Source: a virus
Virus record (IMG/VR): IMGVR_UViG_3300027244_000003
Direction: 5' to 3' (one strand)
DNA: 64,000 nucleotides
Shown: piece after piece, positions 1 to 64,000 of the stretch
Layout: each line of letters starts with the position of its first letter
How positions within the stretch are numbered: position 1 is the stretch's first letter
Position numbers and translations under genes: made by a program
Notes under the pieces: model-generated
Database searches by the model: none
Told to the model about the DNA's origin: nothing
The model's input: only the letters and a program-made list of their open reading frames with translations

Positions 1-34
1 ACAAGACCGATGATTACTGGAACAAGGATTTAAA

Positions 35-250
35 ATGATTACTGATATAAACACACTTGTATTAAAAATAGATGATTTATTAAGTAAAATGCTTGTTGAT
101 CATGACATAGATCCACTACATCTATCATCTATCATTCTTGCTCGTTTGGTAAGGATGAATCAAGAATTTGAAAGTCATGATGACTTTAATAAGATCATGA
201 ATGCAGCAATATTGAAAAGACCTGCTGATCATGAAAGGACACTACAATAA
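35..250 (+). CDS. hypothetical protein
   Basis: 71-aa ORF with AAGGA upstream; stop overlaps next start. Confidence 0.6.
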   Translation: MITDINTLVLKIDDLLSKMLVDHDIDPLHLSSIILARLVRMNQEFESHDDFNKIMNAAILKRPADHERTLQ

Positions 251-468
251 TGTCTTACTCTCGTTGGGGTGGCTCTGCATGGTATGCATTCTACAATGTA
301 AGCGAGTGCCTTAGCCTTTGGTATGATATGGCGCACACGATTGATCATACTTACGATGAGTGTCTTGATTTAACGGTATCGAAGATTATGGAGATTTATG
401 GTTGCACAGAAACAGAAGCACTGGAAGCCATGAACTATGTTAGAAATTTTATTGAGGATAAAGTATGA
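250..468 (+). CDS. hypothetical phage protein
   Basis: 72-aa ORF tightly packed in an operon. Confidence 0.6.
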   Translation: MSYSRWGGSAWYAFYNVSECLSLWYDMAHTIDHTYDECLDLTVSKIMEIYGCTETEALEAMNYVRNFIEDKV

Positions 469-809
469 GTCTTGATGTTGATTTGATGGTTACACAACCA
501 TGCTCTGTTTACAACGCAAACATTACGCACAATCTTAATACGATGGCTGGTGAGGTAAAGTTGTCCAATGGTATGACACTATATCAGGTGCTATGGCGTC
601 CAGATGAGCAGGTTGGATTAAAGTTTGCTCGAGATATCTCAGAGTTGTTAGATGAAGGTTGGAATATTTTGCTTTCCGACCCAGAGAAATATAAGAGATA
701 TAATCCAGAGAATGGTTGGGGTGACTATGAAGGACTCTGTAATTTTGTTTACAAGTATCGTAACGCATGCTGGGATAATCCAGAAGCAGAACTAAGGATA
801 TCAAGATGA
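465..809 (+). CDS. hypothetical phage protein
   Basis: 114 aa, GAGGA SD, ATGA overlap; NITHNL and PENGWG motifs typical of small phage proteins. Confidence 0.7.
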   Translation: MSLDVDLMVTQPCSVYNANITHNLNTMAGEVKLSNGMTLYQVLWRPDEQVGLKFARDISELLDEGWNILLSDPEKYKRYNPENGWGDYEGLCNFVYKYRNACWDNPEAELRISR

Positions 810-1141
810 TCGCATTAAGTATGGACTTTGAAACGGCAGATCGTATCACACGATTGACACTAACTGAGCATCGAGATCTTTTACAATATCAGTTGGATGA
901 ATACTACGCAACACAGGATAGCGAAAATCCTAAGTGGTTACATCCAGAAGATGTTGGTAAGAATCATCTCATGATCAAAAAGATGAATTACATCCTAGAA
1001 TATTATGGTGGAGAATTATATGGCGAATGTAAAGCAAGGAAATATAAAGAGAGCACCTCAATGGTGGAAGCATCTGAGAGACTGGAAGCGTATTTTCTGG
1101 AAGTCGGAAAGAAAAGCGCAGAAGAAAGCCATCCAGAATGA
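806..1141 (+). CDS. hypothetical protein
   Basis: 111-aa ORF, AAGGA SD; its 3' third overlaps a nested ORF. Confidence 0.55.
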   Translation: MIALSMDFETADRITRLTLTEHRDLLQYQLDEYYATQDSENPKWLHPEDVGKNHLMIKKMNYILEYYGGELYGECKARKYKESTSMVEASERLEAYFLEVGKKSAEESHPE

Positions 1142-1154
1142 TTCGAGTAATTAA
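1020..1154 (+). CDS. small basic Trp-rich protein (44 aa, MANVKQGNIKRAPQWWKHLRDWKRIFWKSERKAQKKAIQNDSSN), not in ORF track
   Basis: Translated by hand; GGTGGAG SD 6 nt before ATG. Confidence 0.6.
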   Translation: MANVKQGNIKRAPQWWKHLRDWKRIFWKSERKAQKKAIQNDSSN

Positions 1155-1635
1155 ACATGCCTTACCACTAACACTCATGAAAGAGTGTTTGGTGGAATCG
1201 CAGAAGCAGTTTCTTGGTAAAGAACTAAGGACTAACTGTGGTTGGGGGCAGGAATTGGTGCAGGAAAGTTCACCAGTGTTTATCTACGATCTCCCCGATG
1301 AATCTTTAAAAGAATCGATAGTAAGGGTTATTGGATCTGTGAAAGAAGTTCCAGAATTCACTGATACTAATGTAATGTTCCACTACTGGACTAGAGGTTC
1401 TTATATTCCATGGCATACTGATGAGGGATATAAAGCTGGAATTACAATTTATCTAAATGATACATGGGGTCGTGATGATGGTGGATTATTTCTTTACCGA
1501 GAAAATGATGAGATTAAAGGATTAATTCCAGAGTTTAATATGATGGTAGTTCAGGTTGGAGGAACAGACCACACAGTAACTCCAATTATTCGAGTCGGTG
1601 CAATTCGTGCATCTATTCAAATTTTCTTAAAATAG
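1138..1635 (+). CDS. 2OG-Fe(II) oxygenase, prolyl-4-hydroxylase-like
   Basis: HxD (WHTD), IYLN..W...GGLF, distal His (HTVTP), RxS. Confidence 0.85.
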   Translation: MIRVIKHALPLTLMKECLVESQKQFLGKELRTNCGWGQELVQESSPVFIYDLPDESLKESIVRVIGSVKEVPEFTDTNVMFHYWTRGSYIPWHTDEGYKAGITIYLNDTWGRDDGGLFLYRENDEIKGLIPEFNMMVVQVGGTDHTVTPIIRVGAIRASIQIFLK

Positions 1636-1638
1636 TTG

Positions 1639-1667
1639 TTGTCTTTTATTCGGATCTGGGGTATAAT
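1639..1667 (+). promoter_or_regulatory. sigma70-type early promoter TTGTCT-N17-TATAAT
   Basis: Intergenic, 17-bp spacer; same AGTTGTTGTCTTT context as at 12724. Confidence 0.7.
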
Positions 1668-1673
1668 ATAAGT

Positions 1674-2267
1674 ATGAAAGAACATATTGTAAACAAAGAA
1701 AACATATTCATCATGGGCTGGTATATTGATCCAGCACTGTGCGATATGCTAATCGAGTATTATAATTTTAATCCACATAAGTGGGAAGATGGTGTTACTA
1801 AGTCAGGTGATGTAGATCATTCTATTAAACACTCGACTGATTTACATTTAAACATCGATGAATTAATGCAAATGCAATATGCCAATGCATTACAAGAATG
1901 TGTTGCGTTATACATGGAAAAATGGAAAACTTCTGGGATGACTGGTGTTCTGCCAGTAGAAGGTATGAATATACAAAAGTATCCTGCTGGTGGTGGATTT
2001 AAAACATGGCACTTTGAAAGATCTAAAGCAAGTGAACCAAATTGCAATAGACACTTAGTGTTTATGACTTATCTAAATGATGTAGCAGAAGGTGGTGGAA
2101 CAGAATTTGCCCACCAACGTGAAGTGCGTGGTACAACTGCATTAAAAGCAGAAAAGGGTTTAACAGTAATTTGGCCAGCAGACTGGACACATACACATAG
2201 GGGCATTGTTGCTCCGAATGAAGAAAAAATTATCGCAACTGGATGGTTGCACTTAACTGAGAAATGA
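1674..2267 (+). CDS. 2OG-Fe(II) oxygenase
   Basis: WHFE, FMTYLNDV..GG.TEF, WPADWTHTHRG, K.IATGW. Confidence 0.85.
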   Translation: MKEHIVNKENIFIMGWYIDPALCDMLIEYYNFNPHKWEDGVTKSGDVDHSIKHSTDLHLNIDELMQMQYANALQECVALYMEKWKTSGMTGVLPVEGMNIQKYPAGGGFKTWHFERSKASEPNCNRHLVFMTYLNDVAEGGGTEFAHQREVRGTTALKAEKGLTVIWPADWTHTHRGIVAPNEEKIIATGWLHLTEK

Positions 2268-3154
2268 AAATGAAAATCGCAATTTGTTCTGATGTACATT
2301 TAGAATTCGGTGACCTTATGTTACAAAACACTGAGGGTGCGGAAGTGCTTGTGCTTAGTGGTGACATCATGGTTACTGCTGATCTTGGCAAACCAGATCC
2401 ACACAACTTCTTAGAAGGTGCTAAGAGTCAGAGATTTATTGACTTCTTTAAGCGTTGCTCATTCCAGTTTCCCCATGTTGTTTATGTTATGGGTAATCAT
2501 GAGCACTACCATGGTGATTACGCCATTAGTGCAAGCAAAATTCGTACTATGTTAAAAGATCATAGTTTAGACAATGTTCACTTTCTTGAAAAACAAGTTT
2601 GGGATCATGGTGACTATCGTTTTGTCGGTGGAACACTCTGGACTGATATGAATGGTGAAGATGGCATGACCATGCAACATGTGTCACGTCGTATGAATGA
2701 CTTTCAGATTTGTGAAAACAGTAATCGAGAGGTCAACTACAGAGTATTTGATGCTGATGATGCTGACAATAAGAAAGTTAAATTTAAGACTCGCCCAGCA
2801 ACTTTGTCTCCAGAAGATGTAGTCGAAGATCATAAAGCAATGTTGACTCTGATTGATGAAACATACAAAGTCACTCCTCCATGGATGACAATGGTTGTTG
2901 TTGGTCATCATGCTCCAAGCAAAGGTTCTGAGCATCCACGTTACAAGCATGATCAATTGATGAATGGTGCATACAATTCTAGACTTGAAGATTTTATTCT
3001 TGCTCGTCCAGGAATTAAATTGTGGACTCATGGTCATACTCACGAAGACTTTGATTATATGATTGGTAGCACTCGTGTTGTTTGCAATCCTCGTGGTTAC
3101 ATCAACTACGAAGAACGTGCTGATCGATTTGAACTAAAGGTAGTTGGAGTATGA
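2264..3154 (+). CDS. calcineurin-like metallophosphoesterase
   Basis: SDVH, GD, GNHE, HH, HGHTH motifs. Confidence 0.9.
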   Translation: MKMKIAICSDVHLEFGDLMLQNTEGAEVLVLSGDIMVTADLGKPDPHNFLEGAKSQRFIDFFKRCSFQFPHVVYVMGNHEHYHGDYAISASKIRTMLKDHSLDNVHFLEKQVWDHGDYRFVGGTLWTDMNGEDGMTMQHVSRRMNDFQICENSNREVNYRVFDADDADNKKVKFKTRPATLSPEDVVEDHKAMLTLIDETYKVTPPWMTMVVVGHHAPSKGSEHPRYKHDQLMNGAYNSRLEDFILARPGIKLWTHGHTHEDFDYMIGSTRVVCNPRGYINYEERADRFELKVVGV

Positions 3155-3312
3155 ATGTGCAACGCTATGTTAGAGATGTTACATTTGAGTGTGACAACCT
3201 TACATTGTGGGAAGGTATGTTACTCAAGGATATTGTCGAAGCATTATCAAAAGGAAAAAAAGTCAAAATTGAAACCGATGAAGAATTTGAAGCGAGAATA
3301 AAGCATGAGTGA
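3151..3312 (+). CDS. hypothetical 53-aa protein (not in ORF track)
   Basis: Fills the gap, overlapping both neighbours; MNVQRYVRDV... Confidence 0.55.
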   Translation: MNVQRYVRDVTFECDNLTLWEGMLLKDIVEALSKGKKVKIETDEEFEARIKHE

Positions 3313-3640
3313 TTACAGACCAGACAAGTGGGTGATTGTTAAGATTACCTCTGACAAATATCCACCAGTCCATAAGGTGTTTGCCTGTTGGTATGGTGGA
3401 TATCTTGGCTCTGATTCTTGGAAACTAAACAGTGGTATTACCAAGGCTACTCTTGAAGGATATGTTTATTCCTTTGAGGGTAGTTCTGGTTCTATCTATG
3501 AATGCCATGAAGATTCTTATGGAACAAATTTTTATGGTAGTGGTGTTCTTCAGAATATGATTGATAAGGCTGCATCGATTGGTGCCACTATTGAAATTCT
3601 TCCAGAAGAAACAAATTGGTTAGAGATAAATTATGAATAA
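3305..3640 (+). CDS. hypothetical phage protein
   Basis: 111 aa, W.GGYL.SDSWKLNSGI motif seen in phage proteins. Confidence 0.7.
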   Translation: MSDYRPDKWVIVKITSDKYPPVHKVFACWYGGYLGSDSWKLNSGITKATLEGYVYSFEGSSGSIYECHEDSYGTNFYGSGVLQNMIDKAASIGATIEILPEETNWLEINYE

Positions 3641-3827
3641 TCATTGGACAATTACACTTGAAGAAGATCCCGCAACAGGAGATCTGATTATGCCATTCAC
3701 ACCTGATATGTTACGTCAGGTTGGATGGGATCTTGGCGACACGCTAATTTGGGAAGATATGGGCAATGGCTCATGGACATTAACTAAAAAGGAAATTGAT
3801 AATGCCGAAATTCACACTGATAGCTGA
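3633..3827 (+). CDS. AbrB/MazE-like small DNA-binding protein
   Basis: GDLIMPF.PDML.QVGW..GDTL.W pattern of swapped-hairpin folds. Confidence 0.55.
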   Translation: MNNHWTITLEEDPATGDLIMPFTPDMLRQVGWDLGDTLIWEDMGNGSWTLTKKEIDNAEIHTDS

Positions 3828-4131
3828 ACACACAGACATATATGGAGAACCAGATGGTACTAAAGTGAACTATGAATTTCATGGTACATATTTACCAGAA
3901 ATTCTAGAACATGTTGACTTATTCCTTAAAGGATGCGGTTTCAATCCAACTGGGACTCTTGACTATGTTCCTGATGAAGAATATTATGGTATACCATCTG
4001 ACACAGAAGAATCAACATGGAATGATCATGGTGGTGGATCAACCATGGCAGATTATCCAGAATTGTATGATGAACAAGATTTAGTTAAAACAAAATCTAA
4101 ACACTACTTTGATACTGAGAGGAATAAATGA
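3802..4131 (+). CDS. hypothetical acidic protein
   Basis: ATG at 3802 with AAGGA SD. Confidence 0.6.
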   Translation: MPKFTLIAEHTDIYGEPDGTKVNYEFHGTYLPEILEHVDLFLKGCGFNPTGTLDYVPDEEYYGIPSDTEESTWNDHGGGSTMADYPELYDEQDLVKTKSKHYFDTERNK

Positions 4132-4499
4132 TGGGAATGCCACTTGATGTCATGATGTTTCAACAAGCATGCGATCAACAACCTTCAGAGAATAATGCAT
4201 CATTATACATTAAACTGATTGAAGAAGAATATAAAGAATTTGTTGAAGCATGCAATAATGCTGATGAAGTAGAATCTCTTGATGCATGTATGGATATGAT
4301 CTGGGTAATTCTGGGATATTGTCATATGAAACAACATAATGTTGCTGGCGCATGGGATGAAGTGCTTCGTAGCAATATGGCGAAAGTAGATCCGCTTAGT
4401 GGCAAGGTGCGTCGTCGTGAAGATGGCAAAATTCTTAAACCAGAAGGCTGGAAACCACCTAATTTAACAAAATTTGTGAAAAACCTTGAAAATAATTGA
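4128..4499 (+). CDS. MazG-like / PRA-PH-like NTP pyrophosphohydrolase
   Basis: EEYKE...DACMD, SNMAK, GKILKP motifs. Confidence 0.8.
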   Translation: MMGMPLDVMMFQQACDQQPSENNASLYIKLIEEEYKEFVEACNNADEVESLDACMDMIWVILGYCHMKQHNVAGAWDEVLRSNMAKVDPLSGKVRRREDGKILKPEGWKPPNLTKFVKNLENN

Positions 4500-4514
4500 A
4501 ATTTGCGGTATAAT
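4486..4514 (+). promoter_or_regulatory. sigma70-type promoter TTGAAA-N17-TATAAT
   Basis: 17-bp spacer; ATG 4521 follows the -10 box after 6 nt. Confidence 0.6.
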
Positions 4515-4520
4515 TACATT

Positions 4521-5045
4521 ATGATTACACTTTACTTAGACATGGATGGCGTGCTTTGCAACTTTGACAAGGCATATCGCAAACTAGACCCAGAAAAAGT
4601 CGATCGAAAGAAATTTCGTGAGGCTGTTTTCACATATAAAATATTCGAAGATCTGGAATTTATGCCAGATACCACAGAATTAATGAACTATGTGTCAAAA
4701 CTTGAAGGAATTACCATTGAAATTCTCACTTCAATGGGTACTTACGATGCAATTCAAGGAAATCACGCAAGAAGCCAAAAATTACACTGGTTGAACAAGT
4801 ATAATATTCCTTACAAAGCAAATTTTGTTCGAGCCAAACAAGAAAAAGCCAATTTTGCTCATGATCGTGCGATTTTAGTTGATGATTCCATCGGTTGTAT
4901 CACTCCATTCAATGCAAAAGGCGGTCACGGCATTCTTCACACAAAATCTACTGATACGATCCAACAAATTCATGATACCATTCGTGGAATTCGTGGGTTA
5001 CATGCATTAAAATTTGGATACGACTCAATGGGTTCTTATGCTTGA
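4521..5045 (+). CDS. HAD-family 5'(3')-deoxyribonucleotidase-like protein
   Basis: DMDGVL motif I, ILTS, K, LVDD motif IV. Confidence 0.85.
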   Translation: MITLYLDMDGVLCNFDKAYRKLDPEKVDRKKFREAVFTYKIFEDLEFMPDTTELMNYVSKLEGITIEILTSMGTYDAIQGNHARSQKLHWLNKYNIPYKANFVRAKQEKANFAHDRAILVDDSIGCITPFNAKGGHGILHTKSTDTIQQIHDTIRGIRGLHALKFGYDSMGSYA

Positions 5046-5328
5046 TATTTTTGGACCAACCTTTCAATGGATAAAAGATGATTATCGATCCCATCCCTTT
5101 CGTTTTGCTGTTGAGTTGCTTGCTTGGGCTATTAGCATTGGTTGTGCGATCACTATGGCTGTCACAGTTCCCAATCCCCCTTTATTGGCTCTTTATCCTG
5201 TTTGGATCTCTGGTTGTGCCATGTACGCTTGGGCTGCTTATACTAGGAAATCATTTGGCATGCTTGTTAACTACCTCTTGTTAGTAGCAATTGATATGTT
5301 TGGTTTGTTTCGGATGCTTACTCAGTGA
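5038..5328 (+). CDS. small membrane protein (about 3 TM segments)
   Basis: Hydrophobic stretches; ATG 5038. Confidence 0.65.
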   Translation: MLDIFGPTFQWIKDDYRSHPFRFAVELLAWAISIGCAITMAVTVPNPPLLALYPVWISGCAMYAWAAYTRKSFGMLVNYLLLVAIDMFGLFRMLTQ

Positions 5329-5936
5329 ATATATTTTATCTTCACGAAGATACTAAAGAATGTGCAAAACAACATCTTGACAAACATGTCGTTAAGATGA
5401 TTCTAGAATACGCACAACTTTTGTCCACTGCTCATCGTCTTCTTGATGGGTATGAGTATGAAGGTAAGTCTATTTCTGGTCGCAAAGCAATGCGATGGAA
5501 ATTAGATGATTCTCGTGAAGATAATTTGTATCTTGCATCGCATATGAAACACCCATCTGGTATTTGGTGTCGTCAATCACAAGATAATTATTGGTGGTTA
5601 TATAATCTGTGGCGAGATCTTATGAAAGAATATACATTTCGTTATGGTAAGCATCATGTCGCAGAAAGATTGATTCCATTCTTATCTTTTGCGCCAACTA
5701 ATATAACAGAAAGTATTGCAACTCCAATGCCACAGTGCATGCCAGAGCAATATAAAGTACCAACTGATTCTATTCAAGCATACCACAACTACTATATTAA
5801 TGACAAACAACCATTTGCTGTTTGGACAAATAGACCAATTCCAGAGTGGTATGTTTGTGAGTGGAAAAATAGAAACCACAAAGCAGTATATCAAAAACAA
5901 AACGATAAAATAAAATTTAGAATGGTTCCTGCTTAA
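5325..5936 (+). CDS. pyrimidine-dimer DNA glycosylase (DenV)-related protein
   Basis: MNIFYL...DKHVVKMILEYAQLLSTAH, HPS..W, PQCMP, AY..YY motifs. Confidence 0.75.
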   Translation: MNIFYLHEDTKECAKQHLDKHVVKMILEYAQLLSTAHRLLDGYEYEGKSISGRKAMRWKLDDSREDNLYLASHMKHPSGIWCRQSQDNYWWLYNLWRDLMKEYTFRYGKHHVAERLIPFLSFAPTNITESIATPMPQCMPEQYKVPTDSIQAYHNYYINDKQPFAVWTNRPIPEWYVCEWKNRNHKAVYQKQNDKIKFRMVPA

Positions 5937-6539
5937 ATGCAATACATAAATTTATTTCCAACACCATTGTTTATTGATGATCAATTAGTCCTTGCAAAAG
6001 AAATTCTACCTGTCGCTGAAGATTATATAAACCAACATGGTATTAAATATCTTGGACAGGAATCGTACGATTCTACTTATAGCATTAACTCTGCATCACT
6101 TTTGCAACAAAATGATTTTAGATTAAATAAACTTAATAATTATATAAGCACTGTCTCTAGAAAATACTTTGCAGATAATTGTATAGATTCTAGTATGTGG
6201 ACTCTTAAACCATATTATCTGTTTAATAAAATAAAAGCAGGTGGCACTCATCAAGCGCATACCCATCCAGGATCTATACTTTCTGGATGTTTTTATTTAA
6301 AAGTCCCACAGAATTCTCCACCAATAATTTTTAATGATCCCAGAGTTTACTGGAAATTTATACATTATGCTATTAATTTCGGGAGACCCCGAGAAGATTA
6401 TAAATTACTACCTGAGTATGTGATTAATCCGATCGAAGGAACATTTTTAATGTGGCCAAGTTGGTTAGAGCACCAAGTACCTACAAGTATTAGTTCTGAA
6501 GAGCGAATTTGTGTCGCTTTCAATCTTAATCCGAACTAA
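5937..6539 (+). CDS. putative 2OG-Fe(II) oxygenase (TIGR02466-like)
   Basis: LFPTP, HTH, LSGCFYL, F.DPR, WPSWLEH.V, RICVAFN. Confidence 0.85.
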   Translation: MQYINLFPTPLFIDDQLVLAKEILPVAEDYINQHGIKYLGQESYDSTYSINSASLLQQNDFRLNKLNNYISTVSRKYFADNCIDSSMWTLKPYYLFNKIKAGGTHQAHTHPGSILSGCFYLKVPQNSPPIIFNDPRVYWKFIHYAINFGRPREDYKLLPEYVINPIEGTFLMWPSWLEHQVPTSISSEERICVAFNLNPN

Positions 6540-6558
6540 ATAAAACGAAGGAGTTATT

Positions 6559-6807
6559 ATGCCAACTTATGTATTTCGTAATAAAGAAACTGGTGAACAG
6601 TTTGAAAAATTGATGAAGATCTCAGAACTCGACTCATTCAGAGCCGACAATCCCCAATTAGAAACAGTAATTCAAGCAGTGTCATTTGGAGATCCCACTA
6701 AATTAAGTTCAACACGTAAATTTGATACTGGATTTAAAGAAGTCCTACAAAGGATACATGAAAAAACTCCAGGAAGTCAATTAGATAAGTCATCTTCACA
6801 ACTATAA
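6559..6807 (+). CDS. FmdB-like small regulatory protein (Cys-less)
   Basis: MPTY.F....TGE.FE N-terminus; AAGGAG SD; CTAAATA at 6536; precedes phoH as in T4-like phages. Confidence 0.65.
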   Translation: MPTYVFRNKETGEQFEKLMKISELDSFRADNPQLETVIQAVSFGDPTKLSSTRKFDTGFKEVLQRIHEKTPGSQLDKSSSQL

Positions 6808-6816
6808 GGAATTCTA

Positions 6817-7584
6817 ATGGCTCGTACCACAGCAGCAAAAAAAGTAATAGATCTACATAATGAAGAACGTGAGTCAAAGCCAGTTGCTAGTAATCAATTA
6901 AAATTACGATTAGATAATTTAAAAACATTTCAACCATTAACAGATAATCAAAAAAAATTCTTCGATGCTTATAAACTAGGTGACTACTTTATAGCATTGC
7001 ATGGTGTCGCAGGAACAGGTAAAACTTTTATCGCACTTTATAAAGCAATAGAAGAAGTTCTCGATAAAAATAATCCATTCAATAAAATTATTGTAGTTCG
7101 ATCTGCAGTACAATCACGTGAGATGGGACATCTTCCAGGAGATGTAGGTGAGAAGATGGAAATCTATGAACAACCTTATCGTCAAATCTGTCACCAGTTT
7201 TTTGATCGCAAAGATGCATGGGATCGTTTAGAAGAACAGGGTCATATTAGTTTTATCTCTACATCTTTTATTCGTGGTATGTCATTTGATAATGCTATTA
7301 TTATTGTTGATGAGATGCAGAACTTAACTTATGAAGAGATTGATACAGTTATGACTCGTGTGGGACATATGTCTAAAATTCTTTGGTGTGGTGATTATCG
7401 TCAAACTGATCTAAATAAGAAACGTAATGATATGTCAGGTATTCTTAAATTCTTTGATATCGCTCAGCATATGAAAGCATTTACTCGTATTGAGTTTACT
7501 GTAGACGATATTGTTCGGTCATCCTTAGTCAAGGATTATATTTTGGCTAAACTAAAATACGAAGATTACGAGGACAGAAAATGA
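6817..7584 (+). CDS. phoH: PhoH-family ATPase
   Basis: GVAGTGKT Walker A, GHLPG, IRGMSF, VDEMQN, GDYRQTDL, DIVRS. Confidence 0.95.
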   Translation: MARTTAAKKVIDLHNEERESKPVASNQLKLRLDNLKTFQPLTDNQKKFFDAYKLGDYFIALHGVAGTGKTFIALYKAIEEVLDKNNPFNKIIVVRSAVQSREMGHLPGDVGEKMEIYEQPYRQICHQFFDRKDAWDRLEEQGHISFISTSFIRGMSFDNAIIIVDEMQNLTYEEIDTVMTRVGHMSKILWCGDYRQTDLNKKRNDMSGILKFFDIAQHMKAFTRIEFTVDDIVRSSLVKDYILAKLKYEDYEDRK

Positions 7585-8201
7585 TAACATCAGAACAATT
7601 TCACCATCTATTTCCAAGAGCACAAGACCCAACATCATGGGCAGAGTCTATGTGTAATGTATTTCCAACATATGATATAACAACACCAAAACGTGTGGCA
7701 GCATTCCTCGCTCAGTGCGGTCATGAGTCTGGTGGTTGGACAGTGTTTGAAGAAAACCTTAACTATTCAGCACAAGGATTAAATGGTATCTTCAAGAAGT
7801 ATTTTCCTACACTTGAATCTGCACAACCTTATGCACGCAAACCAGAAATGATTGCCAATAAGATCTATGCTAATCGTATGGGTAATGGCGCACCAGAATC
7901 AGGTGATGGATATAGGTTTCGTGGTCGTGGACCAATTCAACTAACTGGTCGTGCAAACTATACAGCATTTGCTAAAGAGATGTTTGAAGACTGGCAGAAT
8001 GTGGTAGATAATCCTGACTGGGTTACTGCTGATCGTGATTTTGCTCTTATGTCAGCTATTTGGTTCTGGAATAAAAATGGACTAAACAAAGAAGCAGACG
8101 CAGGTGATCTAAAATTAATGACCAAAAAGATTAATGGTGGTTACATTGGACTTGAAGATCGCATTAAACATTATAATGAGTGTATTGATTTACTTACCTA
8201 A
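7581..8201 (+). CDS. GH19 chitinase/lysozyme-like endolysin
   Basis: FLAQCGHESGG, ENLNYS, FRGRGPIQLTGRANY, SAIWFW, INGG..GLEDR. Confidence 0.9.
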   Translation: MITSEQFHHLFPRAQDPTSWAESMCNVFPTYDITTPKRVAAFLAQCGHESGGWTVFEENLNYSAQGLNGIFKKYFPTLESAQPYARKPEMIANKIYANRMGNGAPESGDGYRFRGRGPIQLTGRANYTAFAKEMFEDWQNVVDNPDWVTADRDFALMSAIWFWNKNGLNKEADAGDLKLMTKKINGGYIGLEDRIKHYNECIDLLT

Positions 8202-8851
8202 TGCCAACATTTATACATCATGATCTTCCCAAATTGGAACGTACCGACTCTAACCAAGTTAGACTTTACAAAACCCCGTCGGGTCGAGCCTATCCAAGCA
8301 TCACCACCATTACAGGACTCCACTCAAAACAAGGAATCCTCGAATGGCGAAAAAGAGTCGGAGAAGCAGAAGCAAATAGAATCTCCAGCCAAGCAAGTAA
8401 ACGTGGAACAAAAGTCCATGGATATTGTGAATCATATCTCCGCAGTGAACTCTGTGAACCTGACACGTTCGATTCAGAGATATTTGGAAGAATTAGACCC
8501 TACCTCGAAAAAATAGATAACATACATGCATTAGAAACACCATTGTATTCTGATCATCTTGAGGTTGCTGGGACTGTTGATTGTATTGCTGAGTATGAAG
8601 GTAAACTTTCAGTTATTGATTTTAAAACTTCAAGCAAACCAAAGACTAGAGATCACATCCATGGCTATTTTATGCAGACTGCAGCATATGCTGTGGCATT
8701 CGAAGAACTAACAGGAATTCCAGTAGGAAGACTGGTTATCATAATGGGTATAGACGATAATCCGACAAAAATATTTGTCGAAAAAAGAGATGACTGGATC
8801 GATGGATTTAAAAGTCTAAGATTAGAATATAAAAGTAAACATGGAATCTAA
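8201..8851 (+). CDS. PD-(D/E)XK exonuclease (Cas4/RecB-like, T4-like phage exonuclease)
   Basis: YPSITT, RGTKVH, AGTVD, IDFKTS, Q..AYA. Confidence 0.85.
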   Translation: MPTFIHHDLPKLERTDSNQVRLYKTPSGRAYPSITTITGLHSKQGILEWRKRVGEAEANRISSQASKRGTKVHGYCESYLRSELCEPDTFDSEIFGRIRPYLEKIDNIHALETPLYSDHLEVAGTVDCIAEYEGKLSVIDFKTSSKPKTRDHIHGYFMQTAAYAVAFEELTGIPVGRLVIIMGIDDNPTKIFVEKRDDWIDGFKSLRLEYKSKHGI

Positions 8852-9308
8852 TATTAATTTTTTTGAGCATGTATTATCTAATGATGACTGTCAGACATTA
8901 ATAAATTATTTACTAAATGATACTCCATCAGCAGTTTCATTAGATTATAATAATTTAAAAAGAACACGAGTATTAGAGCATTACATTGTTATTGATCTAA
9001 GTAAAAAATTAAATATCAATTTTGATCGAGCGTTTTTAATGCATTATAATGCAGGAATTGGTTCCGTATTACATAATGATAACTATTCGATTGAAGAATC
9101 ACGAGAAGTATTTAATGCATGGAAATCTTCTGCTGTTGTGTTTTTAAATCAAGAATTCGATGGTGGAGAATTGATTTATCCAAATCAGGGGATTACTATA
9201 AAACCAGTAACAGGTAATATGGTAATTGCACCAGCAGATGAAAGCGCACCACACTTCGTGAGTCCATCATCTTCAGATAGATATGTATTAGTATTAAGAA
9301 TTATTTGA
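8841..9308 (+). CDS. 2OG-Fe(II) oxygenase
   Basis: LHND, VVFLN..FDGGEL, H.V, RY motifs. Confidence 0.8.
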   Translation: MESNINFFEHVLSNDDCQTLINYLLNDTPSAVSLDYNNLKRTRVLEHYIVIDLSKKLNINFDRAFLMHYNAGIGSVLHNDNYSIEESREVFNAWKSSAVVFLNQEFDGGELIYPNQGITIKPVTGNMVIAPADESAPHFVSPSSSDRYVLVLRII

Positions 9309-9333
9309 CACGTAAGAATATATAATGTATAAT
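9305..9333 (+). promoter_or_regulatory. perfect consensus sigma70 promoter driving the tmRNA
   Basis: TTGACA 9305-9310, 17 nt, TATAAT 9328-9333. Confidence 0.85.
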
Positions 9334-9339
9334 TGTGAT

Positions 9340-9680
9340 ATTGCTGTATGAAGCAAAGAGAAAAGTGTTCTGGACGGGAGTTCGATTCTCCCCACCTCCA
9401 CCAAAAAGATAATTATGAAAAATAGATATACCGCATTGTGTCCAACTTGTTTTATTAGATTTCAGTGGATAAAGGACAATGGGTTATCGAAACATAAGTG
9501 TCTTTCTGATGGGGGTGACTAGGTTTCGACAGGGCAACAAGTAAATGCGTGGACAGCACGAGACAGATACTCGTTAAAAGTAAAAAACCGTAAACGCAAA
9601 CGACGCACAGTTCGCATTAGCAGCCTAAACACTGCTTAGGGTTTCGGTAGGTTTCCTCGTAACAGAATAACCTACCACTT
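9340..9680 (+). ncRNA. ssrA: circularly permuted (two-piece) tmRNA; tag ANDAQFALAA
   Basis: T-arm GGGAG-TTCGATT-CTCCC (9376-9392) and CACCTCC-A-CCA (9393-9403) lie upstream of the 5' piece GGGGGTG (9511); the two form a 7-bp acceptor stem with G3.U; D-loop ends TTCGAC; tag frame 9596-9628; outer ends approximate. Confidence 0.92.
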
Positions 9681-9747
9681 TATTATGCCAGCCACGTAGT
9701 GTGCCAGCCATATAATTTTAACCTTATTACAACTTATAGGAAAATAA

Positions 9748-10311
9748 ATGAAATTGAAACTTATCACTGCTGCTTCTCTAGTAGCATTCTCTGCAATGGC
9801 AAGCGCACAGTCATCTGTAACTGCAACATATGGTGTTAAAGAAGCAAATGTTACAAGTGTGCAGAGCCATGTAACGAACATGTCTGTTAAGACTCGTGCA
9901 TTTACCAATGTCGATCTTGATGCAGGTATCAATACTGAAACTGCTGACGTAGCACGCACTGTTACAAATCGTTATGAAATTGGTGTATCTACAGGAATGG
10001 ATCTAACTTCATTTCTTCGTGGTGATGTTCGTCTTGGTACTGGTATGAAGCAAAAATCAGGTGTTCAAGACTTTGGTTACTACTCTGTAGAACCTGGAGT
10101 TACTGCAAAGTTTGGTGATATTAGCACACGTGTAGCATATCGCTATCGTACTGCATATGACTCAAATGTTAATGCTGATACTAGTCAAACTATGCGTTAT
10201 AGCGTAGGTTATGCATTAACTAAGAAAGATGCTATCCGACTTGGATATGATGTTCAAAGTGGTGATGGTGCTAACAAGCAAACTACTATCGCTTACACTC
10301 GCTCATTCTAA
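9748..10311 (+). CDS. outer-membrane beta-barrel protein (porin-like)
   Basis: Signal peptide (ASA-Q), alternating aromatic/hydrophobic strands, C-terminal Y-x-x-x-F BAM-type motif. Confidence 0.75.
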   Translation: MKLKLITAASLVAFSAMASAQSSVTATYGVKEANVTSVQSHVTNMSVKTRAFTNVDLDAGINTETADVARTVTNRYEIGVSTGMDLTSFLRGDVRLGTGMKQKSGVQDFGYYSVEPGVTAKFGDISTRVAYRYRTAYDSNVNADTSQTMRYSVGYALTKKDAIRLGYDVQSGDGANKQTTIAYTRSF

Positions 10312-10458
10312 TTTAAGAGTTGATGGTCTCTTTAAAACCATCATGGATTAGTGAAGTCTTCGCTTGATGTTAGCAACCGATCACCCAATGGTATCTTGTA
10401 CTAACTTATAGTGGCAACATTAATATTGTCAATTTATTTTTAATTGTTAGGATATGAT

Positions 10459-10695
10459 ATGAAATCACTTATCGCATTGGTAGCATTGGCATTCGCATCA
10501 CTTTCTTTTGCAGCTGAACCTGTTAAGAAAGAAGAATCAAAGGCTCCAGCAAAAACTGAAGCAAACTGCGTAACTAAAGATAAATCTGGTAAGTGTCCAC
10601 CTGCTCCAAAGTCTGAAAAGCCTACTCCTAAAAAAGTAGAACATAAAGACGAAAAGAAAGCAGACGCACCAAAAGCAGAAGCCGTAAAGAAGTAA
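10459..10695 (+). CDS. small secreted Lys/Ala/Pro-rich protein
   Basis: Signal peptide (SFA-A), low complexity, one Cys pair. Confidence 0.7.
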   Translation: MKSLIALVALAFASLSFAAEPVKKEESKAPAKTEANCVTKDKSGKCPPAPKSEKPTPKKVEHKDEKKADAPKAEAVKK

Positions 10696-10777
10696 CAATT
10701 CCTAAATAATTGTTACAGTGGGTTGAAGGATCCCAATAAAACCTTCATTTTACACACACAACACAAAGGAGTATTTT

Positions 10778-11053
10778 ATGTCAAATCTGACACCATTCGA
10801 AATTCGTCTTGAACTATTAAAAATGGCCAAAGACATGTTAAATGATGATTATTATGGGAAGCGTGAGGTTATTAGCAATGTTTGGCAATCCAAACTAGAA
10901 ATTGCTAAAATCAATGGTGGTGAGTTGCCCGAACATCCAGGGTTTCCAACTTATCCATCAGAAGCTGAAATCATTTCAAAAGCACAAGTGCTTAATGGTT
11001 TCGTTTCAAACATCCCAAATATAGATACAAAGACTAGCAAAAAGTCTGCCTGA
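10778..11053 (+). CDS. conserved hypothetical phage protein
   Basis: AAGGAG SD; TPFEIRLELLKMAKD...YPS..EII..A..L..FVS. Confidence 0.75.
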   Translation: MSNLTPFEIRLELLKMAKDMLNDDYYGKREVISNVWQSKLEIAKINGGELPEHPGFPTYPSEAEIISKAQVLNGFVSNIPNIDTKTSKKSA

Positions 11054-11062
11054 TCGGGATAG

Positions 11063-11085
11063 GAGAAGTGCATTTTGCACTTCTC
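11063..11085 (+). terminator. intergenic hairpin (terminator or stabiliser)
   Basis: GAGAAGTGC-ATTTT-GCACTTCTC 9-bp stem, weak U tract. Confidence 0.45.
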
Positions 11086-11106
11086 TCTAACTTTAAAAGG
11101 AGAACT

Positions 11107-11667
11107 ATGCGACAATATCGTTTATATGTTCCAATCATACTATTAATACTATGTTTAAGTTTTTATTTGAATTCAGTACTATCAAGTAAAGACATTTATT
11201 TAAAGATTAACTATTCACAGTTAACACCAGAATCTCAAGAACAAGTGCGTTGTCTTGCAGACAACATTTATTATGAGGCTGGCTATGAGCCAGATGATGG
11301 TAAACTTGCAGTCGCACTCGTCACAATGAATCGTTTACAAGATCCAAGATATCCAAAAGATATTTGCTCTGTAGTCAAACAAAAGGTAAGATCAACATGT
11401 CAGTTTAGTTGGTTCTGCGAAAACGTAAAAGCCAAAAGAAATGAAGTATACAATAAAGCAATGGAAGTTGCTCTTGATGTCTATGCTAATTATGAGAAGC
11501 TGACAGACATCACGTATGGTGCATTATTTTATCATGCTGATTACGTCAATCCAAGATGGAAGTTAGAAAAGACGACTGTTATCGGTAGACATATTTTTTA
11601 TAAAGAAAGTGAAGGAAAAGATGATGCAAAAAATGAACATTCAACTAAAGGAAGATCAGTCTTCTAA
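11107..11667 (+). CDS. cell wall hydrolase SleB (Hydrolase_2) with N-terminal anchor
   Basis: CLA.NIYYEA..E...GK.AVA.V..NR, CQFSW, GALFYHADYV.P.W, IGRHIFY. Confidence 0.9.
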   Translation: MRQYRLYVPIILLILCLSFYLNSVLSSKDIYLKINYSQLTPESQEQVRCLADNIYYEAGYEPDDGKLAVALVTMNRLQDPRYPKDICSVVKQKVRSTCQFSWFCENVKAKRNEVYNKAMEVALDVYANYEKLTDITYGALFYHADYVNPRWKLEKTTVIGRHIFYKESEGKDDAKNEHSTKGRSVF

Positions 11668-12181
11668 ACATTCCTTCTTCTTACTAATGGAAGAAGTTAC
11701 GTTGACTAGTGTGAAACAAGCAGTTGAGTGGATATTCGAAGCCAACTTCTCTGAAGAACCACCTGAACTAATGAATTTAATCATTACAAGTCCAGGTGGT
11801 GATTTAAATGCTGCATTTGCATTGATTGATACTATTCGTGGTTCTTCAATTCCAGTTAGAACAATTGGACTTGGACAAGTTGCCTCAGCAGGATTGATGA
11901 TCTTTATTGCAGGACATAAAGGACATCGTCTGCTGACACCAAATACATCAATACTCTCGCATCAATACTCTTGGGGTGCGTTTGGTAAAGAACATGAACT
12001 GTTCGCTACTGTGAAAGAGTTTGATTTAACTACCAAGAAGATGATTTCCCATTACAAAAAATGTACTGGGTTATCAGAAACAAAAATTCGAGAAGTGCTA
12101 TTGCCACCTCAGGATATCTGGCTTAGTGCTATCGAAGCAAAAAAGTTAGGACTCTGCGATGACATTAAAGAACTTTCTTAA
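11621..12181 (+). CDS. clpP: ClpP-like protease proteolytic subunit
   Basis: ITSPGG, VASAG (Ser), SHQ (His), QDIWL (Asp), EAKKLGLCD. Confidence 0.85.
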   Translation: MMQKMNIQLKEDQSSKHSFFLLMEEVTLTSVKQAVEWIFEANFSEEPPELMNLIITSPGGDLNAAFALIDTIRGSSIPVRTIGLGQVASAGLMIFIAGHKGHRLLTPNTSILSHQYSWGAFGKEHELFATVKEFDLTTKKMISHYKKCTGLSETKIREVLLPPQDIWLSAIEAKKLGLCDDIKELS

Positions 12182-12350
12182 TTATTGTAAGTATTCTGGT
12201 GTATGGATTTCTCTCACATTAAATCCATATCACTGGAGATTATCATTTGACTACACAAAACCAGATGATATGGATCCAAGTTTATATTCTATCCATATCA
12301 GCATTGCGCCATTATCAATAAAATTTGTATTGGATGATGGATCATGGTAA
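12159..12350 (+). CDS. hypothetical protein
   Basis: 63-aa ORF overlapping the clpP end. Confidence 0.55.
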   Translation: MTLKNFLNYCKYSGVWISLTLNPYHWRLSFDYTKPDDMDPSLYSIHISIAPLSIKFVLDDGSW

Positions 12351-12400
12351 CAGGAATTTTTACAAAACTTAAACCACCTTCTTTTTTAAAGGAACTTATT

Positions 12401-12640
12401 ATGTCAGATAATGTTTTTATCATTTCAATTGCACTTGCTGTTTTGACTGCGATTTGCGCACTTGGTCATGATTCATATGTTTCAACAAAATCTATTGAAA
12501 GAAACATTGAATCCGCTATCGTTAAAGGTATCGATCCATTAGCTGTTCGTTGTGCTTATGCTAAACGAGATGACACTATTTGTATCGTTTATGCATCTTC
12601 ACACAACTCACCCTCCAGTTTGTCTAGTTCTAAAAAGTAA
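12401..12640 (+). CDS. hypothetical membrane-anchored protein
   Basis: AAGGA SD, N-terminal TM segment, Cys pair. Confidence 0.6.
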   Translation: MSDNVFIISIALAVLTAICALGHDSYVSTKSIERNIESAIVKGIDPLAVRCAYAKRDDTICIVYASSHNSPSSLSSSKK

Positions 12641-12659
12641 TACTTTAGGATTCTAGCCG

Positions 12660-12688
12660 ATACCCCTCATCTTTTGAGGGGTATTTTT
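12660..12688 (+). terminator. intrinsic terminator
   Basis: ATACCCCTCA/TGAGGGGTAT stem followed by T-run. Confidence 0.8.
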
Positions 12689-12728
12689 CCTTGTAGAATC
12701 AACAACTTACCCTCTCTCCAGAAAGTTG

Positions 12729-12757
12729 TTGTCTTTAATCGACCTTTGGAGCATAAT
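12729..12757 (+). promoter_or_regulatory. early promoter TTGTCT-N17-CATAAT
   Basis: Immediately after the terminator; similar to the 1639 promoter. Confidence 0.7.
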
Positions 12758-12787
12758 ATATCTTATAGTGAATGAGAAAGGTTTATT

Positions 12788-12961
12788 ATGAGTCGAATGG
12801 CTGAATTAGACATGGAAATAAACGATGCGTTAGATGCACATCGTGGTCCAGAAAATTGGATGTCCTGCGAGGAAATTGCATTTCAATTGGAAATTCCAGT
12901 TGAGTTGGTGCATCAGGTTGTTGAAAACAGATGGAACATTTTGATTGGAGAATCAGTATGA
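12788..12961 (+). CDS. small HTH-like protein (57 aa, not in ORF track)
   Basis: AAAGG SD; MSCEEIAFQLEIPVELVHQV helix-turn-helix-like pattern; ATGA overlap with next gene. Confidence 0.6.
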   Translation: MSRMAELDMEINDALDAHRGPENWMSCEEIAFQLEIPVELVHQVVENRWNILIGESV

Positions 12962-13659
12962 GTTTACTTACAGTCGGCAACCCAAAATTGCTTAAAGGTG
13001 AGAAGAAAGGCTATTTGTCTTCTGTTCTACACTTTGCGCCAGCAACTCTTTCTGGTAAAGAAGTCTGCCCCAAGCGCACAGCTGGATGTACTGCTGCATG
13101 TTTGAATACTGCTGGTCGTGGTGGCATCTTCAAGAAAGGTGAAACCACCAATGTGATTCAAAAAGCACGGATCCGTAAGACCAAAGCATTCTTCGAAAAT
13201 CGTCAAGCATTTCTCAATGAGTTGACTGTTGAGATTATCAAAACAAAAACCAAAGCAGAAAAACAAGGACTGATTCCAGTCTTTCGTTTGAATGGCACTT
13301 CAGATCTCGCATGGGAAAAGTATGAAGTTGCAAATGGTAAAAACATTTTCCAAATGTTTCCAGAAGTGCAATTTTACGATTACACCAAAATCAACAATCG
13401 CAAAGTTGCACACATTCCAAACTACCACCTGACTTTCTCTAAAGCAGATGGAAACGATATGGATACTCGACTTGCAATTTCAAATGGTATGAATGTCGCA
13501 GTTGTATTCCACAAAGTGCCAGAGAACTATCTTGGTCGTCCAGTTATCAATGGCGATGAGACTGATCTTCGTTTCTTGGATCCTAAAGGTGTTATCGTTG
13601 GTCTCAAAGCCAAAGGTAAAGCCAAGAAGGATCTTTCTGGATTCGTAGTTACTGCTTGA
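12958..13659 (+). CDS. Gp88-like protein (Cys-cluster, radical-SAM-like variant)
   Basis: CP....GC...CL..AGRG, RLNGTSD, FYDYTK, NYHLTFS, GDETDLRFLD. Confidence 0.7.
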   Translation: MSLLTVGNPKLLKGEKKGYLSSVLHFAPATLSGKEVCPKRTAGCTAACLNTAGRGGIFKKGETTNVIQKARIRKTKAFFENRQAFLNELTVEIIKTKTKAEKQGLIPVFRLNGTSDLAWEKYEVANGKNIFQMFPEVQFYDYTKINNRKVAHIPNYHLTFSKADGNDMDTRLAISNGMNVAVVFHKVPENYLGRPVINGDETDLRFLDPKGVIVGLKAKGKAKKDLSGFVVTA

Positions 13660-13684
13660 CATTAATTCATAATTAGAGTATAAT
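13656..13684 (+). promoter_or_regulatory. perfect consensus sigma70 promoter
   Basis: TTGACA-N17-TATAAT; ATG at 13692. Confidence 0.8.
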
Positions 13685-13691
13685 AGAACTT

Positions 13692-14036
13692 ATGCAGATG
13701 CTACATACATCACTTGGTAAAACCAAGAAGAAGAAACCGACTGCCAAACAACGAGAGTTGCAGTCGTCGTGGGAAACCATGTTAAAGAAGTATGCCACAA
13801 AGACGATTGCACCTAAACAACAATCACTCAGTGAAGTATACTCGCTCGGGAGACCTGCTGGTCGGGAGACCCCTAAGATTCCGAGTCTTCCATTCAGTGG
13901 TGCACCATGCACTAAAAAAGACTCACCAGTCTACACTGGATCTCTAATTAAGGGTATTGGTACTATGCACAAATCAAATGCCATACCAATTTTTAGTGAT
14001 GAACAAGCAGTTGAAATTGCAACAATGAGGAGATGA
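13692..14036 (+). CDS. conserved basic hypothetical phage protein
   Basis: YTG..IKGIGTMHKSNA.P motif common in T4-like phages. Confidence 0.75.
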   Translation: MQMLHTSLGKTKKKKPTAKQRELQSSWETMLKKYATKTIAPKQQSLSEVYSLGRPAGRETPKIPSLPFSGAPCTKKDSPVYTGSLIKGIGTMHKSNAIPIFSDEQAVEIATMRR

Positions 14037-14037
14037 T

Positions 14038-14676
14038 ATGAAAGTGTTCTCTGCATTCCCAACTCCGATATATATTAATAATATTGAATACGATAATGAT
14101 CTACTTAATACTGTGAAAACCTATGACTATGAATCATTTCACTCTAAAGAACTATCTGGTCGTTACACAGTATCTAAAAATATATTAGATAAATCTGAGT
14201 TGAAATTTTTAAGAACAATTATTGAACAAAATTATAATACACTTTTTTATGATATACTTGGCTTTAATAAAGAAATTGAATTTAGAATAGCAACATCTTG
14301 GGTAGTTAAATTAGAACCACAAGATTTTGGACACAAGCACTATCATTGCAATAGTTTTTTTAGTGGAGTGCTCTATTTGGAAGTTGATGAGACCACTAGT
14401 CCCATCGTCTTTTATAGAAATACATCAAACATAAATGAAATGGGTAATCCAGTTATAATTGAAATTCCATTTGATGAAGACTTCTATTATAATGAATTTA
14501 ATTCGCCATCTTGGAAATATCAACCAAAGAAGGGTGATTTGATTTTATTTCCATCTAATTTGGCTCATATGATGCCAGAAAATAGTTCTAACATCACAAG
14601 ATATTCACTGGCATTTAATATATTTCCTTATGGAATATTCGGTAAAAATACTGAAAACGCATTGGAGTTAAAATGA
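14038..14676 (+). CDS. putative 2OG-Fe(II) oxygenase (TIGR02466-like)
   Basis: FPTPI, HYH.NS.FSGVLYL, LILFPS.L.H, RYSLAFN. Confidence 0.85.
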   Translation: MKVFSAFPTPIYINNIEYDNDLLNTVKTYDYESFHSKELSGRYTVSKNILDKSELKFLRTIIEQNYNTLFYDILGFNKEIEFRIATSWVVKLEPQDFGHKHYHCNSFFSGVLYLEVDETTSPIVFYRNTSNINEMGNPVIIEIPFDEDFYYNEFNSPSWKYQPKKGDLILFPSNLAHMMPENSSNITRYSLAFNIFPYGIFGKNTENALELK

Positions 14677-14861
14677 AAACTTTACAACAACAAGAAACTG
14701 AAGCAGTCTTAGCAATGGGCGAGCAGTTAAAAATTTATGAACAACAAATTGATGTTCTCAAGAAACGAATCGAGAAACTTGAGTCTGATAATGAAGCCTT
14801 AGTTATGGATGTTGCATTCTATGGTGGTAACTTGCTTAACTTGTCTTGCAATAATAAATAA
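14673..14861 (+). CDS. small coiled-coil protein
   Basis: GGAG SD, heptad pattern. Confidence 0.55.
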   Translation: MKTLQQQETEAVLAMGEQLKIYEQQIDVLKKRIEKLESDNEALVMDVAFYGGNLLNLSCNNK

Positions 14862-14870
14862 GGTATAATT

Positions 14871-15107
14871 ATGAATAACTTTGAACTGGCTAACCTACAC
14901 TTCAAATATCAAGATCTGCAATTAGAGGTTATGAAATTGGATAAATTTTTCACGATGTACTTAGATAAATTTTCTAAAAAATTAGATCCTGAAAAACCAA
15001 ATACTCCAATCTGGAAATTATACAAACAAAAAACGAAAGAATATCATGATCTTTGCAGAGAACTTCGAATCACCGACTACTACATTAAAAGAAAAACCAA
15101 TGTTTAA
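14871..15107 (+). CDS. hypothetical protein
   Basis: 78-aa ORF, AAGGT SD. Confidence 0.6.
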   Translation: MNNFELANLHFKYQDLQLEVMKLDKFFTMYLDKFSKKLDPEKPNTPIWKLYKQKTKEYHDLCRELRITDYYIKRKTNV

Positions 15108-15315
15108 AACAGCCAACGAATTTTCAATGCATATTGAAGAAATTGTTCGTGATAAGAGATTGTCTTATATGGATGCTGTCTTGGAATACTGCAAAGAAAA
15201 TTATTTGGAACCAGCAGATGTTGCATCTCTGATAAATAAATCTCTAAAGGATAAGATTGAAATGGATTTTAGAGAGTTGAACTATCTACCTAAACAGGCA
15301 AAATTGGATGTGTGA
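15100..15315 (+). CDS. g33: late transcription coactivator gp33
   Basis: FS..IE..V....SYMDAVLEYC.EN..E...VA.LI...LK.KI; synteny g33-g59-g32. Confidence 0.85.
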   Translation: MFKTANEFSMHIEEIVRDKRLSYMDAVLEYCKENYLEPADVASLINKSLKDKIEMDFRELNYLPKQAKLDV

Positions 15316-15926
15316 TGGATGGCTTTAAAGCGTATCGTTATTACCTAGCGATTAAACTTCATTTCACTTCTGAAAAATTTAACGTCTTCGAAAATCGAGG
15401 TAATGTTAAAGGTACACGTGAAGCATTCACCGCCAGAAATGATAGATATATATTCGAGAAACTTGCCAACAAGTACAACGATGATAGAGAAATTATTCAG
15501 TTCTTTGTTGCAAATTTTGCTTATGGTAATGAGTCTGCGATATATGAAGGACAACAGGCAGAAGAAAATCTTGTCGAATGGATTAAACGAAAACAGTCAA
15601 TCACACAAAGGTTCATTGATGACTTAGCTACTATATTAACACACACTGAGGTAAATAGGTTACCACAAACATCTATCTTCAACTTTATTGATTCTGCATA
15701 TCCAGTTACATTAGAGTTGTTTGTTGGAGGTAAGGTATCGATAGAAACTCTTAGGATTATAGATGATTTTTATCCGATAATTGCAAAATGGCAAGATAAT
15801 ACCTCTATTAAATATATTTGGAATCAAGAATTGTTGAGAATTAAAAAGTTGACTGGCTTCGTTAAATACGATAGAATTAAGGCTGAAAAGATCTTTAGTC
15901 ACTTCATGGAAGAAATCGAGATTTGA
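15312..15926 (+). CDS. g59: helicase loader gp59
   Basis: Y..YLAIKLHF, R.D.Y.FEKLA, FFVANF, ISIET. Confidence 0.85.
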   Translation: MMDGFKAYRYYLAIKLHFTSEKFNVFENRGNVKGTREAFTARNDRYIFEKLANKYNDDREIIQFFVANFAYGNESAIYEGQQAEENLVEWIKRKQSITQRFIDDLATILTHTEVNRLPQTSIFNFIDSAYPVTLELFVGGKVSIETLRIIDDFYPIIAKWQDNTSIKYIWNQELLRIKKLTGFVKYDRIKAEKIFSHFMEEIEI

Positions 15927-15930
15927 CATC

Positions 15931-16149
15931 ATGGGCAAGACATATTATAAGTCATCGAAATCAGATGATGATAGTTTTGGTGGTCGTTCAGGGAAACCTG
16001 CCAAACATGCTAGTGGTCGAAAGACTGGTGGTATGAGAACGATAAATAGTTATGTTGAAGAAGATTATGATTTAAACAATGAAGACTTTGATGACGACAT
16101 TGAACTAGATGATAAAATACAAATCGACCATACTAAAAATAAACCGTAA
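15931..16149 (+). CDS. hypothetical protein (basic N-half, acidic C-half)
   Basis: 72-aa ORF between g59 and g32. Confidence 0.55.
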   Translation: MGKTYYKSSKSDDDSFGGRSGKPAKHASGRKTGGMRTINSYVEEDYDLNNEDFDDDIELDDKIQIDHTKNKP

Positions 16150-16170
16150 TATTAATATAAAGGAAATACG

Positions 16171-17073
16171 ATGGACATTCAAACACTCCGCAAAATGCGC
16201 AATCAAGACTTCGGAAAAATCTCTGGAGAATTCGATAAGATTGCTAATCCCCAAACCGAAAAGAAATCATATTCAGACGATCGCTTCTGGCGTCTCGAAG
16301 GTGACAAAGCTGGCAATGGCACAGCAACTTTCCGATTCCTACCACGTGTAGAAGGTGATGAACTCCCATGGGTTCGAATCTTTTCTCATGGCTTCCAAGG
16401 TCCAACTGGAAAGTGGTACATCGAAAATTCTCTAACCACTCTTGGTGAGAATGACCCTGTTGGTGAGTTGAACACAACTCTTTGGAACTCTGGTTCTGAA
16501 GCCAACAAAGAAATCGCTCGTAAACAAAAACGTAAGTTGTCATTTATTGCCAACATTCTCATTGTGTCTGATCCAAAGCATCCAGAGAATGAAGGTAAGG
16601 TATTCTTGTTTAAATTTGGCAAGAAAATCTTTGATAAGATCATGGACAAAGCACGTCCAACTTTCGAAGACGAAAAGCCTGTAAACGTGTTTGATTTGTG
16701 GGAAGGTTCTAACTTCAAATTGCGTATGCGTAAGAAAGATGGCTACGCAAACTATGACGAATCTTCTTTTGCAGATCCAGCACCTGCTGCTTCTGATGAA
16801 GACTTGGTTCGTATCGTAAATGGTCAGTACAAGTTGTCTGAGTTTACTGATCGTAGTAACTTCAAGTCTTATGATGAGTTGAAGAAGAAACTAGATGCAG
16901 TTCTTTCTGGTGATTCTTTTGCTGGTAAGTCTGCTGCACAAATGGCTGAAGAAGAAGATCGTCCTGTTGCATCTGCACCAAAGATGGCTTCTAAACCAGC
17001 ACCTGTGTCAAAGTCGATGGATGACGATGAAGATGTTATGTCTTATTTTCAGAAGATCGCTAAAGAAGACTAA
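16171..17073 (+). CDS. g32: single-stranded DNA-binding protein gp32
   Basis: DDRFW, GNG.A..RFLP, GKWYIENS.TT, FGKKIFDKI, NYD.S.F, acidic tail. Confidence 0.95.
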   Translation: MDIQTLRKMRNQDFGKISGEFDKIANPQTEKKSYSDDRFWRLEGDKAGNGTATFRFLPRVEGDELPWVRIFSHGFQGPTGKWYIENSLTTLGENDPVGELNTTLWNSGSEANKEIARKQKRKLSFIANILIVSDPKHPENEGKVFLFKFGKKIFDKIMDKARPTFEDEKPVNVFDLWEGSNFKLRMRKKDGYANYDESSFADPAPAASDEDLVRIVNGQYKLSEFTDRSNFKSYDELKKKLDAVLSGDSFAGKSAAQMAEEEDRPVASAPKMASKPAPVSKSMDDDEDVMSYFQKIAKED

Positions 17074-17085
17074 TTAGTTTTTACC

Positions 17086-17119
17086 AAAAAGAAAGGGGAC
17101 TTTCGTCCCCTTTTTTATT
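17086..17119. terminator. bidirectional intrinsic terminator
   Basis: AAAGGGGAC-TTTC-GTCCCCTTT with A/T runs, between convergent genes. Confidence 0.85.
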
Positions 17120-19208
17120 ATGCGAATTTAGATCGTAACCAACTACTTGCTGATGATTCAGGATTTCTTATCGCTGGTCTTGTTACTTGCGTTACATTAG
17201 AGTTGTTTGTTACTGGTGCATTTACTGCGACAGTGCCACCACCCTTAGCATTTTGTCCCTTAACTTCGGCAGAAGTATCTGCATTCATTTTAGAAGCATT
17301 GGCTACTTTAGTACCATCCACTTGCATGGCACCACCAGCTGCAACGAATGCTGTTGCTTTTAGCCATGGGAAGTCATTGACAGCATCCATTCCACCTTTT
17401 GGAATTTTACCGAATGCTACCATAGCACCACTCAACTTATCGAGTCCCATTGCTGCTTTCATCACACCTTCGCCATTTTGACCAATTTTAATCAATTGTT
17501 CAACAGGACTATCAGTGCCAATAGTCAATAGTCTACCAACTAAGTTTCCGATACCAGCAACTGCCTGACCAGCACCAAATGCTGCCATAGCAAGACCCAA
17601 TGCAGCTACACCTGCTGCTACTGATAGTAAATTACTACCATCCATCTTTCCTATTCGTTCGAGACCATCGGTCATGTCAGAAAAACCTTTTCCAACTGCC
17701 TGCATGGCTTCACCGATTACATACAACGCACCACCCATTAATCCTAATGCCACTGCGCCAGCAATAATTAAAGGTGCTGCTGTACCAGCAATTGCACCGA
17801 TTATTCCAAGTCCTGCCACTGCTGCTAATCCTTTACCGATTGTTTCCCAATCTAATCCTTGGAAATTTTGCATAGCATCACCAGTGATCCATAGAGCACC
17901 AGCAAGTATTACTAATGCAGCACTGCCAATTAACATAGATGGAGAAGATTTTCCAAGCAACATAGCAATGCCAGCAAGTCCTAACAATGCCACCCCACCC
18001 ATAGCGATACTTTCCCATTCGACATCAGCGAATTCTTGAAGTGCTTTTGCCGTTACGTATAATGCGCCAGCAAGTATCACCATCGATGCAGCACCTTTGA
18101 TTACATTTGCATTACCAAATGAACCAATACCTTTAGCGATTCCAGTTAACAAACCTTGTATACCTGATCCAATACCTTTACCTAGTCCAGCGATACCACC
18201 ACCAAGTGCTTTAAGACCAGCACCAATTCCAGCCATTATACCGCCACCACCTTCTCCACCAGATGCAGCCTGTGCTTTAACTGGTGTAGAATCACCTCTG
18301 GTATTTTCCTCAATCTTTTCCAGAAGATCAGTTTGAGAACCCATCATTCGATTATTTTCTAATTCAGTTTCTTCAGACTTACCTGCATTTGCTGCAGCTG
18401 TGGTAGCAGTTGGTGGTTTTAATCCAGCCGAGTTACCACTAAGATTACTAAGTATCGCTCTGTTCACTGGAGTTGGACTTTTCACATCAGTACTATAATC
18501 GTACTTTGCATATTCATCTGCACTGGCTTGTCGTTTATCTAATAAAGCACGACCTGCTTTAGATTTACCCATCTCGTCATCACTATGACCCGTAATAGAT
18601 TTAAACTTTTCTATAGCAGCTTCATTTTTCTTTATTTCTTTTGACGCATTGTGCGCACCCTCATAATCTTTTTTCAGCTGTTCACGTGTTCCTGGATTAC
18701 CGAGTGCTTTTTGTTTTTCAATAAACTTTTCTCTTTCCATACTTTTATTGAATACACCACCGATGTTAAGTGCACCCATTACCTTCTGTTTCACATTACT
18801 AACAGATAGAGATTGTTTTAAGTTGTCTTTTTTATCTTGAATCTTTTCGCCGAGTGTTTTGAATGTTGTCATACCTTTAGCAATTTCAGATATTGCTTTG
18901 GCTTCTTTGTCCCATTCTTTTTGGAAATCTTCGTCAGACTTCCCCATTCGTTTCGTAGTTTTTAACTGATCAGATAGAGTATCTCTAATTTTAGCGAGGA
19001 TAGCAGTATCGCTTGCCTGTCCTCCACCAAGTTTAGCAGCAGTGGCAGATTGAACCTTATTCGATAATTCCATTAGTTGTTTAATGGAAGTCAACTCACC
19101 TAATGTAGCAGATTGAACTGCTAAAATTTGTGAGAATCCTTCAGTAGTAGTACTGGTCTGTTCTCTAATACTAGAATTTACCGAACTGTTGCTGGTTCTC
19201 TTTGCCAT
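17118..19208 (-). CDS. tape-measure / baseplate hub (gp29-like) protein
   Basis: 696 aa, helical N-half, Ala/Gly-rich hydrophobic repeats, follows g26/g51. Confidence 0.6.
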   Translation of the reverse strand: MAKRTSNSSVNSSIREQTSTTTEGFSQILAVQSATLGELTSIKQLMELSNKVQSATAAKLGGGQASDTAILAKIRDTLSDQLKTTKRMGKSDEDFQKEWDKEAKAISEIAKGMTTFKTLGEKIQDKKDNLKQSLSVSNVKQKVMGALNIGGVFNKSMEREKFIEKQKALGNPGTREQLKKDYEGAHNASKEIKKNEAAIEKFKSITGHSDDEMGKSKAGRALLDKRQASADEYAKYDYSTDVKSPTPVNRAILSNLSGNSAGLKPPTATTAAANAGKSEETELENNRMMGSQTDLLEKIEENTRGDSTPVKAQAASGGEGGGGIMAGIGAGLKALGGGIAGLGKGIGSGIQGLLTGIAKGIGSFGNANVIKGAASMVILAGALYVTAKALQEFADVEWESIAMGGVALLGLAGIAMLLGKSSPSMLIGSAALVILAGALWITGDAMQNFQGLDWETIGKGLAAVAGLGIIGAIAGTAAPLIIAGAVALGLMGGALYVIGEAMQAVGKGFSDMTDGLERIGKMDGSNLLSVAAGVAALGLAMAAFGAGQAVAGIGNLVGRLLTIGTDSPVEQLIKIGQNGEGVMKAAMGLDKLSGAMVAFGKIPKGGMDAVNDFPWLKATAFVAAGGAMQVDGTKVANASKMNADTSAEVKGQNAKGGGTVAVNAPVTNNSNVTQVTRPAIRNPESSASSWLRSKFA

Positions 19209-19209
19209 T

Positions 19210-19359
19210 TTATCTTACTCTCTTTTGTGATTCTAATCTACGTTTTTCTTCTTCTAAATACTGAATCAACATATGCACATATATTTCTCGTTCAAACGGT
19301 ATCATTTCCTCAATTTCCGTAAGCGAGTACTTGTGGTATTGCATTAAAGCAAAATTCAT
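19210..19359 (-). CDS. g51: gp51-like baseplate hub assembly catalyst (probably the -1 frame extension of gp26)
   Basis: NFALMQYHKYSLTEIEEMIPFEREIY motif; frame stays open upstream to the T8 run at 19400-19407. Confidence 0.75.
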   Translation of the reverse strand: MNFALMQYHKYSLTEIEEMIPFEREIYVHMLIQYLEEEKRRLESQKRVR

Positions 19360-19397
19360 CTTATAATAATTGTGCAATGTCTCATGACAAAGGTTTA

Positions 19398-20120
19398 TTA
19401 AAAAAAACTTTGGAGTCCCTCCAATGTCTTCTTATGTTCTTTACTACAAAGGGGACATGTGTACTCAATATCTTTTTTAATCTTAGGCATTGTAGTAAAG
19501 AATTTTTGTACTTTCAGAAACTGTTCTGAAGTTAAATTCTCAACGAATGCTAAAAGTTCTTTTTCTGTTTGTTCATGACCATGGAAAATTTCATCGCCTT
19601 GATAGATATAATCTATTGAATTTGCGATAATCTTAAAGATATTGTCGATATTTTCTGTATCTGCAAGTTCTAGTTTCTTGGACATTTCTACTGTTGGATA
19701 TTTCATCACAACACCAACATCTCCAAACAACTCAATCTTTTTATTATGGTCTGCATCTTTTTCTACGGACAGTTTTGTTAAGTCAATACTAATCTTAACT
19801 TTGGCTTTGTCGTTTTCTTCACCATGATCTACATCACATGGGACTAAAATTTCAATAATTTCTCCAACAGACTTAGCACGAATCTGAGTAAACATATACT
19901 CAAGATCAAATGTTGCCAGTTTGTTAATATCAATCTTATCAAGAACACAAGAGCCGATAACACCCTTCAGACTATCTACCATCACAGATAAATCTTCACT
20001 TTGTTGGGCAATCAGCAGAGCCTTTTCTTCTTTAATAAGAAATGGACGGTATTTAATCGATTCATTAGTTGAGGGAACCACCATACTGTATGTTGGTGTA
20101 CTCATCATTGGTAAAGACAT
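19398..20120 (-). CDS. g26: baseplate hub subunit / assembly chaperone gp26
   Basis: LP....P.Y, YRPFL.KEEK.LL.A, FDLEY.F..IRAKSVGE, MKYP, CPLC...LEGLQSFF. Confidence 0.85.
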   Translation of the reverse strand: MSLPMMSTPTYSMVVPSTNESIKYRPFLIKEEKALLIAQQSEDLSVMVDSLKGVIGSCVLDKIDINKLATFDLEYMFTQIRAKSVGEIIEILVPCDVDHGEENDKAKVKISIDLTKLSVEKDADHNKKIELFGDVGVVMKYPTVEMSKKLELADTENIDNIFKIIANSIDYIYQGDEIFHGHEQTEKELLAFVENLTSEQFLKVQKFFTTMPKIKKDIEYTCPLCSKEHKKTLEGLQSFF

Positions 20121-20121
20121 A

Positions 20122-20538
20122 TTATTCTCCTTTAGACATATTCTTAATTAACTTATTCAACTCACTTGTGCTACCTACAAAGATAGCATTGTTTGTCACC
20201 TTCTTACTCGTTTCTGATTTAGAAGGTGCATCAAGTTTGGCTTTTTGCTGATGTATATCCATAAGTTGTTGGTTAACATCGGCTAACTGTTTCATCAAAT
20301 TACCCACGACTTCAAAAGCACGTGGGTGTTCACTAGATTTTGCTACTTCCAAAGCATGCATTAAAGCATTTTGTCCTGTAGTAAGTAACTCACGAAGATT
20401 ATCTCTGGCTGTATCATAGTCAGATTCAATTCTTTCATTTGGTGGAGTTACTATTTCTCCTGTTTCAGCAACAATCATTTCATTCTTTGGTATTGAAGGG
20501 ATATCAAAGACTTGTGACAAAGAATCATCAATTTTCAT
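20122..20538 (-). CDS. g16: terminase small subunit gp16
   Basis: DY..AR.NL, A..SEHPRAFEV...L.K, NNAIFVGST.EL. Confidence 0.85.
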   Translation of the reverse strand: MKIDDSLSQVFDIPSIPKNEMIVAETGEIVTPPNERIESDYDTARDNLRELLTTGQNALMHALEVAKSSEHPRAFEVVGNLMKQLADVNQQLMDIHQQKAKLDAPSKSETSKKVTNNAIFVGSTSELNKLIKNMSKGE

Positions 20539-20543
20539 ATTTA

Positions 20544-20966
20544 TTAATCGTTTCTAGTGTTTCTTGTTGGTGGGTCACCTGGAAATCCTGCACCAAAACT
20601 TGCTGCTGGCGCAGGGGTTGGGAATGCTGGCGCAGGTACACCAGCAACTGGGAATGCTGGAGTTGTTGGTGTGATAGTAGGTGTAGCATTTGTTGCTGTT
20701 CCTGCAATCTTTTCTTGAGTTCTTCCGAATGCTGCGATACCTAATACCGCACCCATGGCTAAGTGAAACAAACCAGCACCTTGTAGTGTCAGTGGATTCC
20801 ATTGAGTGACTGGCTGTTTCATTGTTGCCTGTAGTAATGCCCACAGAACTGGAAATATAACCATGTCACACATACACACAATCATGTACATCCAACCCAT
20901 AGCTGGACGCCACTTTTTCTGCATCCAGTCTTCGTCTTTTTTAACTTCTTTAATTTCATCAGCCAT
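20544..20966 (-). CDS. holin (GTA 3TM holin-like)
   Basis: KWRPAMGW motif, TM helices, G.RT.EK. Confidence 0.7.
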   Translation of the reverse strand: MADEIKEVKKDEDWMQKKWRPAMGWMYMIVCMCDMVIFPVLWALLQATMKQPVTQWNPLTLQGAGLFHLAMGAVLGIAAFGRTQEKIAGTATNATPTITPTTPAFPVAGVPAPAFPTPAPAASFGAGFPGDPPTRNTRND

Positions 20967-20976
20967 CTTTATCTCC

Positions 20977-21705
20977 TTAACGTCTTCTTAACAGACTTGG
21001 TATTTTTGTAACTAATTTTGCACCAATTGCACCTATAGCAAAATTCTTCAATTTGTCCACTAATGTATTTTGTTGTTTTGGACTAACTGAATCAACAGTT
21101 GTTGTAAAGTCTGGACTATATCTGCTCGCTGAATCTGGAATCACCCCATAAGTCTGGGATATGTGTTCATCAGATAATTTAAATCCATCTGCAACTCTTT
21201 CCGTAATATAGTATTTGTAGACAAAGTTCACTGACATCTTCATGACATCTTTTGAAGTTGTATCTAATTGTATAGCACCTACACTTTTTGGGTATGCTTC
21301 AAACATAGTGACTTTATATCTAACATTATTTTCTAGATCTTCCACGAATACTGTAATGTCTGTAATGTATTCTTTATAGTAGCTGAACAGACGAGTATCT
21401 GGATTTTGAATAGAGATTGTCCATGTATCAAACAATTCTTTAACTGCCATTGCTCTGTCTACATAAAATGACATTGATATTGGTTCGTAAAGTCTTTCAT
21501 ATGGTGTTTCTCTAAATTCACCGAATGCTCTATTCTGTGTTGTTGAATAATTAGTACCTGGAATTTGTACTTGGTCACAAAGTAATCCAACTAATCCTAT
21601 CACTTCTGGATCCAGAAAAGGTGGTTGGAACATAACATGGAATCTATTAGTTCTAGATAATCCACCTCTTTTTATTTGAGCAACAAATTCGTTTAGTTCA
21701 GCCAT
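20977..21705 (-). CDS. g54: baseplate tail-tube initiator gp54-like
   Basis: GL.RTNRF.V, C..V.IPG, tube-protein-like EAYP..VG.I.L. Confidence 0.7.
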   Translation of the reverse strand: MAELNEFVAQIKRGGLSRTNRFHVMFQPPFLDPEVIGLVGLLCDQVQIPGTNYSTTQNRAFGEFRETPYERLYEPISMSFYVDRAMAVKELFDTWTISIQNPDTRLFSYYKEYITDITVFVEDLENNVRYKVTMFEAYPKSVGAIQLDTTSKDVMKMSVNFVYKYYITERVADGFKLSDEHISQTYGVIPDSASRYSPDFTTTVDSVSPKQQNTLVDKLKNFAIGAIGAKLVTKIPSLLRRR

Positions 21706-22304
21706 TATAGTTTTCTTATTTTCTTTCTGGAGTCAGACCAGACTTGTTGTTTAGATGCGCCAACAAATCGTTCTACAGGAAGCAACATAGCAGTTGCCCA
21801 GTCAGCAGAACTAACTCTTCTAAATTGGCTTCTTACATGACTATTTAAATATTGTTTAACACATGGATGGGCTGCTTTGTATTTCGAAACACCATCTATA
21901 AGAGCCCATGAATATTTCAACTTTGTAGTTTCATCCCAACGACTATTGTTCTTAAAGGTTAGCAGAGCATCTAATAAATAGATTCGAAGGTCGTATGGAA
22001 GATAATGCATATTAAGACCATAGAATCCATCTGCAGTTTTTCTAAATGGAAACACTAGAGGGAATCTATCATAGTATGGAAGATCCTCTTTTGTTTTTGG
22101 ATCATAAGCATACATATACAAACTTCCAGGTTGTATAGTAGTTGTATTCTGTGAAGGATCACCTTTTATCACTTGATTTGGGGTGATGTTTTGCTGGGCG
22201 AGAGAACTCACCTGTTTGTTGAACCAACTAGTAGATCGTTTAACTGATGTTAATAGATCGTACTGATTACGTTCAAATACGTCTTGCATTGGTTTTTTAG
22301 CCAT
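21705..22304 (-). CDS. g2: DNA end protector gp2
   Basis: YDPKTK..LPYYDRFPLV, GLN.HYLP, CVK.YL..HVRS. Confidence 0.9.
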   Translation of the reverse strand: MAKKPMQDVFERNQYDLLTSVKRSTSWFNKQVSSLAQQNITPNQVIKGDPSQNTTTIQPGSLYMYAYDPKTKEDLPYYDRFPLVFPFRKTADGFYGLNMHYLPYDLRIYLLDALLTFKNNSRWDETTKLKYSWALIDGVSKYKAAHPCVKQYLNSHVRSQFRRVSSADWATAMLLPVERFVGASKQQVWSDSRKKIRKL

Positions 22305-22317
22305 AATGTTATTTAGG

Positions 22318-22755
22318 TTACTTCAAACCAAGTTCGTGTTCTGTTATTATTTTAAATTCCCATCCACGATCTTTAGCGTATGCTCTTGCAGCAGCCCATT
22401 TGGCTTGATTTTTGATATACATAAACGATTCTTGTAGATAACGCTGGGTTTGTTTCCCAGGATATTGTGGAGGATTGGTTTGTTTCTCTGGCTTAACTTC
22501 AATTAAGTATGTTTTCAACTTACCGTCATTAGAATTAACCTGTATTTTAAAGTCTACAAAGTAACGATGGATCAGGTTATCTGTTGGACAACGATATGGA
22601 ACAACAGTTTCTTCTGAACTCCATTTAATAACACTAGGGTTCTTATCGCACCACATGGCAAAGCGTGTTTCCCAGCTAGATCTCATAATTATATTTGTAG
22701 GATCCCCTGCATATTTTTCTGCAAAAACTGGCTTGAACGATCTTTTATGGAACAT
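22318..22755 (-). CDS. g4: head completion nuclease gp4
   Basis: RSSWE..F..WCD.N..V..WSSEE, HRYFVDF, IEVKP, NQAKW.AA. Confidence 0.9.
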   Translation of the reverse strand: MFHKRSFKPVFAEKYAGDPTNIIMRSSWETRFAMWCDKNPSVIKWSSEETVVPYRCPTDNLIHRYFVDFKIQVNSNDGKLKTYLIEVKPEKQTNPPQYPGKQTQRYLQESFMYIKNQAKWAAARAYAKDRGWEFKIITEHELGLK

Positions 22756-22795
22756 AAATAACTAATTAGAAATAAATAACATCCCCTTTATTTAG
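22753..22795. promoter_or_regulatory. divergent T4-type late promoters (consensus [A/C]TAAATA)
   Basis: ATAAATA twice on + and CTAAATA on -; the same motif precedes late genes at 10702, 22310(-), 29382, 37035, 43746, 46021, 47654, 48706, 49832, 53149, 56866, 63521. Confidence 0.7.
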
Positions 22796-22804
22796 AGAAA
22801 CCAA

Positions 22805-24007
22805 ATGGCACTACAATATAACGACGATGGCGAACCAGAAGATCAGCCAGTAGAAACACCTGATAATCAGGCAGAGGTTCAAGCGCAAACACGTGCCGTA
22901 CCTGTTTCTAAGAGAGAAACTTATCCAGAAAAACAAGCAACTAAATTTGAACAATTTGGTAAAGAAACTGGTAAGTATGACATCGGTAATTATCAGTATC
23001 CTGATGATTTAACTACTGATTTTAGGTATGGTGGTAACTATGTTATTTTTTACATTAACGTAGCAGAAGATTCGAAGTTAATATCAAAATATAAAGCAGA
23101 TACGGTAGATGATTTCCCAGCCAGAGATGTTGGAGATAATCGTGCCATGAATTGGGATCAAAAGAGTCTTATCGGAGCAAATGCTGGGGTTAATACTATT
23201 ACTGGTATTGCAGGTGGAACCATCGGATTCGGTCCAGCTAAAAGTGTTGCTGAGGGTGTTGGTAATGCAGCTAAAGGTGCAGCTGTAGCAAATATTGGAA
23301 CTGTTGGTATTGCAGTAGCATCTACAATGACTACTGATCAGTTAAGATCTCAGAAAAGATTAAAGACTGCTATTGCTTTACATATACCAAACAAACTTGG
23401 TATAAAGTATGGAGTTACATATGACTCCACTGATACTGCTGGGCTTGGTATGGTAAAAGCACTTGGTGGAGAAACAGCTGATGCTATTATGAATGCGCTT
23501 GGAAAATCTAGTAAAGAAAGTAATGTTACTGGTGTGGCTCAGGCAGTTATCACAAACCTAGCATTATCAAAAGGACCAAATGCCGAAGCAAATTCACAGA
23601 TGCTTGGCATGGCAGCAAATCCTAAGAAAGAACAAGTATTTAAGGGTGTTGACTTTAGATCGTTCTCTTTTGAATATCAATTCTTTCCAAGAGATTATAG
23701 CGAAGCACAAAATGTACTTAGGATCATTGAAGAATTTAAGTTTCATATGCATCCAGAATTTAAAGATGACAATAACTTCGTTTATCTCTATCCTTCTGAA
23801 TTTGATATTTTTTACTATCAGGGTGGAGAAGAGAATTTAAATTTACATCGTCATACGTCATGTGTTCTTACAGATTTAGATATTGATTATACTCCAAATG
23901 GACAATTTACTACATTTGCTGATGGCATGCCAACTCAAATTAATGTTACTTTAGCATTTAGAGAATTGGCTCTGTTGACAAAAGATAAGATTAAGGCAGG
24001 TCTATAA
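22805..24007 (+). CDS. g48: baseplate tail-tube cap gp48
   Basis: NP..E..F.GV.FR.F.F...F.P, YPSEF.I, C.LT...VDY.P.G, FREL. Confidence 0.85.
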   Translation: MALQYNDDGEPEDQPVETPDNQAEVQAQTRAVPVSKRETYPEKQATKFEQFGKETGKYDIGNYQYPDDLTTDFRYGGNYVIFYINVAEDSKLISKYKADTVDDFPARDVGDNRAMNWDQKSLIGANAGVNTITGIAGGTIGFGPAKSVAEGVGNAAKGAAVANIGTVGIAVASTMTTDQLRSQKRLKTAIALHIPNKLGIKYGVTYDSTDTAGLGMVKALGGETADAIMNALGKSSKESNVTGVAQAVITNLALSKGPNAEANSQMLGMAANPKKEQVFKGVDFRSFSFEYQFFPRDYSEAQNVLRIIEEFKFHMHPEFKDDNNFVYLYPSEFDIFYYQGGEENLNLHRHTSCVLTDLDIDYTPNGQFTTFADGMPTQINVTLAFRELALLTKDKIKAGL

Positions 24008-24756
24008 TGTACTTCGAAAATTTTCAAAAAATATTATATGATTTTGACATAGAAGCAAAGGCTGGCACTGGCACTCAGGCATATGCAATCTGTGATTTGG
24101 CTGGTGGTGGTGTGAATGCAATTACTGTAACGAACGTGGGTTCTGGATATACTTCAGCAACTTGTATATTTGGACCACCCGATAATGGTGAAGCTGGTGT
24201 ATCTGCAACTGGAAGAGTAGTAGTTATTGGTGGACAGATATCATCTATAGTTGTAACAAATCCAGGAACTGGATATACTACTATACCAGATGTAACAATT
24301 TCTAATCCATATGGTATCACTAGAAAATTTCATAAACTTATTGCCATGACGGATATTACTACAAATATTCGTTTTAGAAAAGAAATTCTATCTAATGTAA
24401 CTACATATGACTCATATGATATTAAAGATGGAGATACTCCAGAAATTCTTGCTGAGAAAATATATGGTAGTCCAGAATATCATTGGGTTATAATGTTAGC
24501 AAATAATCGTTATGATTATTTGGCTGACTGGCCACTAACGTATGGTGCTCTTCAAGAATATGTAGATTCAAAATATGGAGCCACTGCAGATAGCATTCGT
24601 CATTATGAAGATGCCAATGGTCATGTAGTTATGGGTGGTGTTTCAGTATCTAATAGAGAATATGAAGAACGAATAAATGAAAGAAAGAGAAGAATAAAAA
24701 TAATTTCTCCTTCTTTAATTAGCACTATTCTGGCGAATTACAAAGATTTGATTTAA
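24007..24756 (+). CDS. g53: baseplate wedge gp53 with inserted beta-rich module
   Basis: MYF..F..I.Y, I.DG.TPE.LA.K.YG..EYHWVI, YE...NE.KR.I. Confidence 0.85.
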   Translation: MYFENFQKILYDFDIEAKAGTGTQAYAICDLAGGGVNAITVTNVGSGYTSATCIFGPPDNGEAGVSATGRVVVIGGQISSIVVTNPGTGYTTIPDVTISNPYGITRKFHKLIAMTDITTNIRFRKEILSNVTTYDSYDIKDGDTPEILAEKIYGSPEYHWVIMLANNRYDYLADWPLTYGALQEYVDSKYGATADSIRHYEDANGHVVMGGVSVSNREYEERINERKRRIKIISPSLISTILANYKDLI

Positions 24757-26034
24757 ATGACAGCCAAAACAATAAGATTCGCTGGTGATGTAAACGTAAA
24801 TTCTATTAAGATTGTTACCAGATCTGGTAACTCTCAGAATATTACTGCTCAGGTTATTAACATCCAAATATTCGAAGACTTATTTTCTCCATTTATCACA
24901 GGCTCTCTTGTACTTAAAGAATCATTAGATTATGTTAATTTATTACCATTCACTGGTGAGGAACAAGTAGAAATTGATATTAGTACTCCAACCTTATCCA
25001 AGGGTAATATTAAAGGTACATTTTATATTTACAAATTAACTGATAGAGAACTGCTTGGAGATAAGTCTGTTACATATCAGTTACATTTTATATCAATGGA
25101 AGCCATTGTTGATTTAAATAAAAAGATTAGCAGAGTTTATACTGGTAAAGTTAATGATGTTATTGCAGATATACTAACAAATAAAACTGATGGTCTTCAA
25201 TCTACTAAAAGATTTATATCAGAAGAATCATCTCGTTCAGTTAAATTCATATCTAATTTTTGGTCTCCTGTTAAGTCCATTAATTATGCTGCACAGTTTG
25301 CAGAAAATAACAATAACTCTCCAAGTTTTTTATTCTTCGAAAATAGAGATGGATTTTATTTCACTAGTTTAGAATCTATGTATGAATCTCAATCGGTGCA
25401 GAAGTTTACTTATGACAGATATACACGTGATAAAAAGCCTAATGGAGAAGATGCTAGAAATGTAACTGAAGATTTCAAACGAATAAACCTAATAAGTATA
25501 CCAATAGGGTTTGATTATATTGATAGAATAAGAAGTGGTATGTTTGCTTCTAAAGCAACTTCGTATGATCTAACTAAAAAGTCTTATAGAGTTAAGACAT
25601 ATAATATGTTTGATAAATTTGATACATCTAAACATCTCAACAAATATAACGTGGCTTCTTTAAATTCTATTTTTAGAACAAATTCTTCCATGATGATTAT
25701 ACCAAGATACACTGACGGATTTAGTGGTGGTGGTGATCTTAGTTATTTTAAATCAATTCAACAAAGAATTTCTTTATTGAAAGCAGCAGAGGCGAACAAG
25801 ATTCACATTTCTGTTCCTGGAAGATTAGATTATACAGTCGGGCAAAAAGTAGAAGTTAGATTGAATAAAGTAGAACCATTAAGAAGCAGTGATAGAGATA
25901 TCGAAGATAAAATGTTTTCAGGTTTTTATATAATTTCTGCTATCAATCATAATGTAGATAAAGAAATGCATGAGTGTCATATGGAATTGATTAAAGATAG
26001 TTTGTTAATGAGTGTAGATAAGGCGAAAAAATAA
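24757..26034 (+). CDS. baseplate hub protein (gp27-like)
   Basis: Position before g5; I.EDLFSP.ITG, FFEN.DGF.F.S, SG.Y.I.AI.H. Confidence 0.7.
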   Translation: MTAKTIRFAGDVNVNSIKIVTRSGNSQNITAQVINIQIFEDLFSPFITGSLVLKESLDYVNLLPFTGEEQVEIDISTPTLSKGNIKGTFYIYKLTDRELLGDKSVTYQLHFISMEAIVDLNKKISRVYTGKVNDVIADILTNKTDGLQSTKRFISEESSRSVKFISNFWSPVKSINYAAQFAENNNNSPSFLFFENRDGFYFTSLESMYESQSVQKFTYDRYTRDKKPNGEDARNVTEDFKRINLISIPIGFDYIDRIRSGMFASKATSYDLTKKSYRVKTYNMFDKFDTSKHLNKYNVASLNSIFRTNSSMMIIPRYTDGFSGGGDLSYFKSIQQRISLLKAAEANKIHISVPGRLDYTVGQKVEVRLNKVEPLRSSDRDIEDKMFSGFYIISAINHNVDKEMHECHMELIKDSLLMSVDKAKK

Positions 26035-29000
26035 TGTTTTATTCAGGTATTGTAGAAAACAGATCAGATCCACTTCAACTTGGTCGTTGTCAGGTTCGTA
26101 TTGTGGGATTACACACCCATGATAAAACTCAATTACCGACTAATGAATTACCATGGGCACTTCCAGTACAACAAATTGGTTCTGCTGCAATGAATGGTAT
26201 TGGTTATACTCCAGTTGGTCCAGTTGAAGGTACTACTGTTATTATTATGTTTGCTGATGAAGATCAACAACAACCAATTATACTTGGTACTATTGGTGGT
26301 ATACCACAAGCACCAACTGCTATTGATGATGATGACAACTCTAGTCCTGTAGAAGATAGCACAGAAGTTTCTAAGATAGAGTTGAGAACTATTGTTGGTC
26401 CAGTTAATGGAAAGAAATTAACATTCATAGACAAAGCAACAGGAAGAACTGATTTAACTAAAGATCTAAAAGCCAATATGAAAGTTATTGGCTTTCAGTT
26501 ACCTGAAGATACATTTATTGTTAGTGTAGATAGTGGCACTCAGATAACTATTAATAATGTAGTTGCAGGTTATGGTGAAAATATCATAACATTTAAAGAT
26601 GCACCCACTAATCTTGCAGAAGTTAATGCAAGTAAAGCACAAAATTATTTGACAGATGGCTCAGGAAAACCAGTTACTTCTGGAGATGGAACACCAATTA
26701 CCGTTGGAGAATCTCCAGTTCAACCAACGAAAACTAATCTTGCAATACCTACAAAACCACCAAAAGGTGCATCTCTAAATCCTGCTAAAGCGGAGGAAGG
26801 CATCAAAGCACTTATTGCTGCATGTGATAAAGTTGGATTAACTACCAGAGAACAGAAGTGTGCGCTGCTTGGTATTGCTGGTGGTGAGTCTGGTTGGATC
26901 CCACAATTAGAAAGTTATAATTACAGTAAAGATCGTCTGAAACAAATATTTTCTTTTGCGACTGATGCTACTGCTGAACAATATTCACAAGCATCAAAAA
27001 AGGGAATGACTAGAGCACAATTTTTCTCTTGGGTTTATGGACCAACTACACGTGGTAAAAACTTTCTTGGTAATCAAACAGATGAAGATGGTGGTAAGTA
27101 TTTCGGTCGTGGATTTATTCAGTTAACTGGTAAAGCAAACTATAAAAAGTATCAGGACATGTCAAACAAGATGGGTCTAAATTTAGATCTTATCAATAAT
27201 CCTGACTCACTTGATACTGATATTAATACATCTGCTTTAGTTGCTGCTCTCTATATTAAAGACAGAGTGCCATCTTCTGCAAAAACAACAGATCATCCTG
27301 GATATTTTTATGCTGCTAAAAAAGCAGTTGGTGTTAACTCACCAGATATCGCAGCACGTAAATTATCTTATTATGAATATTTTTATGGAGAAGTAGCAGG
27401 TGGTGTAGTAGAAAAAGACGCAGGAACAAAAGCAGCAACACCACCAAAAGATGGATCTTCTCCAACTCCTGGACCATCTGCAGAATCTAAAAAACGAGGT
27501 TCAGATAATACTGGATTTAGAGATCCAAATAATAAGTATCCTTTAAAATCATATATTAATGAGCCAGACACAAATCGTTTGGCACGTGGTATAATTACTG
27601 GAACTGTTATAGAGAAAAAAGATTCTAATATAAAAAAGGGTGTGCCGAAAGCAGTAGATCAAGGATCATGGGATCAACCAAATAATGGCTTTGGCTCAAA
27701 ATATCCTTTCAATAAAGTTATGGAAACTGAGTCTGGTCACATTCAAGAATTTGATGATAGTCCTGGACATGAGAGAATACATACGTATCATCGCTCTGGT
27801 ACATTTACTGAGATTGATCCAAATGGAACTCAGGTAAATTATATCATTGGTGATAATTTCACACTAATGGAACGAAATGGTTCTATCCATGTGGCTGGTG
27901 AATATAATCTAACTGCTGATGGAAACGCAAATATATTCTGCAGATCAGATGCAAACATTGAAGTCTCGTCTAATGCAAATGTTCGAGTTGGAAATAATGT
28001 ATCACTTGCAGTGGCAAACGATGTAGATATTGCAGTTGGTGGTCATTTTAATGTTAAGGCAGTTGGTGATTTTAATGTTCAGGCTGCAAATATTAATCAG
28101 TTAGCTGACAGTGCTATGAAAATAGGATCGAGTGGAACTGTTGATATTAATTCTTCTGGTGTTATGAATGTTAATTATAGTCGAGGTAATTTTGGTGTTA
28201 GCGCAACAGCACCTTCTACTGTAGCAGGTACACCACCACCAGCAGGGCAACCTTTAAATCCAACTATTCCTTATTTAATTCCTCCAGAAAGAGAACTCGA
28301 ACAACAGGCTGCAGTAGAAACCCCAGAAGATTTTAATACACCAGAAGGTCGTAAGCAATCACAAATACAAACACAAAAGGGCGAGCCTAATGCTCCAGCA
28401 CCTGTTGCAACAGAAGAAGCACCAACACCAACTGGTGGAGCACAATCTAAACCAGTTGCTGCTGATTGTAAGATAATCTATACTACTAAGAATTTCACTA
28501 ATGACTATACGATATCTAAGAATTTTACATTGGGTATGTTAATGGATGGTGGTGTTAATGGAAAACATAAACTTGTTGACCAAATGCTTCAACCAACGGC
28601 TAATACACCATTAAGATTATATACTGTTCAAGAAATTGTTTGTAATTTAGCGATGAGTGCTCAGAATCTACTTGAAAATTATCTAGCTGTTCTTCCAAAC
28701 GGCATAAGTGGATATAAGAAACAATGGACTATTTCTTCTGGTTATAGATTAAAGGGTGTTGTTAGTTATGAGAGCGCAACATCAGATCACTGTAAGGGAC
28801 ACTGTTTTGATGTTTGTTTACTAGGTGCAGATGTGAGTAATAAAACATATGATCTCGTTCAGAAGATGGAACCACTAGTAACATATGATCAGATGATTTT
28901 AGAATATAGAAATCCGACTTCAGTGTGGATTCATTCTAGCTACAAAGCCCCAGGATCACCAGCAGGTGGTAATCGTAAGATGGCATTCACTATGGTAAAT

Positions 29001-29084
29001 GACACAACTTATAAACGAAATGCTAAAGGGATACCTGAGGGATTCGTCTTAATTAATCCAATACCTCCAAAGAATAAAGCATAA
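26034..29084 (+). CDS. g5: baseplate hub/spike gp5 with GH19 and C-terminal M15-like peptidase domains
   Basis: OB-fold DPL.LGR..VRI.G.H; GRGFIQLTGKANY; ESGH..EFDD.PG.ERIH; SSGYR...SDH......D...WIH.SY. Confidence 0.85.
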   Translation: MFYSGIVENRSDPLQLGRCQVRIVGLHTHDKTQLPTNELPWALPVQQIGSAAMNGIGYTPVGPVEGTTVIIMFADEDQQQPIILGTIGGIPQAPTAIDDDDNSSPVEDSTEVSKIELRTIVGPVNGKKLTFIDKATGRTDLTKDLKANMKVIGFQLPEDTFIVSVDSGTQITINNVVAGYGENIITFKDAPTNLAEVNASKAQNYLTDGSGKPVTSGDGTPITVGESPVQPTKTNLAIPTKPPKGASLNPAKAEEGIKALIAACDKVGLTTREQKCALLGIAGGESGWIPQLESYNYSKDRLKQIFSFATDATAEQYSQASKKGMTRAQFFSWVYGPTTRGKNFLGNQTDEDGGKYFGRGFIQLTGKANYKKYQDMSNKMGLNLDLINNPDSLDTDINTSALVAALYIKDRVPSSAKTTDHPGYFYAAKKAVGVNSPDIAARKLSYYEYFYGEVAGGVVEKDAGTKAATPPKDGSSPTPGPSAESKKRGSDNTGFRDPNNKYPLKSYINEPDTNRLARGIITGTVIEKKDSNIKKGVPKAVDQGSWDQPNNGFGSKYPFNKVMETESGHIQEFDDSPGHERIHTYHRSGTFTEIDPNGTQVNYIIGDNFTLMERNGSIHVAGEYNLTADGNANIFCRSDANIEVSSNANVRVGNNVSLAVANDVDIAVGGHFNVKAVGDFNVQAANINQLADSAMKIGSSGTVDINSSGVMNVNYSRGNFGVSATAPSTVAGTPPPAGQPLNPTIPYLIPPERELEQQAAVETPEDFNTPEGRKQSQIQTQKGEPNAPAPVATEEAPTPTGGAQSKPVAADCKIIYTTKNFTNDYTISKNFTLGMLMDGGVNGKHKLVDQMLQPTANTPLRLYTVQEIVCNLAMSAQNLLENYLAVLPNGISGYKKQWTISSGYRLKGVVSYESATSDHCKGHCFDVCLLGADVSNKTYDLVQKMEPLVTYDQMILEYRNPTSVWIHSSYKAPGSPAGGNRKMAFTMVNDTTYKRNAKGIPEGFVLINPIPPKNKA

Positions 29085-29380
29085 TGGCTAAGGTAACGTA
29101 TAAGGGAGCTATGTCAGATGCATCTTGTGGTTTACCTGCAAATGCATTGACTACTGAAGTATGTACCAAAAGTTTTGTAGCAGAGGGTGCTATAGGACTA
29201 GTTGGTTCTAAATTCACACAACAGCAGGTGGGAAGTAGTATACATCCTATTAGTGCTAGAAATATAAGTTCTGGTGCATCTAAAACTTTCTTTGAAGGTA
29301 AGGCTGCAGCAAGAATTGGAGATTCAATTTCTTGTGGTGATAAAGTAAAAGATGGATCTGCAAAAACGAACGTAGAGTAA
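29084..29380 (+). CDS. PAAR-domain spike tip (gp5.4-like)
   Basis: AARIGD.ISCGD motif, follows g5. Confidence 0.8.
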   Translation: MAKVTYKGAMSDASCGLPANALTTEVCTKSFVAEGAIGLVGSKFTQQQVGSSIHPISARNISSGASKTFFEGKAAARIGDSISCGDKVKDGSAKTNVE

Positions 29381-29393
29381 CCTAAATAAGAAT

Positions 29394-29786
29394 ATGGCAA
29401 GAAATACAAGAATCTTCTCTGATCTAGACTTCAATTTCACGGCTCACCCAGTGACTAAGGATTTGACACGTCGATATGGCGACAATGCCATAAAGACTGC
29501 GCTAAAAAATCTTATCCTAACCAACAACTTTGAACGACCATTTCATAGTGAAATTGGTAGTCCTATTAGACGTTTACTGTTCGAGCCAGCAACTCCTCTA
29601 CTTGCAGCTTCCCTAAAACAGGCTATTATTAATACTATTAATAACTTCGAGCCAAGAGTAGAGCTAATTAATGTAATAGTTAGCGTAGATGAAGATTCTT
29701 ATTCAGTTGGAGTTTCTATAGAATTTCAAGTTATTAATACAACAAGACCACTAACTCTTGACCTAACGCTAGAGAGAACACGATAA
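29394..29786 (+). CDS. g25: baseplate wedge gp25
   Basis: AIK..LKNLILT...ERPF....GS....LLFE, FEPRV. Confidence 0.9.
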   Translation: MARNTRIFSDLDFNFTAHPVTKDLTRRYGDNAIKTALKNLILTNNFERPFHSEIGSPIRRLLFEPATPLLAASLKQAIINTINNFEPRVELINVIVSVDEDSYSVGVSIEFQVINTTRPLTLDLTLERTR

Positions 29787-29787
29787 A

Positions 29788-31617
29788 ATGGCAAATAAAA
29801 GAATCACCGTAACAGAGTTAGACTTTGATGGTATCAAAGGAAACTTAAAGAATTTTTTAAAAGGACAGACAGAATTTCAAGATTACGATTTTGAAGGTTC
29901 TGCTATGTCAGTTTTAATAGATGTTTTAGCATACAACACGCATTATAATGCTTTGTACAATAACATGTCTATTAATGAGATGTTTCTTGATTCTGCTAGA
30001 AAACGTAACAGTGTAGTTTCTATTTCTAAGATGCTTGGTTATTCTCCAAGATCAGCAACATGTTCTCAAGCAACAGTCAATATAGTAGTTTCTGGTGGAA
30101 CTTCTTCTCCTGGAAATTTATCGTTACCTTCATATAGTCCATTCACAAGTAGTATAAATGGAAAGACATATACTTTCTATACACAGGGAACTATAACTGT
30201 GAATAGAGTAGCCAATTCATACACATTTGCTGATGTTTCTATCATTGAAGGTACTCCTCTTTCTTATCAATATAATGTTTCTGCTGGAACACGTTATGTT
30301 ATACCAAACCTTGGTATTGATCTTGCTACATTAAAGGTTAGAGTACAAGAAAATTCTTCTTCCAACGTCTATGAGACATGGTATAAAGCAGGAGAACTTG
30401 TAGATATTGATAATAGCACTCTTGCATATTGGACGAAAGAAATTGATGATGGTTTATATGAACTAACATTCGGAGATGATAATCTTGGTAAAGCACTAGA
30501 AGCTGGTAACGTAGTTCACTTAGATTATTTTGTATCTAGTTTAGAAGCACCAAATGGTGCACGATCATTCACATATAATGGATCAACTTTAATTTCTGGT
30601 GCTACTGTTGCTATTACAACAAACGATCCTGCCAATAATGGTGCTGATCGTGAAGACACAGAAAGTATTCGTTTTAATGCGCCAAGATCATATGCAGCAC
30701 AAAATCGTGCAGTAACTCCAGATGACTACAAAGCATTGATTTATTCTGCTGTTCCAGAAGCACAATCAGTAACAGTTTGGGGTGGTGAGGATAATGATCC
30801 TCCAGTATATGGCAAAACATACATTTGTGTTAAACCTAGAAATGCTAGTAAGTTAACATCAATCCAAAAGGCTAATATTATTAGTACGGTTTTGGGCAAA
30901 CGTGGTGTTGTTTCAGTTATACCAGAAATTGTAGATCCAGAATATATTAATATTGCTTTACATGTAACTGTTTATTATAACGAACAAACAACAACAAAAA
31001 CATCAGATGAAATTGCTAGTCGAGTTAGAACAGCAGTCATGGAATATAATAATACAGATCTCCAAACTTTCGATGGTGTTTTTAGATTCTCTAAATTGAG
31101 TAAACTTATAGATGAAACAGATACATCTATCGTAAATAATATTACAACTGTTCTTCTTCGTAGACAACTAACTCCAAGATATAATGTACGTGCTCAGTAT
31201 ATTCTTAATATGATTAACCCTATTTTGAGTACTGGGCTTCCAGAAAATGCTTTTAGTAGTACTGGTTTTTATATTTCTGGTTCGGATCAAATTCACTATC
31301 TTGACGATGATGGTGTTAAATATGTTCGTCTTTGGAGATATGGCGATAATGGTATTAAAATTATTGTAGACAATCAATTGGGAACTATTGATTATGCCAA
31401 AGGATATGTTGATATACGCAATCTAAATATTGTTGCACTAGCAGATATTGATTTAGAAATTTCAATTCGTCCGCTATCCAATGATGTAGTTTCAGCACTT
31501 ACACAAATTGCAGAAATTGCAACTGACCACTTATACATAACAGCTATTGCGGATAAAACTGCTTCTGGGGATTTACGTGGTGGTTATAACTATACATTCG
31601 CTTCAAGTAGATCATAA
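29788..31617 (+). CDS. g6: baseplate wedge gp6
   Basis: LDFD.IK.NLK.FL, DYDFEGS, LAYNTHYN, QNRAVT..DY, WGGED. Confidence 0.92.
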   Translation: MANKRITVTELDFDGIKGNLKNFLKGQTEFQDYDFEGSAMSVLIDVLAYNTHYNALYNNMSINEMFLDSARKRNSVVSISKMLGYSPRSATCSQATVNIVVSGGTSSPGNLSLPSYSPFTSSINGKTYTFYTQGTITVNRVANSYTFADVSIIEGTPLSYQYNVSAGTRYVIPNLGIDLATLKVRVQENSSSNVYETWYKAGELVDIDNSTLAYWTKEIDDGLYELTFGDDNLGKALEAGNVVHLDYFVSSLEAPNGARSFTYNGSTLISGATVAITTNDPANNGADREDTESIRFNAPRSYAAQNRAVTPDDYKALIYSAVPEAQSVTVWGGEDNDPPVYGKTYICVKPRNASKLTSIQKANIISTVLGKRGVVSVIPEIVDPEYINIALHVTVYYNEQTTTKTSDEIASRVRTAVMEYNNTDLQTFDGVFRFSKLSKLIDETDTSIVNNITTVLLRRQLTPRYNVRAQYILNMINPILSTGLPENAFSSTGFYISGSDQIHYLDDDGVKYVRLWRYGDNGIKIIVDNQLGTIDYAKGYVDIRNLNIVALADIDLEISIRPLSNDVVSALTQIAEIATDHLYITAIADKTASGDLRGGYNYTFASSRS

Positions 31618-31629
31618 TTAGTTAATAAA

Positions 31630-33951
31630 ATGGCAATCACAAAACCGCAGTTAAAGTCGCTGGTCAAATCCCAGCTACCAGAATTCGTAAGAGAAGAGTA
31701 CGACACATTCGTACAATTCCTACAAGCATATTATGAATTTCTTGAAACGACTCAGGTAAATTTAAATACGACACGTGATTTAGATAACACATTAGAAAGT
31801 TTTGTTAGTTATTTTAAAAATGAGTTAGCTGCTAAACTTCCTTATTCTACTATAGATGAGAGATTTTTATTACAACATATTAAAGATCATTATCGTGCTA
31901 AAGGTTCTGAGAACTCATTTAAACTTTTATTCAGGATTCTTTTCAATAAGGAAGTTACACTAGACTATCCATCGAAACAGATGCTACGTGCATCAGATGG
32001 TAAATGGAATCAAGATGTATCAGTATTCGTTAGAATCATTCAAGGAAACCCAAACGATATCGTCGGTAAACTTGTTGATGTTGTAACAACTACTAAAATC
32101 ATTCGTGTCTTAGTTGATCGTCGTCAGTATGTTGAGGTAGAAGTAGATCGTGCAATTCGAATCTCTGATGATGTTTATGAGTTTATCATAGATCGTCGTT
32201 TCTTCGGTAATATTTCTGTCGGTGATAGATTACGTTATCGAGATGATGCCAATGGCATTTTCTTTAATGGTACGATCTTAACTACAACAGCTAGCCTTAT
32301 AATTCAACAACCTGGAACTGGATTTAAAGTAGGTGATTTATATAATGTTAAAAACTTTGATGGTTATGGATCTATATTAAAAGTTTCAGGTGTAACATCA
32401 ACAGGTGGTATGGCATCTGCTGTTTTTATTAAATATGGTATTGGATATACCACTGACTTTACTACTACAATTTCTTCTACAAGTGGTCAGGATGTAGCTG
32501 GTACTGCAGGAACAATTATTCAGCGTGTAGATTCTATAGTTGGTGGGGTTAATACATTAAGTACATTAACCATATCAGAAGGTATGGATGGCTTCTCTGA
32601 GAGTGGAACATTCAGTGTGGCAGACTATAACCAACAGGTACCAGCAGATTCTAACTATGCGACTGGACCAGCAATAGATGGAACTTATGCTGGTCTTGTT
32701 GTTCGTGAATTTGGTATTAGTTCTGTAGATTCTCAAGCATCTACAACTGAACCAGCTATTCTTAAAGTTACTCTTGGACCACTTGCAAAATATCCAGGTT
32801 ATTATATTAATAATGATGGATTCTTGGATGATGCAATTTATATCCAAGATAGTCGTTACTATCAATCATACTCTTATGTTATTAAGATTGATGAAGCATT
32901 AGACAGTTACAAAACCGCTGTTAAGAATTTAATTCACCCCGCTGGTATGGCAATTTTCGGTGAATATGATATTCGAAATGAATTTAATGTCGGTATTACT
33001 TTGGAGTCTATGTTAAAGATTCTAAACGTAACTGTGAACGATTCGTTCATGCTTGGCGATACTACTGGAACATTATTCACTAGAACTGTCCCGTATTTAA
33101 ATTTATCAAAACCGATTGATGATACTACATTAAATTATGATAATTACGCTGATGGACATTCTGTAACTATAACAGAAATTGGATATGCGAGTGATTTAAC
33201 GAGAACACTTCCGTATCTTGATTTATCAAAACCAATTAATAGTACTACATTAAATTATGGTTTAGTCACAGAATCGCAGGATGTAACTCCAAGCGAACTT
33301 ACATCTACATATGCTGATGCTAGCACTCGTTTGGGTGCAAATATATTTGACTTCTCCAAGAGTTTAAGTCTTGGACACTTTATTAACAATGGAACTACGA
33401 CAGACGATGAATCTGTTATAATGACTGAAACTGGTTATACTGCAGATCTTGGTAGAACTCTACCAATTTTAAATGTTTCTAAGTTACTTTATAACAACAC
33501 ATTTAACTATGATAATGTATTAGACGATAATACAGCGACTATGACAGAAGTTGATTATGCTGGTATTCTAGGAACCAGACTTGGCATTTCAGCAATTGAT
33601 AGTAATAAAGTACTAAGTGCTGGACATTATTTACTTGATGGTTCATCTACAGATACTGAAACTGCCACTATGCTGGATACAGATGCCTCAAGCGCATCTG
33701 ACCTAAATAGAACAAACCCTGCATTCTCTTTAACAACTACCCTAAATAGTCAGTACTACATTGTTGGTACTGCTACATATGCTGGCGATAATAGTATTAC
33801 TTTACCCACTGGTGGTGAGAGTGGTGTTTTAGATCTTAACCCATATGCTGCAGGAGATTATTTCTTGCATGACGATGGTTTATACGTTGGAGTTCTATAT
33901 GTTGCAGGGCAAGGATACGGATATCAGACCTTTACTGGGGCTGGTGTATAA
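31630..33951 (+). CDS. g7: baseplate wedge gp7-like with C-terminal repeats
   Basis: QLPEFV, Y.AKGS..SF..LFR.LF, QDS.YYQ.YSYVIK, HPAG. Confidence 0.75.
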   Translation: MAITKPQLKSLVKSQLPEFVREEYDTFVQFLQAYYEFLETTQVNLNTTRDLDNTLESFVSYFKNELAAKLPYSTIDERFLLQHIKDHYRAKGSENSFKLLFRILFNKEVTLDYPSKQMLRASDGKWNQDVSVFVRIIQGNPNDIVGKLVDVVTTTKIIRVLVDRRQYVEVEVDRAIRISDDVYEFIIDRRFFGNISVGDRLRYRDDANGIFFNGTILTTTASLIIQQPGTGFKVGDLYNVKNFDGYGSILKVSGVTSTGGMASAVFIKYGIGYTTDFTTTISSTSGQDVAGTAGTIIQRVDSIVGGVNTLSTLTISEGMDGFSESGTFSVADYNQQVPADSNYATGPAIDGTYAGLVVREFGISSVDSQASTTEPAILKVTLGPLAKYPGYYINNDGFLDDAIYIQDSRYYQSYSYVIKIDEALDSYKTAVKNLIHPAGMAIFGEYDIRNEFNVGITLESMLKILNVTVNDSFMLGDTTGTLFTRTVPYLNLSKPIDDTTLNYDNYADGHSVTITEIGYASDLTRTLPYLDLSKPINSTTLNYGLVTESQDVTPSELTSTYADASTRLGANIFDFSKSLSLGHFINNGTTTDDESVIMTETGYTADLGRTLPILNVSKLLYNNTFNYDNVLDDNTATMTEVDYAGILGTRLGISAIDSNKVLSAGHYLLDGSSTDTETATMLDTDASSASDLNRTNPAFSLTTTLNSQYYIVGTATYAGDNSITLPTGGESGVLDLNPYAAGDYFLHDDGLYVGVLYVAGQGYGYQTFTGAGV

Positions 33952-33975
33952 TAAATCACTCAATAGGAGATTCTT

Positions 33976-34443
33976 ATGAATTTAAACGAACAAGATATAA
34001 AAGCAACAGGACATGTAGAAATTGTTGTTACCGATAAACAAGGCAAGATTAAAGAAACACGTAGTGTAAAGAATCTCGTTATGACTGTTGGTAAAGCATA
34101 TATTGCACAACGTATGACTTCTGGTTCTACGCAGATTATGAACACAATGGCCATTGGTGTTGGAACTACAACCCCAGCTGCTACTCAGACTGCTTTGTCA
34201 TCTGAGGCTGGTCGTGTTGCGACTTCTTCTTTCTCTGCAGGTGGTACTTCTGGTAATGAAGTTACTGCGACTGCTACATTTCCAGCTGGTACTGGTACTG
34301 GATCTATTACTGAAGCGGGAATTTTTAACCCATCTTCAGCTGGTGCAGCTGCTGGTACTATGATGTGTCGTACAACCTTCCCAGTTGTTAGTAAAGCTGC
34401 TGGTGATTCTATCGCCATCACATGGAAAGTTACTGTATCCTAA
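33976..34443 (+). CDS. putative baseplate/tail structural protein
   Basis: KNLV...G, A.G.GTT, ITEAGIF, I.ITW.VT pattern. Confidence 0.6.
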   Translation: MNLNEQDIKATGHVEIVVTDKQGKIKETRSVKNLVMTVGKAYIAQRMTSGSTQIMNTMAIGVGTTTPAATQTALSSEAGRVATSSFSAGGTSGNEVTATATFPAGTGTGSITEAGIFNPSSAGAAAGTMMCRTTFPVVSKAAGDSIAITWKVTVS

Positions 34444-34458
34444 ACTAGGAAAATCTAA

Positions 34459-37035
34459 ATGGCATCACTACTGAAATCACCATTACACAATTCGATTGCA
34501 GAAGGGTTGTATAATGAACTTCAGAATCGTACATCACGATACTATTATTTCTTAGGAAAATCTCTCAGTTGGACAGATTCGGATACACCTCCACTGCCTA
34601 TTGATAGTTTTGACTATGAGTTACAAACACGTAACGAAATAATTACAATGAAGGAGATAAAGTCCACAGACGTGGCTTTCGTCATTCTACGCAGAGACTG
34701 GATTTCTGGTACAATCTATGATATGTATGATGATCAATATAGTGATGAACTGCAAGGTATTAATTTAATCTCTGGTGGATATGGTTATTCAGATACACCA
34801 AGTGTAACTATTACTGGTGGTGGTGGTACAGGTGCTACAGCAACAGCACAACTAACAGATGGATTCGTTACATCAATAATTTTATCTTCTCGTGGCAGAG
34901 GTTATACAACTGCTCCAACAGTTAATATTTTAGGTGGTGGTGGAGAAGGTGCTGCTGCACTTGGTGTTATCACTAAAGCACCTTCTGGAACTCAAAAATT
35001 AGAAGACACTAACTGTTATGTAATGACAGATGAATACAACGTATATAAATGTCTCGATAACAACAATAATGCGATTTCTACTTACAAACCAATTGGTACT
35101 GTTGTAGATCCTGTTATCATGCCAGACGGATATATGTGGAAATATTTGTATAGTATTCCAATTGCATTGCGCAATAAATTCTTGACTGATGTCTATATGC
35201 CTGTTGTTAATGCATTAAGATCTCAGTTTTATTCTGATGGCGAAATCCTAAACATAGTTGTTGAGAATGGTGGGCAGAATTATACCACAGCAAGCATTTC
35301 AGTTGCTGGTGATGGATATAGAGCATCAGATCCTCTATTACTAACTGGTGTTAATATAACTACTGGAGGTACTGGATATAGTGGTGGAGCCACATGTTTA
35401 ATGACTCCTCCTTTCAATGGTGCAAATAACTGGGTTGCTAACATAGGTATTCTTCTTGGACAATTGGTGGAGCATGATAATAACATTTATATTGCAACTC
35501 TTACTGGCACCACAGCAACTCCTGCCCCATCTCATAAATCTGGAATTGTTGCCAATGGAACTGCAGCACTAAAATATATTGGTTCAAGAGTAACTGGTAC
35601 ACCAATAGTTTCTAGTGGTGTAATAACTGGTGTTACTCTTAATGGTAGTATTTATGATATTACTATGGCGACTTCTGGATCAGGATATACATCTGCTCCA
35701 GCTGTAACATTAATTGGTGGAGGTGGTTCTGGATTTGTTGGTTCTTCAATTATGAGTGGTACTTCTGTACAAAGAGTATACATAACTAATTCTGGAATAA
35801 ATTTTACTAGCGTTCCAACTGTAAGATTTGGAACTTTATTTACAAATTCTACTGTATATACTGTTGGACAACAGGTATACTTTTCAACTAGATTATATAC
35901 TGTGACTGGTGCAGGAACATCCCATGCATCTACTACACCGAGCCACACTTCTGGAGCAGTTGTTAATGGAACTGCTACATTAACATATGTTGGCTCTCCT
36001 GCAACTGGTACTGCTACTCTAAAATATGGTGCTGGTTATTCTACACTACCATCTATATCGTTCTCTCCGATTTCAGGTGGGGCTGGTGGAACAGGTTATT
36101 TTGCAGGTATAAAATCTGAAGCCAAACTAATTCCTATATTAAACAATGGACAGATTTATGGTGTGCAGATTGACGATGGTGGTGTTGGATATACATATGC
36201 TAACTTAACTGTTACTGGTAATGGTACTCTTGCTTCTCTAACTGCAGATCTATCTCCAGGTGATATTAATACACTTCAAGCGAATACTGAATTGTTGACA
36301 CCTGATGGTCGTATTATGGCTTACCCAGTTATTTCTGGGGGTTTTGGATACGGTGGTGCTCCTACTGTTACTGTTACTGGTGATGGTACAGGGGCTAGTG
36401 CAACAGCTACTGTTGTAAATGGGGCTGTTAAAAAGTTAATTGTTGTTGATTATGGTACTGGTTATCGTTGGGCAAATGTTTCTATAACAGGTTCTGGATA
36501 TGGAGCATCAGCTAGAGCAGTTCGTGCGCCATATGGTGGCCATGGTAAAGATCCAATTACTGGTATGTTTGCCAATACATTGATGTTTTATACTAATATT
36601 TCTAAAGATAAAAATCAAGGATTTGATGTTAATAATGACTTCAGACAACTTGGTATAATTAAAAACCCCAGACAGTTTGGTTCTTATGGAAACCTAAAAA
36701 GTGCGCTAGCATCTGCATGCTATGTTGTAACTGCTTCTATGAACACTACATATTTTACACAAGATATGCAAGTAAGACTTGGTACTCTAACTGGACCAAG
36801 ATTTACAATTGTTGCACTAACAACAACTTCTTGTTTACTTCAATCTATAGATAATGCTGTTCCTGCTGTTGGGTCTGTATTTCTAAATTCTGTGGCACAA
36901 ACATTTAGTGCAGCTGGTGTCACTACTCCAACGGCAGATAAATACTCAGGACACATCTTGTTTATTGATAATAAACAAGCATTTACTCCTACAGCAGACC
37001 AGACTGTTACTTTGAGAACTGTTATAAAATTCTAA
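34459..37035 (+). CDS. g8: baseplate wedge gp8 with inserted modules
   Basis: W.SGT.YDMY, YV.T..YNVYKCL.N, DGY.WKYLY, DFRQ.GII.NP. Confidence 0.85.
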   Translation: MASLLKSPLHNSIAEGLYNELQNRTSRYYYFLGKSLSWTDSDTPPLPIDSFDYELQTRNEIITMKEIKSTDVAFVILRRDWISGTIYDMYDDQYSDELQGINLISGGYGYSDTPSVTITGGGGTGATATAQLTDGFVTSIILSSRGRGYTTAPTVNILGGGGEGAAALGVITKAPSGTQKLEDTNCYVMTDEYNVYKCLDNNNNAISTYKPIGTVVDPVIMPDGYMWKYLYSIPIALRNKFLTDVYMPVVNALRSQFYSDGEILNIVVENGGQNYTTASISVAGDGYRASDPLLLTGVNITTGGTGYSGGATCLMTPPFNGANNWVANIGILLGQLVEHDNNIYIATLTGTTATPAPSHKSGIVANGTAALKYIGSRVTGTPIVSSGVITGVTLNGSIYDITMATSGSGYTSAPAVTLIGGGGSGFVGSSIMSGTSVQRVYITNSGINFTSVPTVRFGTLFTNSTVYTVGQQVYFSTRLYTVTGAGTSHASTTPSHTSGAVVNGTATLTYVGSPATGTATLKYGAGYSTLPSISFSPISGGAGGTGYFAGIKSEAKLIPILNNGQIYGVQIDDGGVGYTYANLTVTGNGTLASLTADLSPGDINTLQANTELLTPDGRIMAYPVISGGFGYGGAPTVTVTGDGTGASATATVVNGAVKKLIVVDYGTGYRWANVSITGSGYGASARAVRAPYGGHGKDPITGMFANTLMFYTNISKDKNQGFDVNNDFRQLGIIKNPRQFGSYGNLKSALASACYVVTASMNTTYFTQDMQVRLGTLTGPRFTIVALTTTSCLLQSIDNAVPAVGSVFLNSVAQTFSAAGVTTPTADKYSGHILFIDNKQAFTPTADQTVTLRTVIKF

Positions 37036-37069
37036 TAAATAATAGTAACTAACATAAAGAAGAAAAAGA

Positions 37070-40000
37070 ATGCTAGATTTTAATACCGAACCGTATAATG
37101 ATGATTTCGATGAAGAAAAAAAATTCTATCGAATTTTGTTTCGCCCTTCTTTTGCTGTTCAGGCACGTGAACTAACACAACTCCAGACAATCCTTCAGAA
37201 TCAGATTACTCGCCATGGCGATAATATTTTCAAACAAGGTGCCATGGTTATACCTGGACAGGTATCTGCTGAAACTATTACTAATACTACAAAAGGTATT
37301 GATTATGTTAAACTACAGGCATTGTATAATGGTGTAGCCGTTGCTACATTTATTGATTCTTTGCAGGGTTTAGTTATCACAGGTTCAAGTGGATTAAAAG
37401 CACAGGTTATCAAGGCACAACGAGCAGAAGATACAGATCCAACAACTCTTTATGTTCGCTATTTAAATTCTGCAACTGATACTACGCAAAAAGTTTTTGC
37501 TGGTAATGAAGTTCTTCATACTGATACTGGTTTTTATTTTCAAGCACAAGCAAGTTCAGCTACAGGTAAAGGATCTTTGGCTACAATTGAGAGAGGTGTC
37601 TATTACATTAATGGACATTTTGTTCTTTGCGATACACAAGCAATTACACTAAACAAATATGACCCTTCTCCATCATATCGTGTTGGATTGAATGTATCAG
37701 AAAATATCACTACTGCAGAAGATGATGAAACTCTTTTAGATAATGCGCAGAATAGTTATAACTTTGCTGCTCCAGGTGCTCATCGTTACTTTATTGATTT
37801 AACACTATCTAAAAGATCTTTGGAGTCAACTGATGATCAGAACTTCGTAGAATTGATTCGTGTAACTGGTGGTGTTGTTAATACCATTGTTAAAGAAACT
37901 GCATATAATATAATCTATACTCAGATTCAAAATGAGATGGAAAGAAGAACATTCGATACTAATGGTGATTACACTGTTAATGGATGGTCTGTAGATGTTC
38001 GTGAATCACGTAATAATAATCGTGGAGCATGGGCTCAAAATAGTGCATATCTAATTAATGATATTGTTACATATGGTGGTTATACATATACTGCTAAAAA
38101 TAGTGCATCTTCAGTAACTACTCCTCCAACTCATAATTCTGGCTCAGCATATGATGGTGCAGGTAATAGCGGTGTTAACTGGCAATATGATGAAAATCCA
38201 GTATACAATCGTGGTATAAAATTAACTGGTAATGAAGGTGATCTTGCTATCGGTATTGATGCTGGAAGAGCATATGTTTCTGGAGCAGAACTTGAAAATC
38301 CTGCTACTGCATACATAACAGTACCAAAGGCTAGAGATTATGATCAAGCGATCGATTCTGTAATAACTCCAGTTGTTGGAAATTATGTTATTGTAACTAA
38401 CTTAAATTATGTACCAACTATCGATACAGGTACGTTAGTTAATATCTATGACGGTATCACTGGATCTTCTAATCGAGGTAATGCGTCAGCAGTTTCTAAT
38501 GCACAATTAATCGGAACTGCCCGTGCTCGTTTTATTGAGTGGCACAATATTCTTCCTTATGGATCTACTTCACAATATAAATTAGGTCTATGGGATATCC
38601 AGATGAAATCTGGATTTGATTTCAACAGAAATGCTAAGTCTTTCTATACTGTTGGCAGTGGTGTTGGGACTTCTTTCTCAGCCGACATACAACCAGCATT
38701 AGTTAATTTAACTGGTTCAGTTACTGCAGTTGCAACTAATACTGTAACTGGTGTTGGGACTTCTTTCCTAACAGATTTAAAAGTTGGTGATTACATCCTT
38801 ATTAACGATTCTCTGTATAGAAGAATCTCAGCCATTACTTCTCAAAATTCTTTAACAGTTGATAGCTCAATATCATCAGTGACTGGTGTAAAATATCAAC
38901 TAGTAACAACTGTTCTACAAGAAGCCATAGCAAATAATTTAGTGTTCCCTCTTGCATATAGTTCTGTTCGTTCTATGAGAACATCTGGCAATAGTGGAGT
39001 TAACAATTTAAACTATACAGCTTATGTTAAGTTTAATAGTGTAAATACTGCTACTACTACTCTTGCATTAAATACATCAGGTAATTTTGCTTCTGCTGCA
39101 GATAATGATAGTTATCTTGTAGTTAAAGATTCTGATGGATCTGTTGTGAACATCACAGCATCTAATATTAGTGGTACTGGTACTTCTAACGTAAGTATCA
39201 CTGTTCCGACATCTGGAACATATACTGTAATTGCTGCAGTTATTCGTTCTGGATCTGGTTTCGAAAAATCAAAAACACTAACACAAGTCACTGAAACATT
39301 CATTAGTGCTACTGCTGCTCAACAAGCATCAATCGTTCTAGATAAAGCAGATATATTCAGAATCATAAGCATTAAGATGGCTCCAGGAACTGCCTTTGAT
39401 AGCACTCCAGGATCTTATACTCAAGATATTTCAGAGAGATATTCTTTCGATAATGGTCAGCGTTTGACACATTATGATTATGGTAAATTAAATTTACTAC
39501 CATCTTATACTCAACCATCTAATCCAGTTCAAGTTGTATATGAATACTTTGAACATGGTGCTGGTGACTATTTTGATGTTAACTCTTATAGTGGTATTGA
39601 TTACAAACAGATTCCTGCCAATCTACGAGACTCTATTGATTTTAGACCAAGAGTTGCTAATAAAACAACTGGTAGTGGAGTGAAGAACTTTACTAGCACA
39701 GGCTCTTCTATGACTTCTATACCAAAACGTGGTGAATATGTCAAAGCAGATTACAGTTACTATCTTGCTAGAAAAGATAAAATTATTTTAGAGCCAACTG
39801 GTAAATTAGTTGATATACAAGGCGTTCCATCTACTGTTCCTGGAGAACCAGTAACACCAGCACTTGGAATGGTATTGTATAATCTATCTCTAGAACCATA
39901 TACTTTTGGTACTGCATCAACTAATGTGAGCGTTTCAAAAGTTGATAATAAACGCTACACAATGCGTGACATCGGTAAGTTAGAAAATAGAATTAATAAT

Positions 40001-43000
40001 TTAGAGTACTACACATCATTATCTCTGTTGGAATCAGAAACATCTAGTTTAAAAATTCCAGATAGTAATGGTATGGATAGAATGAAGAATGGTTTTGTTG
40101 TTGATAACTTCGGTAGCAGTGCTCTTGTAGCTGATCCAAAAACTTCTGATCTTAGCTGTTCTATTGATATGGGGGCTAACTTACTGCGCCCAGCGCACAC
40201 AATGCATAATGTAGATTTAATCGAACAAGCCTCTACTACTTCTGCAAGAACTAATGCTAATTATCAGCTAACTGGTGATATTATAACTTTACCTTATACT
40301 ACTACACCTCTGGTCACACAGGCATATGCGTCTAGACTAGAATATGTTAATCCATTTGCCATCTATACATTCTTAGGAAGTGTTCAGATAACCCCAGCAT
40401 CAGATGATTGGTTTGACACTGACAGAGTACCTGATCTTATTCAGCAGGTAGAGGGGAATTATAATTCTCTTAAGAATATGATAGATTTAAATAATGGTTG
40501 GCCAATTTATGGCGCATGGACTACAGATTGGTCTGGAACTCCTCAACATACTGTTACTACTAATAACTACATAAGTGGTAATCTTTTGATGGAAACAACT
40601 ACTGATTCATGGTCTCAGACTGGTATTAAGTCAAGAAATGGTACTAAAACTTCTATAGTAGCAAAAACAGATTATGAGTCAGTTGGTGACAGAACAGTAT
40701 CAACTTCTATCGTTCCTTATGTACGATCACGTTTTGTATTAGTTCAATCTAAACAATTAAAGCCATCTACTCGCTTTTATGCTTATTTTAATGAAGTTGA
40801 TATAAATTCATATTGTACTCCAACGACTAAACTGGTGTATACTCCAACAGGTTCTACTGAAATTCTAAAAGCAGCAAACCATAAACTTTGGAATACTTCA
40901 ACTAATGTCGGTGGATCTAGCACAGACATTAAAAGAAGAATCGGTACAGACGTACAAGTTTGTTTAACACGTGGTGACGTAATAACAAAATCAGACAATT
41001 CTGCATCAGCAGTAGTTGTTGGTAAATATTTAATACATAATGATGATGGTACTACATCTTATGCGCTTGATTTAGTTAATATTATCGGAACATTTAGTTC
41101 AGGTAATACATTTACTGGATCTATTAGTAATCAAACAGGAACTGTAGTTTCGGTAACAACTAATACTACATTAACTACAAATCAATCAGGTGAAGTAAAC
41201 TTCTTGTTTAATATACCAAATACTGAATCTGTTCGTTTCCGTACTGGTAAATCTACATTAAAACTAATGGATTCTGCAACTTCTACAGGAAATTATACTT
41301 CTCGTGGAATCGGCACTTATGAAGCCACTGGAACACTTCAAACTGTTCAAGGTATAGTTAATGCTGTTAGAAATTCTACTATTGTTCAAGAACAGATTAA
41401 TCCTCGTGCTGGTGATCCTAATACTTATGAGGTCGTTAATAGAAATGGTAGTTCTACTTCTACCAGAGTTATTGCTGATTTAACACCAGCATGGACAGAT
41501 CCACTTGCACAATCATTTTATGTAGAATCAAGAGGTGGTGCATTCTTAACAAGTATTGATTTATTCTTTGCAACTAAATCTGCAAATGTCCCAGTAACTG
41601 TACATATTCGTGAGATGGTCAACGGTAATCCGACACATCAGGTTCTTCCATTCAGTAGTGTAACTTTAAATCCAGATTTGGTTAATGCTCCTGTTTCTGG
41701 AACTACTGCAGAAGCATCAGGATATACATCTGTTGCTCTGCCTGATGGTAATTCTTATGCAGACTATAACACAGCAACGAAATTCACATTCGAATCTCCT
41801 GTCTTTGTAGAAGACAGTAAAGAGTATGCATTTGTTATTCAGTCTGATTCAAATGATTACAGAGTTTGGATTTCTAATATGGGTGATGTCATCCCAGGAA
41901 CAAGTAGAACTATTTCTGAACAACCATATGCTGGTGTAATGTTCAAATCTCAGAATGCTTCTACATGGACACCAGATCAAAATCAAGATATTAAATTTAC
42001 AATACATCGTGCTGTATTTGCTACAAATACGGTTGGTGCTATTGTTATGACGAATAATGTTTTACCTCATGACCAATTGAAAAATAACCCAATCCAAACT
42101 GTTACTGGATCTAATGTTATTAGAATTTGGCATCCTAATCATGGTATGTCTTCTGGTTCTAGTGTTCAACTTAGTGGATTGACTTCTAATATTAATGGAA
42201 TCCCAGTCGGTGAAATCAATACGACTAAAGTTATTGCTAACGTAGATGCTCATTGTTATACAATAACTACTAGCACAGTTGCTACTTCTACTGGTTATTC
42301 TGGTGGTAACTTACTAAAGGCTTCTAGAAATATTGCATATGATTTAATTAAACCAACTTTGCAGATGCAAACTTTCGGTGAATCATTAGCAAAATTCTCT
42401 ATGAAAACAACATCAGGAACATCACCTGATGGAGCACAAACATCATATGTTATAGATACTTCTTATTCTCCAGTTGTAGTTGATATTGACAACATTTGGG
42501 ACAAAACAAGAGTTGTTGCTTCTGAGGTTAATGAAAACACTTATATGAGTGGAGAAAAATCTCTACAATTGTTGTGTCAGATTTCTACTACAAACAATGC
42601 AGTTTCTCCTGTTATTGATACTGCTCGTTCTAGTGCAGTATTAGTTTCAAATAAATTAAATTATCCTACTGAATCTAATACAAATGTGGCTTCTTTAGAT
42701 ACAAAAATAATGTTTGCTGGAGCAGCTGGAACTATTACTGGTGTTCCAAATAGTGGTGTGGCAGTAGCAGTTACTGGTGGATCATATAACTATGCTATTA
42801 CTGGAACTCTATTAACTTTATCAGGCTCTCAATCCTTAACTCAAGGAACACAGTACTATTATGGAAATAAACTTTACCTATGTACTGTAGGAGGAACTGC
42901 TAGTGTCAGCGCACCTACTCACACATATGGTGTAGCAACAAATGGCACAGCAACTTTACAGTGGGTTGGAAGTGCATCTTCTATAACTTCTACTAATGCG

Positions 43001-43588
43001 ACTGTTAGAGGATTAATGGCTGGACTTGGAATTGGTAGATATCTAACTACTGGTGGTTCTTCAAACACAGCAAATAATAGTACATGGATAGTTACTGGCT
43101 ATGGTGATAATGGTACTACTGGAACTGTTTATGTAGATTCTGTTTCTGGGGCTGTATTCACTGCAGAGACAGTTACTTCTTCTGCAATTTATGTTGCAGT
43201 CAGAGAATTATTCTACGATGAAATCGCCCCACGTGGAGGAAGTTCGCTAAGTAAGTATGTAACAACACCTATTAAATTTGCGAATTCTTCTAGTTTCGTG
43301 AGAATTAAACTTGGAGCTAATTGCCCGAATGAGGCTGATATCAAAGTTTACTATAAGACTTGTCTGGGTGATAGCAAACAGTTAGATACTATTAGATATA
43401 CGCTAGCCTCCGCTGATAATAATGGAATAATTAAAGTCGACAATGGAAACTATGCATTCTCTGATGTAGACTATACTATGAACAATATGACACCATTCGA
43501 TACTATTGCGATTAAAATCGTTATGCAGTCCACTAATAGTTCTGCTACTCCAATCATCAAAGACTTTAGGGTTATTGCCTGCGCATAA
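37070..43588 (+). CDS. large virion structural protein (VrlC/DUF4815-like)
   Basis: PY.DDF...K.FYRILFRP..AVQARELTQ.Q, APGAHR, RYTMRDIG.LE.RI..LEYYT, DPLAQSF, F.SQNASTW. Confidence 0.8.
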   Translation: MLDFNTEPYNDDFDEEKKFYRILFRPSFAVQARELTQLQTILQNQITRHGDNIFKQGAMVIPGQVSAETITNTTKGIDYVKLQALYNGVAVATFIDSLQGLVITGSSGLKAQVIKAQRAEDTDPTTLYVRYLNSATDTTQKVFAGNEVLHTDTGFYFQAQASSATGKGSLATIERGVYYINGHFVLCDTQAITLNKYDPSPSYRVGLNVSENITTAEDDETLLDNAQNSYNFAAPGAHRYFIDLTLSKRSLESTDDQNFVELIRVTGGVVNTIVKETAYNIIYTQIQNEMERRTFDTNGDYTVNGWSVDVRESRNNNRGAWAQNSAYLINDIVTYGGYTYTAKNSASSVTTPPTHNSGSAYDGAGNSGVNWQYDENPVYNRGIKLTGNEGDLAIGIDAGRAYVSGAELENPATAYITVPKARDYDQAIDSVITPVVGNYVIVTNLNYVPTIDTGTLVNIYDGITGSSNRGNASAVSNAQLIGTARARFIEWHNILPYGSTSQYKLGLWDIQMKSGFDFNRNAKSFYTVGSGVGTSFSADIQPALVNLTGSVTAVATNTVTGVGTSFLTDLKVGDYILINDSLYRRISAITSQNSLTVDSSISSVTGVKYQLVTTVLQEAIANNLVFPLAYSSVRSMRTSGNSGVNNLNYTAYVKFNSVNTATTTLALNTSGNFASAADNDSYLVVKDSDGSVVNITASNISGTGTSNVSITVPTSGTYTVIAAVIRSGSGFEKSKTLTQVTETFISATAAQQASIVLDKADIFRIISIKMAPGTAFDSTPGSYTQDISERYSFDNGQRLTHYDYGKLNLLPSYTQPSNPVQVVYEYFEHGAGDYFDVNSYSGIDYKQIPANLRDSIDFRPRVANKTTGSGVKNFTSTGSSMTSIPKRGEYVKADYSYYLARKDKIILEPTGKLVDIQGVPSTVPGEPVTPALGMVLYNLSLEPYTFGTASTNVSVSKVDNKRYTMRDIGKLENRINNLEYYTSLSLLESETSSLKIPDSNGMDRMKNGFVVDNFGSSALVADPKTSDLSCSIDMGANLLRPAHTMHNVDLIEQASTTSARTNANYQLTGDIITLPYTTTPLVTQAYASRLEYVNPFAIYTFLGSVQITPASDDWFDTDRVPDLIQQVEGNYNSLKNMIDLNNGWPIYGAWTTDWSGTPQHTVTTNNYISGNLLMETTTDSWSQTGIKSRNGTKTSIVAKTDYESVGDRTVSTSIVPYVRSRFVLVQSKQLKPSTRFYAYFNEVDINSYCTPTTKLVYTPTGSTEILKAANHKLWNTSTNVGGSSTDIKRRIGTDVQVCLTRGDVITKSDNSASAVVVGKYLIHNDDGTTSYALDLVNIIGTFSSGNTFTGSISNQTGTVVSVTTNTTLTTNQSGEVNFLFNIPNTESVRFRTGKSTLKLMDSATSTGNYTSRGIGTYEATGTLQTVQGIVNAVRNSTIVQEQINPRAGDPNTYEVVNRNGSSTSTRVIADLTPAWTDPLAQSFYVESRGGAFLTSIDLFFATKSANVPVTVHIREMVNGNPTHQVLPFSSVTLNPDLVNAPVSGTTAEASGYTSVALPDGNSYADYNTATKFTFESPVFVEDSKEYAFVIQSDSNDYRVWISNMGDVIPGTSRTISEQPYAGVMFKSQNASTWTPDQNQDIKFTIHRAVFATNTVGAIVMTNNVLPHDQLKNNPIQTVTGSNVIRIWHPNHGMSSGSSVQLSGLTSNINGIPVGEINTTKVIANVDAHCYTITTSTVATSTGYSGGNLLKASRNIAYDLIKPTLQMQTFGESLAKFSMKTTSGTSPDGAQTSYVIDTSYSPVVVDIDNIWDKTRVVASEVNENTYMSGEKSLQLLCQISTTNNAVSPVIDTARSSAVLVSNKLNYPTESNTNVASLDTKIMFAGAAGTITGVPNSGVAVAVTGGSYNYAITGTLLTLSGSQSLTQGTQYYYGNKLYLCTVGGTASVSAPTHTYGVATNGTATLQWVGSASSITSTNATVRGLMAGLGIGRYLTTGGSSNTANNSTWIVTGYGDNGTTGTVYVDSVSGAVFTAETVTSSAIYVAVRELFYDEIAPRGGSSLSKYVTTPIKFANSSSFVRIKLGANCPNEADIKVYYKTCLGDSKQLDTIRYTLASADNNGIIKVDNGNYAFSDVDYTMNNMTPFDTIAIKIVMQSTNSSATPIIKDFRVIACA

Positions 43589-43589
43589 A

Positions 43590-43817
43590 ATGGATTATTT
43601 GAAAGTTCAAGGACATGATGGCTTAGTTAGAGATACCTCTACTGGAGCCATTATAAATACTAATAGAACAGAATATGAAACCTATATGAGCAGAAAAAAG
43701 ATGGCTGAGCAGAGAGAGTTAGAGATTTCTCAACATACAGAAGACATAAATATATTGAAGAACGAACTGCAAGACATAAAATCTCTTATTTTACAGCTTT
43801 TGCACAAAAAAGATTGA
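43590..43817 (+). CDS. small conserved protein (coiled-coil C-terminus)
   Basis: KV.GH..LVRD..TGAIIN; usual neighbour of the VrlC-like gene. Confidence 0.7.
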   Translation: MDYLKVQGHDGLVRDTSTGAIINTNRTEYETYMSRKKMAEQRELEISQHTEDINILKNELQDIKSLILQLLHKKD

Positions 43818-43831
43818 CTAAGGAAACTTAA

Positions 43832-45037
43832 ATGCCAAATATTACATCCGCATCTATTACGCTAAGATCGACTAAGGGTAGTCCTCTTACGAATACAGAA
43901 GTCGATAATAACTTTAATAACTTAAACACAGCCATTGCGACTGGTTTAACTGCAGCCAGCTATACCGCAGCTGATGTTCTAGCCAAACTAGTTACTGTTG
44001 ATGGTGCTGGATCTGGTCTAGACGCTGACTTACTTGATGGACTGACTACTGCTTCAGCAAATACAGCATCTACTGTTGTTGTTCGTGACGCTTCTGGTAA
44101 CTTCTCTGCTGGTACTATTACTGCAGCGTTAACTGGCACAGCGACTATCGCTTCCAGCTTGAATTATACAGTGGCTATCTCTGGTGGTGGTACTGGTGCT
44201 ACTACTGCATCATCTGCTAGATCTAACTTAGGTTTGGCAATCGGCTCTGATGTTCAGGCTTATGATGGTGAACTAGCTGCGTTGGCTTCTACCACTTCTT
44301 CAGCAAATGCACTACCTTACTTTACTGGCGCAGGTACTGCTTCTACTACAACTCTTTCTGCATATGGTCGCACTCTTATCGATGATGCAGATGCATCTAC
44401 TGCTCGTGGTACACTTGGTTTAACGATTGGTTCTGATGTTCAGGCTTATGCGGCAAACTTAGCTGCACTTGCAGGTGTTTCTGGTAATGGTCTTTATATT
44501 CGTACTGGTGCAGGTACTGCTGTTAATAGATCAATTGCAGCTGGTTCTGGTATTACTGTCTCCAATGGTGATGGTGTTTCTGGTAATCCAACGATTAATG
44601 CAAACGTATTGTCTGTTCAGGGTAATACTGGTAACGTAATCGTTTCAGTTCCTGTTACTTCTGTTCAGGGTAATACTGGTGCGGTTATTGTTTCTAACAT
44701 TGCTGGTAATGCTGCCACTGCCACCAACGCACATGCTGCACATACTTCTCAGTTCTCACACCATGCTCAGTATACTCCATGGTCTCAGGTTCAAGGTCGT
44801 CCACACCACTTATCTCAATTTGCCAACGACTTAGGTAACTATGGTGGTTGGGTTCCACATAATACTAAACATACTAACCCAGATGTCAGCTCTACCATTG
44901 GGCGAAATGCTGGTGGTGTAGGAAATTGTGGTAATATCGTATCTAGAAACGTATCGAGAATGCACTTAGATACAAACCACCATTTTGATCCTCACCATCA
45001 CCACAATAATTGTACCAATTGTAACTGTAACTGTTAA
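43832..45037 (+). CDS. tail-fibre-like protein with His/Cys-rich C-terminus
   Basis: [38 protein letters not shown] fibre motifs; ends [14 protein letters not shown]. Confidence 0.8.
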
Positions 45038-45054
45038 TAGGTAATAGGAAAACT

Positions 45055-45990
45055 ATGCAATATATAACTAAACTCCAACATCGTGCTAGATATTTGGGAT
45101 ACCCAAATGCAGTATTACCAAAACATTTCGATGATTCGGTAGGTTTAACTGGTATCACTGATCCTGTAGAATACGATAGAATATCAGCTGCTGCTGACCC
45201 AACTATTTTCGAACAGATGGAATTTGATTTTAAGTGGGATTTAAATTTAACTGGTAATATTTTAAAAGCAAAATTTATTAATGTTACCGAAAATAATAGA
45301 ATTATTAATAATTTTTCTATTGATATGTCATATTTAAGTAATGCAGACGCATGTACTCTTTGGTATATTAAAGATGATATTATTTTAAGTAATATATCCA
45401 AAGTACTTGATGCAGATGCAGAAGAACTAACTATAGTAGATACAGATCTAGTTAATTCTTTCGCAAATACTTTACCAACCAAAAATTTTAATATTTATGG
45501 AACCCATGGTTTAATAGTATTTTATGTGACTAAAGATAATCCAACTCCTGCTGATATTATCACTTGTATTATTAGACCTATAGTTAGCACAGATACGGAC
45601 TATAATACAGTTTTACCAGAAATGTTAAGAAATAATATCGAAATTAAACCACTAGGTGATTATAGAGTTACTGTTACAGGTAATTTGACTAAGCATCCTG
45701 CTGATCCTACTACATTACTGATTATTGATACACTTTTACCAGAAATAACAGTGACATCTTCAACAGTATCTGGTGATATTGTTACAGTTAATTTTACAAC
45801 AGATTCGAAAATCAATAACATTTATCTGGTCCAATCTGAAGGTTATTTACCAAAATTAAAAATCCCAGTTACTAATGGAACTGGTTCTTTTAAAGTAGTC
45901 ACAACTGGTATGGATGCAGGTGATACTATTAAAGTTAAAATGGGTTTTAAATATTGGGTTAACAGAACTGAGTTCACTAAAATATTATAA
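45055..45990 (+). CDS. hypothetical protein with beta-rich (Ig-like?) C-terminal domain
   Basis: 311 aa, AGGA SD, AT-rich. Confidence 0.65.
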   Translation: MQYITKLQHRARYLGYPNAVLPKHFDDSVGLTGITDPVEYDRISAAADPTIFEQMEFDFKWDLNLTGNILKAKFINVTENNRIINNFSIDMSYLSNADACTLWYIKDDIILSNISKVLDADAEELTIVDTDLVNSFANTLPTKNFNIYGTHGLIVFYVTKDNPTPADIITCIIRPIVSTDTDYNTVLPEMLRNNIEIKPLGDYRVTVTGNLTKHPADPTTLLIIDTLLPEITVTSSTVSGDIVTVNFTTDSKINNIYLVQSEGYLPKLKIPVTNGTGSFKVVTTGMDAGDTIKVKMGFKYWVNRTEFTKIL

Positions 45991-46007
45991 AATTTATATT
46001 TTGAACA

Positions 46008-46049
46008 TATCCTATCGGAGATAAATACTCTGATAGGATAATTTATTTT
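46008..46049 (+). promoter_or_regulatory. 13-bp hairpin with late-promoter motif ATAAATA as its loop
   Basis: TATCCTATCGGAG-ATAAATA-CTCTGATAGGATA, then ATTTATTTT. Confidence 0.65.
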
Positions 46050-46059
46050 GAGGGATAGT

Positions 46060-47451
46060 ATGGCAACTTTTGAAATTTCAGCATGGAGTCCAGCAGAAAA
46101 GGTTACTAAGAAATTATTTTACAATAGTTCTCTTAGCACATTAAAGTGGGAAGATGGTTCCAATGTTATTGCAGATGTTAGAACACAACCTGATGTTGTT
46201 TCTCCTGCAAAGATTGAACATGGTAAAAAAGATTTAAAAACTGTTAAGATTCAACTAGGTCTTTCTTGTAACTTTGAATGTGATTATTGCAATCAAAGAT
46301 TCGTACCACATGCAGATGAAACTAATCCAAACGATGTAGATCCATTTGTATTGAATATGGACTCATGGTATGAAGGTGGGTCTGATGGATTTGGTAAAGA
46401 TACAAACTTCGAGTTTTGGGGTGGTGAACCATTTGTTTATTGGAAAACAATGAAGCCTCTTGCAGAAGCACTTAATAAAAAATACCCAAATGCTCGTATG
46501 TCAGTAATTACAAATGGTAGTTTATTAGACATAGAAAAAAATGAGTGGTTAGAACGATATAATTTTGGTGTGGCGGTTTCACATGATGGTCCAGGACAAC
46601 CAGTTCGTGGACCAGATCCTTTAGATGATCCAAAATCTAAAGAAGGTATTATAGATCTTTATAAAAGACTTGCACCAAAGCGTATGTTTAGTTTTAATTC
46701 TATGATTAACTCTAAGAATACTAGTCGTGCTGAGATTGAAAAATTCTTCTTCAATTTTGTTGATACTGAAATCGGTGAGAAATATAAACAGTTCTTAACA
46801 ATAGGCGAAGGTGCTTTCGTTGATGCTTATGATGAGGGTGGATTAGCAAATTCTTTAGTTGATGGTGAAGAAGATATTTCTTATAGAAATCAAGCATTAG
46901 AAGAATTGCGTGCTGGTAAGGTAACAAGATTTGATGTTATCGGGCAGAAAGTCGGTGGGTTTATTGACTCATTAGCGAATGGTGTTAGAATCGAATCACT
47001 ACCCCAAAAGTGTGGTATGGATAAATCTAATTCTATTGCTCTTGACTTAAATGGTAATGTTTTAACCTGCCAAAATGTAAGTCCAGTTTCTACAAATCCC
47101 GCAGGTATATCTCATAAACTTGGACATATATCTGATCTTTCTTCAACTAGATTAGATTCAGCTACTCATTGGAGTGATAGAAAAGAATGCCCAAACTGCC
47201 CAGTAGTACATATTTGCAAGGGTGCTTGTATGTTTCTTTCTGGTCCACTATGGGATGCTTCTTGTGATAATGCATTTAGTGATAATATCATCCCATTTTG
47301 TATCGCAATTGAAGAGATAACAGGATGTATCCCTGAGTATATCGAGGGTCCATTAAGAGAAGATCGTAAAGATATTTTCTGGTGGGTTAAGGGTAAACCA
47401 GAAAAGGTTAGAAAACCTAAAAAGATTATACCGATTGTGATGGCATCATGA
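46060..47451 (+). CDS. radical SAM enzyme with SPASM domain
   Basis: CNFECDYC (CxxxCxxC), WGGEP, ITNG, SHDG; SPASM KCG...LTC...CPNCPVVHICKGAC...SC. Confidence 0.92.
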   Translation: MATFEISAWSPAEKVTKKLFYNSSLSTLKWEDGSNVIADVRTQPDVVSPAKIEHGKKDLKTVKIQLGLSCNFECDYCNQRFVPHADETNPNDVDPFVLNMDSWYEGGSDGFGKDTNFEFWGGEPFVYWKTMKPLAEALNKKYPNARMSVITNGSLLDIEKNEWLERYNFGVAVSHDGPGQPVRGPDPLDDPKSKEGIIDLYKRLAPKRMFSFNSMINSKNTSRAEIEKFFFNFVDTEIGEKYKQFLTIGEGAFVDAYDEGGLANSLVDGEEDISYRNQALEELRAGKVTRFDVIGQKVGGFIDSLANGVRIESLPQKCGMDKSNSIALDLNGNVLTCQNVSPVSTNPAGISHKLGHISDLSSTRLDSATHWSDRKECPNCPVVHICKGACMFLSGPLWDASCDNAFSDNIIPFCIAIEEITGCIPEYIEGPLREDRKDIFWWVKGKPEKVRKPKKIIPIVMAS

Positions 47452-47762
47452 GTAGTTTCTTTAAAGGATACGTATTAGAGATTAATCAATTCCCTAGAAT
47501 TGTAGGAAACATTGGAACTATCGAACACTATACAGTCAAAGAAGTATTTGAATTTGATAGTGATACTAAAGAATATGGGTACAGAGATAGCCTAATTCCA
47601 CTACAATCTGTTATAAATAAAGATGAGATTGACCTAAATACAATTAAAGATCTTATAAATAATAAGGTGGCTTTCTTGAGAAGAACCTTAAATTTTCAGA
47701 ACCAAACACAAGTCTGGTCTTTTGATACCAGCAAATTAGGAGAACTAAAAAATGACAGTTAA
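47448..47762 (+). CDS. hypothetical protein
   Basis: 104 aa, ATGA-coupled to the radical SAM gene. Confidence 0.6.
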   Translation: MSSFFKGYVLEINQFPRIVGNIGTIEHYTVKEVFEFDSDTKEYGYRDSLIPLQSVINKDEIDLNTIKDLINNKVAFLRRTLNFQNQTQVWSFDTSKLGELKNDS

Positions 47763-48699
47763 AAATGTAAAATGGGTTATCGCTCATGAGCCTATTGGTT
47801 TATTTTTGAAGGTAGCCGAAGCATTTTCCAAAGAAGTTAACGAAAGAACTAATGGGAAATTTAATGTTGAGATTCTCTCATTGACTGAGTATTCTCAAAA
47901 GTACAATTTCGGTAAACAACTAACAAAACGATCTATGATGGATTTAGTTGGTTCTGGACAAGTTGAGATGGGTCACATCTATACAACTTGGCTCGCAGAT
48001 ATCAATCCAGATCTTAATGTTTTAGATTTACCATTCTTGTTTAGAGATCACGATCATGCTGATGCTATTCTTGATGGTCCAATCGGTGCTGATTTGTTAG
48101 CTGGTGTTGAGAAGAACTCTCAGATCAAAGCAATGGCATTTACATATTCTGGTGGATATCGTGTGGTTCCTGCTAATTTTAAAGCAGATACGATTGAATC
48201 TTGGAAAGGTAAAAAAGTTAGAATTAGTTCTAGCCCAGTTGCCCAAGCAACTTTCGAAACACTCGGTGCAATTGCAAATCCTAATATCGAATTAGAACAA
48301 ATGAATGAACAAGCCGATCGTGGAAACATCGATGCAGGTGAATCAACTTATGTTCGCATTTTCCCACTACAGCAAAACAAATCTTTCAAGTATGTTAATG
48401 ATACTGCACACAGTTTGTTCTTGACTTCTATTATTGTCAATGAGGCTTTCTTCAATCAGTTTGACGATGAAACTAAACAGATCATGTCTGAAGCAGCATT
48501 TAATGCAGCAAAGGCAGAACGTAAAGAATCTGTTGCAGATATTCCAAATATTTTAGATCAATGTAAAGCTGAAAAAGTTGAAGTTATCTCTATGTCTAAA
48601 TCTGAACAGAAAAAGATGCAAGATCTATTGACCCCTCTCCATGATAGATTTGAGGCTTCCTTTAGTGATGGATTAGTCAAGAGCATTAAGTCTCATTAA
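47752..48699 (+). CDS. TRAP transporter substrate-binding protein (DctP family), no signal peptide
   Basis: V.ERTNG...VEI, G.VEM, LDLPFLFRD.DHA...LDG..G, G.R, KG.KVR, LGA. Confidence 0.85.
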   Translation: MTVKNVKWVIAHEPIGLFLKVAEAFSKEVNERTNGKFNVEILSLTEYSQKYNFGKQLTKRSMMDLVGSGQVEMGHIYTTWLADINPDLNVLDLPFLFRDHDHADAILDGPIGADLLAGVEKNSQIKAMAFTYSGGYRVVPANFKADTIESWKGKKVRISSSPVAQATFETLGAIANPNIELEQMNEQADRGNIDAGESTYVRIFPLQQNKSFKYVNDTAHSLFLTSIIVNEAFFNQFDDETKQIMSEAAFNAAKAERKESVADIPNILDQCKAEKVEVISMSKSEQKKMQDLLTPLHDRFEASFSDGLVKSIKSH

Positions 48700-48720
48700 T
48701 CTAAACTAAATATATTATAC

Positions 48721-48750
48721 AGGGGATGTTTAGCATCCCCTTTTTATTTT
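48721..48750 (+). terminator. intrinsic terminator
   Basis: AGGGGATG/CATCCCCT stem plus TTTTATTTT. Confidence 0.75.
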
Positions 48751-48762
48751 ATGGAAAATATA

Positions 48763-49806
48763 ATGAAACCTAGAATTTTATATTATAACAAAAAACAAGC
48801 ACCTTTCTTAATTAATAGAGATGCTTCTTCAATGTCACCATTTTTATCTAAAACGTATACATATAAAATTTTTAATTCATATGAGACACTTGGATTAAAT
48901 AAACATAATATGGTATATGATAGATCTGGTTCTGTACCACATTATTTAAATATTGCAGAAGATGCCCACCCAATACCAGAGGTGGGTATTTCTTTTAATA
49001 AATCATTTTATCAAGCATGTGAAGAACGTGCAAAGCACCTCCTAAGTCTTAATAAAGTAGTACATGTACTTTGGTCTGGTGGAATTGATAGCACTTTTGT
49101 TTTATTCATGTTAAAGAAATTCTCCAACGATCCCGATCAGGTTAGAGTTTGGGGTACATTAAATTCTATCTTAGAATCTGGTGATATGTTTGATAGAAGA
49201 TTAAAGAATGAATTTCCTTACACTATCCTAGAACCAACAGATAATGAGTTTTCCTTTAATGTAAATGAATGTATTTTTGTCAGTGGGATGGGTGGGAATC
49301 AGTTATTTGGACCAACAGATGATATGTTCGCCACTGGTGGAACTGCTATGTTCCACCACACTCTTGGTACTCCAGAAACTATATACGAATCTTACGAGAA
49401 TAACATAGACCCTAAACTATTAGAATTTCTGGATCCAATGATAAAGAATTCTTATAGGAAAATTGAAACAGTCGCCGATCTAAGATGGTATTGTATTTTT
49501 AATCTAGACTGGTACACTGGCTTATATGAACATAGAACAATGCTTCAGATAGAAAAGACTAAAAAGATGCATGCGTTTTTTGATTCTGACGATCTACAAC
49601 GCTGGGCTATGACTACTAAAGAACCATTCACCAAAGTTCGTGGGAATGCCAATACACATCGTTGGCAAATGAGGCAAATTCTGTCCGAAGAATTCGGAGA
49701 ACGAGATTATGCTTTAAACAAATCAAAGAAAATATCAAACCTAAACGTCCAACGTCCTCAGTGGCTATTTTTACTAGACGATTTCCATAATGTCCTGATC
49801 GACTAA
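48763..49806 (+). CDS. asparagine-synthetase-like ATP pyrophosphatase (adenine nucleotide alpha hydrolase)
   Basis: PP-loop WSGGIDST and SGMGGNQLFG (cf. SGEGxDELFG); start could be 48751. Confidence 0.7.
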   Translation: MKPRILYYNKKQAPFLINRDASSMSPFLSKTYTYKIFNSYETLGLNKHNMVYDRSGSVPHYLNIAEDAHPIPEVGISFNKSFYQACEERAKHLLSLNKVVHVLWSGGIDSTFVLFMLKKFSNDPDQVRVWGTLNSILESGDMFDRRLKNEFPYTILEPTDNEFSFNVNECIFVSGMGGNQLFGPTDDMFATGGTAMFHHTLGTPETIYESYENNIDPKLLEFLDPMIKNSYRKIETVADLRWYCIFNLDWYTGLYEHRTMLQIEKTKKMHAFFDSDDLQRWAMTTKEPFTKVRGNANTHRWQMRQILSEEFGERDYALNKSKKISNLNVQRPQWLFLLDDFHNVLID

Positions 49807-49868
49807 GTTGCAAATACAAAAATCCCTCGCTTATAAATAAAGAGGTAAAAGCAATTTAGGATCAGAAA

Positions 49869-50204
49869 ATGGCGACTGTTAGTAATCTATTCGTTGACGC
49901 TGGGGCTAACTACAGCAATATAATTACTGTATCCGCATCCAATGGTCAAGCACTCGATTTGACTGGATATACTGTGGCTTCTCAAATGAGAAAGTCATAT
50001 CAGTCCAGCACATCCTATAATTTCACATCAAGTATATACTTAGCAGCTTCTGGTAAGGTTAGACTTCAATTAACAGATGTACAATCTGCTAGTATTCCAG
50101 CTGGACGCTGGCTTTATGATGTAGAGATAACTTCTCCATCTGGTACAAAAACCAGAGTAGTCGAGGGAGTTGTCACAGTTAACCCACAAATTACACAGAT
50201 TTAA
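49869..50204 (+). CDS. virion structural protein (BppU-like Ig fold)
   Basis: DLTGYT..SQMRKSY, GR..YDVEI, RVVEG.V.V.P; TATAAATA at 49832. Confidence 0.7.
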   Translation: MATVSNLFVDAGANYSNIITVSASNGQALDLTGYTVASQMRKSYQSSTSYNFTSSIYLAASGKVRLQLTDVQSASIPAGRWLYDVEITSPSGTKTRVVEGVVTVNPQITQI

Positions 50205-50206
50205 TT

Positions 50207-50458
50207 ATGACAGATACAATAGCAATTGTTACCCCAGATGAAGCGTTAACTGTTGCAGTTTCCGAAGGTGTTCTTACACTTTCACAATCAAACTTAGCTG
50301 CACCAGCTGTAGTCGAATCTATGTCAAACATCGCCGATGTCGATGTTACTACGAATGGTAAGTTAAATGGATCGCTTTTAGTATACAGAACAATAACAAA
50401 TAAATGGACTGCTTCTACTACGCTTGATGCGCAGAATTTAGAAGGTGGCGAATTTTAA
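50207..50458 (+). CDS. small fibre-associated protein
   Basis: DVD....NGSLLVY......W, C-terminal EGGEF. Confidence 0.6.
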   Translation: MTDTIAIVTPDEALTVAVSEGVLTLSQSNLAAPAVVESMSNIADVDVTTNGKLNGSLLVYRTITNKWTASTTLDAQNLEGGEF

Positions 50459-50472
50459 TCGGAGAATAAAAG

Positions 50473-53148
50473 ATGGCATCAATAATTAGAATAAAACGCT
50501 CATCGGTTTCAGGGAATCCAGCTACACTGGGTGCTGGTGAATTAGCGTATTCAGCACTTAATGGGGCTGGTGGTAATCGTCTATACATTGGTATGGGCAC
50601 AGAGACCTCAGGTAATGCTGCTAACCACTTAGTAATCGGTGGTACTTACTACACTGGTTTAATTGACGCATCAGTTGCTGGCACATTAACTACTAGTGCA
50701 TCCTCAATTCCAGTTCTTTCTGCAACTGGTACGATCGATACTTGGAAAGTTGGTAATACTCAATTAACTGGTAACACATTATCATCTACTGACACCAATG
50801 GTAACATTAACCTTACACCAAATGGTACTGGTAAATTAGTTCTTAATAATCCGTACATTAATGGTACGACTGATACTCTTGCTGAGTATATCTTTGATAC
50901 AGTTGGTGGAGCAGTAACTGCTGGTACAGGTATTACTGTAACACCAAGTGATGTTGGTAATACTACTACCATTTCAATAACTAATACTGCGGTAACTCCT
51001 GGAACTTATGGCTCTGCTACTTCGATTCCAACATTCACTGTTAATCAACAAGGTCAATTAACTGCTGCAGGTAGTGCTTCTTTAGCAACTACTTTAAATA
51101 TCGCTGGTGATACTGGTACGTCAGCATTTGCTCTACTAACAGACACCATGACTTTTGTTGGTGGTACTGGTATTACTTCTGTTGTCGCAAAAGTTGGTGC
51201 TGCTACTAGTGTAACTTTTGATATTGATTCAACTGTTACTACTTTAACTGGTACTCAGACACTTACTAATAAGACTTTAACTAGCCCAATAATCAATGGT
51301 GCAACCATTGGTGCTACAGGTGCTACATTTAATGGTTCTACTTCTGGTACAATTACTGTACTTGCATCAGCTGTTGCTGGAACAAATTCATTAACTCTAC
51401 CAGCTGCAACTGATACTTTAGTCGGTAAAGCAACAACTGATACACTTACTAACAAGTCTATCAACTTAGCAAACAATACACTAACTACTACTTCTGCTCA
51501 GTTAGCAACTGCTATCTCTGATGAGACTGGTACTGGTGTTGTTGTATTCTCTAATACTCCAACTCTTGTTACTCCTATTCTTGGTGTTGCTTCTGCTACT
51601 TCTATTAATAAAGTAGCAATTACTGCTCCTGCCACTGGTTCTACTTTAACTATTGCTGATGGTAAAACCTTTACTGCAAGCAATACTTTAACTCTAACTG
51701 GTACTGATACTTCATCTATTGCTTTCGGTGCTGGTGGTACTGTTGCTTATGTAGCAAACAAACTAAGCGTATTTGCTGCCACTACTTCTGCTGAACTTGC
51801 TGGCGTTATCTCTGATGAGACTGGTACTGGTGTTCTAGTATTCTCTAACAGCCCAACTCTAGTTACTCCAACTCTTGGTGCTGCTTTAGCAACTAGCATT
51901 ACTGCCACTTCTGGCAATATGACTGTTAATGCTGCAGCTGGTAATAACAGTGTAAACTTAGTTGCAACTGGTACTGGTACTGTTGACGTTGCCAACAAGC
52001 GTATTACTTCTGTTGCTGAGCCTACTCAGTCTAGCGATGCTGCTACTAAGAACTACGTTGATGCTGTTAAGACTGGTCTAAAAGTTAAAGATGCTGTTCG
52101 TGCTGCAACTACTGCAAACCTAGCTGCAACATATGCTAACGGATCTTCTGGTGTTGGTGCTACATTAACTAACTCTGGATCTCAAGCTGCCTTTACAATT
52201 GATTCGATCGTATTAACTGCTGGACAACGAGTTCTTGTTAAAGATCAATCAACTGCCTTCCAAAATGGTATCTATACAGTAACAACTGTTGGTACTGTTT
52301 CTACAAACTGGGTTCTTACTCGTGCTATTGACAATGATAGTAATGTCACTGTTCTAGAAGTTGAAGGTGGAGATTTCTGTTTCGTTCAAGAAGGTACAGT
52401 AAACGCTGATAATGGTTTCGTTGTAACTACTAATGGATCTATTACAATTGGTACTACTGGAATTGACTATGTTCAATTCTCTGGTGCTGGACAAGTTATC
52501 GCTGGTGATGGTTTAACTAAGACTGGCAATACTCTAAACGCAGTTGGTACTAATAACCGTATCTCTATTTCTGCTGATGCGATTGACATCTCTTCAAGTT
52601 ATGTTGGTCAAGCAACTATTACTACTCTTGGTACTATCGCAACTGGTACTTGGCAAGGTACTATCGTTGGTTCAACTTATGGTGGTACTGGTGTTAATAA
52701 TGGATCTAGCACTATTACACTTGGTGGTAGTTTAAGCACTATCGGTGCGTTTACTACTGCGTTAACTGCAACTGCTAATACTACATTAACACTACCTGTT
52801 ACTGGCACTCTTGCTACACTAGCTGGTACTGAAACATTTACTAACAAAACTTTAACTGCTCCAGTTATCGCAACTATTGTTAATACTGGTACTTTAACAC
52901 TACCAACTTCAACTGATACTTTAGTTGGTCGTGCCACTACTGATACACTTACTAATAAAACAATCACTGGTGCGATAATCACTACTGGTAGTATTAACAA
53001 TACTCCAATCGGTGCCACTACTACAAACACTGGTGCGTTCACTACATTAAATGCAAGTGGTACTATTACTGCTCAAGGTAATATTACTGGTGCTGGTGCT
53101 GGTACTTCTACTCTCGATGGATTCAATATCGATGGTGGTACGTACTAA
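50473..53148 (+). CDS. tail-fibre-like protein
   Basis: IRIKRS...P..L..GELAY, repeated TLTNKT, DAATK.YVD, RVLVKDQ....QNGIY, DGGTY end. Confidence 0.8.
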   Translation: MASIIRIKRSSVSGNPATLGAGELAYSALNGAGGNRLYIGMGTETSGNAANHLVIGGTYYTGLIDASVAGTLTTSASSIPVLSATGTIDTWKVGNTQLTGNTLSSTDTNGNINLTPNGTGKLVLNNPYINGTTDTLAEYIFDTVGGAVTAGTGITVTPSDVGNTTTISITNTAVTPGTYGSATSIPTFTVNQQGQLTAAGSASLATTLNIAGDTGTSAFALLTDTMTFVGGTGITSVVAKVGAATSVTFDIDSTVTTLTGTQTLTNKTLTSPIINGATIGATGATFNGSTSGTITVLASAVAGTNSLTLPAATDTLVGKATTDTLTNKSINLANNTLTTTSAQLATAISDETGTGVVVFSNTPTLVTPILGVASATSINKVAITAPATGSTLTIADGKTFTASNTLTLTGTDTSSIAFGAGGTVAYVANKLSVFAATTSAELAGVISDETGTGVLVFSNSPTLVTPTLGAALATSITATSGNMTVNAAAGNNSVNLVATGTGTVDVANKRITSVAEPTQSSDAATKNYVDAVKTGLKVKDAVRAATTANLAATYANGSSGVGATLTNSGSQAAFTIDSIVLTAGQRVLVKDQSTAFQNGIYTVTTVGTVSTNWVLTRAIDNDSNVTVLEVEGGDFCFVQEGTVNADNGFVVTTNGSITIGTTGIDYVQFSGAGQVIAGDGLTKTGNTLNAVGTNNRISISADAIDISSSYVGQATITTLGTIATGTWQGTIVGSTYGGTGVNNGSSTITLGGSLSTIGAFTTALTATANTTLTLPVTGTLATLAGTETFTNKTLTAPVIATIVNTGTLTLPTSTDTLVGRATTDTLTNKTITGAIITTGSINNTPIGATTTNTGAFTTLNASGTITAQGNITGAGAGTSTLDGFNIDGGTY

Positions 53149-53206
53149 CTAAATATAGTATAATACTGGGGATTCTTATCCCCAGATAACCTTTTTAGGA
53201 AGATGA

Positions 53207-53983
53207 ATGAGTAATCAAATCATACTCAAGAAATCATCTGTTGGAGCAAAAGTTCCAGTTGCAGGTGATTTGGCATACGGTGAATTGGCATTAAACTATG
53301 CTGATGGTAAACTGTATTTCAAAAACTCTTCCAATGCAATTCAATCGTTCTCAAACGATTCGAATAATGCATCAAATGTTACCTTAACTGGTACACAAAC
53401 CCTAACAAACAAAACAATCGCTTTTGGTAGTAATACTATTAGTGGAACAACAGCACAGTTTAATACAGCATTAACTGATGGCGATTTTGCTACGTTAGCT
53501 GGCACTGAAACCCTAACAAATAAAACTTTAACATCTCCAAGTCTTAGTGGTACAGTTGCATTAACTTCTACTACGCTACTTTCTATTAATGGTAGTACTG
53601 GAAGTTCTGGACAATTCCTTGCACGTGGACCAACTGGTCTTACTTGGACAGCAGCACCCAGTCCAGCACTATCAACATTAAGTGATGTTGCGATTAGTGG
53701 ACCAACAGCACAACAAGTTTTAACATATACAGGTTCCGCATGGATTAACGCTGATTCAAATGCAGTTGTTGCTTCTGCGGTTTTTGCCACTTCTCAATCA
53801 GATCTTGGATACGTCTATGATGGTAACGTAACTATCACAGAAGAGTTAGGTACAATTACTGAAATTGCCAACAGTATTTACGATTTGGGTGTACTAAGTT
53901 TTACAGGTATTATCTCATTAAACAACATAGACCAATCGATCAAATCAGATTATCTTGGTTACTCTATTATTTTCGGATTCTAA
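53207..53983 (+). CDS. tail-fibre-like protein
   Basis: I.LKKS....KVP...L.YGELALNYADGKLYFK, TLTNKT repeats. Confidence 0.75.
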   Translation: MSNQIILKKSSVGAKVPVAGDLAYGELALNYADGKLYFKNSSNAIQSFSNDSNNASNVTLTGTQTLTNKTIAFGSNTISGTTAQFNTALTDGDFATLAGTETLTNKTLTSPSLSGTVALTSTTLLSINGSTGSSGQFLARGPTGLTWTAAPSPALSTLSDVAISGPTAQQVLTYTGSAWINADSNAVVASAVFATSQSDLGYVYDGNVTITEELGTITEIANSIYDLGVLSFTGIISLNNIDQSIKSDYLGYSIIFGF

Positions 53984-53992
53984 GGATATACA

Positions 53993-56869
53993 ATGGCACG
54001 TCAGTTAATTGAAAAATACATCTTCTCTCCAAATGCAGCAGGATATGGTACAGTAAAATTTCCTGGTAAAGTTGATTTAACTCAACTTTTGATTATTGCA
54101 AATAAAACTCAACAAACAAACGTCTATGCGATTGGTGACCCTACTAAGAATGGTACAATCGTATATGATCCAGATGATGTTACTTTTATGGGTAGCACAG
54201 CACAGTATTCTGAACAGGTTGGTGCAAGTACTGTAACATTCGCAGCTGATACTGCTTCAATGTTATCTACTGATAAAATTGCTATCTATACTGATGCGCC
54301 AAAACAAATTGGTAACATCGTTCGTCCTTACGCATTCGGTGTTGATGCTATTGAACGCCAGAGGGTGGCAATGCCCCAAGCGTTAATTGACGCTGACTTT
54401 GAGTATGGATTACAACCAACTAAATGGCAGAACTATTCTGACATTCGTGGTATTCCAGGTATTTACGAAAAACCTGGACTTGACTTGTTCATGACTAACA
54501 TTACTTCAGATGGTGGTAATCCATCTGTTATGACAGTTACATGTTCACAGGCGCATGGACTTTCTGTGGCTCAGCCAGTTATTATCTTCGGTACTGCTGG
54601 TGTATCAAATGCTGCTCGTGCTGAAGGTGCTTTCGTTGTAACAGCTGTGCCAACTTCTACTACCTTTACATTCTTTGCTAAAGGTATTGTTGGAACTAAT
54701 GGATCTTCTATTTGGAATCAGTCTACATATGCTCGTCGTGGTGGCTTTTATGCTGGTGCTGGTCTACCAATCACTGGATATGTTTCTAATGCAGCATCTC
54801 CTTCTATCATTACTGTAACATGTTCTGCCAACCATGGTTTAGTGGCTGGTGCTCCAATCGTTAACATTGTTACTTCTTCTGGAGTATATCATGACCTAAT
54901 GGGTGGTAACTTCTTCGTTGAATCAGTTCCCACTGGAAATACATTTACATTTACTGCTCGAGTTGGTGGAGCAGTAGCAAATGCGTCTATCGTAGCTACA
55001 ACATATACTCGTTCTGATGCTTATGTTCAACACAGACCATTCGATGGTGGTGTTAACATTGGTACATTCTTACCGTCTCATGGTGCATCTGTTTCTCGTC
55101 AAACTAAAAAATATATGCGTTACCAATCTGGTAAAGGTATGCTCTGGACTTCAGGTGTTCTGTTTAATCCAGTTATGAACTTAGACCAAATTTCTGCAGC
55201 AGCAACTTCTGTTGGTTCATTAATTACAGTATCCACTGAAATTGACCATGGTCTACAGGCTGGCGCAACTATTCAAATTGCTGGTGTTGTTACTTCTGGT
55301 TATAATGGTACATATGGTGTAGGAACTATTGTTAATGAATCGTCATTTACAGTTAATGCTATTCAGACTCTTGGTTCTACTTCTGCTGTTATTACTAATC
55401 TACCACGTGTTACTGTTAAAAATTGGATTGGTGCTTCTACTCGATGCGGTCCATTTGATGATCAAAATGGATTATTCTGGGAATTTGATGGTCAAGAATT
55501 AGCAGTCGTTAAGAGATCTGCGACTTATCAGTTATCAGGATTCGTTGCTGTAACTGCTGGTTCACAATCTGTTGCTGGAACTAACTGTCGTTTTACTCAA
55601 CAATTAAAAGTTGGTGATTCTATCGTTATTCGTGGTATGACATATCGTGTTGGTTCTATTACTGATGATAACACTATGTCTATCAATCCAGAATACCGTG
55701 GTGTTAATAATTCATCTGGTATTAAAATTGCTCACGTAATTGATACTCGCATTCCACAATCACAATTTAATTTTGATAAGATCGATGGTACTGGTATCTC
55801 TGGTTACAATATTAACCTAAACAAAATGCAGATGTTGGGGATTTCATTCTCATGGTATGGTGCTGGTTTTATTGACTTTATAGTTCGTGGTGGTGATGGT
55901 AATATGATTCAAGTTCATCGCATGAAACAGAATAACGTAAATGATGAAGCATATATGCGCACAGGTAATACTACTGTTCGTTATCAAGCGATTAACGAAT
56001 CTGCTAGAGATCGTTTGGCTGCAACTATGACAAACAGTCAAACAAGCATGACATTAGTAGATGCATCAAGATTTCCATCTACTGGTGGCATTGTATTAGT
56101 TGATAGTGAATACATTTCATTTACTGGTAAAGCAGGTAATGTATTAACTGGACTAACTCGAGCAGCAACATTCTCTATGTTCGTTGGTGGATCTACTAAA
56201 ACATTCTCTGGTGGTGCAGCTGCAGTTCATGCTGTTGGTAATGGATTTAACTCAGTGACTCTTATTAGTTGCACTTGCTCTCCAATTATCAATCACTGGG
56301 GTTCTTCATATATTATGGATGGTAACTTTGATACAGATCGTGGTTATTATTTTAACTACGCTGCAACTGGAATTGCATTAACATCTGGTCAAACTAAAAC
56401 TGCATTCTTCTTAAGACTTGCACCGTCCGTATCAAACTCAATTGCTGGTCAATTTGGAGATCGAGATCTTATTAATCGTTCACAATTATTACTACAGCAA
56501 TTACAAATTCAATCAGATCAGTCAGTACAGGTTTACGGCATTTTAAATCCAGGTAATATTGATGCGTCATCATTAACTTGGACAGCGGTTAATACTACTG
56601 CTCTTGGTTCTCAACCTTCGTTCGCTCAAGTTTCTACAAGTAGTTCAACTACTGCATCTCCAGGAGAACAAAACTTTAGTACGTTGGGTCAACCAGCTGG
56701 ATTTGCGCAGATTGACTTATCAAACCTTAAAGAATTAACAAACTCAGCAATTGGTGGTTACTCAAATTATCCAGATGGTCCAGACGTCTTAGCAGTTGTT
56801 GTTAAAAATCTAACTACCAATACTGCTACTGCCAATATTAACCTATTCTGGTCAGAAGCACAAGCCTAA
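53993..56869 (+). CDS. virion structural / putative receptor-binding protein
   Basis: LIDADFEYGLQ.TKW, RQTK.Y.RYQSGK, repeated HGL..G beta modules. Confidence 0.65.
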   Translation: MARQLIEKYIFSPNAAGYGTVKFPGKVDLTQLLIIANKTQQTNVYAIGDPTKNGTIVYDPDDVTFMGSTAQYSEQVGASTVTFAADTASMLSTDKIAIYTDAPKQIGNIVRPYAFGVDAIERQRVAMPQALIDADFEYGLQPTKWQNYSDIRGIPGIYEKPGLDLFMTNITSDGGNPSVMTVTCSQAHGLSVAQPVIIFGTAGVSNAARAEGAFVVTAVPTSTTFTFFAKGIVGTNGSSIWNQSTYARRGGFYAGAGLPITGYVSNAASPSIITVTCSANHGLVAGAPIVNIVTSSGVYHDLMGGNFFVESVPTGNTFTFTARVGGAVANASIVATTYTRSDAYVQHRPFDGGVNIGTFLPSHGASVSRQTKKYMRYQSGKGMLWTSGVLFNPVMNLDQISAAATSVGSLITVSTEIDHGLQAGATIQIAGVVTSGYNGTYGVGTIVNESSFTVNAIQTLGSTSAVITNLPRVTVKNWIGASTRCGPFDDQNGLFWEFDGQELAVVKRSATYQLSGFVAVTAGSQSVAGTNCRFTQQLKVGDSIVIRGMTYRVGSITDDNTMSINPEYRGVNNSSGIKIAHVIDTRIPQSQFNFDKIDGTGISGYNINLNKMQMLGISFSWYGAGFIDFIVRGGDGNMIQVHRMKQNNVNDEAYMRTGNTTVRYQAINESARDRLAATMTNSQTSMTLVDASRFPSTGGIVLVDSEYISFTGKAGNVLTGLTRAATFSMFVGGSTKTFSGGAAAVHAVGNGFNSVTLISCTCSPIINHWGSSYIMDGNFDTDRGYYFNYAATGIALTSGQTKTAFFLRLAPSVSNSIAGQFGDRDLINRSQLLLQQLQIQSDQSVQVYGILNPGNIDASSLTWTAVNTTALGSQPSFAQVSTSSSTTASPGEQNFSTLGQPAGFAQIDLSNLKELTNSAIGGYSNYPDGPDVLAVVVKNLTTNTATANINLFWSEAQA

Positions 56870-56892
56870 ATATATCGAATTAGAGGAAAACT

Positions 56893-59292
56893 ATGTCAAC
56901 ACAAGTACAATTTAGACGAGGTACAACTACACAAAATAATGCGTTCACTGGAGCGCAGGGTGAATTGTCTGTTGACACCGATCTTAAAACGATTCGTCTA
57001 CACGATGGAACTACCGCAGGTGGTGGTTCCACTATGCTTAATAACATCTCTGCACAAACTGCTTTAAATAAAACATTTAGTACTGGTTCTGTTTGGCAGG
57101 GTAATGCTGTTGGTTTAGGTTATGGTGGTACAGGTTCTGCTCTCAGCCCAGCAGCTGGTGCTGTTCTGTATTCTACTGCCAGTGGTCTTGCTCTTTCTGC
57201 AGCTGGTACTTCTGGTCAAATTCTAGTTTCTGGTGGTGCTGGTGCTCCGACATTCGTTGCTGCTTCTTCTATCGCAGCTGGTACTTCTACTACAGCTGCT
57301 ACTGCTACTAACATCGCTGGCGGTTCTGCTGGTCAGTTAGTTATTCAAGCAGATACAAGTTTATCTACATTCATTACTGCTGGTGCATCAGGTACATTCT
57401 TGCGCTCTGCTGGTGCTGGTTATGCACCTACTTGGGCGACTGCAGACGTAACAATTGGTTCTACTGTTATTGCTCTGGGTAGTTCTTCTACTAGTTTAGC
57501 TGGTATGAATATTATTGCAGCTACTGGTACTAGCCATTGGACACTTCCAGTGGGTACAACTGGTAATCGTCCAGTTTCTCCTGCTGCTGGTATGGTTCGT
57601 TACAACTCTACAATCACTTCGTTCGAGGGTTATTCATCTGGTGCATGGTCTTCTCTTGGTGGTGTATCTTCTGTAGATAAGTTTACATACATTCAAGCAG
57701 AAACTTCTGCCAATGCTTCTAATGGTGATCTAGATTTCTTTGCTGAAGATGCAGCTGGCACTGCTGCCACTCAAGTTGGTCAGTGGAATAGAACTAACCT
57801 TAAAGATTATACTGGTACTTTAGTTGGAACACAAACTACTCAGAATGTCTTTAACGCTACTGCAACAACTGTTAATGCTTTTGGCGCAGCGACTACACTT
57901 TCTCTTGGTGCTGCAAGTGGTACAGCGACTGTTAATAACTCAACAGTAACATTAGCCAATGCTACTGCTCTTAACATTAATGGTGCGTCTCCAGCAATTG
58001 CTACAACTAGTACTACTGCTTCCCTATTCAACTCAACAGTTACTACATTAAATATCGGTGGTGCAGCAACTACTATTTCTATAGGTGCTGCAACTGGCAC
58101 ACTAACAATCAATAATGCAAATACAGTTATTACTGGTAACTTAACTGTAAACGGCACAACTACAACAATTAACTCAACAGTAACTTCTGTTGATGATATT
58201 GAATTTGAATTAGGTTCTGTTGCATCTCCAACTAATGTTACTGCCAATGGCGGTGGTATTCGTCTTAAAGGTACTACCGATAAGACTATTACTTGGGATA
58301 GCACTAATGCTAACTGGACTTCTAGTGAAAACTGGAATCTTGCTACTGGTAAGACATTTAAGATCAACAACGTATCAGTTCTAACTGCTAATGCTGTTCT
58401 TAATGATTCTACTCAAACATCTATTACTGTTGGTGGTTCTGCCACTGCGATTACTCTAGGTGCTAATAGTGGAACATTAACTATTGGTAACCCAACTGTT
58501 GTTGGAACACAAACAACACAAAACTTATTTAATACAGTAGCAACTACTTTAAATATTGGTGGTGCATCGACTGCACTAAACTTAGGTGCATCTACAGGTA
58601 CAGCGACTATCGCTAACCAAACTGTTACATTAAGTAATGCCACTGCATTGAATTTGAATGGCGCTTCTCCTGTAATTGCTACAACTAGTACTACTGCTTC
58701 AGTTTTTAACTCATCAGTTACTACTCTCCATATTGGTAGTGCAGCAACTACACTAGCGATTGGTAATGCCACTTCTGCTACCTTGACTCTTCGTCCAGGA
58801 ACTGTTGTTGGATCTAATACCACTCAGAACTTATATAATACAGTTGCCACTACTTTAAACTTAGGTGGTGCAGCAACTGCACTAAACTTAGGTGCATCTA
58901 CTGGTACTACAACAGTTAACAATGATTTAACAGTTGCCTCTGGTAAAAAGATAGTAATGACTAACATCTACGATATCGTAGCATTTAGTGGTTCAACTTC
59001 TGGAACTGGTGCCACAGCAATAACTACTTTATCTTCTTCTGTGTATCGTTCTGGTAAAGTTGTACTGTCAATCACTAATGGTTCTGTTTATAGAATTATG
59101 GAAATGTTGTTTATGCATGATGGTACTACTGTAACATTTAACGAAAACTACACAGTTGCCAATGAAATGCAAAGTGCAACTACTAATACTACATTTAGTG
59201 GATCTATCTCTGCTGGAACTTTAACGATCTTTGCTACTTGTTCTTCTGGAACTTCTGCAATAAAAGGTCAAGCAACTTTATTCAAGGTATAA
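56893..59292 (+). CDS. tail-fibre protein with Mtd-like N-terminal domain
   Basis: VQFRRGTT.....FTGA.GEL.VDTD.....HDG.TAGG; three TTQN.FN..ATT.N repeats. Confidence 0.8.
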   Translation: MSTQVQFRRGTTTQNNAFTGAQGELSVDTDLKTIRLHDGTTAGGGSTMLNNISAQTALNKTFSTGSVWQGNAVGLGYGGTGSALSPAAGAVLYSTASGLALSAAGTSGQILVSGGAGAPTFVAASSIAAGTSTTAATATNIAGGSAGQLVIQADTSLSTFITAGASGTFLRSAGAGYAPTWATADVTIGSTVIALGSSSTSLAGMNIIAATGTSHWTLPVGTTGNRPVSPAAGMVRYNSTITSFEGYSSGAWSSLGGVSSVDKFTYIQAETSANASNGDLDFFAEDAAGTAATQVGQWNRTNLKDYTGTLVGTQTTQNVFNATATTVNAFGAATTLSLGAASGTATVNNSTVTLANATALNINGASPAIATTSTTASLFNSTVTTLNIGGAATTISIGAATGTLTINNANTVITGNLTVNGTTTTINSTVTSVDDIEFELGSVASPTNVTANGGGIRLKGTTDKTITWDSTNANWTSSENWNLATGKTFKINNVSVLTANAVLNDSTQTSITVGGSATAITLGANSGTLTIGNPTVVGTQTTQNLFNTVATTLNIGGASTALNLGASTGTATIANQTVTLSNATALNLNGASPVIATTSTTASVFNSSVTTLHIGSAATTLAIGNATSATLTLRPGTVVGSNTTQNLYNTVATTLNLGGAATALNLGASTGTTTVNNDLTVASGKKIVMTNIYDIVAFSGSTSGTGATAITTLSSSVYRSGKVVLSITNGSVYRIMEMLFMHDGTTVTFNENYTVANEMQSATTNTTFSGSISAGTLTIFATCSSGTSAIKGQATLFKV

Positions 59293-59295
59293 TAT

Positions 59296-60255
59296 ATGGC
59301 AATCCCAACAACTAGAGAAGGTTTAAAACAATACTGTCTCCGTGACTTGGGTGCACCTGTACTCGAAATTAACGTAGATGATGATCAACTAGAAGATCGT
59401 ATTGATGAATCGTTAGATTATTGGAGACAATATCACTATGATGGTATTGAAGAAATTTATTTAAAACAACTTATACGTGCTTCTGAGATCACTCTAACAG
59501 CTAGCGTGGCTGGTACATTTGATACTGGTGAAATAATTACAGGTGTTTCTTCTGGAGCAAAAGCAACAGTTTGTGTAGAATCTCAAAGAAAATCTAATGG
59601 AACATTACTATTAGTTAAAAAGGTCACTGGAACATTTACTGCAGGTGAAGCAATTACTGGTTCTGCTGGACATAATGCTACTCTTAGTTCTATCACTCTA
59701 AGAGAGTACGATAACAAATACATAATTGTCCCAGATTATGTTTGGGGTATAACAGGTATTCTTAACATTGGGCAAGCATCTTCTTCTAAGAATATGTTCG
59801 ACTTGCAATACCAGTTGCGTTTAAATGACTTGTATGATTTAACTTCTACATCAATCATTTATTATACAACTGTGATGCAGCATTTAGACTTACTTGATTG
59901 GACTCTAAATGGTAAAGCAGATTTTAGATTCAATAGACTCCAAGATCGCATGTACTTAGACATTAACTGGGACTCAGATTTATTTCTTGGTGATTACATA
60001 ATCATTAAAGGATATCGTGCAATGGATCCTACCACTTGGTCTAAAGTTTGGAACGAGACTTGGCTAAAGAAATATACATCTGCATTGTTTAAGAAACAAT
60101 GGGGAACAAACCTTAAGAAATTCAAAGGTATTCAACTTCCAGGTGGAGTTGTTTTAGATGGCGATACACTATACCAAGAAGCAATTGCAGAAATACAGAT
60201 GTTAGAACAAGATTTAATTACCAAGTCTGCGCCACTAAACTTCATAATGGGCTAA
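59296..60255 (+). CDS. g13: neck protein gp13
   Basis: YCLR.LGAPVLEINVDDDQ..DRID, WLK.YT.AL.K.QWG.NL.KF..IQLPGGV. Confidence 0.92.
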   Translation: MAIPTTREGLKQYCLRDLGAPVLEINVDDDQLEDRIDESLDYWRQYHYDGIEEIYLKQLIRASEITLTASVAGTFDTGEIITGVSSGAKATVCVESQRKSNGTLLLVKKVTGTFTAGEAITGSAGHNATLSSITLREYDNKYIIVPDYVWGITGILNIGQASSSKNMFDLQYQLRLNDLYDLTSTSIIYYTTVMQHLDLLDWTLNGKADFRFNRLQDRMYLDINWDSDLFLGDYIIIKGYRAMDPTTWSKVWNETWLKKYTSALFKKQWGTNLKKFKGIQLPGGVVLDGDTLYQEAIAEIQMLEQDLITKSAPLNFIMG

Positions 60256-60256
60256 A

Positions 60257-61186
60257 ATGTCAACAACAAATGTTTATTTCTCTCAGGGAACTAAAAACGA
60301 ACAGTTCCTAATTGAGGATTTGATCATAGAATCGTTACGTATTTACGGTAACGAAGTTATGTACATCCCTAGAACTTTGGTTTCTAAGGATAATATTCTT
60401 GGTGAAGATCGTCTCTCTCAATTTAAGTCTGCATTTCCTATTGAAATGTACTTCGAGAACGTAGACTCGTTTGCAGGACAAGGTGCTTTTATTCAGAAGT
60501 TTGGTTTAATGATTGAACAATCTGCCACTCTGGTATGCGCACGTAGAAGATGGGAACAGTTTGTTGGGCGCTATGGAGTAACTACAATTCCAAGTCGCCC
60601 AAACGAAGGTGATTTGATTTACTTCCCACTATCAAAGGGGTTGTTTGAAATCAAATTTGTTCAACATCAAGATCCATTTTATCAACTTGGTAAACTTTAT
60701 GTTTACAAACTGCAAATTGAATTGTTTCAATATGCTTCTGAGTTTATCGATACTGGTATACCTGCTGTAGATGCATTCGAATCTCTAAAATCATTCACAA
60801 CTAATACTACCAGAAGTTCTCGTGGTGAGGTTGTTAGTATCACTATGACCAATCTTGGATCTGGATATACTTCTGTTCCGACAGTTTCATTTGTTAGTGG
60901 AAGTGGTTCTGGTGCTACTGCTACAGCAATTAGGGGAACCTCTGGAGCAAACCTTAATAAAATTACAGGTGTGACTATTACAAATGGTGGTACTGGTTAT
61001 CAAAGTGCTCCAGTCGTACAATTTACTGGAGGTGGTGGAATTGGTGCTCAAGCAACTGCTACTATCGAGACTAATATAGACAAAGCAGCAGACTCTTTCG
61101 CTGACAATAATTCATTCAAGAAAGAATCTGTTAATGTTATTAATTTTGATGAATCAAATCCATTCGGTGAAATAAACAATGCTTAA
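60257..61186 (+). CDS. g14: neck protein gp14 with inserted module
   Basis: EQ.LIEDLI.ES...YG....YIPR, RPNEGDLIYFP, PFYQLGK, F.E.NPFG. Confidence 0.92.
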   Translation: MSTTNVYFSQGTKNEQFLIEDLIIESLRIYGNEVMYIPRTLVSKDNILGEDRLSQFKSAFPIEMYFENVDSFAGQGAFIQKFGLMIEQSATLVCARRRWEQFVGRYGVTTIPSRPNEGDLIYFPLSKGLFEIKFVQHQDPFYQLGKLYVYKLQIELFQYASEFIDTGIPAVDAFESLKSFTTNTTRSSRGEVVSITMTNLGSGYTSVPTVSFVSGSGSGATATAIRGTSGANLNKITGVTITNGGTGYQSAPVVQFTGGGGIGAQATATIETNIDKAADSFADNNSFKKESVNVINFDESNPFGEINNA

Positions 61187-61922
61187 CGATAACGTATACT
61201 ATCATGGAATAATTCGAAAAAGCATTGTTGCTTTTGGTCGTTTATTCAGCGACATCTATATTGATCGCAAACAAGGTGACTCTGTTACTGGAACTACACT
61301 ACAGCGTTTGCAGATTCCTCTTGCCTATGCACCAAAAGAAAAATGGTTAGTTAGAATTGATGGAGATCCAACTTTAGAAAATAACGTAAACACTGTTCTC
61401 CCAAGAATGTCTTTTGAGATCACTGGTTACAATTATGATGCTGCTCGTAAGACTAATCGTATGCAGCAGATTAAATCTGGTAATAGTCTTAACAAATCAG
61501 TTATGTACACACCAGTCCCATACAACTTAGATATTTCTTTGTATGTGTTAACTAAAACACAAGAAGATGGTCTTCAAATTATCGAACAGATTCTCCCAAC
61601 ATTCACACCAGAGTATACATTAAGTGTTAATGCTGTGCCAGATATGGGTGTTGTTATTGATGTTCCCATTGTATTAAATTCTATTCAAGTACAAGATGAA
61701 TACGATGGCGATTTTCAAACTAGAAGATCAGTGGTTCATACATTAAATTTCCAAATGAAATTAAACCTATTTGGACCAATGTCAAATCAAGCAGTTATTG
61801 GTACTGTGTATGCCAATGTTGGTCAAAATGAAAACTTCGCAAATGCAAATAGAGTTTATACTGCAGAAGGTGATGTTACCACAGCTACTGTAACAACAGA
61901 AGACTGGACTTCGAATTTCTAA
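61179..61922 (+). CDS. g15: tail sheath stabiliser / terminator gp15
   Basis: IRK..VAFG.LF, PLAYAPKEKW, LPRMSFE, QI.EQILP.F.P. Confidence 0.92.
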   Translation: MLNDNVYYHGIIRKSIVAFGRLFSDIYIDRKQGDSVTGTTLQRLQIPLAYAPKEKWLVRIDGDPTLENNVNTVLPRMSFEITGYNYDAARKTNRMQQIKSGNSLNKSVMYTPVPYNLDISLYVLTKTQEDGLQIIEQILPTFTPEYTLSVNAVPDMGVVIDVPIVLNSIQVQDEYDGDFQTRRSVVHTLNFQMKLNLFGPMSNQAVIGTVYANVGQNENFANANRVYTAEGDVTTATVTTEDWTSNF

Positions 61923-61924
61923 AC

Positions 61925-63502
61925 ATGGCTGAAATTTATAATTCGAATTCGAACTTAAAAGCTGCTGGTGTAACTGTACAATTTACTCCAGAAAATATTC
62001 AAGAGTACATTAAGTGTTCTCAAGATTACGTTTACTTTATTGAAAACTATTGCTATATCGTTACACTTGACCATGGTCTTCAGTTGTTTAAACTGTATGA
62101 TTGTCAGAAAAATAAACTACATATAATCCATCAGAATCGTCGTGTGATTTTAATGGAAGGTCGTCAGCAGGGTAAGACAACTACATCAGCTGCATACATT
62201 TTATGGTATACCTTATTCCAAGCAAACAAAACTGTAGCGATTTTGGCTAACAAAGCTACATCTGCTCGTGAAGTTTTAAATCGTTATCAAACTATGTATG
62301 AATTGCTTCCTCAATGGATGCAACAAGGTGTCACTACTTGGAATAAAGGTGATATTGAACTAGAGAATGGATCTAAAGTATTCACTTCAGCAACTTCTGC
62401 TTCTGGTATTCGTGGTAAATCTGTTAACTTACTTTATGTTGACGAAGCTGCGATTATCCCAAATCAAGTTGCCGAGGAATTCTTTACATCTGTTTATCCA
62501 ACGATTTCTGCTGGACAGACTACTAAGATTCTTTTATCTTCTACACCACTCGGCTATAACCATTTCTGGAAGTTTTGGAATGATGCTGAAAATGGTCGCA
62601 ATGGGTTTACACCATTGTTCATTCCTTATTGGGAAATTCCAGGTCGTGATGATAAGTGGGCAGCTGAACAGAAAGCCATGCTTGGTGAACTTAAATATAA
62701 CCAAGAGGTTGCTTGTAAATTCCTTGGTTCTAGTTTAACTTTAATCTCTGCAGATGTTATCGCCAAGATGCCAGTCGATCCTATCATCTATACAAAAGAT
62801 GGATTGGATGTTTATGTTAAGCCACAGGCTGGACATACTTATTGTATGGTCTGTGACGTAGCAAAAGGTGTTGGTGGTGACTATTCAGCATTCCAATTAA
62901 TAGATATAACAGAAGTTCCATATAGAACAGTCGCAAAATACAGAAAGAATGATATTAGTCCTCTCTTATATCCCAATGTGATATACAAAGTGGGTAAAGA
63001 ATACAACGAAGCATACGTATTAATAGAAATTAACTCGAGTGAACAGGTCGCCCATATCTTATACTCAGAATTAGAATATGAAAATCTTCTATTCGTTAAT
63101 CGCCATAATATGGGTCAGTATATCGGTGGAGGATTTGGTGGAGGTAAAACTCAACTAGGTGTCAATACTGATAAAAAGATCAAAAGAATTGGATGTCACA
63201 ACTTCAAATCATTGATCGAAGAAAACAAGTTACTTGTAACCGATGCAGATACGATTTCTGAAATTTCAACATTTATAGAAATTAAAGGATCATATGCTGC
63301 TGATGAAGGATATCACGATGATTTGGTAATGCCTTTGGTGCTCTTTGGATGGGTCACAACTCAGCCGTATTTCAAAGACCTAAATAATGTTAACCTTAGA
63401 GAAATTATGTACAAAAAGCAAATACAAGCTATTGAAGAGGAATTGACACCATTCGGATTCTATGACGATGGAAGTCCTGAAAAGGCTCCACTGAATTTTT
63501 GA
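61925..63502 (+). CDS. g17: terminase large subunit gp17
   Basis: RQQGKTT, ILANK, YVDEAA, SSTP.G.NHF, DVAKGVGGDYS, HDDLVM. Confidence 0.95.
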   Translation: MAEIYNSNSNLKAAGVTVQFTPENIQEYIKCSQDYVYFIENYCYIVTLDHGLQLFKLYDCQKNKLHIIHQNRRVILMEGRQQGKTTTSAAYILWYTLFQANKTVAILANKATSAREVLNRYQTMYELLPQWMQQGVTTWNKGDIELENGSKVFTSATSASGIRGKSVNLLYVDEAAIIPNQVAEEFFTSVYPTISAGQTTKILLSSTPLGYNHFWKFWNDAENGRNGFTPLFIPYWEIPGRDDKWAAEQKAMLGELKYNQEVACKFLGSSLTLISADVIAKMPVDPIIYTKDGLDVYVKPQAGHTYCMVCDVAKGVGGDYSAFQLIDITEVPYRTVAKYRKNDISPLLYPNVIYKVGKEYNEAYVLIEINSSEQVAHILYSELEYENLLFVNRHNMGQYIGGGFGGGKTQLGVNTDKKIKRIGCHNFKSLIEENKLLVTDADTISEISTFIEIKGSYAADEGYHDDLVMPLVLFGWVTTQPYFKDLNNVNLREIMYKKQIQAIEEELTPFGFYDDGSPEKAPLNF

Positions 63503-63584
63503 ATTGAAAACTTGTAAAAACTAAATAAAATGTAGACAAGAAATTTCTGTCTAAAGTAAAAACTTATTAACAAGGAGAATTACA

Positions 63585-64000
63585 ATGCCTTTCCAATTAT
63601 CTCCAGGCGTTGCAGTCGTAGAAAAAGATTACACATCGATCGTTCCAGCTGTATCTAGCTCTCGTGGAGCGTTTGCTGGTGCTTTCCAATGGGGTCCAGT
63701 TTTGGCTCCTACTCAGGTTAGTTCCGAGAACGAATTAGTTCGTTACTTCGGTAAACCAACTGATGCGAATGCGCAAGCCTTTTTTACTGCAGCGAACTTC
63801 CTGTCATACACAAATGCTCTCTTAATTTCTCGTGCAGACGTAACTGCAGCTAGAAATGCAGTTGCTACTCAAACTGGTACAGTTACATCAGTCACTATGG
63901 TGACTGGTGGTACTGGTTACGATGCAACTCTTTTACCTGCTGTTACATTTAGCGCACCTCAAATTACAGGTGGTGCAGCTGCAACTGGTACTGCAATTTC
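63585..64000 (+). CDS. g18: tail sheath gp18 (N-terminal part, runs off window)
   Basis: AAGGAG SD; MPFQLSPGVAVVEKD...AG.FQWGP...FGKP...FFTAANFLSY. Confidence 0.9.
   Translation, partial: MPFQLSPGVAVVEKDYTSIVPAVSSSRGAFAGAFQWGPVLAPTQVSSENELVRYFGKPTDANAQAFFTAANFLSYTNALLISRADVTAARNAVATQTGTVTSVTMVTGGTGYDATLLPAVTFSAPQITGGAAATGTAI

Follow-up and report, generated by a model that had tools for sequence, protein, structure and literature searches.

The closest described counterparts of the phage locus reported here are radical SAM (rSAM) maturases with a SPASM region. CteB (SCIFF; PDB 5WGG/5WHY) and PapB (freyrasin) likewise combine a radical SAM core with a SPASM region of seven Cys residues, and their Cys-rich substrates are encoded next door. 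PapB attaches Cys to the carbon beside a carboxylate, and the carboxylate of the C-terminal residue can serve as well (PMC12373016). The phage system differs from both: it has no full RRE domain, peptidase or exporter, its substrate would be a 400-aa virion fibre or a protein of 80–180 aa, and its motif is a Cys at every second position at the extreme C-terminus. QhpD, the quinohemoprotein amine dehydrogenase maturase, is a SPASM thioether enzyme acting on a protein subunit and not on a released peptide, and makes Cys-Asp/Glu thioethers in that subunit (PMC7327761). It differs in its acceptors (Asp/Glu) and in its setting, an enzyme of the bacterial periplasm instead of a structural protein of a phage. 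The top structural match of the phage enzyme, anSME (PDB 4K36–4K39), has as its target a peptidyl Cys within a full-length protein. In the literature we found no published description of a fibre Asn-Cys tail paired with a radical SAM enzyme; a cyanophage rSAM maturase is listed merely as an 'antibiotic synthesis gene' (PMC12801897). As far as we could find, no virion fibre used in host recognition has been described before as being cross-linked by an enzyme after translation, which is what is proposed below.

The window, a 64-kb stretch of an uncultured T4-like phage (IMG/VR record IMGVR_UViG_3300027244_000003), contains a block of six ORFs on the plus strand (43832–49806). All six were found as a previous sequence-only reading of this DNA had described them: a fibre, a 311-aa protein, an rSAM enzyme, a 104-aa protein, a DctP protein and a PP-loop protein. 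Neither megablast with the block nor tblastn with the fibre gave a match among cultured phages.

The first ORF (43832–45037, plus strand) encodes a tail-fibre-type protein of 401 aa, which has matches in tail-fibre families of PHROG (E from 2e-13 to 6e-18) and, judged by homology and position, is probably incorporated into the virion. Residues 1–270 form a shaft common to sister phages, the N-terminal 255–270 aa being 36–73% identical to fibres of sister phages that lack the rSAM gene; residues ~322–401 form a variable tip region. The protein contains only five Cys (366, 394, 397, 399 and 401), all within the last 36 residues and each preceded by Asn. The terminal Asn-Cys run N393–C401 (NCTNCNCNC; 45008–45034, plus strand) is the proposed substrate motif, and an additional Asn-Cys pair lies at residues 365–366 (GNCGN). 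Among 21 aligned fibre tails the Asn-Cys run is the sole invariant part. Of the earlier label 'Cys/His-tipped', the Cys half stands, but the His run is swapped for Tyr or other residues in relatives. The fibre C-terminus had also been named as the lone Cys-rich periodic motif, which agrees with the other ORFs of at least 60 aa in the window having no such tail. Two spurious overlapping ORFs near 20.5 kb are the sole other ORFs of this size in the window that end in this way.

Distinct tails encoded near rSAM genes mostly end in Cys (117/137). Asn precedes Cys in 73%, while Ala and Asp each account for ~8% of the residues between tail cysteines. Ser, Tyr or Thr occupy this position in the tail of a divergent member, and divergent members carry CSYCSYCTCACSDCSC tails, so that the idea of Asn as an obligatory partner of Cys is not borne out. 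Because Asn is not universal between the tail cysteines, a Cys-Asn link cannot be the general chemistry of the tail family.

The third ORF (46060–47451, plus strand) encodes a radical SAM/SPASM enzyme of 463 aa. GAGGGA stands before its start ATG, and an alternative TTG start at 46048 is likewise open. Both the CX3CX2C motif (C70/C74/C77) and the SPASM motif CX13GX4C...CX2CX5CX3C...C do not vary among 30 homologues, the most distant of which is 36% identical. The SPASM Cys are exactly seven (C318, C337, C377, C380, C386, C390 and C402), all invariant in these sequences, which confirms the full SPASM motif read from the sequence before; TIGR04085 scores 34 bits (cut-off 27). The invariant CX3CX2C, a match to phrog_1802 (E 5e-62) and fold matches to many rSAM structures place the protein in the radical SAM superfamily, the PF04055 score of 29.2 bits lying just below the cut-off of 29.5. 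The best NCBIfam matches are thioether maturases, all far under cut-off: PapB (NF047865, 50.6 bits versus 340; the top match), QhpD (TIGR03906, 42.3 bits versus 453; third-best match, E 3.7e-11) and the SCIFF maturase CteB (TIGR03974, 29.7 bits versus 425). The structural model (pLDDT 89.7) has an N-terminal extension of three beta strands (residues 3–30), with no helices before the core and no full RRE winged-helix domain.

The closest fold matches of the model, at E ~2e-12, are anSME (4K39) and CteB (5WHY), both of which act on peptidyl Cys; ChlB, TigE and SuiB are also near. This fold does not discriminate between thioether synthases, oxidases of the anSME type, cyclophane synthases (ChlB) and cyclopropyl synthases (TigE). 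With anSME as the top match over a full-length alignment, the enzyme might instead perform non-thioether radical chemistry on the tail, such as anSME-like conversion of Cys to formylglycine, epimerization or C–C cross-linking, giving a reactive or protease-resistant tip. We regard this as unlikely. The anSME target motif, C/S-x-P/A-x-R, is missing from the tail, and the score with the anSME model (TIGR03942) is 40.8 bits (cut-off 349). Furthermore, anSME has eight cluster-ligating Cys in its SPASM region, whereas the phage family has seven invariant ones, as does CteB, in which the substrate Cys is bound on the open cluster site.

Linkage of the enzyme to the tail was found in three independent collections. 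All 34 rSAM-family loci of IMG/VR with at least 1.7 kb of upstream sequence have an upstream ORF in the same orientation whose product ends in (NC)n or a closely similar run. The same holds for the cultured phages RSP15, JWF and 2-1 (3/3), where a co-oriented Cys-periodic protein is encoded upstream of the rSAM gene; in the IMG/VR loci and these phages the tail ORF sits 0.7–3.9 kb upstream. Among bacterial (prophage) loci with the rSAM gene, mostly from freshwater Burkholderiales, a co-oriented upstream protein with a periodic Cys-x-Cys tail was found in 60 of the 62 testable ones, and the pairing is present in a divergent siphovirus-type prophage too. The sequence-only reading had named missing linkage as the result that would speak against it; the linkage holds, and since it is near-complete in all three collections, chance adjacency of the two genes is ruled out. 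The rSAM family comprises 526 enzyme clusters at 50% identity (E ≤1e-30), and enzyme and tail are co-inherited across hundreds of phages and prophages. The contigs of two divergent family members (P0307 and P0280) are too short or have no tail in reach. In the reverse search, 103 viral stretches encode NCNCNC followed by a stop codon, and among them ~54 loci with an in-frame ORF of at least 75 aa have an rSAM gene downstream.

No short precursor ORF had been noticed nearby in the window, but relatives do have short carriers of 81–176 aa with long Asn/Cys-rich C-terminal halves, directly upstream of the rSAM gene; for those of 127–176 aa the distance is only 14–230 nt. Short Asn/Cys-rich proteins in this position resemble the precursors of RiPP clusters, and the tails, above all those of the small carriers, could thus belong to a released peptide (bacteriocin, metallophore or signal) and not to the virion. 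This we consider highly improbable. A RiPP precursor is a short leader-core protein from which a peptide is released or exported; the carrier in the window is a 401-aa fibre, its tail fused to a 400-aa shaft. Some small carriers match tail-fibre PHROGs, and in sister phages an S74 fibre tip takes the place of the cassette (see below). Neither a leader peptidase nor an exporter is encoded in any cassette examined: the ORF listing of the window block and of the cassettes of ~200 loci contains no peptidase or transporter genes.

Sister T4-like phages carry either both enzyme and tail (11 phages) or neither (seven phages), with no discordant case. In the seven rSAM-less phages the fibre shaft is kept, ending in a Peptidase_S74 chaperone or another Cys-free end, and the downstream genes differ. 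This pattern marks the core, by sequence comparison, as a swappable fibre-tip cassette: the tail and the rSAM enzyme, in many cases accompanied by a fast-evolving, beta-rich partner protein (the 311-aa ORF). In these sister phages, Peptidase_S74 domains sit at the corresponding C-terminal position of the homologous fibre. They show no sequence or fold relation to the cassette and need no separate enzyme, yet both may serve an analogous function in trimer nucleation or locking. S74 is a self-removing C-terminal module, like the Hint domain (PF05203) of JWF gp028. The Cys run is internal in the carriers of JWF, 2-1, L198 and L158; in JWF gp028 the Hint domain starts at the last Cys of the run, and self-cleavage would therefore make the run C-terminal.

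Taken together with the near-constant linkage, the joint inheritance of enzyme and tail suggests that the virus probably modifies its fibre tip chemically. We judge it reasonably probable that 43832–47451 is a swappable cassette whose rSAM enzyme modifies the tail cysteines, most likely by thioether formation to give a distal staple, with the 311-aa protein as tip partner. The enzyme would act after translation, inside the infected cell, and could link the sulfur of Cys with a carbon atom in a neighbouring residue (the Asn beta-carbon or the C-terminal residue). Cross-links could form within one chain or between the three fibre chains, and would leave the distal fibre end covalently stapled in a way that reduction cannot undo. 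The fast-evolving 311-aa protein may be an adhesin, an assembly factor or a substrate presenter.

Co-folding of the enzyme with the 80-aa tail, SAM and three clusters is consistent with this proposal to a limited degree. The enzyme–tail pair scored 0.42 against 0.00 for the best control, a weak pass; one of the three runs gave 0.01. Contact agreement between runs is 36% or more, and the pLDDT of the partner is no lower than 31. Of 80 solved complexes, 58 attain the mark applied, as do 2 of 110 mismatches; only seven of the 80 do so at scores of up to 0.60, together with both mismatches. That the enzyme acts on the Cys-periodic fibre end, as had been proposed, is thus favoured by linkage and by joint gain and loss in sister phages, and weakly by co-folding.

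Periodic Cys-x-Cys is also a classical motif of thiolate clusters. The tails of three chains might accordingly bind metal in a metallothionein- or Fe-S-like cluster that clamps the trimer, the rSAM enzyme having its role elsewhere, for example in cluster delivery or on another residue. An analogue is the T4 gp37 fibre tip, with its His-x-His iron sites near the distal end. There too a ligand-type residue recurs at every second position of a distal trimeric fibre, but in the phage described here Cys stands in place of His, and the run, which is tied to a dedicated rSAM enzyme, sits at the extreme C-terminus. Metal binding would agree with the tail Asn being dispensable and the Cys not, and with a His-rich stretch added in the sub-lineage of the window, although this stretch is not conserved. 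Three protein families have an NCNCNC end but no rSAM gene, one of them on a contig rated 100% complete; therefore such tails can exist unmodified. We nevertheless assign metal binding a low probability, since it leaves the near-perfect co-inheritance of tail and enzyme unexplained, and to our knowledge SPASM enzymes have no metal-delivery role.

Should thioether stapling be correct, radical chemistry of the natural-product type would build or lock the host-contacting part of a phage particle. Fibre assembly and stability, and possibly host range, would then have a determinant not recognized before. For protein stapling, the tail and its enzyme would supply a compact tag for C-termini together with the enzyme that acts on it. 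As the cassette is present in the cultured phages RSP15, JWF and 2-1, the proposal is directly testable.

The 311-aa beta-rich protein (45055–45990, plus strand) has a conserved C-terminal domain ending in GFKYW. It is the fastest-evolving gene product of the block, with 24–77% identity compared with 58–98% for the rSAM enzyme at the same loci. An ORF with a GF[KR]x[FWY]-type end lies beside the rSAM gene in 69 of 116 loci, versus 0 of 799 background ORFs. The protein is homologous to the C-terminus of RSP15 ORF047 (E 4e-7). It belongs to no Pfam or PHROG family and has no usable match in the ESM Atlas, and JWF gp029, encoded at the same position, shows no detectable relation to it. For RSP15 ORF046, no tie to the 2OG oxygenases of locus L040 was found.

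Two terminator-like hairpins on the plus strand, one between the genes for the 311-aa protein and the rSAM enzyme (46008–46040; a 13-pair stem followed by a T-run) and one between the DctP and PP-loop genes (48721–48741), divide the six genes into three likely units. Late-promoter motifs had been claimed at 43746, 46021, 47654 and 48706. Only the site at 47654 is an exact TATAAATA match and the other three are inexact; exact TATAAATA occurs in the window at 43652, 47612, 47654 and 49832 only, four times compared with 7.9 expected by chance, and late promoters are thus not confirmed. The view that the six genes form one system did not hold either: because of the two internal hairpins and a separable trio, a single six-gene operon is ruled out. 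The trio, which comprises the genes for the 104-aa, DctP and PP-loop proteins, is absent from most rSAM lineages, and at ~13 loci it occurs without an rSAM gene or NC tail within 7 kb, on contigs that are ~10% complete. We regard the trio as an optional addition with an uncertain connection to the tail. Conceivably the terminal carboxylate of the tail is activated, through adenylation by the Asn-synthetase-type PP-loop enzyme and carboxylate binding by cytoplasmic DctP in T4-like phages or a Hint thioester in JWF-like ones; combined with rSAM thioethers, this would close the trimeric tip covalently or ligate it to the 311-aa partner. An enzyme-made, covalent tip for receptor binding would thus stand where sister phages have the self-cleaving S74 chaperone. 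We give this scheme a slim chance.

The 104-aa ORF (47448–47762, plus strand) overlaps the rSAM stop codon (ATGA) and travels with the other two genes; its product has no Pfam or PHROG match. The next ORF (47752–48699, plus strand) encodes a DctP-type TRAP solute-binding protein, an identity upheld by PF03480 (156 bits versus 23.4) and NF037995 (116 bits versus 50). It keeps the carboxylate-clamp Arg and has no signal peptide. Its alignment with PDB 4pdh (E 2e-24) begins at residue 23, opposite residue 21 of the crystallized chain, with KKVRISS aligned to LKMRTME, and its start coincides with that of mature homologues. The block contains no ORFs for the membrane subunits DctQ and DctM, which in a TRAP transporter system accompany a periplasmic solute-binding protein. 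The Asn-synthetase-like identity of the 351-aa PP-loop protein (48751–49806, plus strand) was upheld as well, by fold alone because it has no sequence match in the PDB and scores 12.7 bits against 21 for asparagine synthetase B (PF00733). Residues 11–351 match beta-lactam synthetase, TsnB9, ASNS, AsnB and carbapenam synthetase with Z 12–13.5 over 190–250 aligned residues (VIA), ~3 Z units above generic PP-loop enzymes (Z 9–10). The alignment covers the synthetase domain only (chain residues ~142–488), without the N-terminal glutaminase domain. The model has a pLDDT of 90.6, and the SGGIDS motif, of the SGGxDS PP-loop type, is nearly invariant within this extended fold.

The window derives from an uncultured T4-like myovirus, whose 2172-aa VrlC-type structural protein is 35–39% identical to its counterparts in Synechococcus phage BUCT-ZZ01 and Pelagibacter myophages. 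The six co-oriented ORFs described in the sequence-only reading were found as stated, between the VrlC-type gene and further fibre genes. Two terminator-like hairpins inside this block (46008–46040 and 48721–48741) argue against a single six-gene operon. Late-promoter motifs had been claimed at four positions; the exact T4-type sequence TATAAATA is present at only one of them, and its four occurrences in 64 kb (7.9 expected) represent no enrichment. Downstream of the block (49869–53148) lie a 111-aa ORF of the ‘L-shaped tail fibre assembly’-like type (phrog_1084/3304), an 83-aa ORF and an 891-aa fibre, whose ending, IDGGTY, recurs across many related loci.

The first ORF of the block (43832–45037, 401 aa) matches several PHROG tail-fibre families and ends in NNCTNCNCNC. 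Its only cysteines are five (residues 366, 394, 397, 399 and 401), each preceded by Asn. In 21 aligned tails of the T4-like type only the terminal NC..NCNC is invariant; a LSQFxNNLGNYG motif is conserved about 55 residues upstream. The description of the fibre as Cys/His-tipped holds for the sub-lineage of the window, beyond which Tyr-rich or unrelated sequence stands in place of the His-rich stretch. Among 137 distinct tails the last residue is Cys in 117, and 95 have no residue beyond the final Cys of the run, so that the C-terminal position is a conserved feature. Asn immediately precedes Cys in 73% of cases, and the residue between cysteines is Asn (73%), Ala (8%) or Asp (8%). A divergent siphovirus-type prophage carries the tail CSYCSYCTCACSDCSC, followed by a gene for a GFRFY-type partner protein and two radical SAM genes. 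Judged from these frequencies and the prophage tail, periodic Cys is the universal element, and Asn a strong preference within the branch of the window.

The third ORF (46060–47451, 463 aa) starts with an ATG at 46060 behind a GAGGGA ribosome-binding site. Its assignment as a radical SAM enzyme (rSAM) with a complete SPASM motif was confirmed: the TIGR04085 score exceeds the cut-off, and 30 homologues, with identities down to 36%, share CX3CX2C and the full set of seven SPASM cysteines without exception. None of the named maturase families in NCBIfam gives a score anywhere near its curated cut-off, so the enzyme belongs to a separate family, phrog_1802, comprising 526 clusters at 50% identity (E 1e-30 or better).

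The possibility that homologues of the enzyme occur unlinked to fibres with an Asn-Cys (NC) tail was examined in four ways, and the linkage was upheld. Among 38 IMG/VR loci with the rSAM gene, a co-oriented upstream ORF with (NC)n, or something close to it, at its end was found in all 34 testable ones (at least 1.7 kb of upstream sequence); at the other four the contig end cuts off the upstream side. Among cultured phages, the enzyme occurs only in Ralstonia phage RSP15 and in Achromobacter phages JWF and 2-1 (41–47% identity); all three share the gene order of the window, fibre, unknown, rSAM, and the RSP15 fibre ends in NTNCQCGN. Bacterial genomes contain 231 relatives, mainly in freshwater Burkholderiales such as Limnohabitans, and an upstream Cys-x-Cys tail, for example NCNCNCACDCCC, was present in 60 of 62 testable loci. 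In the reverse direction, coding DNA for NCNCNC-stop was found in 103 IMG/VR stretches; a rough estimate puts the number due to chance at only a few. Where the in-frame ORF has at least 75 aa, the enzyme is encoded downstream of it in about 54 loci, and about 13 loci are too short for an rSAM call. It is absent at 11 loci, representing three protein families; on one rSAM-less contig, rated 100% complete, it was not found by a search with positive controls. One family, DUF6712 proteins of 203 aa (L088:11273–11881, also viral loci L055, L073, L100, L112 and L135), ends in ...DGC(L/F)(N/S)C(A/G)NPYV(N/K)G(S/E)SNCNCNC with no rSAM gene nearby; a second, of about 185–193 aa, ends in ...ELCGLENCNCNC (L052, L083, L131). 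Short NC runs thus exist without the enzyme too and are perhaps metal sites. A metal–thiolate clamp is also a rival to enzymatic modification for the fibre tail itself.

For the fourth approach, sister phages were retrieved via the conserved 111-aa neighbour gene, and 18 loci with the whole interval between VrlC and this gene were kept. Enzyme and tail are both present in 11 and both absent in seven, with no discordant case (Fisher's exact p ~3e-5, relatedness not corrected for). Six of the seven phages lacking the enzyme keep the same fibre gene at the corresponding position. The first 255–270 residues of these fibres are 36–73% identical to the window fibre, the end is different and Cys-free, and the genes downstream of the fibre differ as well. 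From this pattern, the Asn-Cys tail, the second ORF of the block and the rSAM gene behave as one exchangeable fibre-tip module. Two of the alternative fibres (L327 and L374) end in a Peptidase_S74 intramolecular chaperone, and in a third phage (L358) the S74 domain is on a neighbouring fibre-like ORF; the module sits in the slot of the relatives' self-cleaving trimerisation chaperone. Cassette-less sister phages also contain three tandem paralogues of about 230–250 aa (L358:6516–8673, L331:6432–8621, L334:5434–7638), Gly-rich, ending in ...G(S/C)(V/I)IVEE(I/F)YG(L/F/Y/M)(V/S/W) and located downstream of an S74-tipped fibre, which may be an alternative tip or adhesin set.

The tail is not always terminal. 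In the JWF carrier (gp028) the Cys run CNCDCNCNCSC lies inside the protein, its last Cys being exactly where a Hint domain (PF05203) begins, which fits the slot of a self-cleaving chaperone. N-terminal cleavage by the Hint domain would leave the Cys run at the C-terminus. In phage 2-1, Burkholderia paludis MSh1 (L198) and a further locus (L158), about 160–175 residues follow the run.

The second ORF (45055–45990, 311 aa) had no known family in our family searches. Its C-terminal domain (...VKMGFKYW) recurs in RSP15 ORF047 (E 4e-7), and ORFs with a GFKYW-type C-terminal motif flank the rSAM gene in 69 of 116 non-redundant loci, whereas none of 799 background ORFs has the motif. No other gene of the block evolves as fast (24–77% identity, versus 58–98% for rSAM), with most of the variation in the first ~200 residues, and this divergence points to a partner that faces the host or is matched to the tip, rather than to a housekeeping helper. 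In JWF-type loci an unrelated helical protein takes its place.

The gene is shown to encode a SPASM-type radical SAM enzyme and to be inherited together with the tail, and the fibre tail is probably the substrate of this enzyme. Co-folding the enzyme with the last 80 residues of the fibre, SAM and three clusters points weakly the same way, scoring 0.42 (best control 0.00). In calibration, 58 of 80 solved complexes and 2 of 110 mismatches scored at least this high; only seven of these complexes, and both mismatches, were at 0.60 or under. Contact agreement between runs was at least 36% and partner pLDDT at least 31, and one of three runs scored 0.01. CteB has seven SPASM cysteines, as conserved in the window family, and these leave an open cluster site for the substrate thiolate. 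Since the conserved cysteines number seven and not eight, and the nearest named families are thioether maturases, thioether formation is the most likely chemistry on the tail cysteines. This is further favoured by PapB, which joins Cys to the carbon beside a carboxylate, that of the C-terminal residue included (PMC12373016), and by QhpD, which performs the same chemistry with a protein subunit as its target (PMC7327761). The AlphaFold model of the enzyme (pLDDT 89.7) resembles anSME (4K39) and the thioether synthase CteB (5WHY) to about the same degree, with ChlB, TigE, SkfB and SuiB next; anSME-like oxidation or other radical chemistry on the tail is a rival to thioether formation. Thioether links would run within one chain or between the three fibre chains. 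An inter-chain or tip-locking role is an attractive hypothesis because the cassette replaces the S74 trimerisation chaperone.

The remaining three genes constitute a separate unit. Its first ORF (47448–47762, 104 aa) overlaps both the rSAM stop codon and the start of DctP (47752–48699). The latter is a true family member (156 bits) and retains the carboxylate-clamp Arg; its first residues align with the start of mature periplasmic homologues, indicating that it has no signal peptide. The model of the PP-loop protein (48751–49806; pLDDT 90.6) matches, over residues 11–351, the synthetase domains of beta-lactam synthetase, TsnB9, asparagine synthetases and carbapenam synthetase with Z 12–13.5; GMP synthetase and LarE score about 3 Z units lower. 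The label ‘Asn-synthetase-like’ therefore stands for the fold; the glutaminase domain is missing. Trio and cassette genes are often intermingled, in an order that differs between loci. It is missing in three close relatives (L009, L010, L031) that have fibre, partner and rSAM, and in nearly all bacterial loci, and about 13 loci with the trio have neither rSAM nor NC tail within 7 kb; trio and cassette are therefore separable. That the trio acts on the tail at all seems rather doubtful. In other lineages (L040 and L037) 2OG-Fe(II) oxygenases are found in its place. At L248:5768–8732, a locus without rSAM, a trio with a ~94-aa first ORF lies between nrdA/nrdB/glutaredoxin and Fe–S assembly genes (IscU-like 8051–8437, IscA-like 8406–8732); this context may hint at a metabolic or Fe–S-related role.

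A full-text literature search found no description of the pairing of an Asn-Cys tail with an rSAM enzyme; a cyanophage paper mentioning an rSAM maturase classes it as an antibiotic-synthesis gene (PMC12801897). New in this analysis are the both-or-neither pattern in sister phages, the S74-tip swap, the Hint-fusion reading and the separability of the trio, as well as the PP-loop fold assignment, the fast divergence of the partner and the non-universality of Asn.

Carriers of the tail are not always fibres, 57 of 137 being shorter than 200 aa, and a released peptide product is a rival to the tail as a modified fibre tip. In some carriers the C-terminal half is very long and rich in Asn and Cys (at viral locus L053, with a 134-aa carrier, about 24 Cys within 75 residues), and L040 encodes three carriers of 86–87 aa in tandem. 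Among divergent loci, L379:877–5608 contains three radical SAM genes in tandem, the last of which (P0280, 800 aa) comprises two fused rSAM/SPASM-like modules; no Cys-periodic tail was found within this 7-kb contig. On a 167-kb viral contig (L042:1841–12886), about a dozen paralogous ORFs of 240–315 aa, arranged in tandem and several with Cys-rich C-termini, surround a weak (28%) rSAM-like match. The most RiPP-like arrangement encountered is L040:2799–8371, where an S74-tipped fibre is followed by the three small ORFs, each ending in NCNCNC, then by two partner paralogues of the GFKYF type and three genes for 2OG-Fe(II) oxygenases, with the rSAM gene last.
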